64,000 nucleotides of DNA, taken from assembly GCF_000315625.1 (NCBI RefSeq), contig NW_005434618.1, positions 316,429 to 380,428 on the forward strand. The letters are read 5' to 3'. Below the pieces are notes generated by a model. The model made no database searches. It was not told the origin of the DNA and saw only the letters and a list, made by a program, of their open reading frames with translations. Source of the DNA: Guillardia theta CCMP2712. Taxonomy: Eukaryota > Protista > Cryptophyta. The position numbers and the translations under genes are program-made. This document shows positions 1 to 64,000 of this stretch, one piece after another (within the stretch, counting starts at the first letter, position 1; each line of letters begins with the position of its first letter).

Positions 1-1935
1 CTCTTCTGCGTCTCCACCATCCTTGAGCCCGTTGTAGACGTAGATGCGAAGCTTGTTGGGAGGAAGGTGCCGCTCAATCTCCGAGATCCACTGGTGGAGG
101 ATAGGCATCGGACAGACGATGAGCGTGGCAGAGACCGTTTCCATTGCTTCCGTCTCCTCCTCCTCCTGCCCTCCGACTCTCCAGTACCTTCCTTCGCACT
201 GACCAAAGAGTCCAGCAGCATGATACACTTTCTTGTCACGAGCACCAGGATCTTTGCTCGTCATGGATCTGACGGTGTTCTTCCCCACTGGCATCCAATA
301 GATCCTTGAATCCAGAGCCGTCCTTCCCTCCACCTCCACCAGCATCTCCTCTATCTGCTGCTCTCCTCCTGACAACCTCACGCCATGCACCCTCGCTCTC
401 TTCCACATCCTCTTGTCCATGACCAGGACCTCCGACCCCACACAGAGTCCCCCAGGGACGATGAAGTTCCCAGGAAAGTTACCCACCACCACTTTGAACC
501 GCTTGGAGGTCAAATCGTCGACCGTGAGCGGGTCTGCAATGAAGTTACAGGCACTAAGACACGCTAGAGGCTGAGTGGGCAGCGGCTGAGCAGACCTGGC
601 TCGCTTCTCTTCCTCTTCCCGAGCTCGAAATCTTCATCGTCGCCATAGTCAACGGCTTTGTGCGAGGAGGCGATGAGCTCGAGCAGCTCCACAGTCTTCC
701 CGAGGCCCATCTCATCGCACAGCACACCTCCCTGCTTCCAGTCAGCTCTCTCCTCCGATGCCTCTGACTCTGAGTACCCTCAGATCGTCGACGAGATGCG
801 TCGGCCGCGTCGCAAGGTGTCCAGTCCACTCGCAGTAGAAGAGGCTGCGTTTCCTCCTCCCGATGCGACAGCACTTGAGGGCAGGATGCAGCAGCGGCTC
901 CCTTTCTTCGACAGGTTTCTCGCGCTCCTCCATCCAAGAGACAGCTCGCAACTGATACGGGCTGATGCAACCAGCAGGAAAGGAGCACACAGCAAGTCAG
1001 GGGGCGGGAAACAAGGGCTGAGTGAGCACCGGAGCAAGGGATGAAGGACGTCGCTCTGCTGCCTCCTGCTGCTGAAGTCTTTGTGCTTCATGGCCTCGTA
1101 CACCCGATCAAGATCGAACGTTGAGTCTGCGGCATGTCAAGACCCTCCCAGTCCCCACTACCCTCACCTTGAACCTTCGGGCCGCTCCGGTCCACGAGGA
1201 ATGGAGCGAACCACGTGAAGAGAACGGCCAAGGCGTCGGCGTGCCTCAGAGCCGGGTACAGGCTGCTGAGGGTGTCTGAGGAGACTGCTGTCCTGTCGAT
1301 GACGCTGAACACATGTCTCAGGTCAGCTGGGGGAAGCGAGGGAGCTGGGAGGGGACGAGGAGGGAGCGAGGAGGATGAATTTGGGTGCCTGACCTGGGGT
1401 GGAATTTAAGCAGGAGGCAAATCCGTCCTGCCTCCTTGACAACTACTTGGACGACGATGACCTCAAAGTATAGGAGCCTTTTCATCGCAGAGAACATCTT
1501 CGGGTCAAGAGCGCCATCTCCGTCCATGAAGTCTATCGTGCCTTCCAATGCCGACACCAAGTTGACTAGCTCGCCTTTCTCCTCCTCGTAGAATATCTCA
1601 AACGTACGGCTCACTCCTCCTCCTTCCTCCTCCTCCATCCTCTCTTCCTCGAGCCTGAATTGGAGCCGACGATCAGGAAGGGACATTCTCTCCGGAAGGT
1701 TTCCGTCGTCGAGTTCTAGAGTCAATTCGCCAATAGCCCAATCCTCCTCCTCCTCCTCCATTTCGCCCTCTTCCGTCTCCTCTTCGTCCTTGTCCTCCGT
1801 CTCTTCTTCCTTCTCCTCTTCTTCCTCCTCCATGACGGACTCTGCCACTCCTCGCTCGTCCTTTCCTGGAACCATCAGCGCCCGCGCAAACCGTGCGCTT
1901 GCTCGCGCCATTGGAGGTCTTTGGGGGAAGGACAT
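1..1935 (-). CDS. SNF2-family helicase/ATPase, SHPRH/Rad5/Rad16-like (multi-exon, 3' part beyond window start)
   Basis: Minus-strand exons give the Q-motif PYQLRAVSWM (~930-960), motif I GGVLCDEMGLGKTVELL (~685-735) and motif Ia TLIVCPMPILHQWISEIERH (~67-130). Acidic N-terminal exon at 1318-1935. Confidence 0.85.
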
Positions 1936-2375
1936 ATGTGTTCTGTAGGGGTACTAAATAGGGGAAAGAGGGGGTGGTCATCGTTGGTGCAGCAATCCAA
2001 AAAAGGCAGGTCTCTTTGGGAGGGAGGGGAAGAGAAGGGGGGGGGGGGGGGGGAGGAAGAGGAGGGGAAGGGGGGGGGGGGGAAAAAGAAGGGAAGAGAA
2101 GAGAAGGGGAGGGAGCGGAAGAGAAGTGGAGGGTTGATTGCCCTTTCCTTCTTGTAGTTAGGCGACATGTTTAATATTCCTCCCTTGTCTCTACTGGGCT
2201 ATTCCCTCAGCCTCTTTCTTCATGTCTGCTCCGTCTCCCCGTATGTCCCTGTCTTCTCTTCCCACATTCGCCCCATCAACTCATCCGCATCTTCATCATG
2301 ACAGCGACGCACCAACCTCCCGTGGGTCCTAGACCAATCTCTATGTATCGACAATTTTAACCTTGCTATTTACAT

Positions 2376-4744
2376 TCACTTGCCGTAAAACGGCTCCCCC
2401 TCATCGTCTGTGTAGAAGGGGCCATCATTCTCCTCCGGCTGCAGATACTGGCACTCTGCCAGCACCTGATCGCGCAAGTAGCACCTGCGCTCGTACGCCT
2501 CCAGGGCCTCCTTCGGAGGGTCGTTGAGCATGGAGTCCAGGATGGCCTTGAAGACAAGGAGACAGTGCTCGCAGATCACGGTGATCCACACGCGCTCCAC
2601 CGGCGTCATCTCCGGGAAGTAGAAGAACAGGCCATGGCTGGTGAACCCGACGAGAGCGCAGTTGGTCAGGATGCAGCACGTGCTGATAATGTCCAGGATC
2701 ACTTGCCAGGTGCCGATGTCCGCTGCCACCTTGGTCGGGGGCCTCTGAACGCCCTTGAGGAGCTTGTACGCATCCGTGCGGATCTCCACAAGGTTGTTCA
2801 TGAGGGAGAGAGCTGCAGTTAGTGGGAAAGCTGCCGCAAACAAGGTGACGTAGCCGAACTGAATGACCATCTCCTGGTACTCCTCGAACACCCCCGAGTA
2901 CTGGTCAAGTTTGCTCTGCTTCTCTTCCTGCGACATGACCATGACGTTTTCCGCCTCCTCCGACTGCACCTCGTGGCTCTTGGCCGCCCGCTCTTTGAGG
3001 AAGATTCGCACCCGGTTCTTCATGATCGGGAGGCCCACCTCCATGAACTGAGCGATCGTCAGTTGGAGGATGAATACTGCAGCCAATGTCCCCGCCAGCT
3101 CCGGCATGCAGTGCCACTCAGGACAGTGCATGTCTACCCCGTAGACCAACATGCTGTTCTGCACGAAAGCCACGAAGAAGCAAGCGAAGTACGCGTTGAC
3201 GATCTTGAAGCAGAAATCCTTCGCAATAGTGGCGTCCTCATACTGCAAATAGAGAAGACATCAGGAAGATCAACTCTACGATTCAAAGAGATACTGACCT
3301 GAGTTTCTGTCTGCCAATTTTCAAAGTCCGTGAGCAATTTGAGCACGTACTGATATATCTTGTTGAAGACCAAGATGGAAGTCGCTTGGCAGCATCCCCC
3401 GATGCTTTTTCCCACTGACGATAGACCTGCATAAAGTTCAGCATTCCTTGAACATTTTGCTGCTTCAATCACCGTGTGGCTGGAACTTTTGAACCAGTCG
3501 AAACTTGAACAAGGCAATCGCGCACACCACTGCAATGACCGTGGCTATGAAGGTGCATACAACCAGTGCAGAAAGGCACAGAGCTATGTTTCTCCAAAGT
3601 GCATCTGAAGTACAATGAGATGAGACACTCTCTACCACCCGGCATATAAATGTACCTGGGTAGCGAACCACCTCGTTCTTATAATCGTGCATCCTTTCAC
3701 GTGTGTAAGGATTCTGGATAAACTCTTTCCGATCTTCCTCTTCGTCCTCGAAAGTCAAAGTATCCCACTCATGTTGATATGTCTTCTCTACTCTTTTCCA
3801 CCTTGGCAAGCCACAATGGTTACAAAGAAGTACTCTAGGAAAACACAAGCATACCCCGAAACAAAAACAACCGCCCAGACAGTGATAAAGCAACAGTACA
3901 AGGGAACCCATGGGTTGTCCATACTGCCCGTAAGTACGTGCGAGTATAGGTTGCTTAGAAAAAGAATAAACCCACAAATAGCCGGAATCCACAGCATCGT
4001 TGTGTAGTAACCAAGCCATACGAAATACAAAGCGATCTTTGTGCCAAAGTACTCTCGAATCGCTTCAATGGGTTGTGCTCGTCTCCACTGCCACACCCAT
4101 CTCTGTTCAAGCCAGTCTCTACTCTGATCACGATGCAAGCCGAAGCACTGCTTGATTACTTGGTTCTTTTGCAGCTGATCCAAAGCAGTATTACCAGGAA
4201 GGACGTTCTCTTTTGGAATAAGCTGCGGTCCCATAGCGCGCTCGTCCTCGTCGTTGATTATGAACTCTAGGATTTGAAGTTGTTGTGCGCTGCTAAAGAG
4301 AGTCCCTTCACTGGAATATTCGTAGAAAGGTTGAAGGTACTGCTTGAAAGGTGTCCATGCTCCCTCATTCTTTTCTTCTCTCCCATCCAAATCTTGTTGC
4401 CTCAACCTCAGCTTCAACAGTCCGCGTGTGCCCATCACTTCCGCTACTTGCTTCTGTCTTTTTTCAGATGCCGACACAAGTACAAACACCTCATCGCGAG
4501 CAATGGACACAGTCTCTCTGACTAGTAAGTCCGCTGCCCTCAGTTTGTCGATGATTGGCTGCCGAATCTTTCTCGTCATGGAAGTCTTTAGATTGCCAGT
4601 GTCTTCATCCTCGTCGCGATCGAAAACGATACAGAAGCTCGCAAGGGAATCAGGAAATGAATTTCTTTCCGAGGCAAGAAGCTGCTCAGTCTCTTCATCG
4701 CTGCCTACGGCCTTCGACTTGCGGCCGGCCGCACGGCGCGACAT
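2376..4744 (-). CDS. Anoctamin/TMEM16 Ca2+-activated channel or scramblase (multi-exon)
   Basis: Family motifs IREYFGTKIALYFVWLGYYT, LTDFENWQT and FEEYQEMVIQFGYVTLFAAAFPL...NNLVEIRTDAYKL...IGTW across ORFs 3788-4744, 3465-4019, 3134-3535 and 2376-3248, joined by short GT-AG introns. Confidence 0.95.
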
Positions 4745-5426
4745 TTAGTTTAACTTTCCCTGTTTCGAATGAACTTGTCGGTATGTCAAGGTGACGAATC
4801 TAATCATTCCAATCTAAGGAGAAGCATACAGGCATTTGATCGAGAATCCCTGCCCAAAACTTCAGTCAGCACACTGCGGGGTAAATCCTTCTTTGACAAA
4901 GCAGGTCAGGGAAGCATTTGTTGAATTCTTTAAGAAAGATCCTGACACATGTCCTCCTTTTGTTTCAGCCTCAACATTGTATCCAAAATTTTCTTCTACC
5001 GCTATGCTACACATTCACTGTGACTCGCGAGCATCCTCCTCCACATTCTCATGATCATCATCCTTGTTTTATCCTCAAACTAATCCTCGCCCTCGCATTC
5101 ATCATAATTCTGATCATTGGGCGCTAGTTTTCCCCGCCTTCTCCTCCTCTCCTTACTCAATACCTTCCTCCTAACCCCTGCCTGCTGCCATTCCACGTTC
5201 TATTTTCGATTTTCTGTGTCTACCCCCTACCTCCACCCCCATTTCCGGCACATACCCCAGTTTTAACTAGATTTATACCAGTAACTTGTACCCCCTACCC
5301 CCATCAAGCAATTAGTACCATTGCTGCACCCCAGCTTTTCACGATTCGCATTATCGGTTATCCTGGCCGTTATCGCAAACTTGTTTCTTACAACGGTTCG
5401 GTAACGTAAGGGACATATAGGGGAAC

Positions 5427-7870
5427 ATGCGGCTTGCGGCAGTTGTAGCGATCGCGTCGTCGCGCTTGCTGCTCGCTGAAGCCTTCGTGGTCTCTCCTGC
5501 TGCTAGACTATCTTCCTCCTTGTCTAGCTTCAACTCCTGCTCCTCGTCCTTCCTCCCCTCCCATCTCTCGACTGTACGACCTCAACTCTTACCGAGATCT
5601 GGATGCTCTGCAAGGATTGGCAAGGGGCTTCGGATGACCTTGGCAGCACCTGCCAAGATAGATGGACCACGATGGAAGAATGATGAAGAATATGCGTCGC
5701 TTGATGACGTCAAGATGCAAGAGGACATGAAAATGGTTGAGAAAATGGTAGATGACATCTCTGCTCTTTCCAAGAAGCTTGATCTGAAGAGTCTGGAGAA
5801 CATCGACCCATCCATCCTGGTTCAGCTCTCTAAGAAAGCCACGGATGCATCAGTGATACTCATGAATGTTGCGACGTTCGCTTCATGTGAATCCAGTGTG
5901 GATGGGACCAATGCCCAAGCCCGGGCGACGTCAGCGAAAGTTCGTGCACTCTCAGCCAAGCTGGGCCAAGCTGCTCAGCCGCTCTCGATTGCGCTCAAGC
6001 TAATCCCTGAAGACAAGGTCGAGAAGTATCTGAAGGAGCTGCCGCATGAAGAATTCTCCGTGAGACATCAACGCAAGGTAAAATTTGGAGACAAAACTGC
6101 GCAGGTTTGCTGACTTTGGCGTTCCCAGCTCCGCGATTTCACCCTCAGCCTTGAAGAAGAAAATCTGATTACTGCGCTTGGAGTTGATGGGCACAGCAGC
6201 TGGTCGCAGATGTACAATACCATCTCGTCGACTCTCACATGCCAGGTCGGGGACAAGAGCATGGGGGTCGCTCAAGCCGCCGCCCTCCTTTCATCTCCAG
6301 ACCGCTCCGAACGTCTCCAAGCCTGGAATGCCATCCAGGCCGCCTGGACGGTCCATGAGGAAGCAGCGGCGTCTACCCTCAACAGCATCATCGGCTGGAG
6401 ACTCGAGTTGAACAGGAAGAGGGCTGAGAAGGCCGCACAGCCAGTCCATTTCCTTGACACCGCCTTGCACCAGGTTGGTTTTCGCTGTACCATGAACCTT
6501 CTGACTTGTTTGCACATTCAGAACCGTATGTCGCGCAAGACCTTGGATGCGATGATGCAGGCAGTCTCGGAAGCCCAGCCTCTCGCGCAGAAGGCGTTGA
6601 AGCTTCAAGCCAAGGTGTTGGGAATCGAGTCCTTGCATCCGGCCGACCTCTTTGCACCTCCGCCACAAGGCGCCCAGTCGTCGTCACTTGCTTTGCAATA
6701 CGAGGAAGGCATCGGTAAAGTCTTGCTCTCCCTCCATCTCTCCATGTTCCCAGAGATACATTGTGTTACTTCCGGGAAGACTTGATCTTTCTGACTCGAT
6801 GGCAGATCTCATCGCAGATTGTGTTTCTTCGGTCCATCCATCCGTCGGTGAATTCGTCAAGATGATGTCGCAGAAAGAATGGATTGAAGGGAAATCGGGA
6901 GACAAGAAGGTTCGCCTTGTACTTCGCTTTCCTTGCTCGGGCTGAGAGTTGTCTGCAGGCGCCTGGAGCGTACTGTACATCCTTCGCCAAGTCGAGAAAT
7001 CCTCGCGTCTACCTGTCGTCCTACACAGGGTCCTACCAGCACGTTTCCACCCTTGCACACGAGTTGGGACATGCGTTCCACTCTTGGGTCATGAAGGACA
7101 TGGAGCGATCTGAGACCCGGTGGAGAAGTTGTTTCACTATGTGACCAACGCTGACCCTCGCTACCAGCTATCCCATGAATCTTGCGGAGACAGCTTCCAT
7201 CTTCTTCGAGACGGTTGTTGGGGATCGGCTCGTGGCCATGGCGAAGACTCCTGAGGAGAAGCTTCGCTACAGTTGGTGAGGAAGAAACATTTGAGATTTG
7301 GTCCATTCCCCTGACGCTGGACCGAATCCCTCCCTCCTCCTTCCCCAGGTACGACGCTGAGAGTGCTGGGGCGTTTCTCCTCAACATCCCAACAAGGTTC
7401 GACTTCGAGTCTGAGATTCATGCTGCCCGAGAGCAGGGTCAGAACCTCACCCCAGACTTCCTCCGGAACACGATGACCAAGGCCTGGAAGGGTCGCTATG
7501 GCGATGCCCTCAGCGAGTATGACAGCATGTTCTGGGCTTCCAAGCTTCACTTCCACATGACGGGAGTGCAATTCTACAACTTCCCCTACACCTTCGGGTA
7601 CTTGTTCGCCTTGGGAGTCTATGCACAGCAGGAGAAGCTCGGGGATGGCTTCTATCAGGCCTACGTCGATCTCCTGCGTGACACAGGAAGAATGTCGGCA
7701 GAAGAGGTTCGTCATGAGGCCATGGTGAGGGCTGGGCTGACGTGTGCGACCAGGTGGTGCAGAAGCACCTCAAGTGCAACATCGAGGAGCCGGAGTTCTG
7801 GCGAGGATCCATCAGGATCATCGAGAAGAAGATCGAGGTTTTGGAGAGCCTCGTCAACCAGGTTGCCTGA
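5427..7870 (+). CDS. Oligoendopeptidase F (peptidase M3B, PepF-like) with bipartite plastid-targeting leader
   Basis: HEXXH motif TLAHELGHAFH (~7048-7082), GAYCT, LAETASIFFE and FYNFPYTFGYLF. N-terminus is a signal peptide ending AEA|F followed by a Ser-rich transit peptide. Stop TGA at 7868-7870. Confidence 0.92.
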
Positions 7871-8232
7871 GGCCCGACCGTACCGTACTCGCAGACATTA
7901 AAAATGCTGAACTGTGGAAGCCTGTCCGGGATGCCATACCAGGCCATCTTTGCTCAAATCAGCCCGCTAAGTCAACTTGAAGGACCGGGCTTTTGGGGCC
8001 GCTGAAATCCGACTGAGCTTGATCACTGATTAGACATCAGCGGCCCGGCTCTCTAAGTCATCTGAGGCGGGTGAAGATTTCCAACCGTTACCGTCAGATC
8101 GATTTCAGATATGATGGGTAGGGTGGTACATTTACTACCAAGGGGTACTGGGAACACCAGAGGTAAAAGTAGGGGTAATGTTTAATGGTGGGTACAGCTA
8201 TTCGAGGGTAGGGGTACTAGACGTTATGTCTG

Positions 8233-9591
8233 TTGGGGAGGAACATAGTAACTGCCGCACCATGTCCTGCGAGCGGGATTGGATGTGCGGAGAGGAGAAA
8301 AGGAGGAGAGGATCACGCTGTTAGGAGAAGAGGAAGAGGAGAAGAAAGGGAGCAAACGAGAAGACAGGTGTACGTAGACCATCGTAAAGCCCTTCTTGTT
8401 CAACAGGAGAAGGAGAAGGAACTCAGGCTAGTCGGGAAGATCCAACAAGCTGAAAAGATGCCGAGCTCTACATTCAATGCGATGAAGAATGCTTTCAAGG
8501 AGTATGACCCAGATTCATTCACGGAAGGAGGACACAGCAGCCATACTGTTGTGAGCAAGAAGGAAGCTGAACCTGCGATACCCGCACAGCCCAACAAGGG
8601 CAAGAGCCACGAGAAGAGAAAGAGACAGCAGGACCAGATCAATCAGAGTCAGCATCCGGTCCATGAAAAAGCGTTCATATCCACGTGTCCTTCTGGGGAC
8701 TTCAAGTCAAAGCACGGTGGCTGGGAGGGAACGTTCGCGATCAAGCATGGAGGGTTTCCCCATATGTTTGAGAACCTAATGCCTTCCAAGTCAAGGACGT
8801 GGCTAGGTGACAAGGCAGAAAAGCCGCTGCAGAAGATGCCTGTCTTAGTGAAGTACCCGGACCAAGGCGGGCCGGGGTATCCTGACCGAACACTCGGAAA
8901 GGATTACAAGTATGTGAGCGAGCAGAACTTTGACATGGTGGAGAGGTTGAACCGGGGTTACAAGCTGGGGCTGGGGTCGGGCTTTCGGAATGAGGAGAAG
9001 GTGAACTTTCAAAGGTTCCTGTGCTAGGAATGATGACCTATTCAGATCCAAAGTGCTCCTTGGGTAACAACCTCTTCCAAGGCAGCCCTCTTCGATCCCT
9101 TCGAGCCGTACAAGGTAGCATGTCACAGTGTCTGGATGGAAAACATTGATTTCCTATGGCGCAGGAGATCAACGCTAGTGTTTCGCGGGAGAACAGCACG
9201 AGACGAAGAGGGATCCCGCTCCACCCGGCACAGCACAACACTCCGTTCATCTCCGCCTCCAAGGTCCGGAGGCTGCCCACTGAGGTACAGGGAGCGCGGG
9301 CCGCGGACGCTCCTGACTGACCGTTTGCTCAGCTTTTCGGGTCCTTTGCCTACTTCCCCGACGAGTTTGTTGAGGACGGGTTCACAAAGTACGGGAAGAT
9401 CGTAGAGAAGCAAGCGCGGGCGCGGGACGAGAAGCGAGGAGTCAAGCCCATCCATCATCCTCCGTGGGCCCTGACTTTCCTCTCTCCCTCCTCCAAGCTG
9501 ACGCCTCCGTTGCTGCAGGTTCAGGACGAGCGGGCCGACCGTCTTGGCCAAGACCACACCTTCGATCGCCTTCCGGCATGTTCGACACTGA
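8233..9591 (+). CDS. Hypothetical basic protein, possibly CFAP96/C4orf47 (DUF4586)-like flagellar protein
   Basis: 264-aa ORF plus further spliced exons ending VLAKTTPSIAFRHVRH*. Segments GGPGYPDRTLGKDYKY and GGWEGTF...FPHM recall DUF4586 from memory. Start uncertain. Confidence 0.4.
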
Positions 9592-10227
9592 GGTGGGCGA
9601 GGGAGGGAGGGCAGGAGGTCTCAGTCTCATGCTACCCTTGAATCTACAAGTTTTTGAGAGGATAAAGTAAGGATTGACGTGTTCCTGCTTCAACCATGCC
9701 TCCCTCCTCTTCGCCGCTGCTCCACCCAACAGAACATGTGCATGTTTTCATGAACACACTGCCAGGAAGAAGAGACGAGGGTTCACGGTGGTGTCGCAGC
9801 TTCAACACTGGAGCTTCAGGGAGGGCAAGCGCTTCACACTCGCTCCTTGACTTCCTCGGATTGAAGAAAAATGTTCTCTTTTCTCCGTACAACAGGTTCC
9901 TCTCCTCTCCTCTCCTCTCCTCTCCTCTCCTCTCCTCTCCTCATCTCGCCTCGCCTCGCCTCCTACTTGTCCCTGGCCCTCTCACAACTAACCCCATAGT
10001 ATTTCGCTTCCTCCCTTCCCCCTCCCTTCCCCCTGACTTCTCCTCCCTTCCCCATACCGTCTCCCTCCCCCTCCCTCTTCCCCTCGAGCCCTCCCGGTCC
10101 GCAGCCATCAGGCTCCCTTGCGTCCCTTCCGCCAGGCATTTTTCCCCGACCGCCCCCATCCCCGGCCCCCGCCCTGCTTTTCGTTTTCAGTTCCGCATTC
10201 AAGTGGCTTCGGAAGGGAGGGCGGCAG

Positions 10228-13200
10228 ATGGGGGAGGAGGGGGAGGCGCGAGGAGGCGGAGGAGGCGGGGGAGGCGGAGGCCTGCGGTCCTTGAACCTCA
10301 ACCACAAGAAGCTGCGATCGCTCCCTACAGCAGCGCGAGAGGACAGGATGTCGCAGGAGGGCGAGGGCAGCAGGTCTCCCCTCCTCACCCCCAGGGTGCT
10401 GCTGTCCCTCACTGCCCCTTCCCTCGGGCGACTGGAGGCTCTTCACCTGCGCGGGAATCTCCTGAGGAGCCTGTGGGACATGCAGAGAACGCCGATGCTG
10501 GTGGTGCTGGACCTGAGCGAGAACGATCTCACCAACGTCTCCGAGCTTGCCGCCCTCCATCGCCTTCGCCAGCTCCACCTCAGCTCTAACGCCATCGAGA
10601 ACCCGCAGGCCGTCCCCACGTTGAAGAATCTCTCCTTCCTCTCCCTCTCCTCCAACTTCCTCTCCTCCCTCGAGGGCCTGCAGCCTCAGCCCAAGCTGGA
10701 GATCCTCCACCTGAGCAACAACAAGATCGACTCGGTCAAGTACTTCCCACTCTGCCCTCGGCTACAGGTGAGACCCTCCATGAGGGAGGACATGGACGGG
10801 AGCTGACGGAGATGTGGGCGCGGAGCAGGAGCTGAGCTTGAAGGGGAACCCTGTTGCGCAGCAGGACAAGTACAGGATAAGGATGATCCTTTCCCTTGCC
10901 GCTTCTGGGATGTGCCACTTGCGCAGGTGAAAACCCTTTCGGAAGGCGAACGATGCCGATGACGAGGCATGCAGATTGGACAACGAGCCTTTCAGTGAAG
11001 AAGAGCTATCAGCGGTACAAAGATTGGGCGCTCGCCCCTCCCTCCCTCCATCTATCCTTCCTTTCTTCCCGCTCTCCCTCCCTCCCTCCCTGCCTGCTTT
11101 ACAAAAGCCGGAGCTATATCACGGGNNNNNNNNNNNNNNNNNNNNNNNNNNNNNNNNNNNNNNNNNNNNNNNNNNNNNNNNNNNNNNNNNNNNNNNNNNN
11201 NNNNNNNNNNNNNNNNNNNNNNNNNCAATCCAAATTCACCTATGATTCATATGTTCTGAGTAGTACAGGCCATCACTGAAACCCATAACTTGATAGTAAA
11301 ATGCGATCGCATCACCAGCCTCGCCTCTGCTCTTTCCTTGGGTCATGAGGCAGTGCAGGCGCCGCTGGGGGCTCTGAGTCTTCCGAAGCAGGGGCTGCAG
11401 GGGGAACTGACTCCAAGGCTGACTCGCTGACTCGGGTGGGTAGAGATCCACTGCATAGCTGCCGTGAGCCCGGGAAGAGCTTCAAGGCTGAGCTGGGGAT
11501 AATTGCGCCCTGCTCAGAGGAAACTTTGCATCAACCGCCCTGTGACTGAAGGTTTTGGTGGAGGAGGAGGAGGAGGAGGAGGCAGATCAGTGGGGATGTG
11601 TAATGGTGACAACGAAGATGAACAGGTTGGTGCAGCAAGGAGGCATCAAGCGTTTCATTTGGAGGGAATCCATGGAAATGGCCATGCTGAGGTAACTTGG
11701 AAGGTCTTGTGTACCTTCCGATCACATGGCTCCTTGCAGATCGGACAGAAAGTTTCGTTCGACTTCAGGTGGAAACCGATTTCGTACTTCGAGGTGCGAG
11801 GTCTACGGACGAGTAACGGCAACGTAACGAGCGGGGCAGATCAAGAAACACGTAGCGGCATTGCGGGACCAAGTGGAGACGCTCGAGTCGGACATCACGA
11901 GAAATCTGTCAAAGGTGACGGCAGCGACTGTCCTGCTACTTTCACCCCTTGACAGCGGTGATGCTTCCACAGGCTCTGATCAGAAAGGAGGGAGTGAGCA
12001 GGGATGTGAATGCTTCGGAGTCCGTTGCGCGAGTAAGCTGCCTCGAAGGGTACATGAGTGGTCTCCTCACATGACACTGGCCAGGCACTTCAAGGCGCCG
12101 AATGGCTCTTGCACAAGCTGCCGGAGGAGTTGAGAGAGGTTTGCTCCGGGTGTGAAGGGGGAGGGGGTCGTCCTCACGTGTAGACCAAAGTGCATCGGAT
12201 TCGGCTCCCTGCTTGCAAGTCTGATCAGCATGCGCAACAAGATGGTTCAGCTGATCTCCACAGACAGCCAGCGGCTCACCTGCCCCATCCTCTCGCAGGC
12301 ACCGTCGGCTTCGCGCTCACTCCCCACCTGATCTCTCTGCAGACTGTCCGCTGGTATCGAGTCGACGACCTGGGCAACAAGCAAGAGATCTCCGATGGCT
12401 CGGGGGACGAGTACACGTGAGTGCGACGCCATGGCCTGCTGCTGTGCTGATCCCCGCCCCTCAGGGTCAAGGAGGAGGACGAAGACTTCACCCTGAAAGC
12501 AGAAAGCACTTGCTCCTGTACCAACTGGCTTCCGCTCTCGTTGGAGGAGCTAGAGGCGCTGTCGCAGGATGCTCCCTGCTCAGAGGATTTCCGATGTCGC
12601 GCAGAGTCGAAGGCCTTTGCCTACACGTGCAGAGTGCGGAAAGGTGATGGAGGAGGTGAGATCTCTGTCGCTGACTTGGTTCGTATCCTGCAGCCTCCAA
12701 CGTGATTCACTCGCTAGAGGTTCACCTCCTAATCCTCTTCCTCAAATCCTGCTTCTCCTCTTCTCTCCTCTCCTCTTCTCTCCTCTCCTCTCCTCTCCTC
12801 TCCTCTCCTCTCCTCGCCTCGCCTCGCCTCTCCTCGCCTCGCCTCGCCTCTCCTCTCCTCTCCTCGCCTCGCCTCGCCTCGCCTCTCCTCTCCTCTTGGG
12901 TCTTCTCCCTCACCTTCTACTGCAGCTCCTCGGTCCCTTCACGGTCGGTGCACTCGCCAAAGTTCGCTGGAGGTGGAAGGAGGAAGCGGCAGGCAAGCTT
13001 CTGCATCCTGCCACGTCTCAGCGTCACGCTCCCTTGGCAGGGCAGAAGAGCCTGAGTGTCCGCTGGTTCAAACAGGTGGATGGGGAGGAGGCGATGAAAG
13101 TGCCGGATCGTCAACGGCTCGTGATGCTGCATCAGCATCTGCCTCCCATCGACTCGCAGGCAGAGGAGACCCCTTCCTCCTCCTTCCTCATCCCAGCAGA

Positions 13201-15008
13201 GACCTTGGTAGCTCTTGTCCTTCTCTCCTCCAGCCTGCTCTCCAGCTGACGGCTCTGCAAGGGAAATCGCCTGTGGGTCGAGCTGCAGGCTCGTAGCAGC
13301 AGCTTCCCTCCCGTGCAGGTGAATGAGCCTCGCAGGGCAGGAGCGACTTCTGATGTTGCAGCAGAGGAGCTACTGGGTTGCGTCCTCCCGCGTCCTCGCA
13401 GAGAAGGTCTCTTGTGCGAGTCGTTTACTGCTGCGATGATGGTCTGCTGCGTCGCAGGATCCGACGAGTCCATCGGATGCTCCTCGATCCTCGAGGCACG
13501 AACAAGTGCAGCAGGTGAAGTGCATTTCTTGTCCTCCTGCCTTGATGCTTCTTCTTCTTTCATCTTGCGGCGACAGTCAAGGCTGGCGGAAGGTCTGCAG
13601 ATTCTGCCTTCTCTTGCTCACTCTGAGATGCCCAACAGTGGCAAGTGGGGACGTGCTGGAGGTAGCGAGAGAGGAGCCGCAGGTTCACGTGTGCTGGTCG
13701 TGTGCTCCCTTCATCCCTGACGCTGATCCCGTCCAGGAAGCGATGGAGCGGGCGAGCTCCCTGGCCGTTGCGAGTCGCTCGAGCCCGTTGGGATGTGAAG
13801 CTCTCTTTGATCCGGACCCGGTGGAGCATGTCGGTGGCGTCGTGACGTGTCACTCCCTGTTCGCTCCTCCTCGCGATGGCGAGCTGGACGCCTCAATCAC
13901 CTGCGACCTGGTGGGCCTGGCAGAGGAGGGAAGTCTCCTCCAGCTCGAGGTCCACAGCGGTGGGATCCTCCTCCAGCCTCGAGAGTTTTCTGTCGACTGG
14001 TATCGAGTGCGGGGCGAGGAGGAGGACGAGGAAGCAGCGCACTCTCAGGCCGAGGCCGCACTGGGAGGAGCGAAAGGAGGAGGACGAGGAGGATCAGGGG
14101 GACGAGGAGAGCGAGGAGGGAGCGAGGAGCCTGCGGGTCGCAGTGTGGATGAGCAAGTCCATCTCTCCTCCTCCTCCAGCTACTCGCCCTCACGCGACGA
14201 CATCTCGCACAACCTCGTCGCCCTCGTCCGCGTGCCGGAAGCCTTCAACAGCCTCGACAGCGAGAAGTCCGCAGAGTTTCGCCTCCTCAGCCCCCAAGTG
14301 ACCCCGGGCGAGCCAGCGGTCTCCAACTTGAGGATCGTGCGCAGAGAGGGGAAGGAGGGGAGGAGTCTGATCCTTGAGGGGGGCTACGCTGGAGGGGAGG
14401 AAGGAGACTCCCGGTTCCAGTGGCTTCTTTCCTCTCAGGATGGGGAGGTCCAGGTGGTCGGTAGGGAACGCGAGCTGCGACTCGTCAAGGTACTTCACCT
14501 GACAAGTATCGATGTCGATGACCGGAGGATGCAGGACTTCATCGGGTGTCGTCTGCAAGGAGGCTACCTCCCCGTCCGGTGGATCTTCATCTTCAACATC
14601 CCCTGGCCTCCTTTCCTCCTCACCGCTCCCTCCTGCCTGCCTCGCTATGTCGTCTGCATCCATCGTCCATCCCTCATCCTGGCCTCTTGTCCCTTGTATC
14701 CTAGTCCTCTTCAACACCCTTCCTCCCTCCCCCACCCTTGCGTCCTTCCCGCGTCTGTATCCCCCTTCCCCCGCTCATCGTTCACCTCATGATCCCCGAG
14801 TCGCTGCATGCTCCATCTGGTCTCTGACTGCACGAGCAGGGCGGATGGGAGGGAGGGCGCCTGGACTTTCTCGGAGCTGTCAAAGAAGATAGCCGTCTAC
14901 GACGTCTACAACGAGGTCCAGCTGACGGACAAGCGAGGAGGAGGAGGAGGAGGAGGGGGAGGGGGAGGAGTAGGGGTAGGGGGAGGAAGGAGAAGCGCGA
15001 GGCAATGA
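10228..15008 (+). CDS. AIR9-like microtubule-associated protein (N-terminal LRRs plus A9 Ig-like repeats), spans an N gap
   Basis: SDS22-type LRRs (LxxLxLSxNxL) at 10430-10770 and LRR cap GNPV. A9 motifs YSPSRDDISHNL and GGYAGGEEGDSRFQW...DFIGCRLQGGYLPVR..DGREG at 14180-14860. Confidence 0.75.
11126..11225. other. Assembly gap (100 N)
   Basis: Run of N. Confidence 1.
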
Positions 15009-15023
15009 GCGGCGCCTGTACTT

Positions 15024-16724
15024 TTAAACTTTTGTGAGGCCGATAAGGGGCAACTCGATCAGCCCTGTCTCCCTCCCTCCCTCCTCCACCTGTATGAAGA
15101 ACTTCAGCCTGTCGTCTCAGCACACACGCTGCTGACCTGCGCGTACTCCAGCTTCTGCACCTTCCCTGATTGCAAGCGATCTCTGCGGGGGAGAGAAGTC
15201 AAGAGCAAGGGGAGCAGGGAGCAGGGCCCGCACACCTGAAGAGCGACCGGCGCAGGAGGATCTGGACAGCCTTCTGCACGCCCAGGCAGTGATCGTCGGG
15301 CAGGGGTGCATCCTGTTGAGAGTTTTGGCGGTCGAAGATGAAGGAGAACGCCTTCAGGATGTCTTTGTTGGAGCACTCTACGGGAGCGTCGAAATGAGAG
15401 GGGATGATCCTCTTCACGTCCCACCTCAGCACCCTCTTCACCCAGCTCCTGGCCAGCTCGGGGTCGGTCTCGTACACGAACAGCCTCAGCTGAGGGCAGA
15501 CGTAGAGCTTGTCGGTGAGCTTGTCAAAGTCTTCGTCCTTGTAGGGAGTCTGGATGGTGTAGATCTGCATCTGATCCATGGCCTTCTTCCTTGCCGGGCT
15601 CCACTCCTTGGGATAGAGGTTAAACGGAGCCCTCCGGTCCCTTGCCCCTGTTTCGGTGATCCAGTCAGTCTTGGTGCTGCTAATGTACGTCAGGCTGTCC
15701 GTGACCAGCAGCGTCTTGGATCTCTTGTGGAAGAGAGCAGCCTCGGCGGCGTTTGCGAACTGCGGGGCATCGAAGAAGAGAAGCTCGTGCTCGATCTCCC
15801 TCGCCCAGGGAGGAACGGGGCTGGCGGGGTAGGTTACCCCGTTGAGAATTGCCTGCTGGAAGTTGTTGGTCAGCCAGCCGTCGATCCTGATGGGCCGGAC
15901 GAGGTCGACGAAGAGACCGAGGCCGGCAGGCATGAGGTTGGTGAGCCCCGGCACGTAGTTGAAGACGCCGGGGCAGGCATAGAAGGAGGCCTGCGGGAAC
16001 TTGTCGACAAAGGAGCGGCAGAAGAACTTGTGCTCGAGGGCGGTCGAACCAAGGACGATGTGCTTCACGTCTCCCAGGGAGCGAACCATGTCGAGGCATT
16101 CACCAGTGGGAGCGATGGGGTTGTGGACGAGGATAGAGCCGTCCTCGAGCCTCACAGCCGTCATCCTGATGTTCACTGAGATGTTGAGGAATCCTATCGC
16201 CTGCTCTCCCCGATCAGAACACACCATGGATGAACCTCTCCGGTGCCGAGACCCTCACCTGCTCTAACATCCACATGTCCGTGGGAGGTTTGCCACCAAA
16301 AAGCGATGAGGAAGGGAAAGTGAGCTTCTCCATGTGTGTCTTCCTGGCGAAGTAAGGGTACCACACAGGGTTGAAAAACCTGCCGCACCGATCGTTCTGC
16401 TGTTAGTCTCCCTCATCATGAATGAACCACTCACCTTTCTTTGCTATCAGCCAGGAAGAGGTTGTTAATATCTGGGGTGCTGAAGAACATGCGCTCTCCT
16501 TTGCTCGGCGAAGCTCGCTTATTCGATACAACGACTGAAGAAACATATGGTCTACCACTTGACAGGGCGGGCATGAAGGAAGGGGAGAACGAGGAGGAGC
16601 AGGAGGGAAAGGAGGAGGAGTGTAAGGGCAAGGAGGAGATCAAGGAGGTTCGCCAGCCTCCCACCATGTCCACGAGGACAAGCGCTACGAGCGGGATCAA
16701 GGCTCCCTCCTGCCCTGTTGCCAT
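15024..16724 (-). CDS. DUF4336 family protein (metallo-beta-lactamase-like fold), probable plastid-targeted
   Basis: NIRMTAVRLEDGSILVHNPIAPTGEC...KHIVLGSTALEHK, EAALFHKRSKTLLVTD and WDVKRIIPSHFDAPV. First exon has a hydrophobic signal peptide, Trp at +1 and a Ser-rich transit-like region. 3' end approximate. Confidence 0.85.
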
Positions 16725-16794
16725 CCCTCCTTGCTTGTATGAAGTCAACGAATGTCCCTCCTCCCCACTCTTACCCCATTCGAACTTCCGAGTC

Positions 16795-17040
16795 GGCGGA
16801 CTGCGCAGGCCCGACTCCTACTACTCCCCGGCGGCAGCCCGGTAGTACGCCAGGTTCCGGGACTCATCTGGTGGGCCGTTTAGAGATCCACTGACTGATC
16901 ACTGATTGTCCTCGTACTGATCTTTAACTTAACTTTGAGTAAAGATCACCGGGCAGAAACGGTCTTCAACTTCGAATTCAGCAAACAACTTAAAGTTCTT
17001 TTGTACTAGGTGGCGGACTGCGCAGGCCCGACTCCTACTA
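16795..17040. repeat. Perfect 29-bp direct repeat in divergent intergenic region
   Basis: GGCGGACTGCGCAGGCCCGACTCCTACTA at 16795-16823 and 17012-17040. Confidence 0.95.
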
Positions 17041-17316
17041 GACTTTTGAGTCCTGCGCCGGGCCAGCCCGCCCCCCCTCCCCGGGCCTGCTTGCCGGGGG
17101 GTTCATTTGGTACTGCCCCTTGGACACTAGACGTCGGGGATGGGAGGAACAGGGGTATGGGAAGGGATATTGGGGGGTGAGTAGATGGGGGGTCACATGA
17201 GGTGACTGAGGTGAGTGGGGTGGGGTCCTACCTTTGACAAGCGTGATGGATGGACGCGACATGGAGAAAGACAAGAGGACGATGGCGGTAAGAAGGCGGC
17301 GGGAGAGAGGGAGATC

Positions 17317-20300
17317 ATGCGGAACAGTCTGATGGGGAGGAGACCATGTGGAAGACAGCCTCTCCTTGTGGGCTCTCTTGGCAAGTTGATTGCATACATG
17401 AGATCTTTGGATTGACTGCGCTGCTGTTGGAGTTTTTCTGCTATGGTGCTGATGATGCTTTCATTTTTACAAGGTTGGGGAGTGAATTTTCCAACACTCT
17501 TTCACATGGCCCATCCATGGTCAAGCTGCGTCTTCATCATTTACACACTCATAGGTACTGGTGCCGGTTATTTATGTTTACTGACACATCACAACAGTCA
17601 ACCTTGTTCCTGCCCAAGGTTCGGCTGGATTCTCCCTCAGTTTACAGCATACCTCTGAACCATGCTCTTTCGGCACAAGCTTGAAAGCCCGAAATCAGTC
17701 GTCAGGGCTGTGTGTTCTCCATTGTGTGAGGAATCCCTTTCCCTCTATCACCCTCAATTTTCTCGAGAACGGGGGCCCTCCCGAAGTCCTAGCATCAGTC
17801 GTGGTGACGGCGCAGCTGTGGAAGGATGGCATGAAGAAGAGCCTGAGTGGGGTGACAGCTGTGGAGATCTTGGCATCGAAGGACATTGTCTTCGACAACT
17901 TGCAGCTCGATGCGCTGGAAATCGGTTCCAACTACACTATCACTTTCAGCGCGTACTTCCGTGGTGAAACAGTAGTGTTTGGAACGAACCCAATCACTTT
18001 CATCGGTGAGTTCCTGAGACCCGACTCACAGGATCTGTTTTACTATGTCGGGCAAACCTTCGATACGCTGAATGTGCAGATGAGATCAACGGATTTCACA
18101 CGGGCTGTGTCAGCGAGGATTAACAACAGTCTCTTCTTCTTTGAAGACAACTATCAGTCCTATCAGATTGCGTTCACCGAAGGATTCTACTCGATTGATG
18201 GTGTTAACTCGGAACTGCGATTGAAACTTGAAGACCTGGGTATTGCTGTCGACCTGTTTTCTTTCACCAAAGTCCAAGATAAGGTATTTGAACGTTGAGC
18301 GTTCGTGGGCATGTTACGCTGAAGTGGATGCCAATGTCAGGTGGTCATCAACGTTGCCTTCGAGGGTTGGAGGGTTATCTTCAGTGCAAGCGGCTCCATC
18401 GGAAGCTTCCTGGGATTCAATCGAGATATTCCAAACAGCAATGAATACACTGTTGTGCCTAATATGCAGTTCACTGCTGACTTTGCTCGACAGGTAGATA
18501 CGCTTCTTGTTGATTTGCTGTTGCTGGTCTTGTACTAACCTAGTCATTCAGAGCCTGCCTATCACACTGCCCGCCGGTCAAGCGGCATGCGGACGTTTCT
18601 GTGCAGTGGCACACAGTGATATCCAAATGAAGGACAAGTTCAATGTGTCAGTCAAGGTGTTCGATGTCGGCGATGGGCAGCTCAAGGGCTCGATCTATGG
18701 TGAGACAGTAGTTGCGATTGATGCTGGTGTCGCAAGTTTCTCGAGCATCAGAGCAAACGGTCTGGTTGGCTCCAGGTTTGTACTTGTGTTTTACCTGGAT
18801 CAAGTGTCTGTGGTTTCTGCTGTCAATCAACAGATTCGGGACTTCTATCAGCAGAGCTCGTTGCAGTATCCCCTTCAGCTCGGGCTCTTTCCCGACACAC
18901 TGCAAATCGACTGGAGCTCTGGAAACGTGCTTGTCGACGAGTCAGTGAGCACGATGTCTGTAACGCTAGTCGATAGCGCCATGCCCCTGACGACTCTCGT
19001 GGTGGTGGAGACCGATGGTTTCATTCTGGACATAGAGCTCTTGAACTCCAACCAGAACCTTAACCTTCAGTATCTGGGAGGAACGACAACCCAGTATGTC
19101 GAGTCCGCTAAGTCCCTCTTTGCAGACCTCAAAATTCTCGGGACGGCGGGAACGGGCTATGTCTTCAAGGTCTGCCTCAGCAATCAAAACTCGATCCTCC
19201 CGCTCTGCACGCAAACGGCCACGTTTGTTGTCTATCCTCAAGGGATCTCCATCGTTGAGAGCACTTGGCCGAAGTATCTCTACGAGGACCAGACCTTCCC
19301 TCAGATCTCCATCCGTATGATCGGTTCGAGCCTGTCCAACCTGCGCTTCTTCAACACAGACGCTTTTGAGATAGAAGTATCCTTGCTTCGCCATGGAATC
19401 CGCCGGCCAACGGCCTTTAGCTCGACTCCCAAACTTATCTTCACTGGACTACAGGATGTCAAGTTCAACAACCTGAGAGTCTTCGATGAACTTGGTTCTG
19501 AGTACCAACTGCTGTTTGTCTTGAACATCAATGCTGCGTTCCTTAGCGCCGCAACGTCGTCGTCTCTTGTCACACAACGTGCTGTGACTCCCCTATTTGA
19601 CATGATACCGAGAGGCGTACAGATTCAAGAGGTCTCCGACTTCAACTGCGGTGGATCCTTTCAAGCCTCAGTGTCTCTCGTGACCTTCGCCATGATCAAC
19701 TTGATCCCAGCCGACGGTTTTGAAGTCTCCCTGGTGCTCGTTGCGAGTGAAGACCTGGGCAGCGAGTCCAGCCTGCAAGGCACAACCAAGAGAAACATCA
19801 CTGGGACATCTGTCACCTTCAGCGGCCTTCAGTTGCTGTCATCCTCTCCCTCCTGCATCGGAACCTACCGGCTCAACTACACCCTCACGTGCCTGTTCTC
19901 CGGCCAGACTTACGGGCCTTACCAGTCCAACGCCTTTCGAGTCCTTCCGTACAACATCAGCTTTCAGTTTCCTCTCCCCACCAACCTCCTCGAAGGAGAA
20001 CTCCTTCCGACCGTGGTGGTGCAAGTCCAAGGGGCCAACGGCGACGTCCTGAGTGGCCTGACGGGGTCAGCTGACAAGTTTGGCCTTGTGAGCGTCCAGC
20101 TGTACCGCGATGAGTCTGGACCATGCGCTGCTCCTTCATCCTCTCCCTCCTCCGCTCCTCCGCTCCCCAACCTTCACGGACGGAAGGAGCTCAATCTTAC
20201 CTCGGGCAAGGCTGAATTCTCTGACCTGACCATCTTTGGGATCATCGGCTCCTGCTACGTGCTTGTGGCCAACTACACAGTCCCGAGCATGGCGAGCTTC

Positions 20301-23300
20301 GTGCTGAGATCTACGACCTTCCGCCTGTGGCCCAACTCCCTGAGCAGCAACCTCACCAACGAATGCGACTTCAACAACTTTCCCAGCATCAACTGCAGCC
20401 TGTTGGCGCTGGTGGGCCGCCCGCTGCCACCGGTTGTCGTCCGTCCGATCTTGAGAGATATGTCGGGATCGTGGGAGCTCGAGGCCGTCGACCAGTTGTA
20501 CGTCGGCGCGTCACTTGTTAGCTGCGAGACTCGTTGCAAGCAAACCCTCAGGAACTCCTCGTGTGAGGTCGACTACTACCCTCCCAGGCTCCTCACGCTC
20601 TCGACGTCCTTTGCTGGGAGCCTGGTCGAGAGGCAGCTGGACTATCCGATCTTTGGCGTCAGCGCAGCATCCTTTGACATCAAGAGGATCTCTCAGAACT
20701 CTTCATGGCCGGGTCATCCCAACTGCCTCTCAGTGGAGCTTCGTGCCAACGTGGATCTGCTGGGAGGCCAGGGGGCGAGCATCACAGTCTCAGGGCTGTC
20801 AGGATTGAACTTGCGGTCGCAGACAGGCGTCAGGCTGGTCGACTCCCATGGCAACGACTTGTCCTCGATGTGGTTCAAGAGCACGTCCTGGAAGCAAGGG
20901 ATCGGTGAGCTGGCAGTGCAGCTGAGGGATGACGTCACCCTGGCAGCTGGGCAGGAGCTGAACTTCACCCTCTGCGCCCGCAACTCCATGGTAGCCCAGG
21001 AGTCACCGGCTGTGGTCGTGGAGGCCAACGGGGGGGTCGTCATACCCCCCAGCCTGATGGAGAAGGGGGTGGGTCCGAGGGCCCCCATGAGCATCGACGC
21101 TCCTCGCATGTCCGTCGCTGACATCGGGCAGAGTTCCCCTGGCCGGGGGCGGACAACCAAGTACTCATCACCCTCGTGCCCAACTTCCAAGATGCCGGCG
21201 GCCAGCTGACACTGCTGGGCCTTCCCAGCACCTTCTCCAGCAGAGCCTGTCCCTGGTCAACGTGGCCCCGCAGCACCTCAGCGACCTCTCGACCCTCCTG
21301 GTCGACCTGCAGGCGTCGGCGATCTCCATCGGCTACAGCTCGCTGGTGAGCGGAAGGAGTTACGTACTCTCCTTCTCCCTTGTCAACCCGGTCTCCCAGT
21401 CTCCCCCCTCTGCTGTCTCAGTGCAAGTCGCCTCCCCCCAGCTCCAGACTTTCGTCCAAGGCCTCACCGCAGACAACCGCCCGATCAGCGGCCTCCTCGG
21501 GTCAGTGGCGGGAGATGCCGCCCCTTTCTACGTTCAGAACGCTTCCGTAGCCTTTCTGTCGCTGTACCAGAGCAGCTCCTTCCCGTACCCCGCCTCGTCA
21601 GCAATCATCCTCCGAGTAGGCTTCAACTTCAGGATTGCTGCTCTTGCCACCTTGCAGCTCACGGGGTTTGCCGACGCTGTTCTCCTCTCCAACGCGACCT
21701 TGTCCTACAAAGCAGCCAACGGGACCAACGTGACGTCGCCCGCCACCATCGACGTCGTCGGAGGGAAGCTGAGCATTCAGACTGACATGGCACTGAGTGC
21801 GGGGCGTGAGCTCTTCGTGGCGTTCTCAGTGGAGAACCCAAAGTGGCGGGTCAACCAGTCCGTTACCTTGGAAACCACTACGGATCTCTACAACTCCAGC
21901 TTGCTCCTGAGCAGCGAGGTCGGCCGCTACCTCGTCGAGGCTCCAGGGTTTCACTCGGCCACCATAAGGAGGAACACAAGTTATGCGGGCATGCCAGCCA
22001 AAGTCACCATCTCCCTCCTCTGCAACATCCCCCTCCTCGCCGGGTCTGTGCTCACCATCACCTCCTCCTCAGCTGTTTTCCAGCTAGCGCAGGTCTGCTG
22101 GGCCGCTCAGAATCTTGTCTCGGTGACGATCGAGCCAGAGAGGGTCTCCCTTGCGCTCCTGACAAACTTGACAACCTTGCAAGCGATCGACGTCTCCTTG
22201 TGCGCTACCAACGACGCCCAGTCCCTCCCTCCGCCTTCGTTCCTCCTTGCTGCCAACTTGATCTCTCCAGGAACGTGTTCGAGCTGCTACGAGACGATCG
22301 ACCTGGTCTCACTGGACGGCGGCAGCATGCAGATAGACCCGCCAGGCTTCACCACCGCCCAGATCACTCAGACGAACCCCTTCCCTCTAGGCAAGAACAC
22401 CATCTTCATCACCCTGATACCCAACTTCCTGGTAAACGTGAACTCGTCGGTGACCTTCACCTTCTCCCTGGGCTCCAACGAGACCCTCGGCGACTTGCTC
22501 AGCGACTTGAGTGTCTTCCCATCAGACCTCTCCGACTCTTACCAGGTGGACGCTGCGGGCCCGAGCATCCGCTTCCTCCTCAGCAGGGACGTGCGAGCTG
22601 GAGAGGTGATGCTGTTTGCCTGGAACGTGTCCAACCCTGCAGGAGCTCGGAACTCCACACCCGTCTCGGTATCCTGCAGCTTTCAGGGGCTGGTAAGAGT
22701 TGCTTCCTACCAGCTTCAGGAGGACTCGTCAGCGATTGCCGGGCAACTCTGGTCCATCAGAGGAGACAAGCTACCGTTCCGTGTGAGCCCCCCAGCCATT
22801 CCCTTCGGCCAGGCTCATCAGTCGACAAACTACCCAGGAAGGTCCAACGAGATCAGCATCAACTTTGCCCTCACCGTCGAGATGCCGGCCGGTAGCAAGT
22901 TCACTCTCGCTGGGCTCGACATCGCATGCTCGGGGAGCAAGGACATGGTCGTGTATGGCGGCAGCGGCAGCACCGTCCCCACCCTCTCCTCCTCCTGCCC
23001 CGCCAACACTTCCATCACCTGCGCCATCTATGACTGCTCCTCTCTCAGCCTCCTCCTCGAGCTCGCCAACAGCCTCCCTGCCGGGGAAGTGATTGCGTTC
23101 AAACTAACCCTGCAGAACCCCAGCTCCGTCTCCTTTCTCGACTCCTCCTACCTTGACAGCCTGACGGAGCTGGACTGTACCCCAGCAGGCGGGCAGCTGA
23201 CCGGGCAAACTTCGCGGCAGCTGGGGTCCTCCTTCCTCTTCGACCGCCTTGTCGTCGGTGGAGCCTTCGGCTTCTTCGCCATCGAGTTTGACCTCATCCA

Positions 23301-26300
23301 TCAAGTCGTCGGCAACCCCGTCAGGACGAGGGGGAGGTCAGACCGTTTCCTCGTGGCCCCAGCGAGCATCCAGCTGGATCCTTCCCAGCTGGACTCTGAG
23401 TACCAGACGTCTCCTGCCGTCCTCTCCAACAGCTCCCACGGCAACCTCCCTCTCTTCCTTGTCTCGTTCCTCGATCAGCTCGGCCGCGTCCTCAACGTCT
23501 CGTCCCCGGGCATCCGAGTGGTGGCGCATCTACTCAAGAGCGGGCACGTCATGGACGAGTTCTTGGAGGGGCAGACGATACAGAGGGCCCAGGGCTACAG
23601 CGCGAAGTTCACGGACTTGAGGATCGCGTACCTGACAGGCAGGAACTTCTCCCTCACCTTTAGCATCGAGCTCGGCAGCCGCTCCCTCTCCTCCTCAACC
23701 TCTCACTTCAACATCCTGCCGTCGGCGCTGAAGGCCAACGGCTGCCCCGGGGACGTCCTGACCGGGCAGAGCTTCCAGCTCACCTTCCACCTCGTCGACC
23801 AGAACGGTGTTGTCCTCTCTGCAGACGACGGCAGCTTCAGCATCGAGATCGACCTCCTCCTCGACGGCGCTCCCTCCTCTCAGTACCTCCTCGGCCATCG
23901 GACGGCCCTGATCAAGGATGATGCGATCTCCTTCCCGGATCTCCGCATCCTCAACGTCTCCGGCAGCAACTTCCGCTTCCAATTCACCCTGGCGGTGGAC
24001 GGGCAGCCCATGGGCTCGATGCTCAACTCGTCGGGGAGCTCGGACTGCACCTCCTCCTTCTCTGTCTTCCCTTCCTCCATGCGCCTCGTGCCGCAGGCCG
24101 ACTGCATCAGCAGCTTCCTGTCAGGGGAACTGCTTTCCTCCTTCACCTTGGAGGTGCTGGACGTCGAAGGCAAGCCAATCGAGACTGTCTCCGACCCTTC
24201 ATTCGCGCTTGTCAAGGCTTCCCTGCTCCCTGCCCAGCTGGCAGATCAGCTCAACGGCACCACCCAGGTCCCGCTGAGCTCCGGCCGAGTGACCTTCTCC
24301 TCTCTCCGGGCCCCCATTGCCGGGATATCACTCCGCCTGCTGTTCGAGCTGCAGCTGTCGATAACCACTGCCGTCATCAGCAGCAACTCCTCTGCTTTCG
24401 TCGTTGCCAGCGACCCGTTCGACGTCCTCCCAGTCAGCATCCACCTCGAGAACGCCTCCAGCGTTCCCCACCTCCTCTGCTCTGCCCATCCCCTCTTCCT
24501 CCCTCCTCTCCACTTCCTCCTCCTCGATGTCAATGGCGCTCGGATCTCAGCAGCCCTGGACCTCAAGATTGCGGTCTCACTGTACAACAGCAACGGGGAG
24601 GATCTCGCTGGTAAGATCCAAGGATCCTCCTGCCACGACGTGTCCTCCTCCTCCTCCTCCGCCCTCTTCACCGACCTTCTCATCGAGGTCAGCGACGTTG
24701 GAAGCTTCTCCCTGCTGTTCACCCTCAACGGACCTCTGTGCAACCTGTACCAGGGCAGGAGCTACTCCCTGGACCTCAACAGCTCTTTGTGCCAGCTCCA
24801 GGACCCCACGAGCATACTTGACATCCAGCAGTACCTGTCCAACAGGACGAGCACTGCTGAGCTGGTGCTGGGAGGGGAGGAGGAGGCGTTCGGCCTGCAG
24901 GCGAAGACTCTGACGTTCATGTCCCAAGAGAGCGGCTCGAACCTCTTCCTTGACGCGCAGTTCCCCTTCCTGCAGAACTCCTCCAGCCTCGGCTCCTTCT
25001 CCCCTCTAGACGCGCACGACGTCACGATCTCCTCCGCCAACTTCTCCGAGCTGTCGGTCAAACTCCCCGACGACCTCGTCCGGCCCCTTGCCTACTCTGA
25101 GGTCACCAGGTTCAGCCAATGGAGAGGAGCAGAGATCAGCGAGAGGTGGGATGCGTCGTTTGAGCCCCTCAAAGTCGCCTACTACACCCGAGCAGCGGGC
25201 AAGAAAGACAGTCTCGAGTCGGACGTCCAGTACGACGTGCCGGGACGGGTCTTCCCTCCTGACGTCCAGCTGAAGGACAGGAGGACGCTAACGCCCTGGG
25301 CAGCTCGCTATGAAGGCAGCAGCTTCCAGCTGCGGAAGCAGAGATGGAGAGACACCTCGGGCAATGGTCAGGACGCGATCGTAGAGTCAGGCTACTGCAA
25401 CTGGCCGGGCCCGAGCTCGGGCAGGCCGGTCGTGATGGGCTCGGGGACTGAAGTGATTCTCTTCCCCGAGGGCCTTCTACAGGAGTCCTTTACCCTCTGC
25501 ACTGCCTACCGCAGCGCCAACGGCAAGACGCCATGGCGGCTAGTGCGAAACCAGAACGAGTCTGACCTGTGGTATGAGCAGACCTTCCAGCAGTCCCAGA
25601 TGACCGTCGACGAGTGGAAGCTGGTGTGTGTGTTCAGAGACGTCACCTCCATCGCGTTCCAGGAGATTTCCTACAGCGGCGATCATTCCCTTCCGTCCTC
25701 CCTGCCCGCTGCCGATCGCCTCTCCCTCATCTTCAACCCTTCTTCCTCCTGGTCCCTCCTCGAGCTCGCAGTCTGGCCTCGCGTCCTTGGGGCCGCTGAC
25801 TACGGGGAACTGGTCACTTTCTACAACAACATGGCATACTCCGACACCCTACCCAGCCCGACCCCAGCTATGAAGCAAGCTCCGCATATGCCAGAGATCT
25901 TCCGTTGCTCCGCCATGCCCACACTGCCCTGCCGCCTCCCCTCCGGTAACCTCTGCTCCTCCAGCAGCTCCGGAGCTCGCGCTACAGGCGGGTCGGTGGG
26001 CTACGACGGGGTGGTGATCTCGTCAGAGGTCCAGGTGTGGGTGACGAGGGACTACGCGCCTGGCAACGAAGAGCTGCAGGTCTCCTCGCTCGAGCTGCTG
26101 GGCTTCCGGCGGGACGCTCCTCTCGAGCAGGACGTGCTCGTGTCGTTTGCTGGGTATCAGCTGCAGGTGGTGGGAGTGAGCTGGACTAGCAGTTCGGTCC
26201 TGGTCACGCCAAACTACCAGACGCAGGTGGTCCTTGCAAACACGCAGGCGGTCACGATCGTGAATGTTTGCGGGTACGAGGCCTCCCAGCCAGTCGACAT

Positions 26301-29300
26301 CGCCATCTTCTCAGCTCAAGTGGCTGCTGGGCCCGTCAAGGTGTTCTACTCGATCGGCACCGACAGCTCTCTCCCCCTCATGCAGGAGGCCAGCTGGGCA
26401 GAGGCAGGAGGGTCAGGGCAAGTCCTGCTGGGCGCCGGCAACATCTCCCAGCTCAACTTCATCACAGGAGAAGTCCCATCCTTCGCAGGTCCCAGGAGGA
26501 GCTTCAGGCTCGACACGGACCCCTGCTCGCTCTCCGTCGACTCTCCTTGCCAGGTCCACGAGATGTGCGTCAGCATACCGGACCCTCTCTCCTCCCCCTC
26601 CTTCTGGTGCATCCCAAACATCAAGTACTGCCTCCCCGGCTACGCCTACTCCCCCCTTAATCTCAGCTGCCAAGCGTGTCCTCCCAACACTTTCAAGAGC
26701 AAGAACTGCCAGCAGGACTGCGGCGTCTGCCGCTCCTGCCCTCCCCGTTCCTTCAGCCCCCCGGCCAGTGTTATCGACTACGACTGCTCCTGCCCCGATC
26801 GACTTACAACTCTGCAAGAGTTCACCCTGCCCTTCGTCCGCGGGTACCAGGTGACTTCTAGTTTTGACCTCCTCGCATATTCCCAGTCCTCCTCCCCTGT
26901 GCTCCCTTCCCCCCTAACACAACCGTCACCCATTACCGTTCATCCTCTCTCCCCTTCCTCCCCGCCCTCCCCTCTCTCACCCCTCCCCTCCTCCTTCCCC
27001 TCCCCTCTCACTATCCCTCCTCCCCATCCTCCTCCGCTCCCCTCAGCTCTTCTGGCGCAGGTCTGGGAGGAGATTGACAAGTGGGGATACGTCTCCAGCA
27101 TGCCACTGCCCTGGGGCGAGACGAGCCAAGTGAGCTGGCAGGAAGTTCTCAACCTGACTCTGTCAGGGTCTGCCAGCATCCTTGGTACCTCCACTCAACT
27201 GTTGAACAGCGACCAGCAGCGTAAGCTGCACTTTCAAGGTTTCAAGTGTTTGCAGGACGGGGTTGTGCATTGACTCGATCATCTCAGATTGGTGTAGTCA
27301 TGTTCTCGTCAGCAACAATCGCGAGTTTTACGCTTCCCTGACGAGCGATGGGGCCCTTGAGATCAGAAACAGCACAAGTGATGAGATCCAATGGAGGTCT
27401 CGATCCGGCCCCCTACTGGTCAGTTGTACCAACAGCTCCTCTCCTCCTCTCGCTATCTCTTTTCTTCTCTGTTCTCCTCTTCTCCCCTTCCCCCTCCTTC
27501 CGTGCCTCTCCTCCTCTTCTCCCCTCGCATCTTTTCTCATCTTCTGCTCTCCTCTCCTCTCCTCTCCTCTCCTCCTACTTCTGCTCCTCTCCATGATCCC
27601 TTCTATAGGAGAACTCGATCTGTTACCATGAGCTTCCCACGGATCTCGTCAACTTCACCTTCCAACTCTCCGACCAAGGGGCTCAGATCGTCTTCTCGCC
27701 ATCATCTGAGGGTACCAGCCCGGTAGTTTGGCCGCAGGTGAATCGAGCATCCTGATCGAAGTGCCCCTCCTCCCTCCTTGTCCCTCCTCCTCTCCTACCT
27801 GCTCTCTGCGTTCCCTTGCTACCTGCTCCCTCCCTCCCTCCATTCTCGCTCCCTCCTCGCTCCTTCCTCTCATCTTGCTATCTTTCCTGCTCTCGGTACT
27901 ACTCCACCTCCTCCCTATTCATCCTCCTCGTCCTCTTCCCCTTCCCTCCGCTCCTGACTCTCTCACTCGCAGCTCGACAACAACGACATGCATCCTTCCG
28001 ACTCCGTCATCCTCCGGGACGACGGCTCCCTTGTGGGCGCAAACTCCTCCTCGCTGGTATGGCAGACGATAGCTGGAGATCTGCTGGGAAACTTCTGGAT
28101 GTGCTACATGGACCAGTGCTGCTGGTCGAGCAAGATGAGCACGGGAGGGTCGCAGAAATACCTCAGGTGAGCACCTGCTGGGAGAAGAGGGGGAGGGGAG
28201 GGGAGGAGGGAGGAGGGGTTCTTAGAGAGGGGGAAAGGAGGGTCGTGCGTCCATGGTAGGACTGACGAGGAAGAACAGGAGGAGGGCGGGTGCGAACGAG
28301 AGCGTCACGTGCGAAGACTCGATCTTCAGCGTCGCCTCGGGGATGAGATTCTCCGTCGGCAACGGGAGCCTGTCGCTCTACTCTAGCGACTCGACCAGCG
28401 CTGTCATGTCCTCCCAAGGTACCTTGCTCTCTCCGTCCTCCTTGCTGCTCATCGCTCCTCCTGCTCCGCTGCCCTCTGAAACCTCTTGCAGTGCTCGATG
28501 TCGGGGACAGCGACTCTCTTCTCTACTTCTGCCCCTATGGCCTCTGCTTCTCCTCCCTGGACTCGACGTCAGCTCCCCTCAGCACTGTCCTCGTCCAGAA
28601 TCTCTCCGAAGCCATCCTCCATCGCTTCACCTGCGAGTCCTCGGGGTCGGTTCTTCGCGCTCCTACTGGCCTCCTGGAGGCCTCCCACCCTCACAACGTC
28701 TCCCGCAACTGCTCTTGGACCGTGCTCCCCTGCGCCAACCGCTCGCTCCGCCTCTTCATCTCAGCTGAGACTTTCCAGCAAGGGCAGGAGAACTGCTCGG
28801 CTACCGGCAACTTCCTCTCGATCAGTTTGTGCCAAGACTCCTCCTGCTCGTCGTTCCAGCAGGAGCTCACGATCTGCCCTGCCGGCCGCGAGAAGTTCTT
28901 TCTTGCGACCAGCCCGGGAGTGGGAGTCAAAGTCTCCTACGTGGCCGATGTCAATGTGATTTTGACAAGCTCGGAAAAGACTCCAGCAGGCTCCAGCCAG
29001 CTGGAGGTCAACATATCGAACTCTTCCACCTTCAATACGTCAGATGTCAACTCTACTAGTGCCAACAGTACGTACCTCAACACGTCGAACGCAACCAACG
29101 CCAGCTCAGTACCAGCTGGGGCAAGTAGCATCGCGGTTGACTCGTGGTTCTCGGCCTCCTGGTTTCAAGAGCCCGTCGACGACCTCGGGGGCTGCAACTT
29201 CACCTGGACGAGTCAGAACGGCACCAACTACAGCAGCCTCAAGCTGAACGGGAGCAGCATGGAGGGGCCCTGCAGCTGGATCCTGGAGGCGAGCAACGGG

Positions 29301-29825
29301 AGCGTCGTTTCGTTTATCGTCAACGAGCTCCAGGGCGCAAACTCGTCGGGTTGCGGCGACTTTTTGCTGGTCGAGACGTGCGATGGCGTCTCCTGCTCCA
29401 GCTGGACGCCAGCTGAGAAGATCTGCGCGAGGGCGGGAGTGACGGCCAAGATCTTCCACACGAGCGAAGGCGGGAGGATGAGGGTGACAGTGGGGAGCGA
29501 GGAGACGATTTCCTCCTCCTTCGCCCTCCTCGCCTCCTGGATCGAGTCTTCGGTCCACGTAGGGAGGTCAGCAGCAAAACCCCTTCCCTCCGTGATGCCA
29601 TACTTCCCTCCGTCCCCTTCCCCTGCCTCCTCCTCCTCCTCCTCCTCCTCCTCCTCCTCCTCCTCCTCCTCCTCCTCCTCCTCCTCCCTTTCCCTCTCTC
29701 CCACTTCGCCTCCCTCTTCTTCCGTAACTCTGACTTGCATATCCTTGTACAGGTCACTGACTCTCGAAGCGGACGGGGCTCTTGTCATTCTGACAGCAAC
29801 TGACATTTTCCCATTTCGGTTCTAG
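17317..29825 (+). CDS. Giant secreted/surface protein (>3500 aa): two kinds of Ig-like beta repeats, LamG-like segment, TNFR/GCC-type Cys repeat, bulb-lectin-like and CUB-like domains
   Basis: ORFs 17681-18298, 18507-21209, 21262-27273 and 28491-29825. About 10 repeats of LxGxT..G.A.FxDLxI...GxxYxLxF and 6 of IxQSxx(W/Y/F)PGxxNxIxIxLxxN. Also CQACPPNTFK..CRSCPPRSFSP, ASLTSDGALEIRN..QWRS, NCSWTV and CSWILEA. Hydrophobic leader near 17317-17472. Apparent frameshifts at ~21135-21240. Confidence 0.8.
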
Positions 29826-30024
29826 CGGAGGAAGAAGCTGATGTGGAGAATGTTTCACCAAGTCTTGTAAATAATTGTTTCCACATTCCTCCTCCTCCAC
29901 CCACTCTGTCCTCCCCTCCCCCGCTGACCTCGTCTCCTCCCCCTCTCTTCCTTCTTCTGGTCTTCTACCTCATTGCTCTGCCAAGAGCGTGAGGAGCAAA
30001 CGAGAGCACCTTTCCCTCCCTTAC

Positions 30025-32052
<2,028 letters not shown>

Positions 32053-32342
32053 CGTGTTCAATGAGGTTCAAGTCAACCCAAGCGACTCAAGGTTTGTTTG
32101 CTCTACCGTCTGTTTTACTGTGTGTTGAGGGCCGGGAATGTTCCTTGCAGCAAGTTTCTGCCAGTCACCGTGACGGTATGCTGTTATTTCCTTATCGACA
32201 TCATCATCATCATCATCTCTTCTCCTTCTTCTCCTCTCCTCTCATCCCTTCTTTCCTCATTGCCGCACTTGTCAGTTGCTTGACCATGACCCTGCCGTTA
32301 CAAATTGTAACGATTCAGGTCAAGCATCTTGTTGGGGTCGAC

Positions 32343-35300
32343 ATGGCCGGGCATTGTAGCGACTGCGAGGTAAAAGAGCAGCAGCGATGAGAAGCTTGTT
32401 TGCGCTGATGACCATACTGATGCACATGCTTGCTCTGCTCCTCTGCATCATCGCTTGCCTTTGCTGTCTCACGCGAAAGGCAACTGCTTGTCTCTTGACA
32501 CGACATATTGCAGATCGAGCTCAGCCATGACACTGCAGACACCTCGAAATGCGTAAGACCAGTAGCTGCTTGTTGCAGCCATCTGACTTCAATCTTTCAT
32601 GCTTCGGGATGAAACGGCGCTCTTGCTTGTGCGGGAGGGACACAGCGGGTAAATATCTGTATTGTTTCAATGAGTTCATTCAGGGATCGGGTGGTTGACA
32701 TCTGTTCTTTTCAACCTTTGGTAAACAAATTGAATGCACCTTTGACGGGCCGGAATAGCGAGTGAGTATCATCTTGTAAATGCCCTCATGGAACAATCGT
32801 TAACATCGCTTTGCATTTTTTTCTGTTGCATTTATACGGCTGCTTAGAATGTAAGAAATAACTAGAAATCATAATCTCAACGATTGATTGGACTGAAATT
32901 ATTTCTTTCGATTTGTTCTGATTGGATGGCCTGTTGAGGGACTGGATAGGGAGTAAGTGACAATTCAACATGATTCCTGCTACGCGATGGGTTGAATGAC
33001 TTTTTTTGACGTTCTTGTCGTGGAAACTGTTGCTGGGCCTGGATAGCTTGTAAGTTTCATCTTGAAACTTGCAGTCAGGCATTGGACTGATATTTCGAAT
33101 TTCAAATCACTTATTTTTCACTTGGATGGGTTTGTTGAGGATAGAATGTAAGTCGCCTTCGCTTCGCTGAAGGATGCAATTGAGAGAAGATACGCTGACA
33201 TCAGTTTGGCAACCGTTTTGGTTATGCTCGGATGGACTGTTGATGGTGTTGGATAGTACGTAAGTGACAAGTCAAAAATGATTGTCTCTAAGATCTGAGA
33301 TCCTTTGGACTGACATTTGTGATGCTTCCTGGGTTGTTGCTGGATTTCTGGATTGTTGCTATTGGAGACAGCGAGTCAGTATCATATGCAAGAATGCAGT
33401 TCGATCATAAAACTGACGTTTTCCTGGATGTGGCATGTGTTGGCTGCTCTGACGAACTGACTATTGGTCTTGACAGCGAGCGGTAAGTGATGATTGGGAG
33501 AGATGCTCTCAGATCGTTGAACTGACTAGTGTTTGGCAAATTTCGATTGTTATGCTTCTTGGATCAATGCAAATCTGGTGTCTATGTAGGTTGTAAGTAT
33601 CCATGAGAAGTGAAGAAAATCAAAGATCGAGTGGAACTGACATTGTTTTTGCCTTCTCTACCTGTTTTCCTCCTGGGCTATTCACTGGGTCTGGACAGCT
33701 TGTGAGTAGCAAATACTGCAATGCCTGTCTGACACCGACTGACTGACGTTTTTATTTATCACATAACTGGATTCGGGGACTGAGCGGAATAGTTTGTGAG
33801 CGTCTTGTTGAATAAGCTCTTGTGAGAGACTGACATTGATTCTTCTCTTTCCGTTTGTCTTGCCAACCCATGCACGCACTTGAATTGGCCCATCAGTGCT
33901 GTGTAAGCGATTTCTTCATCCTGTGTCTGTCTGCAGACCTGACGTTGCTTGTGTTTGGACATGCTGTCGCACACCTTGTAGAATGTAAGTTTGCGCTCTT
34001 ATACGATCATCGGTGATTGTTCTACTATCTTGACTGATTGGCTCAGTGTGCCCATGCTCGAGGATGGTCGAAATACGACAAGGTAAACAATCGCTTTAAG
34101 GACTGACATATGAAGTGACGGCCGCTGTCAGGAGGCATGTTGCCACTGCAAGACACGACTAGTAGAGAAGAGGGAGGAAGAGCAGCGCAAGCTGAAAGAG
34201 CAGGAGGAGCAGCGCAAGCTGAAAGAGCAGGAGGAGCAGCGCAAGCTGAAAGAGCAGGAGGAGCAGCGCAAGCTGAAAGAGCAGGAGGAGCAGCGCAAGC
34301 TGAAAGAGCAGGAGGAGCAGCGCAAGCTGAAAGAGCAGGAGGAGCAGCGCAAGCTGAAAGAGCAGGAGGAGCAGCGCAAGCTGAAAGAGCAGGAGGAGCA
34401 GCGCAAGCTGAAAGAGCAGGAGGAGCAGCGCAAGCTGAAAGAGCAGGAGGAGCAGCGCAAGCTGAAAGAGCAGGAGGAGCAGCGCAAGCTGAAGGAGCAG
34501 GAGGAGCAGCGCAAGCTGAAGGATCTGTTGGCGATGGAATACCCCAAGCTAGAGCATGTGGAGTTGAATCTTGCTGTTGATCGAGCCATCAGAATTCAAG
34601 AAAGCACGGACAGGTCGAAGTCTGGCCTGTACTTCATCTTCAAATGCATGGTGAAGGTTGATAACGTGCAAAGAAAAGGGATACTGAAAGCAGCAAAAGA
34701 TAAAACAAGCGAGGCAAAGCTGCGTCGTGAACTTTTGTTCTACACCAAGATCCATAGGGACAGCAATGCACAAAATTATATCGTCAAGGATATATACATG
34801 GAGGAGAAATGGAGTGTGGACGGTTGCTGTGGTTTTCTTGCCATAGTTACAGAGCGAGCAAAGCAATCTCTTGCAGACTGGATTGCTGAGACTGATTTTG
34901 AAACACGTCAAGATCACAAACTGGGGATCTGCCGGCAGCTGGGGAGAGTTGTTTCTTACCTACACAAGCAAAATCTGGTATGGCTTGCAGTGAAGCCTAC
35001 TAACTTTCTCATGTTCAAAAACCACAAGATCAAGGCTGTAGACTTTGATTCTGCAGATATGGTCGGGGCTAATGTGACCCGACGGAGTTTTGCATACAGC
35101 GCACCAGAACTGATGTTGAGAGACTCTGTTGCAGCTTCTTTCCTGATGGACGCTTGGTCCTTGGGAATGACCATCTTCGAAGTTTTTACAGCTAGAAGCC
35201 TCTGCGCCTTGTTGGGACTGAGCAATGAGGATGACGTAGTACGGTTCTGGAACAACGATGGGAGTGAAAGACTACTACAAGAGAAAGCAGGAGAGGTGTT

Positions 35301-36655
35301 GTCAAGCTCCAGTACTGACACGAGCCTGAATCATTTACTCTTCGGAAGAGACGGAGTCGGTGGCCTGCTGAGGGTGCAGACTTGCAGACGAAGCTCCGTG
35401 CTGCAGAGCATGCAAGATCGATCCCTCTTCACGGACCAAGAAACGGTCGTAGGGATTCACGCCCAGCTGAAAAATATACAACAGACTCTGGAACAAATCA
35501 AGGGTCAAGTCAGCCTCCTGCATCCTCTCATCTGCGAGGGGCTTGACGGCATCATCGCTCAGGCTGCAACCAACGACAGAGTGCAGGAACAGTTGAAGAG
35601 GCTGAGCATCAGCCTGCAGCAGATACCCGACGTGACCAACGACCGGATTGACTCTGACGACATTCGGAGCTATCTCAAGGAGATCTACAAGGCGGTAAAG
35701 GCTTGTTCCACGACATCCTCAGGCAACTCCTCCTTCTGTCTAGAAGACGTCAGTCGCACTCTCAAAGAAGCTCTTGCGCACTGTCAGAACGCGCGCAGCA
35801 GAGAGGAGAAGGAGATGCTCAGCAAGGTGCTCGAGCAGACTGCAGCCATGAAGTCTCAGCTGGACAGGGTTGAGAATCACATGACTGACATCAGATCAAA
35901 CCTCAAGAGGGCAGTCGCGACTAGTCGGTCAGCGGTGGCCTCATTGAATGAGCTCTGTCTGGCAGAGTCTCGTGACAGGTTGGCTCCGTACTTTGTCTGG
36001 ATCTACCCAGCTGAGCGCAAGAAAAGCCTGTTGAGCCGATTGAACCCGGAGAACTGGGTCTACCAAAGAGTTCACATCCGATTCATCTGTCCTGTCAGTC
36101 TACGGATCTGCGAGCAAGGGTTTCAAACTGTGGAGATGAAGAGCTGGTTCAAGCGAGCGCTCCCCTATCTCAAGGCTGCCTTGCTCGTCCTGGAGATCGC
36201 TCTCAACGGCGCTGCTGGCAGCATTGGCCTGCCATGCCCGGCCCTCGGAGGTCAGATACCCCGAGAGACGCGCGAGCTGGAAGCGGTGAAGGCTCTCAGC
36301 GCCTTCGTGACAGAGGTGGCGGTGAAAGAGCAAGTGGACCTGGAACCCATCGAGAGCTATCTGAGGGGTCGGGGAGGAGGGCAGGGGCTGTTGGAGGCGA
36401 GTCGTCGTAGCCTGAGAAGCAGCAACAGAGTTGTGGCAGAGCTGATGGAAACTATTGACAGGTGAAAGGCGCTGTCTGCGATGAAGCTTGTTCTAACAGC
36501 ATGGCAGGGGATGGGTGGACAAGACCGGGCTCAAGTTCGTGACTGCCGAGGATGGATCTGTGGAGTGGGTACATCCGTCGGTAGCAGAGAACTTCAGGAG
36601 AGACGGAAGGAGGATGTTCTCTCCGCTACAAGCTCCTTCCGTAGCTCCGCCTTGA
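32343..36655 (+). CDS. RING-like Cys domain (micro-exon encoded) + coiled-coil repeat + protein-kinase-like (pseudokinase) domain + coiled coil + Roco/TORNADO1-like C-terminal region
   Basis: Proposed exons: 32343-32369, 32514-32552, 14 micro-exons (32646-33984), 34047-34082, 34132-36461 and 36508-36655. All join in frame with ORF 34528-36465. Kinase motifs GILK, LVWLAVKPTNF, AVDFD, YSAPE and DAWSLG. Confidence 0.8.
32646..33984 (+). other. Array of 14 phase-0 micro-exons (3 or 6 nt)
   Basis: Each is AG|exon|GTRAG-like: CGG 32646-48, CGA 32759-61, AAT 32848-50, GGA 32950-52, CTT 33047-49, AAT 33145-47, TAC 33257-59, CGA 33372-74, CGAGCG 33477-82, GTT 33590-92, CTT 33699-701, TTT 33793-95, TGCTGT 33897-902, AAT 33982-84. 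Confidence 0.88.
34174..34521 (+). repeat. Coding 27-bp tandem repeat x13 encoding (EEQRKLKEQ)n
   Basis: Unit GAGCAGCGCAAGCTGAAAGAGCAGGAG, almost perfect, in frame with the kinase ORF. Confidence 0.97.
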
Positions 36656-37570
36656 TCGACATCTCGATCTTGAGCTCCTCCTTGTTGCAGCTGCTCGCCA
36701 TCAACGCTGCATTCGCGTTCCTGCTTCTGCTGTTCTCGTCCTTCATCCCTCTGAGGCAGCCCGATCTGCCCTATCACGGCCCCCTGCAGAATTCCATGAT
36801 AACCCGCTTTCACACGGCAGCCCGTGTGAAAGCTTAGTGAGATAGAGAAAAGGTTATTGAAACTCCTTGCCGAGCAACTGATATTGAAACACACGTCATC
36901 AAGATGATAACGTAGCTTGCAACCGTCGAACACCGTTCAACGGTTGCAAGCTCTTCAAGCTCTGAAACCTACCTGTGAGCTCCAACTTGACCGTCCTGTC
37001 AAAGACCTTCCCCACCCTCCGGGTCAGAGTTTCTTGATGTGCTTTTGCTTGCCGCTCAAGGTTGTTCCAGGGACACTGCGAAACGACAGTGCAAGCCCTG
37101 CACCAACTTGCAACGCACCTCCTCCTCATCCTCCCGCCTGTCTCCGCACCAGGGCCTCCGCCGTGGAGTCTATGCACACCAGCCCACTGCAAGTAAAGCC
37201 ATTAGGTTATGAGCTGAAGTCCAGCTGACTCATTGAGTCACTCAATGCAGCTTGTCAAAGGTTGCCAAAGCGCAACACTGAAACAAAGTTAAGCCAAGTT
37301 TACTTCCGAAGATACGGTCAGGCTGCTTGGCATCCCAGTCACAGGGTTTTAAATTGAGTCAAGTGTAAGTTGGGCCCGGCCCCGGCCCGACGGCCCGACA
37401 CCCGGCCGGGTCGAGTCACTGAGTCAAGTTCAAAGACTCGCACCGTGGCACTGAGAGCACAGTGACCGCCGTCCGATCCCCGGGCCCCGGCCCGGGACGG
37501 TAACCAGCCTCGGAACGTTACAAGCCGTTGTACCTTTCTTTCCGTTGATACCAACCGTTGCGTTTTTGAA

Positions 37571-38022
37571 GCTCTCTTCCATGCTCAAGCTTCTCCTCGC
37601 TCTCTTCCATGCACGAGCTTCTCCTCGCTCTCTTCCATGCACGAGCTTCTCCTCGCTCTCTTCCATGCTCAAGCTTCTCCTCGCTCTCTTCCATGCACAA
37701 GCTTCTCCTCGCTCTCTTCCATGCACAAGCTTCTCCTCGCTCTCTTCCATGCACAAGCTTCTCCTCGCTCTCTTCCATGCACAAGCTTCTCCTCGCTCTC
37801 TTCCATGCACAAGCTTCTCCTCGCTCTCTTCCATGCTCAAGCTTCTCCTCGCTCTCTTCCATGCACAAGCTTCTCCTCGCTCTCTTCCATGCACAAGCTT
37901 CTCCTCGCTCTCTTCCACGCACAAGCTTCTCCTCGCTCTCTTCCATGCACAAGCTTCTCCTCGCTCTCTTCCACGCACAAGCTTCTCCTCGCTCTCTTCC
38001 ATGCACAAGCTTCTCCTCGCTC
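37571..38022. repeat. 28-bp minisatellite, ~16 copies
   Basis: Unit GCTCTCTTCCATGCACAAGCTTCTCCTC with single-base variants and no spacers. Confidence 0.97.
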
Positions 38023-38320
38023 GATTGTCTCGAGTATTTCATGAAATCTGCGTCAGCCTGATATTTCTTTGCTTCAGATGAAAGTTGCTCTTTCCGACGT
38101 GACCAACGAAAGTTCACATGAAGTTCCTGCACAGACAGGTTCGAATACTTCCTCTGACTCCGATTGGTTTCCTCTATTGCTCAACTCATTTCTTGCTCAA
38201 AAGTGATTGTTGATGGCCTTTTTGAAAGGTGCAAAACATAGCGAGCTGAAGACAACCACCAAGTCATCGAAGACGAGAGTATCTAACCCAATAATCTCAA
38301 AAGAAGTAGTTGTTGGTCAG

Positions 38321-40450
38321 GATTGCCTCCCTTCAGGTATTCTATCAGCAATGAACTGAATTCCCCTGACTGCCTTACAGTTGGCTTGAGCGTCAGGGTC
38401 AGAGCAAGTCACAGCAAGCATCATATCCAGGAGACCGGCAATGGCATCGGAACCATCACGGAAGTTCTTGATGAGGGGAAGTCCTGCAAGGTGCGATGGG
38501 AGTACACGAAGAAGGAGGCAACGTACTGCACTGAGGCCAGCAACTCCCTCCTAGTGCGCGAGCGACCAACCGATCCTAACCATGGGCTGGGAGACGCCAC
38601 CATTGCAACTCCCTTCCTCACTCTCCATCAGCCCAGAGTCAGCGAGGAGGGAGCTGTCTGCATCAGCTCCGCTCCCACGCCCTGCGTCATCACAACGAAC
38701 CACATCACCAGCAGCAACCCGCCTGACAACGGGATCTCTCAGTTCAAGCTAGGCATGAACTACCTGCAAGGTAAGGGAGTGGAGATGGATGCGGCAAAGG
38801 CGGTGGCCTGCTTCTTCAAGGCTGGGGAGCTGGGAGAGAAGAACGCGTTGTTCAACCTCGGGGTCTGCTACAGTCAAGGCATCGGGGTCGAAGAAGACCT
38901 AGTGAAAGCCTTTGAAAACTTCAAGAAGTCTGCAGACCTCAAAGACATGAAGGCTGAGCTTCAAGTAGGTATCTGCTACATGGTGGGCAAGGGAACGGAG
39001 GTGGACGAGGAGCAGGCCGTGGCCTACTTCAGAAGAGCCGCTGAGCAGGGGGATGCCACCGCTCAGTACAACATGGGAGTGTGCAACGGGAAGGGACGAG
39101 GCGTGAAGAAGAGCCTGGAGGAGGCAGCTCGCTGGTACAGGAAGGCAGCGGAGCAAGGAGACAGCATGGCTCAGTTCAGGCTCGCTCTATGCCTGGCAAC
39201 GGGCAAGGGAGTGGCCAAGGACTTCCCAGAGGCCATCAGGTGGTACGAGAAGGCGGCGGAGCAGGAGCATGGGGGAGCTCTCTTCAACCTCGGGGTCTGC
39301 TATGCACAAGGGGATGGGGTTGAGCAGGACCACACCAAGGCCGTCTCCTACTACAGGAAGGCCGCTGACCTCGGGGTTGTGCATGCTCAGCACAACCTGG
39401 GGCTCTGCCTCCTCACTGGGCAGGGCGCGGAGCCGAGCCCCGAGGAGGCGCTACTTTGGTACCTGAAGGCTGCGAAGCAGGGAGACGCTAAGGCTCAGTT
39501 TGCCGCTGGCGTCTGCTATGAGAGCGGGCAGGGAGTGGACAAGGACGTTGACATGGCGATGTCGCTGTACGAGCAGGCGGTCAAGGCCGGGAACGCCAAG
39601 GCCATGGTGGCCCTGGGGCTCTGCTACAAGAACGGAGTCTGCGGGAAGCCGGAGAGAAGCAGGGCGACCTTGCTGTTCCAGCAGGCTGCGAAGTTGGGGA
39701 ACCACCGGGGGATGTTCCACCTGGGGATGAGCTACCTGAACGCGGAGGCGGCACCTGAAGGGAAAGAGGACGAGGGGAAGGCGATGGAGTGGCTGAGAGC
39801 AGCGGAGAAGAAGGTTGAGGACCCGGTCGCTTCCGCTGCTGCTGACGCATCAGCAGGGGAGCAAGGAGGCGACGAAGCAGCTCGAGGCGATGAAGCGCAG
39901 GGAGGAGGAGAAGCGTAGGAAGCGCCCGCGATCTCCCGAGATGTGCTGGAGGAGGGGAGGCGGTTCCGACCCGCTGACTTGCCTGCAGAGAGAGCAAGGA
40001 GGAGGTGCCAGCGGTTGGCCCGGCCTTCGTCGAGAGCTCACAGCTCTTCGAGGTTCTGCTCTACCTCTCCTCCTCCCATCCTCGGCCTGCTCTCCCTTCC
40101 TCCTGGCGCCAACCTGCTCTCCTCTCCTCTCCTCTCCTCTCCTCTCCTCTCCTCTCCTCTCCTCTCCTCTCCTCTCCTCTTCTCCTCCCACTTTCCATGG
40201 CTGAGTTGGTCGTAGCCGGCCCCAGACAAATGCTTCTCTCCTCCTCCAGTCGACAAGGGCGACTTTTCCTTCGCCTCTAGGATGAGCACAGCTCCTTGCG
40301 CTGGACCTCCGCCGCGGGTATGAGGAGAGAGGAGCGAGGAGGCGGAAGTCGAGCTGACGTGGGGGTGTAGGAGAGGAAAGGAGACACTCGCTCCTCTAAG
40401 AAGGCGAAACGCAAGCAGCCAGAGACTGAGGATCCAGAAACGTGAGTGAA
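38321..40450 (+). CDS. Sel1-like repeat (SLR) protein with N-terminal MIB/HERC2-like SH3-fold domain
   Basis: About 10 repeats of AQ(F/Y)NLGxCYxxGxGVxxDxxxAxxWYxKAAEQG in ORF 38323-39918. N-terminal VGLSVRV..GIGTITEV..CKVRWE..ATYC. Both ends approximate. Confidence 0.9.
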
Positions 40451-40499
40451 CTGCTGCTGCTGCTGCTGTTCCCCTCTCCCCATATCTTCATCCTTCGTC

Positions 40500-44500
<4,001 letters not shown>

Positions 44501-44983
44501 TCCTCAGGTTGACTAGCAGAAAAAAAACTCTTCTTTTACATTTTTTTTTGTTCTCCTCCTTTTACAGTTGTTTTGTTTCCCCACATTTGTTTTTACATTC
44601 GAGAAGCATTCCCTGCGAAATGAAGAACGAGGAGGAAACGAGCGGGAATGGGAGGAGAAGAACCAGGAGAAAGATCAAAGCAGGAGGATTATGAGAGTGA
44701 AGTGCTGATTCATGGACGCAAAATGATAGCCCGGTTGATAGAAGGGAGGAGTGGGAGACAGAGTGCCATGTAGTTCTCAAGACATGATAATCAAGGCTGC
44801 ACAGAGTATTGATAAGGATAGGAGCCAGTGTGTATGAAAGATAAATACCTACAGCGTCAAATAGCACGAGGTCTTTTGATAGTCACCCGGGATGGGCGAG
44901 AGTTGTGAAATTCTTCCGTCTGCTTCCAATAATGCTTCCTCAGGGGCTGCTGACGGCTCGCGGACCAGGGGGGCAGCGAATGT

Positions 44984-46010
44984 ATGAATCCTTCCTTCTT
45001 CAACCGGAGAAAGAGAGACGCAGAGCAAGAGAAGCTCAAGAAGAAATGGCAGATCGATGAGGACAGCGATGAGGAAGACTCCCTGGACCCGTCGGAAACC
45101 CTCACGTGCTGTACCTGCCGAGGAGAACCTGACCTGCGGTGCAACGACTGTTGCTCCTACTTCTGTTCGCAGCACTTCGTGGAGAGTCACCCGCTGGACG
45201 TGGACGATGGAGGGAGGGAGGTTGAGTCGGTCAAGAGCAAGCACAGGTTCCGTGTCCTCGTGGGAGTGCTCGAGAGCAAGTTCGACGACATGCCTGTTGG
45301 GTGGAGGGTGGATGACGAGCTTTCCCGGTTTGAGCAAGCGAAGCTAAGGGCGGAAAGGAAGAGGAAGCGAGAGGAGGAGGAGGAGGAGGAGGAGAGGAAG
45401 AAAAGGAGGAGGAGGAGGAGGAGAAGAGGAAGGAGGAGGAGGAGGAGGAGAGGCGGAGGCAAGAGGAGGAAGAAAGCAGAAGCAGGCCACCGCGAGCAAT
45501 TCTCAGTCTGAACTCGATCAGCTGGACAGCATGAGGGACCCTGACGATATCTTCAGGGTGGTGATAGTAGCCAACATCTCCTTCGAGGTAGGAGAGGAGG
45601 AGGTTCGAACCTTCCTCGCCAGAGCTGGCAACATCACCGACTTTCAGTTCATCAAGCACGGCGACGCCGCCAAGAAGCCCAACATGCTCCACAACGGCTC
45701 TGCTCGTGTCCAGTTCGAGTCCGTCAAGGGCGCTGCCTGCGCGCTGGGCCTGCACGGGCTTGACTTGCATGGGCGCCCGCTGCGGGTGCTGACCGTCGGG
45801 CAGTCGATGAACGGGGGAGGCGGCTCGTCGTCGCGGTCGGTCCCGTACAAGGTGAAGATGTGCCAGCACTTGCTCAACGGCCAGTGCCGCAAGGGCACGA
45901 GCTGCAGCTTCGCACATCATCCGCAGGAGCTGCCGGGAGGAGGGAAAGTTCATGTGCCTCCGAGCGCGCCGGGACAGAAGCACGGGGTTGACGGAGGCTT
46001 CCGATGGTGA
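44984..46010 (+). CDS. RNA-binding protein: B-box-like Zn finger, acidic coil, RRM, CCCH Zn finger (frame break at ~45390)
   Basis: CCTC..LRCNDCCSYFCSQHFVESH. RRM VVIVANISFEVGEEEVRTFL...GSARVQF...LHGRPLRV. CCCH YKVKMCQHLLNGQCRKGTSCSFAHHPQEL. Confidence 0.85.
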
Positions 46011-46223
46011 GCGAGGGGAGGGAGGAGGGATGGTGAGGTCCAATTAAAAGTCGTGATGTCGTTCTTGCAGGTCGTGAAGGATGCGGGGGGAGGATGAGGA
46101 GGAGGAGGAGGGAGGGGGGCGGGGGGGGGGGAGGAGGTGGGGGCGGGGCTACACTGAAGGAGAGCAGGAGGGGGGGAAGGCAGGTGTGTAAAACCGTATC
46201 TGATTTAATATACAAGTTGGGAG

Positions 46224-49200
46224 TTACAAACGGAAAGTCTCGACGTGGACGCTGAAGCCATTCTCGCTGCAGGAGGAAATAAGAGAGAGGAGGTGCAGGA
46301 GGAAATAAGAGAGAGGAGGTGGCGATGACAGGAGAAGAAAGGAGGAGGAGAGAAAGCAGAGAAGGGCGAGGACGGGGGCGAGGACGGAAGGCAGATATTG
46401 AACAAGGATGGGAAGGAGAGGGAGGGAGAGGAGGGAGGGATAGAAGAGGAGAGGGAGGTGGTCATAAGGCTGGGAGGTTGAGACGACATGCTGACCTTGC
46501 GCGAGCTGAGGCCTCTCGAGTAAGACCAGTGGGCCGCAGAGAAGAGCCTGAGAGACAATGAGCGAGACGAGGAGAGAGGTAGAGAGACGAGGAGAGAGGT
46601 AGAGAGACGAGCAGAGAGGTAGAGAGACGAGGAGAGAGGTAGAGAGACGAGGAGAGAGGTAGAGAGACGAGGAGAGAGGTAGAGAGACGAGGAGAGAGGT
46701 AGAGAGACGAGAAGAGAGGTAGAGAGACGAGAAGAGAGGTAGAGAGACGAGGAGAGAGGTAGAGAGACGAGGAGAGAGGTAGAGAGACGAGGAGAGAGGT
46801 AGAGAGGGATGTTGAGCATAGTTCTTACCGCCTTGTCTCCCATACTTTCCTGAGCAGCGATGCGGATGAGCTCGGAGAGCTGAGGTCTGAGAGATGTCAG
46901 GAGGAGGCGAGGAGAGCGTCGGGTGCGATTGACCTGCCGAGGGTGAAGGGGATCTTGACAAGCTGATAAGAAGCTGCGAGTGAGAGACGATGAACAAGAC
47001 AAGGAGAGACGAGAGACAAGAAGCTGGAGGGAGGGAAGGGGGGAGGGATGGAGGGAGAGAGGGAGGAGAGAAGAGGCGAGAACAGGAAAAGCGAGAGAGA
47101 GGGAGAAGAACTATGGGAAGGAGGGAGACGAGAGGAGGTAGGGAGAGGATGAGCAGGAGCGGAAAAGGGAAGGAAAAGAGGGAGAGTAGGAATGAGAGCA
47201 GTATACCACTTGCGACTTTTGCGTGACATAGAGGTGTAGCTTCAGCTGAAAGTCCGTGCTGATGCGAAAGTTACACAACAAACAGGAGACAGAGGCGGAA
47301 GGAGGAGCTGCAGGAGCAGGAGCAGATGTAGGAGCCGAGGAGGGAGCAGGACCAGCACCAGAGAAGGAGCAGAGGAGGAGGAGAGAGGAGGAGGAGAGAG
47401 GAGAAGTGGGAGCAAGAGAAAGGGTTGACCTCACCTCATCATCTGTGTCTGCATGAACGCATGCTCGAGCAACTCCTGTAGGTTCCCCTCGTCAGCTCCT
47501 CCCACTCCCCGTCAGCTCACCTGAAACCACAGCAGGTGCGCGGAAGATTGAACGATCCAGATCAGACGCAGGGACCTGGGGGAGGAAGGGAGGGAAGGAA
47601 GGAGAGGGAGAGGGAGGGAGGGAGGGAGGGAAGGAGGTGGGGGACGGGGACGGGGACGGGGAGGGAGGGAGGGAGGGAGGGAGGGAGGGAGGGAGTTTGC
47701 ATAGGCAGAGAGGAGGAGGAGAAGAGAGGAGAGGAGAGGTAGAGGCAGAGGAGGAGAGTGAAGGAGCATGTCATGCCAAGAGGATAGGAAGGCAATCTCA
47801 ATCACCTCAATGCTGGCAGCTCAGACTTCCTTCTCTCCGGACTCAACGCCATCTCCTGCAGGCACGTCAGAGGAGAGGAGAGGAGAGGAGAGGAGAGGAG
47901 AGGAGAGGAGAGGAGAGGAGAGGAGAGGAGAGGAGAGGAGAGGATAGCACATAGACAATGACACAACAGGAAGGGCAGGTCGTGTAATCCTCACCAGCAC
48001 GGGCATCATCGGAGTGATTCCAATGCCTCCCGCGATCATCAAGACCTTCAGCACTCTCATGACCTGTCCTCCTATCCTTTCCTTCCCTTCCCTTCCCTCC
48101 CCTTTCCTTCCCTTCCCTCCCCTTCCCTTCCCTTCCCTCGTTTCCCCCCCTCCCTCCCCCTGCCTCTTCTTATTCTCCTCACATGTTGAAACTCCGCAAG
48201 CTTCAAGCTCATGTGACCTGTAGCTTCGTTATCACACGTCTCACTTGTACAGGATGATGGAGATGGCAGTGATGATGATGATGGCGAATGATGGTGATGT
48301 AGCAAGACAATCTGGTTGATCATGACAGCAAGCACTCACCGTACGGTCCCTCCAGTCTCACTCGAATGTCTGAACCCTGACAAACACAAGTCCAATCAGC
48401 ATCCCGTCCTGCCCTCCTCCTCTTCTACTCCCAGCTTCTCCTCCCTCCCCGAGATCGTCTCGTTCACCTTGTTCTTGGCAGCTTCCAGAAGCCTCTGAGT
48501 CCATGTCTTGGGACCCATGCTCTGACAAAGAGTTTCAGGATGCGACGAGGCAGAGCAGCGAGAAGAAAGGAAGGGGAAGTAGGAGCAGAGGAGAGGGAGT
48601 GACAAGACAGAGCGAGAGGCAGCGGAGAGAAGGGAGAGGGGAAGAGAAGAAAGAAGGAGGAGGGCAAGAGAAGTAAGGAAAGGTACGCGGATGAGGGTAG
48701 AGAAGAACAAGGTAGAAGGAGGAAAGGACGAAGGGAGTGAAGTATAGGCAGATCAATCACCTTGATATGCACTTGGATGCCCACAGGCTTAGAACCGAGG
48801 TCCTGAGACAGAGTGAGTGGAGCAGAGAACAAGGCAAGGACAACAGGCGGAGGAGAGGAGAGGAGAGGAGAGGAGAAGAGGGGAGAGGAGAGGGGAGGGG
48901 AGGGGAGGGAAGGCGAGGAGAGGCAGTCTGTGCTCCGTGCTTACCATCCCTTCCAACGTTCCGTCCGCCATCTGAAGAACACAGAAAGACAAGGTTGAGT
49001 AAGATGTAGGGAAGTAGAAGGACAAGGTGAAAAAGGATCAGACGTAGCACAAAGCACAAGGAGAACGCAGTGGTGGTGGTGGTAATGGTGCAGGAGGAGC
49101 AGGAGAGGAGAGCGACAGAGCTCCATGTGGGAAAGAAGGACTTGCCTGCGACATCTCCTGCTCCTTTGATCGCTCGCGCAGGAAGCTAGAGGAACGTGTG

Positions 49201-52200
49201 AGAAACATGCTTGAGGAGGAGCAAGGGAGATACCCCGACACTGAGAAGGGATGGAGTGCAGAAGGGTTGGCTGCAACAAGAAGCAGAGAGCAAGAGGTGA
49301 GTCGAGATGATCTCCTCGACTCTCTGCACCTGAGATGTCCGAGCAGGCGATGCTGACGAACGACCCGATGGCCCGCGCTCCCCTGCACCAAGACATCAAG
49401 AGGAGAGAAGCAGAAGGAGAAGGAGCCGGACGATAAAGGTGACAAGCGCTTGAGCGAAGGAAGAGGACAGGGAGGATGGGAGGCGAGGGGCGGGGAGCAA
49501 GAGGAGGAGGAGGAAGCCGGGGAGTCTGGGAGATAGGCCGAGATATGCATCAAGGCAAGAGAACAAGACAAGAAAGAAAGCAAGGACGATATGCCTTACT
49601 TGTTCCACAGTCTTTCTGCAACGGCGGGACAGACGATTTTGAGATTGACGACGTCTTCGTCGTATACCTAGAGATAAACGATGAGAGGGATGATGAAGAC
49701 ACGGCAGGTGAAGCCAAGAGGAAGCGAGAGAGTGTGACAGGGAGGAAGACGAAGGGAAGGGGGGGTGGAGGGAGGGGCAGAGGAAGAGACAGAGGAGGGA
49801 GAGAAGCGGAGGGAGACGGCAACAGACAAGAGCATGTCAGTTCATCTTCTCCGAGCCCTCACCTTCACTTCCTGCACCTTCACGTTGATCATCCACTGGT
49901 ACATCCTGCTCACGGCAAGTCAGAAGCAGGGAGAGGGACGGGGCGATGATGCCTCAGCAGGAAGTCGAAGACGAACAGAGCCAAAGGAGGGATGAGATGT
50001 ACTACAGTGTCGGTAGCATGCAGCACTGCAAGGACCAGCACCTGCTCCCCCCTTGTCATCTCCTGCTCCTCCTTTCCTCCCCCTCCCCCTGCCCGGCCTC
50101 TTCTGGATTATCTCTATCTCTTCTTCTTTCTTGTCTTCCTCCATTTTCCTCTCGCAACGTCCTCAAGCTGTTGTCCTCCTCCTCCCTCATTCTCTTCCTC
50201 CTGCTCCTGATTCTCACCGGGAAGGCGAGCAAGTGAACGGCCATGAAGAGGTCGTACGCTGACCTCCTGACAGGCTCGAGCGCGAACAGAACAATGAGCA
50301 GCATGCCGATCTGCAAGACGTCAGCTGAGAGTCTACGAGCAGACCAAACCTACCCCAGCAAGCATTCCGAACAAGTTGCCAAAGCCTGCGAAACAATGAG
50401 TAAGAGAATCGTGAGGATATGACTGGGAGAGGCAAGCCGAGAAGAGGAGAGGAGAAGAGAGAAGGTAAGCCGAGAAGAGGAGAGGAGAGGAGAGGAGAGG
50501 CAAGCCGAGAAGAGGAGAGGAGAGGAGAGGAGAGGAGAGGAGAGGAGAGGAGAGGAGAGGAGAGGAGAGGAGAGGAGAGGAGAGGCAAGCCGAGAAGAGG
50601 AGAGGAGAGGAGAGGAGAGGAGAGGAGAGGAGAGGAGAGGAGAGGAGAGGAGAGGAGAGGAGATAACACAAGACAGCAGAAGCTAGAAATAGAAGGAAGC
50701 GCATTACCCCACAACGTGTCTGTGACAGTGAACATCTGCAGGAAGCCGTACTGCTCGACGCGTCAGCTCTCGCTCAAGTCAACAGAATGCCGGGACTCAC
50801 TTGCGCGGACATCAAGATCAGATGGATGATCATCACGACGAACGTCACTCGCGAGACAATACGATGATACTTGATCAGCCGCTCGAAGGAGATTCCTGCA
50901 GTACAGCTCAATATTGCCCCCCTCTACAGTCCCCTCCTCCTCTTCAATCTCCTCGTCTTGCCTCGCTCTCACCGATCAAGGAAGGCCACAGAGAGTGTCG
51001 AGTCGGCAAGAACAAGGTGAGGGCAAGGTTGTACTGCAGCAGGCGACCAAACGCCCTGGCGACCGTCTCAGCGGTCGCACGGGAGAAGAGAGGTGGAGCT
51101 GAGAAAGAAGGAAGAATAGGACGAGGAGGACAGGTGGATGATAGGAGGAGGGGTAGCTGGGGAGGGGGGCGGTATTGAGCTGTACTGCAGGAATCTCCTT
51201 CGAGCGGATGATAGAGTATGATCGTCTGGAGCCGTGCGGGAAGAAGAGAGGAACGACCAGCCACCACGGGCATCGGAGGGATGCACGTGGTCTTNNNNNN
51301 NNNNNNNNNNNNNNNNNNNNNNNNNNNNNNNNNNNNNNNNNNNNNNNNNNNNNNNNNNNNNNNNNNNNNNNNNNNNNNNNNNNNNNNNNNNNNNCAAAGG
51401 AGGCGGAGGCGGAGGAGGAGGAGGCAGAGGCGGAGGCGGAGGAGGAGGAGGAGGAGGCGGAGGCGAAGAACGAGGAGGAGAATCAGGAACGAGGACGAGC
51501 AGGTTACAACAAGCACACCTGAGAGGCCATCAGCAGAAGGTAGGTCAGCATTTCTCCCCATGTCATCTCTGCAGCAGAGTCAGACCCTTCAGTTCCTCAC
51601 AGCAGCAACGAGACCGATGAAGGATTGTGCGACGTCCATGGTAGCCAGCCTGACCCAGAAGCCCGGAGAAGCTGTAAAGCCGCTCAACGACACCAGTGGT
51701 AAGAGTCTCTACACTCACTCAGCGACTCTGAGTGATACCACTCGGGAAGACCCAGCTCCTGCTCCCGTCAAGTCACCATCACGATAGCACCATCGCCACC
51801 GCCACCCGCATCTTCCGCTTCCTCCTCCTCCTCATCATCATTGCATCATCGCCGCCGCCACCACCAACAACATCCTCACCAACCGCGTCATCATCACCAT
51901 CATCCTCACCAACCGCGTCATCATCACCATCATCCTTCTCACCAACACAACCATCACCACCACCATTCCTACCTTGGAGAAGAGCTTTCGATGCATGAAG
52001 CCGCCGAACTTCCCAGGGCCATTGGTAAGATGGGACAGGATCGCTCCGATCACCTACAGCTCATGAGCATCTTCCTTCTCCTCCCAGCAGCATCACGATC
52101 AGCAGGATCGGCCCGTAGAACACCAGCGGGCCGACGACCCACTTGCTCTGATTCAACCTACAACCCCATCAGCTCCATCTAGCCCCAGACAGCAACAGCC

Positions 52201-53267
52201 ATACCGCACGGTGAAAGGTCCTTCTCTCGGGGGCTTGGTGATGTCGTCCGGAAGGTAGTCTCCGTTTGTGCTGGACCTCAGCTCGTACCAGCTGTACAGC
52301 CGTCAGGACTCACAGTCGAGCTTATGGAGGGAAGGGACGCACGTGTTTGTGCTCTCGACGAGAAAGGCTTGGAAGCCCAGCTCCTTGTTGCTGGGCCATT
52401 GAATCGCTGAGGAGGGAGGGGAGAGCGATAGCGAGACAAAGCGAAGAGAGAAGTAGAGGGGAAAAGATACCAGTCAACAAAGTAAAGACGAGACAAGAGG
52501 TGAGAGGAAAGGGAAAGATGTTAGAGAGAGAGAGAAGTGGTGGAGGTGGAGGAGAGAGAGAGAGAGAGAGAGAAAGTAAAAGAGAAGAAAGGTCGAGCAG
52601 GAAACAGAGAGCGTCAGATCGATGCTGCTATTGTTTGAGACTCACTGAATCGCAATGGCTTGTCCTTGTTGAAGTATGCTGATCACCACAAACGATCACC
52701 ACCCTCAGACGACGCCCTTCGTTCCCTCACCTTCTTCTGAGTAATGCGTCACAGCAGCTTTGCCTGGGCAGGAGTCCAAGACAGCCGTGTATGGCTGCAG
52801 CGAGCGACAAGGGACGCGAGCAGCAAAACAAACGAATCAGTACGCCGCTCTCATGGGAGGATCCAGAACTGACAGGTAGCGAGGAGAACTCTCCGAGGCC
52901 TCCACCGTTGAGGAGGTCATACGACTTGAACAAGAACCCCTTGAAGTTCCCATAGCCGGTCGACTGCAGCACCAAACGTAAATTTACGAGCTGACTTGTA
53001 TCGCATGGACTACGTTGATGGATAGCGTTGCAGATTTATAAGTGCCGTTGCTGGTGATAGGAGAGAGGACGATCTGCATGGAACGTTACAAGCAGACCTT
53101 GCTTCGTCCCTAGGGCTCACCTTAAATCCTCCGTCCAGCGTCTTGGCATTGTTCGGGTGATGGCTGTCGGTTATCATGCCGTAGCATGATCCGGAGATTT
53201 CTGGATAGGCAGTGACCACTTCTAAGAGGAGGAGACAAGCACAGAGGCTTGCACAGGATCTCAACAT
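46224..53267 (-). CDS. Ferric reductase (FRE/FRO, NOX superfamily) with signal peptide and N-terminal Reeler domain, spans an N gap
   Basis: Leader MLRSCASLCACLLLLEVVTA|YP. Reeler-like FKGFLFKS and CPGKAAVTHYS. Heme helices ISFERLIKYHR..IIHL and VRRSAYDLFMAVH. Also HPFSV, MGPKTWTQRL, RLEGPYG, MIAGGIGITP, LIWIV, LLCGP and HVETFRL* (stop at 46224). Confidence 0.88.
46561..46808. repeat. 20-bp intronic tandem repeat x~12
   Basis: Unit AGAGAGACGAGGAGAGAGGT. Confidence 0.95.
50861..51225. repeat. Inverted repeat, ~62-bp arms with 35-bp perfect core
   Basis: 50879-50913 CCGCTCGAAGGAGATTCCTGCAGTACAGCTCAATA is the reverse complement of 51173-51207. Confidence 0.93.
51295..51394. other. Assembly gap (100 N)
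   Basis: Run of N. Confidence 1.
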
Positions 53268-56200
53268 TCTTGAGAATGAGAAGAGCCTGAAGAAGGAAGA
53301 CTCAGCTCAACAGCAGGCATGGGGTAGATTGTGAAACATGAGGTGAAGGGAGGAAGTTCATGCGGATCAGGAGGAGGAGGAGGATGGAGTCGGTGCTGGT
53401 CAAAGCCGACTGTGTATCAGCATGAAGGCAAGAGGATCGGGAAGTAAGGTGGGGGTGGGTGGGGGATACTTCTAAAAAAAATTGGTCAGCAATGCACGGG
53501 GTCACAAGCATAGGGAGATAGGGGTACTTCAAAAAACCATTGGTCCCTGCGGAGGGTTGAGGGGTACGAGGGGTGGTACTCGGTGGAATGTTGAGGGGTG
53601 TCTTTATAGGTTGATAGATGTATAAAAGGGGGAGGGTGGGGTCATCCAGGGGGTAGTTGGACACATAAGGGACTCTTCATATTACAGGGGACGTGAGGGT
53701 ACCATTTACGACGGGGGTGGTCATTTGTGAGGGGTGGGTGGATCAATTTGAAAGATTGGAACTTAGCATGAAACCTACTATCTCACAATTTGAAGATTTA
53801 GCCAACTCAACTGAGACATTTCAAATGTGTTCACACGTATCACGAATTTGTATAATAAAATGCAATTTGTTTTCACAACTTTTGAGATACATGATTGGAG
53901 TTGCTGAAAATGGAAGCAGGTCACCCAGGACCCCCTTCTTTGTAAGGGAGAAGCTGATCCTTGCCTGGGTGGGGTACGCACAACAAAATCTTTGCTTCCA
54001 TTCTTGGACGCAAGGTCCCCAGGTGTAACTAAAACCCGTACCCCGATGTGCTTGCGGGACTACTACTGGTCCCCTATTTCCCTATAACAACCACCCCCTT
54101 CTCGATATCAATGATCCCCCTTGTCCCATGTGACCTGGCGGGGTTGCGACTGCAGGAGGAGCGAGCAACGAGGAGATAAAACAAGCCCAAGGAAAACATC
54201 GAACCCCCATCTTATGCACAGAAACAGGCAGAGAGTCAGAAAACAAGAAAGACTCTGAGAATGCATGATGAAAAGTGAAGCCGCTGTGTCTGCTACCTCA
54301 GCAAACGAGGAGAAGTTGGCAATGCGGTCGGGACAAGCATTAGTCAGCACGCAGGTTGCGGTCAGGGCAACATTAAGAGCTTCGGAGGCTTCTTGTGCAG
54401 TCACTGTGTGTGTTCATGCGAAATTGCGATGATTGGACTTGAGAAGCTCACCAATACAGTACAGGAAAGCTCTACGAAGCAAAAAGCTAGGTTCACTGCC
54501 ACATGGGCATCAACCTAAAGCACTCAGAGATCGCATCGCTCACATCTACTGCACAGTACAGTTGCATTGTTGCTCATCATTTCCGAATTCCTAAGCTGAG
54601 AAAGCAAAGTTTTCTGAGTCCTGAGCACTCCAAGAAAGCGCAGAGAAGAGCGTGTCAGAGCTCATAGGAACCGAGCCCGAGTCAGACAAAGGCTTACTGG
54701 AAAGAAAGGACAGTTGGCGGTCTCGTACTCGTGTTTGAAACGGACTTCTCCTGGATAACCCAGGATACTCTAGTTCACTGTGAATCTCATCTGCCGAAAA
54801 GGACCCCTCTTGCAAGAACAGTGTACCCGTGTTGGCTTTCAAGCTCAGAGGACGGGGTTCTCTTCCCTACGAGAGAGCAAGGGAGACTCTACCCCTAGTC
54901 CTTTCCTTAGCCTACCGTACATAAGGATCAGCCTCTTCAGTCAGCTAGAGGGGTCTGTTCTCTCCTCATGTTGTATCATGCCACACACGCTGATCTAGCA
55001 TAGTCACTAGTAAACTCGACTGCGCCGTTTTAGCTTTTGCTGTAGACGTCTGTAATTTGCCCGTACAGCTTCGGGGTGAGACATAGCCCGGCCTTCAAGA
55101 ACTGACGGAAGTAGGGCTTTGAAGCTTGTTGGCGCTGCAATCATAGCCCCGGTTGACCGTTCGGGCCTGCGCCGGCCGGGCGCCAGCCTCCGAGGCGTGC
55201 CCGGCTGCGGCACCCGGTACCGTACCGTGGGGCCGCCGGGGCCCACGGTTACAGTACCCGGTACTTGAACGTACGGTCAGTGTATTTTATAATCATGATG
55301 ATAATAAATAAAGAAGCGAGGCGGGCACGGGCTGGGTTTTCCCTGTCACAAATGAGGATGCGGACGACTTGCAGGAGCAGTTCAAGGAGAGGATCAGGAG
55401 AGAAACAAGGAGCAGGAGGAGGGAACAGGAAGCCTTCGACCGGATCGACAAGATCGTGATGCTTCTTGTTGCTGTGTTGAGCGTCAGGGTATCAGGGACC
55501 AAGCACAGAAGTTTGCAGCTGTAGCTGTAGATTGTTGAAGATAGAACGAACAGGGGGAAACGCAGCAGCTTAGTGGAAGAGAGATGAAAGGTCTTAAATC
55601 TGAGAGAATCTCGCCAGGAAGGGAGGAAACTCAGATGTCACTTGAGTATTCATGGCAGGGGAGATGCATGCTTGGTGGGGAGAGATGGGGCACGATGTCA
55701 AAGGCTTGAAATGTTGGTTTAAAGCAGTGTAGCGGCGGCCTTATCTCGTTACTTCTAGATTCATTGCTCGGCGGGGTTTTCGCATCGGTGACAAGTGAAC
55801 GTGCGGAGCATGGAGGTGATTGCTGTGGAGTTTGGCGGGTCAGCCGAGTGACTCTCCTCAGCTGACAGACTTCTTCTTCATCATCCCCCTTCTCGGTGTT
55901 GCCTTCGTCGTCTTCCTGCTGGTCGGCAGAGGAGGGGAGCCTCGCGTGCAGGCAAAGATCCATGCCACGTCGTACTACAGCAACAGCCCTCACGTCTCCA
56001 GCAAGTCATACTGATGGTTTGTCAGCAAGGCCCTTGACACACCCATCATGTAGGATGACAGGAGCGCAGCCTTCTGTCTTGCAGTTTCTTACATACATGT
56101 AGTTTACACAGAGTACAGGGAAGTAATCTATTCTACACTTGTGTGATGAGGTGGACAGTGGAAGCTCATCGAAAGACCACGTGCCTCTCGTTGAGATTCT

Positions 56201-56592
56201 GGTAGCTGAAGAAAACGACATCACTCGGAAGCCCCTGCCCAGCAAGTGTCAAGTCGAAAGCACAATGGCCGGGATTCGGTGAGAATTGAGGGAGGGAAAG
56301 GGAGGGTGGGAGAGGGAGGGAGAGAGGGAGGGAGGGAGGGAGGGGGGATAGACAAGGCAGGGATAGAAGGAGGGAGAGGTGCGGAGGGAGGGTTAAAGGG
56401 GGCAGAGGATACAGCAAGAGAGGTGGAGGGAGGAGAGCACTGTTGAACAAGAGTCATACCTTCGAGCTCAGCATCTGCTCAAGCGCAACTTTGCAAGTGT
56501 CGGTACAGGAGTGGTTGCGACTCAGGTCGAGGACTTCGAGGGAAGGACTGGGATAACGGTCAGTAGAAACTCGGGAAGAGAAGACCAGATCG

Positions 56593-58644
56593 CTAACCAG
56601 TGGAACAACAACCTCTTGATCGAGCAAAGAATGCTTCGTCCTCGTCCTCCCTCCCCAACTCCTTGCTCCCGTATACCACCCGGCATGTCTGCTCGTCGCG
56701 TTGAGTGCAGCCCTTCATCTCAAAACCATTCTTGCCCGTAGCTTTCTTCTTGCACTTGAAGGCCTGGTTCTTGCTGAGGTCCAGGTGGAGCAGGGGAGGG
56801 CAGCTCTTGCAGAGGGCAGACACTATCGTCTCGATTCCCATCATCCCTAGATGATTCCCCGTGAGGAACAGATGCCTTAGGTGCCGAGCGGAGCTCAGGT
56901 AGTGCGCTGAGAGTGTCTCAGCCCCACTCCACCCGATCCTGTTGTTGGACATGTCCAGGCACGTCAAGCAGCGGTTGAGGTAAAGAATGTCGGACAGCCT
57001 TCTGCAGGAAGACTGTGACGACAGTCTGTTCTGGATCCTTAGTTCCGTTAAATTTGAAGTTGATATCCCCTCCAGCACCTTGGCGCATTCTTCCTGGTTC
57101 TGGCTCTGCCAGTCTTTTTCTAGTCTGCTTCCCAGCCGCAGGGTCGCCAAGTGCACGCAAGTCTGGAGGCCCCGGGCCATGGAGCCGGAGCCCTGGGCAA
57201 GGAGGTAGTTGCCGGAGAGGTCGAGGTAGGTGATGTTCTTGTTGGATCGCAGGACGTGCTCCAGGGCACCTCCGTTGGCGATGTGATTGCCTGCCAGAGT
57301 GAGCGACCGGAGCGAAGTTAGGAGGGACAGGTGCTCGCACAGGCGAGTGATGCCGCTGCCGTTCTCCTTCGCTATCCCTCCCTCGTCCAGCGGAAAGTCG
57401 TCGATGCCCAGCCGATGGTCGCCAAACTCGGAGAGTTCGAGGGAGGTGAGGGACGAGCATTTTCCTATGTACGGCGCTAGTGCGATAATAACGTGAGGGC
57501 CAGAGTCTGTCCAAGGCTTCGATAAGTTCAAGACTCTCAGATCCCTAGTCTGCTCAAGGAGGCGTGTCATCTGTGAGACGAACTGGTTCATCGATCCTGT
57601 GCCGATATTGTTGTCGCCCATCCACAGCTCTTGTATGTTGGCTCTGAGCGACAGCGACTTGCAGACTTCAGCTAGGCCTGTGCTGATGTCATGTTGGTTT
57701 GACATCTCGGGTTGCTGGGGACAGTTTCCTTCAAGGTTGAGGCTGATCAGTCCCTGTGCTGCATGCAGAAACCGGGCAACGAGGAAGAAATCCGAACAAT
57801 TCAAGGTCGAGTAGCTTATGCTCAATCTCTCGAGGGACTTGCAGTGAGACAAGGCGACAAGAACTTTCTCAAGCACGTGCGACCGGATGATGTTGTGCTT
57901 GCAGCACGACCCGCCCATGTCCAAGGAAACAAGTTGGCGACAGCTCTTCAGACCTCTGGCAAGATTCAGAGCGCCTCTGTCGCACATGCAATTCCGTGAG
58001 ATGTCAAGATGGAGGATCGAATGGCAAGAATCAAGGAGCTGAGCCACGAAGGAGAAGTCCTCTGCCGAAAGCGACATGTTCGACAAGGACAGCGATCGCA
58101 GGTGCTCCAAAGTCTGCCTGCACTCTACAGTCTTCCTGCACTCTAGAATCGATCTAAGACGGAGGCCTGAGTGCTTCAGGCAGTTGTTGGAGAGGACCAA
58201 GTCTGTCAGGCACGTGCTCCTTGCGATAAGGTCTGGCAGGGCCCTCACGTCAGACGCGAACATCGTGCTCGGCTGCCTGATGAAGTTGTTGCCAGACAGG
58301 TCCATGATCCTCAGTCTCGTCCACTTGGACTTGATCAGGGAGGTGAGGAACTTTGAATTTCTCACTGACTCCAGACCAGGCAAAACGAGGTCAACTTTCG
58401 CCATCTTGAACCGGAGGATTGCTTCGGACTGTACCAGCTCCTCCTTTCCATGCCTGATGTGGATGGTGATGTTCTCTGCAAGTAGCAGCTGCTCTCTGAA
58501 ACGATGGCAGACAGTCATCCCATGAAAGATCCGTGAGGGGATGAAGGAGAAAATTCTCTGCAAGATGTGGTCAGGCACATCGATGAAGTAGGAGGTCTTC
58601 TGAGGTGATGGCATCCGACCAGTCATGGTGACAGTCGAACTCAT
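56593..58644 (-). CDS. F-box-like + ribonuclease-inhibitor-type LRR protein (essentially intronless)
   Basis: 683-aa ORF with N-terminal FIDVPDHILQRIFSFI and many LxxLDLSxNxLxxxGxxxLA repeats. Confidence 0.88.
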   Translation of the reverse strand: MSSTVTMTGRMPSPQKTSYFIDVPDHILQRIFSFIPSRIFHGMTVCHRFREQLLLAENITIHIRHGKEELVQSEAILRFKMAKVDLVLPGLESVRNSKFLTSLIKSKWTRLRIMDLSGNNFIRQPSTMFASDVRALPDLIARSTCLTDLVLSNNCLKHSGLRLRSILECRKTVECRQTLEHLRSLSLSNMSLSAEDFSFVAQLLDSCHSILHLDISRNCMCDRGALNLARGLKSCRQLVSLDMGGSCCKHNIIRSHVLEKVLVALSHCKSLERLSISYSTLNCSDFFLVARFLHAAQGLISLNLEGNCPQQPEMSNQHDISTGLAEVCKSLSLRANIQELWMGDNNIGTGSMNQFVSQMTRLLEQTRDLRVLNLSKPWTDSGPHVIIALAPYIGKCSSLTSLELSEFGDHRLGIDDFPLDEGGIAKENGSGITRLCEHLSLLTSLRSLTLAGNHIANGGALEHVLRSNKNITYLDLSGNYLLAQGSGSMARGLQTCVHLATLRLGSRLEKDWQSQNQEECAKVLEGISTSNLTELRIQNRLSSQSSCRRLSDILYLNRCLTCLDMSNNRIGWSGAETLSAHYLSSARHLRHLFLTGNHLGMMGIETIVSALCKSCPPLLHLDLSKNQAFKCKKKATGKNGFEMKGCTQRDEQTCRVVYGSKELGREDEDEAFFARSRGCCSTG

Positions 58645-59346
58645 TCAAGAGCCATGAGCTCGATGTCAACTACATCGCGACAAGACAGAGGATCTGACAA
58701 GCTTCATAGTCGCTGCTCCATGTCAATCTTCGACGACTTCGTAGGCTCGTACCATCGTCAGCCTCCTGCTCCGCCCACTCAGCTGCAAGAATGGAGGGAG
58801 AGAGACGGTCGCTGCGGCCTTGAGGATGGAGACGAGACAACACTCGCCGTCGGAGGAGGAGAGAGGAGGAGGGGGATGGAGTGAGGAAATGAACGTGGAG
58901 AGGAGAGGAGACAGAAAGGCTTGTCCTTGCAGTGGTATAAGCAAGTACCACCGGTACTCGCAGATTATTCAAGGGGTAGGGGTACTCACCATCATAGGAC
59001 ACAAGGTTTTGGTCCATAGGGAGGAGCATTGAGGGTGGTCGATGTTTTAAATATAGGGGGGTAGTCCAGGAGGTACCCCATTTTCTCCAGTAAACGAGGC
59101 CTTAAAATCGTATAAATGACGGGGTGAGGTTATTGTGGGGGGTAGGGTTAATGTGTCTCCAAGGGGTGGGGGTAGTAGTCATCGGGGGTCCAAGATGAGA
59201 TGAGGCCGATGGAGTCTCGTCAGAAAATTTAAAAAGAAAGCGTAAAACAAAAAAGAAAACCCTTTTTTGTTTTGGATAGTGTAAAAGTCATAACGATCAT
59301 GTAACGTTAAGTGATAGGCTGATGCTGTAGGACAACTGAGGGTTGA

Positions 59347-59465
59347 GAGGAGAGGAGAGGAGAGGAGAGGAGAGGAGAGGAGAGGAGAGGAGCGGAGCGG
59401 AGCGGACAGGACAGGACAGGACAGGACAGGACAGGACAGGACAGGACAGGACAGGACAGGACAGG
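59347..59465. repeat. Compound microsatellite (GAGGA)n-(GCGGA)n-(GGACA)n
   Basis: Seen directly, upstream of the CLC gene. Confidence 0.95.
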
Positions 59466-59849
59466 ATAGGAGATTGGAGTACAGGCTGGATCAACGCAGC
59501 ATAATAGTTGAGACGAAGCAGGGGAGAAGCTGAAAGGGAAGGGGCGAGACAAGGGCACACGCGACGCGAGGGTATTGTGTGAGTGAGTTGAAGCAGCAGC
59601 GAGCAACTGAAGACAAGGTAGTCACCTTCATCGCGCGGCTCTGCACATTTGTTGAAGGAAGTGGTTGCGCATGAATTTGGATCTTCCTTTCGGACCCTCG
59701 TTTGGCTCAGCCAAGCGTCGCAGCCTTTTCCACTCATGGCACGTATTTCCACGTTTGCTGGATAGCGATGATACTGAGCGCTTGAATCTTGTTCTTGTTT
59801 GGCTGTACTAGAGGTGCGGTTCCTGGACAAGACCTCCAAGGTTTCAAAC

Positions 59850-62800
59850 ATGAAGACATTCCGCATGGAGCGGCTGGACAAGGAGGGAGGGACGAGAGAG
59901 AGGAGGGGGGGGAAGATGGACCTGGTAGAGTCCCTCCTCTCCGACCTAGGAGTTGCCGCTCCTCCCCTCGAGACGGGGCACTTGGCGACAGAGTCTCCCC
60001 CATCAGACAAAGCGGGAGCGGCAGTAGACACGTCGGACGATGAGATCGACGAGTGCATTGATGGTATACCGTCGCGGAGGTGGTTGGCTGCCAGGGGATC
60101 GAGGGCAGCGGCTAAGGGCAACAAGTGGCAGTTGAAGTCGACGCTTCGAGCAGCAAAGGACGCGATGAAGCGACTAAGGCCGATAGATTGGACCAAAATC
60201 CGCGAGAACACGCGGGTCATGCCAGGATGGGGCGGGGAGTGGGGCAGCATCGATGGGTCGAAGGAGCACGAGTCGCTAGACTTCGACCCTGTCAACAATG
60301 CCTACTGGATGGACTCATACAGGCACCTGCCCCGCACTCTCCGCGCGTTCAGTCAGGCGATCTTCTCCTCCAAGTTCATGTACCGATGGATCCTGACTGT
60401 TGTGATTGGAGTCTCGGTCGCTGCCTCTGCGCAGGTGGTTCAGAGCCTGATTTCCCTGCTCATCGGGTTTCGCAACCAAATGCTTCAAAGCCTCTTTGAC
60501 CAGCGGAGGACCGAGGCCGATATTCTCATCTTCTTCACCATGTACAACGCTGGGCTCGTGCTCATCGCCGGTTTTCTCGTTGTCTTCCTGGAGCCGCGGG
60601 CGGCGGCCGATGGCATCTCAGAGATCAAGGCCTACCTCAACGGCAGCAACATCCCCAACTGCTTCTCCGTCCAGACCATCATCGTGAAGCTGCTCGGGTC
60701 GATCTTCGCCTCCTCGGCAGGGCTTGCTTGCGGTCCCGAGGGCCCTCTCATCCACATCGGAGCAGGCATCGCGCACGCGGTGACGGCAGTGGACAAGATC
60801 TACACCTTCCTGCCCTGGCTGCCCCACTCAGTCCTCGCTCAGTTCCACAACGACAGGGATCGCCGCGAATTCATCGCTGCTGGGGCTGGTGCAGGCATTG
60901 CGGCTGCGTTCGGGGCTCCCATAGGAGGCGTGCTGTTTGCGCTGGAAGAAGCTGCTTCCCACCTGTCGCCGCAGCTGATCTGGAGGATCCTGACGTCGGC
61001 GCTCGTTGCCACCTTCACCCTGGCGCTGATCAAGTCGAACGGTACAGGAGGAGACATCAGCCTTGCCGGCCTCCTCTCCTTCGGCACGGCCATCTCCATC
61101 GGAGACGCCAAGGAGCGGACGCTGAACTCGGATGGCACGGACAGCGTCAGTGCTCTGGACGCTCCCATCTACGTCTGGGAGCTCTTCCTCTTCATCATCC
61201 TCGGGGCCGTAGGAGGAGTTTTCGGTGGTTTCTTTGGCGCAGGTTTCGATTTCCTGACCCCTCGGCGCCCCCGATCGCGATTCCTCAAGATGGTGGAAGT
61301 CCTGCTCATCTCGCTCGCCACGAGCTACTCCGTCTTCTTCTTCGCCTCCAACTACCCGGTATGCAGGAACGACGGCTCATGGACGTGCAAGGAGGCAGAC
61401 AACTGGGGCGGGTGGTGCGGGGGGGTTGTCGACAACACGACCTGCATCGGCGTGCGAGCGGAGTGCGTGAATGCTACAGGATGGGTGTGCATCGGAGGTG
61501 GGAACAATGGGCTGGCCTGCAGGGGGCGGGGGGACTGCGAGTGGAGGGGAGGGAAGTGTCATCCTCGCTATGCGACGAAGAAGTTTGGGGTGAGGCTTGG
61601 ATGCCCTGAGGGGCAGTACGACGAGCTTGCGACGCTCTTCTTCGGTAGCAAGGAGCAGAGCATCGTGAGGATGGTAACCCAAGCCTGGCCGCACGAGCCC
61701 TTCAGCAACACCTCGCTCTTCATCACCTCCATCCTGAACCTCTTCCTCATGCTCATCACGTACGGCTCTCCCCTCCCCGCTGGTTACTTCATGCCCAGCT
61801 GGCTGGTTGGCGCCTCCATCGGCCGGCTCTTCGGGCAGCTCGTCAAGGCGTATGTGGGAAGCAGCGTCTACTCGGGGGCGTACGCACTGGCAGGGGCAGC
61901 GGCGATGCTGGGAGGAGTACAGAGAACTTCGATCTCGCTGGTTTTCATCATCGTGGAATGCACTTCCAACGTTCACTTCCTGCTGCCGATCGTGACGACG
62001 CTCATGGTGGCCAACTTCGTGGCGCAGAAGTTCACCAAGGAGGGCGTCTTCGACATCTCTCTGCGCCACCACTCTCTCCGCTTCCTCCCGCACCACCCCG
62101 ACTGGCTGATGAGCCTCTGCACAGTCTCCGACGTCATGGCCAACCCCGTCAAGTGCCTCCACACCGTCGAGAAGGTTGGCAACATCATCGACCTGCTCCG
62201 CAACTGCCACCACAACGGATTCCCCGTCCTCTCCCTGGAAGGGAGCAGAGACGAGAACTGCATCCCCAGGGACCGCCTTGAAGGTCTCATCCTCCGTTCT
62301 CACCTCCGGCACATTCTGGGCACGAGGTTCATGCGCGACGGCAGCACGCGAGACAGCCTGTGGAGCCGAATCACCGCAGCCAGGATGTCAGAAGTCTCGC
62401 TGGACGGAGAGATCGAGCTGGTGAGGCGCAAGGGCGTTCTCCTCCCTCCTGCTGGTTGCTGACGTTGTCTTCAGTTCCAGCTCATCGAGTACAGGAGGAG
62501 GAAGGCGGAAGTCAGTGCGGTGAAGGTGCTGCTGAGTCCTTCCCGGTGGCCTCCGTCTCACGCCTTGCTGCAGGAATGGGAGTGGGGCATGTTCAGCACA
62601 GACGACCGGGAAAGATACGTCAACCTCGCCGCCTACATGAATGCTGCTTGTAAGGCTTCCTTTCTCCTCCTTCCTTTCCTGCCTCCCTTGCTCCTTTCTC
62701 CACCCTGTTCCTCCTCATCTCTCTCCTCCCTCCTCCTTACAGTGTCCTCGTTGCCATGTCCTTCTCTCTTCTCATCACATCCTCTTGTCATGTCTTCCTC

Positions 62801-63590
62801 CCTCCTCATGCTCCCTCAGGTTACAGCGTCTACTCTCAGTGCCCATTGTCAAGGGCCTACACCATCTTCCGCTCCCTGGGCCTCCGGCATCTCCCGGTGG
62901 TGAACCAGAGGTTCGAGGTGGTGGGCATGTTAACCAGAGCCAACTTCTCTGAGAGAGTTCTGTACGTCTCTCCCGCCTGCTGGGACTTGGCTGAGGTGGC
63001 TGCAGGCACCTTGCTATACACTCCTACTACACCGAGGAGGAGCTCGTCCTCGACGCCCACGACGCCCCCAGCTGGCCTCGACTGCACTCGCGAGAGGTGA
63101 GCGCTGTTCCCGTGCCTCGTCCTCTGACGGTCGTCCAGATCCTCGAGCGGCAGCGGACGCGAGAGCCTCTCAATGCCGGCAGCGAGCTCGTGCTCCTTGG
63201 CGGCCCCTCGGAGGGCTGGCAAAGTCGCCTGGTCAGTGCCCTTGAGCTGGGAGGGTATCGCAGGAAAAGGGAGAGTGACAGGAAAGAGCTTGTAGAGTAT
63301 CTCAGCATATCTATTCTTTCACATGCCGTTAATGCTTCCCGCTCTTGTCTGCGTGCTCCTCTTTCGCCTGGACGGCTTGTTTGACATGCTCCTTGTGGTT
63401 TTGTGTTACCTGCTTCTTCGCATGCTGATGCGCTGCTGGGATCGACTTGTGGACCTGCAGAAGAGGATCATCGACGAGATCGAGAGGAGGAGGTTGACCT
63501 TGAGCAGCTCCTTCTTGCTGAGAACCTTGTGCATGCGACGCTGATACAGGGCTCGGCGAACAGCCTGAGCATGCTGGAGAGCGAGAGGTG
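59850..63590 (+). CDS. CLC family chloride channel/antiporter (CLC-6/7, plant CLC-d-like) with two CBS domains
   Basis: GISEIKAYLNG, GPEGPLIHIG, DRDRREF, AAAFGAPIGGVLFALEE, GYFMP, HNGFPV and GLRHLPVVN..VVGMLTR. 3' end approximate. Confidence 0.95.
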
Positions 63591-63630
63591 AGAAAGTCAT
63601 CATCTCGGATACTGAGAGTGGGAAGACGAG

Positions 63631-63800
63631 GGGGATGGTTGACGGGGGGGGAGGGGGAGGAAAATAGAGGAGGGGATGGTTGACGGGGGGGGCGGGGGGG
63701 GGAGGAAGATAGAGGAGGGGATGGTTGACGGGGAGGGGGGGGGGGGAGGAAGATAGAGGAAGGGATGGTTGAGGGGGGGAGGGGGGGGGAGGAAGATATT
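63631..63800. repeat. Imperfect G-rich ~40-bp tandem repeat x4
   Basis: Unit GGGATGGTTGACGGGGG..GGAAGATAGAGGA. Confidence 0.8.
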
Positions 63801-64000
63801 GTACCTCTTCCGGACGATGGGAAGATAAGGGGGGCAATGCTGAAAAAAATCCTGTTCGTCCTCGAGGCATCATCCCCCTCTCTCTTCCTCCCTCTTCTCC
63901 TCCTCTCCTCTCTCCCTCCCCCTATCTTTTGCTCCCTCCTCTCCTCCTCTCCTCCTCCTCCCCGCTCCCATCCCCAGCATCTTCCGCTCCAGATGACCGG

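What the first reader, a model, noticed from the sequence alone, without database searches (positions are those of the whole stretch)
32553..34046. Array of 14 single/double-codon micro-exons: candidate combinatorial splicing diversifier
Seen: a 1.5-kb AT-richer, ORF-poor stretch resolves into 14 consecutive AG|NNN|GT units spaced ~80-115 bp apart (CGG, CGA, AAT, GGA, CTT, AAT, TAC, CGA, CGAGCG, GTT, CTT, TTT, TGCTGT, AAT). Donors are strong (mostly GTAAGT/GTGAGT). Every exon is 3 or 6 nt, phase 0 and free of stops. Joined, they read RRNGLNYRRAVLFCCN and link flanking exons (...DTSKC and CAHARGWSKYDK|EACCHCK...) in frame into the kinase ORF. Inference: any subset can be skipped without frameshift (up to 2^14 isoforms), so splicing could edit one protein loop residue by residue. 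Established analogue: schistosome micro-exon genes, whose exons are typically longer. I do not know of a described run of single-codon exons this long. Gene predictors would miss it.
Basis: partly seen in the sequence, partly recalled or inferred. Interest (0 to 1): 0.97.

Follow-up and report, generated by a model that had tools for sequence, protein, structure and literature searches.

The report
Fourteen one-codon exons, probably really spliced
In the alga Guillardia theta, a 1.5 kb stretch before a kinase-like gene holds 14 exons of one or two codons, each followed by a ~100-base intron; a sister gene's mRNA shows such exons are spliced in, but nothing yet shows they are mixed and matched.

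Summary
Observation confirmed. Window 32553-34046 holds 14 AG|N3 or N6|GT units on the + strand, 79-112 nt apart. That is about 40 times the background density.

The genome is Guillardia theta CCMP2712. No RNA could be laid on this locus, so the reading rests on paralogs.

- The paralog on contig C60 has the same layout. A 100%-identical transcript contains all 11 of its micro-exons, ending TGCTGT + AAT exactly as here.
- The CC|N micro-exon pair recurs at 15 loci, against 0 in the control.
- Joined, the window's exons give a peptide that fits a conserved 8-cysteine N-terminal module: CxxC...KC - variable loop - CCNCA..GW..Y...CxxCK. The module has no Pfam family.
- The same module also exists without introns, in this genome and in metagenomes.
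- The array introns show a branch-like motif about 58 nt from the acceptor and a strong AG-free zone behind it.
- NCBI gene models of two paralogs start downstream of their arrays.

The combinatorial-splicing idea has no support. The paralog transcripts include every micro-exon or retain introns, and the CC and N exons encode invariant residues.

An unexplained point remains: intron units can be ~90% identical while the codons they flank are unrelated.

This scan already reported a 39-micro-exon array elsewhere in this genome (s1-431588). I found no paper describing such arrays.

The parts
32344..32370 (+). Exon 1 (27 nt, MAGHCSDCE): first CxxC of the Cys8 module. Predicted.
   Evidence: Sequence. 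Same 8-9-codon first exon in paralogs C60 (MSRTCKACQ, in transcript-derived P0004), C23 and C118.
32371..32513 (+). Intron 1 (143 nt, GTAAAA...CAG)
   Evidence: the AGCAGCAGCGATGAGA block near its 5' end is shared with intron 1 of C23 and C118.
32514..32552 (+). Exon 2 (39 nt, IELSHDTADTSKC), ending in the third Cys
   Evidence: A 39-nt exon of the same kind lies in C60 (VMIDPGTTQRSKC, in transcript), C23, C118, C12 and C22.
32553..34046 (+). The array: 15 introns (62-112 nt) separating 14 micro-exons
32646..32648 (+). Micro-exon 1, CGG (R); donor GTAAAT is weak
32759..32761 (+). Micro-exon 2, CGA (R)
32848..32850 (+). Micro-exon 3, AAT (N)
32950..32952 (+). Micro-exon 4, GGA (G)
33047..33049 (+). 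Micro-exon 5, CTT (L)
33145..33147 (+). Micro-exon 6, AAT (N)
33257..33259 (+). Micro-exon 7, TAC (Y)
   Evidence: The 3' end of the preceding intron (33225-33268) has copies about 88-92% identical elsewhere in the genome (records 4, 5, 14).
33372..33374 (+). Micro-exon 8, CGA (R); donor GTCAGT is the weakest of the set
33477..33482 (+). Micro-exon 9, CGAGCG (RA), 6 nt
33590..33592 (+). Micro-exon 10, GTT (V)
33699..33701 (+). Micro-exon 11, CTT (L)
33793..33795 (+). Micro-exon 12, TTT (F); an aromatic residue before CC, as in C33a (TTT) and C60 (TAT)
33897..33902 (+). Micro-exon 13, TGCTGT (CC): invariant Cys pair of the module
   Evidence: The same 6-nt exon is present in the C60 transcript. 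The signature is found at 15 loci against 0 in the control. CC is invariant in the alignment.
33982..33984 (+). Micro-exon 14, AAT (N) of the CCNC motif
34047..34082 (+). 36-nt exon, CAHARGWSKYDK
   Evidence: Homologous 36-nt exon in the C60 transcript (CAKSRGWTGYDE) and in C33a, C118, C12 and C22.
34083..34131 (+). Intron (49 nt) with its branch-like CTGAC about 25 nt from the acceptor, closer than in the array introns
34132..36461 (+). Large exon: EACCHCK (last CxxC of the module), coiled-coil repeat, protein-kinase-like domain
   Evidence: Pkinase, E 4e-18. 54% identical to the C60 protein. The 3' end at 36461 is inferred.
34175..34520 (+). 27-nt tandem repeat x12.8, 99% matches, encoding (EEQRKLKEQ)n
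36508..36655 (+). Last exon (approximate), ...GWVDKTGLKFVTAEDGSVEWVHP...
   Evidence: Match to the C-terminus of P0001. Frame analysis; boundaries inferred.

Best explanation
The stretch is a run of 15 real spliceosomal introns that break the 5' coding region of a Guillardia theta kinase-like gene into 14 micro-exons, 12 of one codon and 2 of two.

Product (inferred): when all are spliced in, they encode a 13-residue variable loop plus the conserved Cys-Cys-Asn of an 8-cysteine N-terminal module. This module is probably a two-zinc finger. In this genome it heads a family of kinase, ROCO (LRR-Roc GTPase), SAM-domain-like and coiled-coil proteins.

Splicing mechanism (inferred): each ~100-nt intron is recognised on its own (intron definition). 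It has a strong GTRAGT donor and a yTRAy branch-like motif about 43 nt after the donor. A U/G-rich, AG-free tract of about 55 nt then runs to an (A)TAG acceptor. The long branch-to-acceptor distance would leave room for the next donor, which lies only 3 nt away. Neighbouring introns are removed one after another rather than together.

Inclusion is most likely constitutive.

Evolution (inferred): the arrays differ between paralogs in number and identity of codons, with 6 to 14 one-codon exons before CC. The variation therefore lies between genes over evolutionary time, probably through duplication or recombination of intron-plus-codon units, and not between mRNAs of one gene.

Shown: the anatomy; the splicing of 11 such exons in the paralog; the family-wide conservation. 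Inferred: inclusion at this locus, the branch site, the order of intron removal, zinc binding, and the mode of array growth.
For: 1. Organism and paralog. P0002 is XP_005828351.1, GUITHDRAFT_142065, of G. theta CCMP2712. Transcript contig L031 matches contig C60 at 100% in every block. It contains GCG, GTG, ATT, CAT, then an 87-nt exon, then CCT, TAT, TTT, TTC, TAT, TGCTGT, AAT, then a 36-nt exon. Each micro-exon is flanked by AG and GT in the genome.

2. Same architecture here and elsewhere. C33a, C118, C12 and C22 all have exon 1 of 24-27 nt with CxxC, a 39-nt exon ending in Cys, an array ending TGCTG[TC] + AA[TC], a 36-nt exon CA...GW..[YF].., and then ..CxxCK.

3. The CC|N pair pattern is found at 15 loci, against 0 in the control.

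4. The joined window peptide aligns with the module in transcript-derived and intron-free homologues. Loop lengths there run from 9 to 36 residues, and the CC-x-C cysteines and the final CxxC are invariant. Intron-free copies exist in the same genome at C166 and C14 and in metagenome contigs.

5. Intron hallmarks over 84 array introns. Median length is 98.5 nt. The tract between the branch-like motif and the acceptor holds 19 AG dinucleotides against 153 in shuffles, and 58 of 75 tracts are AG-free against 9 expected. The three exon positions carry almost no information, while the flanks read ATAG|NNN|GTAAGT.

6. Sequential removal. Transcript L050 has the intron between CC and N removed while both neighbouring introns are still present.

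7. The gene looks intact: a 2.3-kb open exon with a Pkinase match.

8. An extended branch-to-acceptor distance is also reported for vertebrate neural micro-exons (PMC12871342).
Against: There is no RNA evidence for this locus.

- The one raw RNA run gave 0 reads on the stretch, with reads of 60 nt at most and about 6% of the run read.
- RNA-guessed contig sets held next to none of the stretch's words.
- No transcript-derived protein of this gene appeared.

The gene may therefore be weakly expressed or silent. Two donors are weak (GTAAAT, GTCAGT), and six of the 13 tracts here contain one AG upstream of the predicted acceptor. The exact count of 14 is thus a prediction.

The kinase has Ala where the catalytic Asp of the paralog sits (WLAVKPTN against WLDVKPAN).

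The duplication model predicts related codons in related units. That is not seen.
Confidence: 0.72

Rival explanations
1. Combinatorial diversifier: the micro-exons are real but optional. Regulated or stochastic skipping of subsets produces many loop variants from one gene.
For: Every exon is 3 or 6 nt and in phase 0, so any subset keeps the frame. Loop length is tolerated from 9 to 36 residues across the family. Two weak donors and the internal AGs could make some units inefficient.
Against: The paralog transcripts show full inclusion or intron retention and no skipping. The CC and N exons encode residues that are invariant or nearly so. The short introns suggest recognition intron by intron; intron retention outnumbered exon skipping in all but one of the species analysed in PMC6142364, a set that includes G. 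theta. Assembled contigs hide rare isoforms, so this is a weak negative.
Confidence: 0.12
2. Silent or decaying copy: the array and gene are a non-expressed paralog, and the micro-exons are relics that are no longer spliced.
For: No RNA was found in any accessible data set. The catalytic Asp is replaced by Ala. Two donors are weak.
Against: All 15 GT..AG pairs, the branch-like motifs and the AG depletion are intact. The 777-codon exon is open. The module's cysteines are all kept. The RNA searches were weak tests: the answer to itself says 'no test'.
Confidence: 0.1
3. One long intron: 32553-34046 is removed as a whole or by recursive steps. The AG|NNN|GT sites would be internal repeats or ratchet points that leave nothing in the mRNA.
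For: Direct joining of 32552 to 34047 also keeps the frame.
Against: It would delete the invariant Cys pair and the loop of the module. In the paralog the homologous sites are retained as exons in the mRNA. Recursive sites have AG and GT directly abutting, which is not the case here.
Confidence: 0.04

Closest known systems
Schistosome micro-exon genes (MEGs; DeMarco et al. 2010, from memory; see also PMC3961193, PMC4015677)
   Same: Runs of very short symmetric exons (multiples of 3 nt) between ordinary terminal exons. Gene predictors handle them badly. The variable protein segment is encoded by the run.
   Different: MEG exons are mostly 6-36 nt or longer, and they make up most of the coding region of secreted proteins. 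Their variation by exon skipping is documented. Here the exons are 3 nt (rarely 6) and make up about 2% of the coding sequence. They lie inside a cysteine module of intracellular-type signalling proteins, and no skipping has been seen.
Single 3-nt micro-exons in animals, such as RPS24 with consecutive micro-exons of 3, 18 and 22 bp (PMC12207440), and Drosophila micro-exons (PMC8042270)
   Same: A 3-nt exon can be recognised and spliced accurately. An extended branch-to-3'-splice-site distance is reported for vertebrate neural micro-exons (PMC12871342), as in these arrays.
   Different: Those are isolated or at most three in a row, lie between long introns, and are regulated by tissue-specific factors.
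Introner-like elements (Micromonas, Aureococcus, some fungi; from memory)
   Same: Many introns of one genome share sequence well beyond the splice signals.
   Different: Introners are dispersed singly through unrelated genes. Here the related introns were found only in clusters, in tandem arrays at about 16 loci.
Recursive splicing ratchet points (Drosophila Ubx; from memory)
   Same: Closely spaced acceptor-donor pairs inside a long non-coding stretch, and stepwise removal.
   Different: Ratchet points leave no bases in the mRNA. Here 3 or 6 bases stay, as shown for the paralog.

Membership tests
Spliceosomal micro-exon array (as verified in the C60 paralog) | Micro-exon bases are present in mature mRNA between the flanking exons | not testable with these tools
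   Met for the C60 paralog. For this locus no RNA read or contig could be found.
Spliceosomal micro-exon array (as verified in the C60 paralog) | Same exon-intron architecture, with conserved terminal micro-exons TGCTGT + AAT followed by a 36-nt CA..GW exon | tested here: met
Spliceosomal micro-exon array (as verified in the C60 paralog) | Intron hallmarks: GT..AG ends, a branch-like motif, and an AG exclusion zone | tested here: met
   In this locus there are 6 AGs in 13 tracts, against roughly 2 per tract expected.
Schistosome-type micro-exon gene (MEG) | Most of the coding sequence is made of symmetric micro-exons | tested here: not met
   48 nt out of roughly 2.6 kb of coding sequence.
Schistosome-type micro-exon gene (MEG) | Protein variants produced by micro-exon skipping | tested here: inconclusive
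   No skipped form among four paralog sequences. No reads for this locus.
Introner-like element | Near-identical intron copies dispersed singly in unrelated genes | tested here: not met
   The 71 matches of one unit are nearly all clustered in tandem arrays at about 16 loci.
RING finger (C3HC4/C3H2C3) | Match to a RING profile, or the canonical ligand spacing | tested here: not met
   No Pfam family up to E = 10 for the module. Foldseek's best matches (U-box, RING, PHD, LIM) all have E above 2 on a model of pLDDT 70. The spacing CxxC-x13-C-loop-CCxC-x13-CxxC is not the RING pattern.
Protein kinase | Pkinase domain with catalytic Asp | tested here: inconclusive
   Pkinase match at E 4e-18. The position of the catalytic Asp holds Ala (WLAVKPTN).

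The most novel reading that the evidence does not exclude
The arrays are a codon-cassette device. They could also be added, lost and reshuffled at the DNA level by recombination between the homologous introns. Either route would give a family of signalling proteins a recognition loop tunable residue by residue. The mismatch between ~90%-identical introns and unrelated codons would then be the footprint of diversifying selection on, or directed turnover of, the codons.
Probability: 0.15. Interest if true: 0.95.

Novelty: new variant of a known kind. Interest (0 to 1): 0.82.

Why it matters
Exons of 3 nt are thought to sit at the limit of what a spliceosome can recognise. They are known as rare, isolated and heavily assisted cases.

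This gives a natural system for asking three questions:
- how neighbouring splice sites only 3 nt apart avoid steric clash;
- in what order the introns are removed;
- what role a distant branch point plays.

It also shows that the public G. theta annotation truncates a whole family of kinase, ROCO and other signalling proteins, so that an undescribed 8-cysteine N-terminal module is missed.

Finally, the arrays are an unusual case of introns conserved more strongly than the codons they flank, which bears on how introns multiply.

Tried and rejected
RNA evidence for this locus
- Read laying on window 32050-34228 with X5, X6, X7 and X1. The raw RNA run laid 0 reads, which is no test. X6 gave only low-complexity matches and matches to an intron unit. 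X1, the genome project's own reads, covers the stretch colinearly, as expected for DNA.

Statistical and repeat tests
- The stop-codon avoidance test is uninformative, because background AG-NNN-GT sites hold a stop in only 1.4% of cases.
- A test for duplicated codons within arrays showed no excess (P = 0.21), so simple recent unit duplication is not demonstrated at the codon level.
- Tandem Repeats Finder sees no array here.

The protein module
- A Pfam search of the module gave nothing.
- AlphaFold2 on a 10-row alignment reached pLDDT 70, and Foldseek against the PDB gave no significant match. 'RING-like' is therefore not supported beyond a generic zinc-finger look.

Protein searches
- A word-index search with the module and with the C33a kinase found no further transcript-derived family members.

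Other
The family statistics therefore rest on 8 loci and 96 micro-exons.
Full report
**Observation**

Window 32553-34046 is AT-richer than its surroundings, at 0.44-0.46 GC against about 0.58. It contains 14 sites of the form AG|N3 or N6|GT on the + strand. The micro-exons are CGG, CGA, AAT, GGA, CTT, AAT, TAC, CGA, CGAGCG, GTT, CTT, TTT, TGCTGT and AAT.

The introns between them measure 79-112 nt. Thirteen of the 15 donors are GTRAG-type; GTAAAT and GTCAGT are weaker.

Strict AG-N3-GTRAG sites number 10 in these 1.5 kb and none on the other strand. Elsewhere in the window the density is 0.17 per kb. This is not chance.

The units share blocks beyond the splice signals, such as GGATGG..CTGTTGAGG..GGATAG, at unit spacing. 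They have diverged too far for Tandem Repeats Finder to call an array.

**The gene**

| Part | Window coordinates | Content |
|---|---|---|
| Exon 1 | 32344-32370 | MAGHCSDCE |
| Exon 2 | 32514-32552 | IELSHDTADTSKC |
| Array | 32553-34046 | 14 micro-exons |
| 36-nt exon | 34047-34082 | CAHARGWSKYDK |
| Intron | 34083-34131 | 49 nt |
| Large exon | from 34132 | EACCHCK, 12.8 copies of a 27-nt repeat (EEQRKLKEQ), then a protein-kinase-like domain (Pkinase E 4e-18) |

A short last exon follows at roughly 36508-36655.

**Organism and the decisive comparison**

The window is C56:316429-380428 of an 87.1-Mb, 669-contig genome. A 54%-identical protein, P0001, was the only database relative of the kinase part. 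Its cluster contains XP_005828351.1, GUITHDRAFT_142065, of Guillardia theta CCMP2712, together with two MMETSP transcripts. P0001 is encoded on a 2678-nt intron-free contig of a JGI sample, L031, and matches contig C60 of this genome at 99%.

I aligned L031 to C60 with a splice-aware dynamic programme restricted to GT..AG introns. Every block is 100% identical. Between ordinary exons the transcript contains these micro-exons:

- first array: GCG, GTG, ATT, CAT (AVIH);
- an 87-nt exon;
- second array: CCT, TAT, TTT, TTC, TAT, TGCTGT, AAT (PYFFYCCN);
- a 36-nt exon CAKSRGWTGYDE, then YGCAFCK.

Each micro-exon is flanked by AG and GTRAG in the genome. So runs of one-codon exons are truly spliced into mRNA in this organism. 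The last two exons and the following 36-nt exon are the counterparts of the window's TGCTGT, AAT and CAHARGWSKYDK.

**A family**

A pattern for three successive units finds 179 places in the genome, against 44 for the reversed control. Many of them fall into arrays at 20 or more loci.

| Locus | Exons in array | Joined peptide |
|---|---|---|
| C56 (this window) | 14 | RRNGLNYRRAVLFCCN |
| C33a | 16 | SGGPWACPSNFGWFCCN |
| C118 | 13 | ARGDAYKGLWRCCN |
| C12 | 11 | TDDIFLDDYCCN |
| C22 | 8 | AWIGNKCCN |
| C60 | 4 + 7 | AVIH; PYFFYCCN |
| C23, C33b (ROCO-type genes) | two arrays each | ATGTHPSV + GGR (C23); ASRRE + GFAEKWK (C33b) |

These were parsed. The specific signature AG-TGCTGY-GTRAG, 45-75 nt, AG-AAY-GTRAG occurs at 15 loci and never in the control.

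All of these genes share exon 1 (CxxC), a 39-nt exon 2 ending in Cys, the array or arrays, the 36-nt exon and a final CxxCK. Downstream they carry kinase, LRR-Roc, SAM-domain-like or coiled-coil parts.

The NCBI models of C60 and C33a (GUITHDRAFT_142065 and GUITHDRAFT_108205) begin downstream of the arrays.

**The module**

A HMMER search of 1.8 billion representatives with the C60 N-terminus found eight other proteins with E up to 0.001. Most of them carry the module: CxxC-x-[IV]-x-[IV]-x(8)-KC, a loop, then CCNC[AGS]K..GW..Y...CxxCK.

One is a 65-residue ORF without introns on metagenome contigs. G. theta itself has intron-free copies at C166:41344-41544 and C14:155948-156127.

The window's joined peptide aligns with the module cysteines in register across its whole length. 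Its 13-residue loop lies within the family range of 9-36 residues, and CC-x-C and the last CxxC are invariant.

The module has no Pfam family. An AlphaFold2 model reached pLDDT 70, and Foldseek gave only non-significant matches to small zinc domains. I therefore call it a probable zinc finger of unassigned family, not a RING.

**Intron anatomy and mechanism**

Over 84 array introns from 8 loci the median length is 98.5 nt. A yTRAy motif lies about 43 nt from the donor and about 58 nt from the acceptor.

The tract between the motif and the acceptor is strongly depleted of AG. It holds 19 AG dinucleotides against 153 in shuffles, and 58 of 75 tracts are AG-free against 9 expected. That is the classical signature of a used branch point followed by scanning to the first AG.

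The window's own tracts show the same trend, with 6 AGs in 13 tracts. Its three introns without a perfect motif carry TTGAC, TTAAC or ATGAC at the same place. The ordinary 49-nt intron downstream has its motif about 25 nt from the acceptor, and the 62-nt last intron of the array has it about 9 nt away.

An extended branch-to-acceptor distance is also reported for vertebrate neural micro-exons and is thought to relieve steric constraints (PMC12871342). I infer the same here.

A second transcript of the paralog, L050, has the intron between CC and N removed while both neighbouring introns are still retained. That fits non-simultaneous removal of adjacent introns. It is a single contig, so it is only a hint.

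**The diversifier idea**

The four sequences available for the paralog are:

- two full inclusions, P0001 and P0004;
- one intron-retaining form, P0003, encoded on contig L050;
- the truncated gene model, P0002.

None skips a micro-exon. The CC and N exons encode conserved residues. Intron retention outnumbered exon skipping in all but one of the species analysed, a set that includes G. theta (PMC6142364).

For the window's own gene I could get no RNA at all:

- the raw RNA run laid no read, and the tool itself calls this no test;
- other RNA-guessed runs hold none of its words;
- the JGI contig scans were blank.

Combinatorial splicing is therefore unsupported, but it is not excluded for the loop codons.

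**Evolution and an unexplained point**

One intron unit of C118 matches 71 places. Nearly all are clustered in arrays, with successive matches 3 nt apart, at about 16 loci. The introns are thus array-bound and not dispersed like introners.

All 96 micro-exons examined are 3 or 6 nt. This is what selection would leave if each new unit adds bases to the mRNA, as in a duplication model. It is not expected if introns were merely inserted into an existing exon.

Yet unit pairs whose 40-nt flanks are about 90% identical have codons no more alike than random: 25-39% nucleotide identity against a background of 27%. Identical codons are not enriched within arrays (P = 0.21). The three exon positions carry 0.03-0.2 bits, while the flanks are conserved.

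Three explanations remain open: the introns are held constant by selection for micro-exon splicing, they are homogenised by gene conversion, or the codons turn over unusually fast. I cannot tell which.

**Novelty**

Full-text searches found no paper linking Guillardia to micro-exons and none describing runs of one-codon exons. The nearest are RPS24, with three consecutive micro-exons, and the schistosome MEGs.

The scan itself has already reported a 39-micro-exon array in another gene of this genome (s1-431588). I did not use its evidence; my test on C60 is independent of it.

**Verdict**

The micro-exon reading is very probably right for this locus, by homology with a transcript-verified paralog. 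The combinatorial-splicing interpretation is not supported.

This is an extreme variant of a known kind of gene structure and is of high interest to splicing biology. Direct RNA evidence for this particular gene is still missing.

Noticed in passing
window 35000-35100 (large exon; residues ~284-300 of the translation of 34132-36465): The kinase-like domain has WLAVKPTN where the C60 paralog has WLDVKPAN. The usual catalytic Asp is Ala, so this copy may be a pseudokinase.
   Followed up: partly
window 34175-34520: A near-perfect 27-nt tandem repeat (12.8 copies, 99% matches) encodes (EEQRKLKEQ)n between the cysteine module and the kinase. Paralogs have different charged coiled-coil repeats at the same place.
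   Followed up: partly
G000:C60:261219 and C23, C118, C22 (L042, L010, L043, L009): Intron 1 of several paralogs starts with GC (GCAAGA, GCAAGG, GCAAGC). Its removal in C60 is implied by the transcript-derived protein P0004 (MSRTCKACQ|VMIDPG). The window's copy has GTAAAA.
   Followed up: partly
L050 (JGI 3300017164, Ga0186123_102808) against G000:C60:260025-259470: A partly spliced transcript: the intron between the CC and N micro-exons is removed while the introns on both sides are retained.
   Followed up: yes
G000:C14:526441-526648 (L004): Three candidate one-codon exons (GGA, CTT, TAT) lie inside what looks like an Hsp70-type gene (...EVDEVVLVGSSTRIPKIQ...). If real, micro-exon runs are not confined to the cysteine-module family. 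Not verified with RNA.
   Followed up: no
G000:C19:890489-893519 (L007, L008): Six short runs of 3-4 candidate one-codon exons lie within 3 kb, in a gene I did not identify.
   Followed up: no
G000:C166:41344-41544 (L048) and G000:C14:155948-156127 (L049): Intron-free copies of the same 8-cysteine module lie in the same genome, with loops of 20 and 13 residues. They are useful outgroups for dating the arrays.
   Followed up: partly
C23 and C118 arrays (L010-L015, L043): One type of intron 3' half (...TTCCTTGCTTGCATGGATTAAATTCGTCTTCATAG) recurs at about 90% identity before eight different units. Their codons are ACT, GGA, GGA, CGC, AGA, GGA, GAT and AAA. The introns are more conserved than the exons they flank.
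   Followed up: partly
window 30946-32061, minus strand: A divergently oriented ORF of 371 aa with EGF-like cysteine repeats starts about 280 nt upstream of exon 1, so the two genes may share a short promoter region.
   Followed up: no
window 33225-33257, run X6 record 14: A 118-nt contig of depth 73, from a run only guessed to be RNA, matches this intron-unit end at about 91%. It comes from another array's intron and may reflect retained introns or DNA in that run.
   Followed up: no

What the first reader, a model, noticed from the sequence alone, without database searches (positions are those of the whole stretch)
32553..33981. Displaced branch points and purine-rich acceptors: a dedicated micro-exon splicing code
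Seen: introns preceding micro-exons are 79-112 bp, against ~45-60 bp for ordinary microsatellite-free introns here (e.g. 34083-34131, 36462-36507). In many of them the CTGAC branch motif lies ~57-63 nt before the AG (32583, 33195, 33310, 33413, 33522, 33637, 33830), whereas ordinary introns have it ~10-25 nt upstream. The spacer is T/G-rich and acceptors converge on GGATAG, GGACAG or GGAATAG. The intron before the next normal exon (33985-34046) reverts to 62 bp with a proximal branch motif. Inference: the spacer stands in for missing exon length so that U2 and the downstream U1 can both bind, and may carry sites for a specific splicing factor.
Basis: partly seen in the sequence, partly recalled or inferred. 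Interest (0 to 1): 0.85.

Follow-up and report, generated by a model that had tools for sequence, protein, structure and literature searches.

The report
Distant branch sites before one-codon exons
In a cryptophyte-alga kinase gene, fourteen exons only one or two codons long are each preceded by an intron whose branch signal lies about 58 bases (normally about 13) from the acceptor with no usable AG in between; this is an extreme, uniform form of a design known from animal micro-exons, and transcripts of a sister gene show such exons really are spliced.

Summary
Window 32553-33984 holds 14 candidate micro-exons (12 of 3 nt, 2 of 6 nt). Each is preceded by a 79-112 nt intron with a CTGAC-like motif 39-64 nt (median 58) before a YAG acceptor. 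The tail behind that motif is almost free of AG: 7 AG against 30.6 expected.

Ordinary introns of the same gene are 46-62 nt (one is 144 nt), with the motif 9-25 nt from the acceptor.

I got no RNA for this locus. A 55%-identical paralogue, Guillardia theta GUITHDRAFT_142065, has transcript contigs that map uniquely through 11 such micro-exons. Its last two micro-exons are positionally homologous to the window's, and its introns have the same architecture. A partly spliced contig shows that an intron between two micro-exons is removed on its own.

The branch motif positions are conserved between the paralogues. Donors after micro-exons almost always carry +5G.

The steric reading (the spacer replaces missing exon length) fits the data and parallels a hypothesis for animal neural micro-exons, but it is untested. 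Evidence for a dedicated factor site is weak, and no shared RNA structure was found.

The scan reported this architecture before at other loci of this genome. I found no paper describing it.

The parts
32343..32369 (+). Exon 1 (coding part): ATG and the first CxxC of a Cys-rich N-terminal domain.
   Evidence: The spliced model gives one open frame of 827 codons. The intron position after CxxC-x is shared with the paralogue isoform P0127.
32370..32513 (+). Ordinary intron, 144 nt, before the 39-nt exon. TTGAC branch-like motif 15 nt from the acceptor.
32514..32552 (+). Exon 2, 39 nt (IELSHDTADTSKC). Its end is near-identical in DNA to the end of exon 1 of the paralogue.
   Evidence: The CxxC-x13-C pattern matches P0004.
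32553..32648 (+). Unit 1: 93-nt intron (CTGAC at 32583-32587, branch A 59 nt from the acceptor) plus micro-exon CGG (32646-32648).
32649..32761 (+). Unit 2: 110-nt intron (TTGAC with branch A at 32698, 60 nt out; also a TTGAC at 13 nt) plus micro-exon CGA.
32762..32850 (+). Unit 3: 86-nt intron (TTAAC with branch A at 32803, 44 nt out; the intron has no internal AG) plus micro-exon AAT.
32851..32952 (+). Unit 4: 99-nt intron (GACTGAA with branch A at 32896, 53 nt out) plus micro-exon GGA.
32953..33049 (+). Unit 5: 94-nt intron (ATGAC at 47 nt or TTGAC at 37 nt) plus micro-exon CTT.
33050..33147 (+). Unit 6: 95-nt intron (CTGAT with branch A at 33090, 54 nt out) plus micro-exon AAT.
33148..33259 (+). 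Unit 7: 109-nt intron (CTGAC at 33195-33199, 58 nt out; also a TTGAT at 13 nt) plus micro-exon TAC.
33260..33374 (+). Unit 8: 112-nt intron (CTGAC at 33310-33314, 58 nt out) plus micro-exon CGA.
33375..33482 (+). Unit 9: 102-nt intron (CTGAC at 33413-33417, 60 nt out; further CTGAC at 24 and 16 nt) plus the 6-nt micro-exon CGAGCG.
33483..33592 (+). Unit 10: 107-nt intron (CTGAC at 33522-33526, 64 nt out) plus micro-exon GTT.
33593..33701 (+). Unit 11: 106-nt intron (CTGAC at 33637-33641, 58 nt out) plus micro-exon CTT.
33702..33795 (+). Unit 12: 91-nt intron (CTGAC at 33729-33733, 60 nt out; two more at 50 and 46 nt) plus micro-exon TTT.
33796..33902 (+). Unit 13: 101-nt intron (CTGAC at 33830-33834, 63 nt out) plus the 6-nt micro-exon TGCTGT. 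It encodes the family-invariant Cys-Cys.
   Evidence: Positional homologue of the RNA-verified L003 5925-5930.
33903..33984 (+). Unit 14: 79-nt intron (CTGAC at 33939-33943, 39 nt out) plus micro-exon AAT. It encodes the family-invariant Asn.
   Evidence: It is the homologue of L003 5931-6013. The branch motif and its downstream TTGCTTG are conserved.
33985..34046 (+). Ordinary intron, 62 nt, with a proximal branch-like motif (TTGAC at 13 nt, CTGAT at 9 nt).
   Evidence: The TTGAC at 13 nt is conserved in the paralogue intron 6014-6087.
34047..34082 (+). 36-nt exon (CAHARGWSKYDK).
   Evidence: Homologous to the RNA-verified 36-nt exon L003 6088-6123.
34083..34131 (+). Ordinary intron, 49 nt. 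CTGAC at 25 nt, or GTGAC at about 12 nt.
34132..36461 (+). Large exon: rest of the Cys domain, a 27-nt x 12.8 tandem repeat (EEQRKLKEQ) at 34175-34520, a protein-kinase domain and a long C-terminal region.
36462..36507 (+). Ordinary intron, 46 nt, CTAAC 11 nt from the acceptor.
   Evidence: The junction is confirmed by the C-terminus of transcript-derived P0001.

Best explanation
Window 32343-36700 (+) is a protein-kinase gene, most likely of Guillardia theta. A loop of its N-terminal eight-cysteine domain is encoded by a tandem array of 14 exons, each one or two codons long.

Each array intron is recognised on its own (intron definition). It has four features:
- a near-consensus donor with +5G;
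- a CTGAC-type branch site about 42 nt from the donor, as in ordinary short introns;
- a T-rich tract directly behind the branch site;
- an extra spacer that puts the acceptor about 58 nt from the branch A instead of about 13.

Because the acceptor is so far from the branch site, it is probably chosen late, as the first usable AG downstream. This is why the spacer has been kept free of all AGs except weak GAGs close to the acceptor and AGs too close to the branch A.

The most likely reason for the spacer is room. With a 3-nt exon and a normal 13-nt branch distance, the next intron's donor would lie about 16 nt from the branch site, inside the region occupied by U2 snRNP and its partners. With the spacer, the branch-to-next-donor distance (42-69 nt) is about what a normal short exon provides (45-54 nt).

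Shown: the sequence architecture, its statistical support, its conservation between paralogues, and real splicing of homologous micro-exons in the paralogue.
Inferred: which branch A is used, late AG choice, and the steric reason.
For: Gene model. The spliced model has one open frame. The micro-exons TGCTGT and AAT encode the family-invariant CC and N of a CxxC-x13-C-loop-CCNC...CxxC domain. That domain is also seen in P0001, P0003 and P0004. The loop is 13 residues here, against 2-15 in those homologues as first aligned.

RNA in the paralogue. P0001 belongs to the cluster of GUITHDRAFT_142065 of Guillardia theta CCMP2712, together with MMETSP transcripts. Transcript contig L001 maps on genomic L003 by exactly one possible GT-AG chain, through 11 micro-exons. 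The partly spliced contig L004 has the intron between TGCTGT and AAT removed while both neighbouring introns are retained.

Architecture.
- Distal motif distances in the window: 59, 60, 44, 53, 47, 54, 58, 58, 60, 64, 58, 60, 63, 39 nt.
- Paralogue micro-exon introns: 31-61 nt (one is 49 or 152 nt). Its RNA-verified ordinary introns: 10, 13, 16 and 11 nt.
- AG depletion: 7 against 30.6 expected in the window, and 1 against 18.8 in the paralogue. Five of the seven AGs in the window are GAG within 11 nt of the acceptor. The other two lie within 6 nt of the branch A.
- The non-GAG AG-free zone has a median of 73 against 17 nt, p = 4e-5.
- T is 49% in the first 10 nt after the branch A, and G is 38% in the last 10 nt before the acceptor AG.
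- +5G is present in 24 of 25 donors that follow a micro-exon, against 2 of 8 donors that follow ordinary exons (Fisher p = 2e-4).

Conservation. The units have diverged almost to randomness yet keep the signals. The homologous introns of the two paralogues keep the branch motif at 39/43 nt (micro-exon intron) and at 13/13 nt (ordinary intron).

Precedent. A long BP-AG distance and a strong 5' splice site are described for animal micro-exons, with the same steric argument (PMC12871342; bioRxiv 10.1101/2024.09.17.613571).
Against: - No RNA was obtained for this locus. The one RNA run laid no reads at all. A scan for the gene's own 36-nt exon in metagenome and transcript contigs found nothing.
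- No branch point was mapped anywhere.
- Three window introns also have a proximal branch-like motif.
- One RNA-verified paralogue micro-exon intron manages with about 31 nt. Any steric minimum is therefore lower than the typical 58 nt, and the typical value may partly be inherited.
- The paralogue's loop is organised differently (4 micro-exons, an 87-nt exon, then 7 micro-exons). Inclusion of the first 11 window micro-exons therefore rests on signals only.
- The ordinary-intron control set is small (8).
Confidence: 0.6

Rival explanations
1. Inheritance only. The units descend from one founder intron that happened to have a distant branch site. The roughly 58-nt spacer is kept because copies were made by unit duplication, not because a 3-nt exon needs it.
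For: The units share weak but significant similarity in both halves (z about 5-6 against shuffles). Repeat blocks exist around the acceptor, codon and donor. The array is paralogous to that of GUITHDRAFT_142065. One verified micro-exon intron works with about 31 nt.
Against: Apart from the signals, the units have diverged almost to random (only one pair exceeds the shuffle maximum). Yet none of the 25 micro-exon introns has collapsed to the ordinary 10-16 nt. Ordinary introns interleaved in the same genes kept 10-16 nt. The AG-free zone needs continuous selection.
Confidence: 0.15
2. Factor-dependent code. The G/T-rich end of the spacer (TGGA/TGGAT, GGAYAG) is an intronic enhancer for a dedicated protein that recruits the spliceosome to exons too short to carry exonic enhancers. 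The length merely accommodates it.
For: TGGA occurs in 9 of 14 window tails and 8 of 11 paralogue tails, against 2-3 expected from mononucleotide shuffles. With dinucleotide-preserving shuffles it remains enriched about 2-fold in both loci (P = 0.016 and 0.006). Animal micro-exons use an analogous intronic UGC enhancer.
Against: Most of the enrichment disappears once dinucleotide content (which includes AG avoidance) is kept. GGAT and TGGAT are not significant in the paralogue. Several verified micro-exon introns have pyrimidine-rich tails without the motif (listing). Shared ancestry could explain the rest.
Confidence: 0.15
3. Mostly skipped decoys. In this gene only the last two or three micro-exons are used. 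The upstream units are pseudo-exons inside one long intron, or are included only in minor isoforms.
For: There is no RNA for this locus. Only CC, N and perhaps F are constrained by protein homology. Homologues exist with loops of 2 and 6 residues.
Against: All 14 units keep a +5G donor, a YAG acceptor, a length that is a multiple of 3, no stop codon, and an AG-free tail despite near-random divergence elsewhere. In the paralogue all 11 micro-exons are in the transcript. A 13-residue loop matches P0004.
Confidence: 0.07
4. Proximal cryptic branch sites are used, and the distal CTGAC is incidental, for example a remnant of the founder intron.
For: Proximal look-alikes are present in 3 of 14 window introns. 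Branch sites can be degenerate.
Against: The AG-free zone begins at the distal motif. AGs are common (6.6% of dinucleotides) up to 5-17 nt upstream of it in most units. The T-rich tract abuts the distal motif. The distal motif is conserved between paralogues. Eleven of 14 introns have no proximal motif.
Confidence: 0.03

Closest known systems
Core splicing architecture of animal (neural, SRRM3/4-dependent) micro-exons
   Same: Very short exons. A longer branch point to 3' splice site distance than for normal exons. A strong 5' splice site with sensitivity at +5. An accessible, unpaired BP-to-3'ss region. The same proposal that the extra length relieves steric hindrance (PMC12871342; bioRxiv 10.1101/2024.09.17.613571).
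   Different: In animals the shift is modest (median 45 against 34 nt). The exons are 3-27 nt, solitary, flanked by long introns, tissue-regulated, and dependent on UGC motifs and the eMIC domain of SRRM3/4. Here the shift is about 4-fold (58 against 13 nt). The exons are nearly all exactly 3 nt, stand in tandem runs of up to 14, and are flanked by introns of about 100 nt in an intron-definition genome. UGC is not significantly enriched. The lineage is a cryptophyte.
Introns with distant branch points defined by AG-exclusion zones, and first-AG (scanning) choice of the acceptor (mammalian work; from my own knowledge, not read here)
   Same: An AG-free stretch from branch site to acceptor. A pyrimidine tract next to the branch site. 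The only tolerated AGs are weak GAGs or lie too close to the branch A.
   Different: In mammals such introns are scattered and linked to alternative splicing. Here the feature is tied systematically to one exon class and to a narrow distance range.
Schistosome micro-exon genes (MEGs) (from my own knowledge)
   Same: Tandem runs of symmetric micro-exons (lengths that are multiples of 3) encode part of a protein, so skipping keeps the frame.
   Different: MEG exons are 6-36 nt with long introns, and encode secreted proteins diversified by exon skipping. No single-codon exons or short stereotyped introns with distant branch sites are described there.
Recursive splice sites (zero-length exons)
   Same: An acceptor is followed almost at once by a strong donor.
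   Different: Here three or six nucleotides lie between them, and they stay in the mRNA. The introns are short, so stepwise removal of a long intron is not the issue.

Membership tests
Spliceosomal GT-AG introns with distant branch point and AG-exclusion zone | GT donor and YAG acceptor | tested here: met
   All 14 window units and all 11 transcript-verified paralogue units have them.
Spliceosomal GT-AG introns with distant branch point and AG-exclusion zone | No usable AG between the branch site and the acceptor | tested here: met
   7 AG against 30.6 expected. Five are GAG within 11 nt of the acceptor and two lie within 6 nt of the branch A. In the paralogue, 1 against 18.8.
Spliceosomal GT-AG introns with distant branch point and AG-exclusion zone | The branch adenosine is experimentally mapped at the distant site | not testable with these tools
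   No lariat data. The RNA run laid no reads.
Micro-exon core architecture as described for animals | Exon of 27-30 nt or less that is really included in mRNA | tested here: inconclusive
   Shown for 11 micro-exons of the paralogue. For the window, only homology of CC/N and the 36-nt exon supports it. There is no RNA.
Micro-exon core architecture as described for animals | Extended BP-to-3'ss distance relative to ordinary exons | tested here: met
   Median 58 against about 13 nt by motif. AG-free zone 73 against 17 nt, p = 4e-5.
Micro-exon core architecture as described for animals | Strong downstream 5' splice site | tested here: met
   +5G in 24 of 25 donors after micro-exons against 2 of 8 after ordinary exons, p = 2e-4.
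Micro-exon core architecture as described for animals | UGC enhancer near the acceptor and dependence on SRRM3/4 (eMIC domain) | tested here: not met
   TGC in the last 30 nt: 18 against 12.6 expected, P = 0.07. Factor dependence is not testable. It is therefore not filed as a member of the SRRM-regulated programme, only as working in a similar way.
Micro-exon core architecture as described for animals | Unpaired, accessible BP-to-3'ss region | tested here: met
   Folding z-scores of the 14 introns scatter around 0 (13 lie between -0.9 and +2.1; one is -2.7), with no shared helix.
Recursive splice site (zero-nt exon) | Acceptor AG directly abuts donor GT, and nothing is left in the mRNA | tested here: not met
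   3 or 6 nt lie between them and are retained in the transcript of the paralogue.
Introner-like mobile introns | Dispersed near-identical copies in unrelated genes, with terminal repeats or target-site duplications | tested here: not met
   A profile of the units hits only the array itself in 64 kb. No terminal inverted repeats. The units are highly diverged. This tests one window only.
Non-coding snoRNA host gene with intron-encoded snoRNAs | Introns contain box C/D or H/ACA snoRNAs, and the exons are non-coding | tested here: not met
   No Rfam match at E <= 1 in 32000-34300. The exons are in frame and encode conserved residues.

The most novel reading that the evidence does not exclude
Cryptophytes may have a sequence-coded splicing mode that makes single-codon exons constitutive. 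It would combine a branch site at a ruler-like distance of about 58 nt, a BP-adjacent U-tract, a UGGA-type intronic element near the acceptor read by a lineage-specific factor, and a +5G donor. This mode would let genes insert, delete or combinatorially skip single amino acids in protein loops by duplicating or skipping 100-nt intron-codon cassettes.
Probability: 0.25. Interest if true: 0.85.

Novelty: new variant of a known kind. Interest (0 to 1): 0.72.

Why it matters
How a spliceosome handles an exon shorter than its own footprint is an open question, so far studied almost only in animal neurons.

This locus and its RNA-verified paralogue give 25 natural test cases in one gene family. The exon is reduced to the minimum (one codon). 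The introns are short and autonomous. The compensating features are far more extreme and uniform than in animals: a four-fold longer branch-to-acceptor distance, a strict AG-free zone, and an obligatory +5G.

That makes the steric hypothesis directly testable. The predicted quantity is the branch-to-next-donor distance, which should have a floor of about 35-45 nt.

It also matters for annotation. The public model of the paralogue starts inside the array and misses 11 exons. Gene finders will systematically lose such N-termini.

Tried and rejected
- **Direct RNA test.** The look-up of sequencing runs found only DNA-type holders and one RNA run under the same species label. Read laying on 32000-34174 laid 0 RNA reads (60-nt reads, 6% of the run read), so it was no test.
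- **Own transcript.** An exact 36-nt exon search in metagenome contigs gave 0 hits. The search for related loci with a kinase alignment confirmed no relative.
- **'The T/G-rich spacers are really 55-nt exons.'** Rejected. There is no acceptor AG behind the branch motif.
- **Hairpin that shortens the effective branch-acceptor distance, as in some yeast introns.** Rejected. Fold z-scores lie around 0 and there is no common helix.
- **snoRNA host gene.** Rejected. No Rfam hit.
- **Mobile introner.** No copy outside the array in the window.
- **Second array at 41793-41902.** This is a purine-rich low-complexity coincidence.
- **Window-wide set of ordinary introns from ORF joining.** Too noisy in this GC-rich sequence. 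Only a handful look reliable, with branch-like motifs at 8-20 nt. I therefore used the 8 homology- or RNA-anchored introns as controls.
- **Pfam on the Cys-rich N-terminus.** No family.
- **Sel1 protein search to name the organism.** Mostly bacterial-type repeats. The best named eukaryotic hit, with 86% query coverage, was the cryptophyte Baffinella frigidus.
Full report
**What is in the sequence**

Between 32553 and 33984 on the + strand there are 14 places where a YAG is followed, after 3 nt (12 times) or 6 nt (twice), by a strong donor: GTAAGT six times, otherwise GTGAGT, GTAAGA, GTAAGC, GTGAGC, GTCAGT or GTAAAT. These places lie 82-115 nt apart.

The pattern AG-N3/N6-GTRAGY occurs 12 times in this 1.3 kb. 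Shuffles of the whole 64-kb window give about 24 on both strands together, and the window has no other cluster.

The introns so defined measure 79-112 nt. The other introns of the same gene measure 46, 49 and 62 nt, plus a first intron of 144 nt.

Their branch A lies 58-64 nt from the acceptor. The other seven introns carry CTGAC or a one-off variant at 60, 60, 54, 53, 47, 44 and 39 nt. The ordinary introns have a CTRAC/TTGAC-type motif at 15, 13 (or 9), 25 (or about 12) and 11 nt.

**The gene**

Joining exon 1 (ATG at 32343), exon 2, the 14 micro-exons, a 36-nt exon and the large exon from 34132 gives one open frame of 827 codons. The frame continues beyond the 36462-36507 intron.

The large exon encodes a 27-nt x 12.8 tandem repeat and a protein-kinase domain. 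The N-terminus is an eight-cysteine module, CxxC-x13-C-loop-CCNC-x13-CxxC, that Pfam does not know.

A search of 1.8 billion representative proteins with the homologous N-terminus found the same module in three other proteins. CC and N are invariant in four of the five copies, and the loop is 2 to 15 residues long. In the window, CC and N are each encoded by a micro-exon (TGCTGT and AAT). With all micro-exons included, the loop is 13 residues. The array therefore encodes a length-tolerant loop plus two essential positions.

**RNA evidence**

For this locus there is none.
- The single RNA run under the species label laid no read at all, which is no test.
- The gene's 36-nt exon is absent from the contig collection.

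The only close homologue is P0001 (55% identity). It belongs to a 90% cluster that contains GUITHDRAFT_142065 of Guillardia theta CCMP2712 and two MMETSP transcripts.

I fetched the genomic locus (L003) and two transcript contigs (L001, L004).
- L001 maps on L003 through 11 micro-exons: GCG, GTG, ATT, CAT, then an 87-nt exon, then CCT, TAT, TTT, TTC, TAT, TGCTGT, AAT, then a 36-nt exon.
- An exhaustive count finds exactly one GT-AG chain that explains the transcript, allowing any exon length and introns of 30-399 nt.
- The TGCTGT, AAT and 36-nt exons, and the exon that ends in ...TCGAAATG[C/T], are positional homologues of the window's.

Single-codon exons are therefore really spliced in this gene family, at homologous positions.

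L004 is a partly processed RNA. The intron between TGCTGT and AAT is gone, while the intron upstream of TGCTGT and the one downstream of AAT are still present. An intron bounded by two micro-exons can thus be removed by itself, and the order of removal is not strictly 5' to 3'.

The public protein model of the paralogue starts inside the array with an invented 3-nt ATG exon and misses all 11 micro-exons.

**Is the distal motif the branch site?**

Four lines of sequence evidence say yes.

1. AG avoidance.
   - The spacers behind the motif hold 7 AG in 735 nt against 30.6 expected; 0 of 5000 shuffles reached that low.
   - The 5' parts of the same introns have AG at 6.6% of dinucleotide positions.
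   - Five of the seven AGs are GAG, the weakest acceptor type, within 11 nt of the real YAG.
   - The other two lie 4-6 nt after the branch A, too close to be used.
   - In most units an AG lies 5-17 nt upstream of the motif, so the AG-free zone begins at the motif.
   - The paralogue's verified introns show 1 AG against 18.8 expected.
2. Pyrimidine tract. The T-rich tract abuts the motif (49% T in the first 10 nt). The last 10 nt before the acceptor AG are G-rich (38%).
3. Conservation. The homologous introns of the two paralogues, otherwise poorly alignable, keep CTGAC plus a downstream TTGCTTG at 39/43 nt in the micro-exon intron. They keep TTGAC at 13/13 nt in the following ordinary intron.
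4. A motif-free measure. This is the distance from the acceptor to the nearest upstream non-GAG AG, taken in 25 micro-exon introns and 8 ordinary introns.
   - Its median is 73 nt against 17 nt (p = 4e-5).
   - Even the most conservative rule, taking the motif nearest to the acceptor, gives 45 against 14 nt (p = 6e-4).

Three window introns also have a proximal look-alike, so mixed use cannot be excluded there.

**Further features**

- Donors that follow a micro-exon carry +5G in 24 of 25 cases. Donors after ordinary exons do so in 2 of 8 (p = 2e-4). This fits the fact that a 3-nt coding exon cannot contribute exon-side pairing to U1.
- The donor-to-branch distance is 30-53 nt (mean 42). That is about the whole upstream part of an ordinary intron. 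An array intron therefore looks like an ordinary intron with about 45 extra nucleotides inserted between branch site and acceptor.
- The branch-to-next-donor distance is 42-69 nt across micro-exons and 45-54 nt across the 36- and 39-nt exons. In the paralogue the smallest value is about 34 nt.

**Mechanism**

The best-supported reading is as follows.
- Each array intron is an autonomous, intron-defined unit.
- U2 binds a distant branch site flanked by its own U-tract.
- The acceptor is chosen late, as the first usable AG. This is why the spacer is kept AG-free.
- The spacer supplies the room that a normal exon would give between the U2-bound branch region and the U1-bound donor of the next intron.

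The sequence facts are shown. Branch usage, late AG choice and the steric reason are inferred. They agree with the hypothesis put forward for vertebrate neural micro-exons, where the branch distance is 45 against 34 nt, the region is unpaired and the 5' splice site is strong.

**What is not supported**

- Common RNA structure: the 14 introns fold no better than shuffles.
- A dedicated factor site: TGGA/TGGAT looks strongly enriched against mononucleotide shuffles. The enrichment drops to about 2-fold when dinucleotides are preserved (P = 0.016 in the window, 0.006 in the paralogue). GGAT and TGGAT are not significant in the paralogue. Much of the 'purine-rich acceptor' is thus a by-product of a G-rich sequence that must avoid AG. 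A factor site remains possible.
- snoRNAs: no Rfam match.
- Mobile introner copies: none outside the array in the window.

**Origin**

The units are weakly but significantly alike in both halves (z about 5-6). Only one pair is clearly similar. Short repeat blocks span acceptor, codon and donor, with the codon itself differing.

The array therefore grew by duplication of intron-plus-codon cassettes long ago. The splicing signals, the lengths in multiples of 3 and the AG-free zone have been maintained while the rest decayed. This argues for selection on the architecture and against mere recent copying.

The paralogues differ in cassette number: 14 in one run here, against 4 plus 7 around an 87-nt exon there. 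Arrays therefore expand and contract.

**Organism**

The paralogue is G. theta by its record. A window Sel1 protein has the cryptophyte Baffinella frigidus as its best named eukaryotic relative with high query coverage. Earlier notes of this scan name G. theta for this genome. I did not prove independently that the window lies in that assembly.

**Novelty**

- Earlier notes of this scan describe the same architecture at other loci of this genome, reportedly with RNA support. I did not re-test those loci.
- Full-text searches found no paper that combines Guillardia or cryptophytes with micro-exons, and no description of tandem single-codon exons.
- The principle (long BP-AG distance, strong donor, steric relief) is published for animals. 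I therefore class this as a new variant of a known kind: an extreme, apparently constitutive, tandem version in a distant eukaryote.

**Limits**

- There is no RNA and no lariat for this locus.
- The control set is small.
- The transcript contigs are assemblies.

Noticed in passing
L003:6001-6087 (G. theta JH993024.1, paralogue GUITHDRAFT_142065): The public protein model (P0125, 745 aa) begins with a 3-nt 'ATG' exon placed inside the array. It misses the true first exon, the 87-nt exon and all 11 micro-exons that the transcript contig L001 contains.
   Followed up: yes
L004:1-263 against L003:5781-6123: This transcript contig is a splicing intermediate. The intron between the micro-exons TGCTGT and AAT has been removed, while the introns on either side are retained.
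   Followed up: partly
L003:5727-5924: A 198-nt intron before the TGCTGT micro-exon of the paralogue has no AG at all over its last 159 nt and is extremely T-rich. The branch-like motifs lie at 152 or 49 nt.
   Followed up: no
L003:4586-4675: This looks like a GC-AG intron (CAG|GCAAGA...TCTAG|G). It is retained in contig L001 but removed in isoform P0127, judging from its protein. The position is the same as the window's first intron, 32370-32513.
   Followed up: partly
window 34175-34520: A perfect 27-nt tandem repeat (12.8 copies, 99% matches) encodes (EEQRKLKEQ)n between the Cys domain and the kinase. The paralogue has a non-repetitive K/E/Q-rich linker there.
   Followed up: no
window 32343-34170 spliced; P0003 (L002:2749-4407), P0004: An eight-cysteine module, CxxC-x13-C-loop-CCNCAKxxGW...CxxCK, has no Pfam family. 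It occurs twice each in an intronless ORF on an ENA metagenome scaffold and in a 290-aa protein from a 1275-nt contig. It is presumably a zinc-binding domain.
   Followed up: partly
window 30946-32061 (-): A divergently oriented gene starts about 300 nt upstream of the kinase gene. It encodes a signal peptide and calcium-binding EGF domains.
   Followed up: no
window 37430-38130 (both strands): A long tandem coding-like repeat (units of about 29 codons, EESEEKLVHGRERGEACAWKRARRSL on the minus strand) lies between the kinase gene and the Sel1-repeat gene.
   Followed up: no
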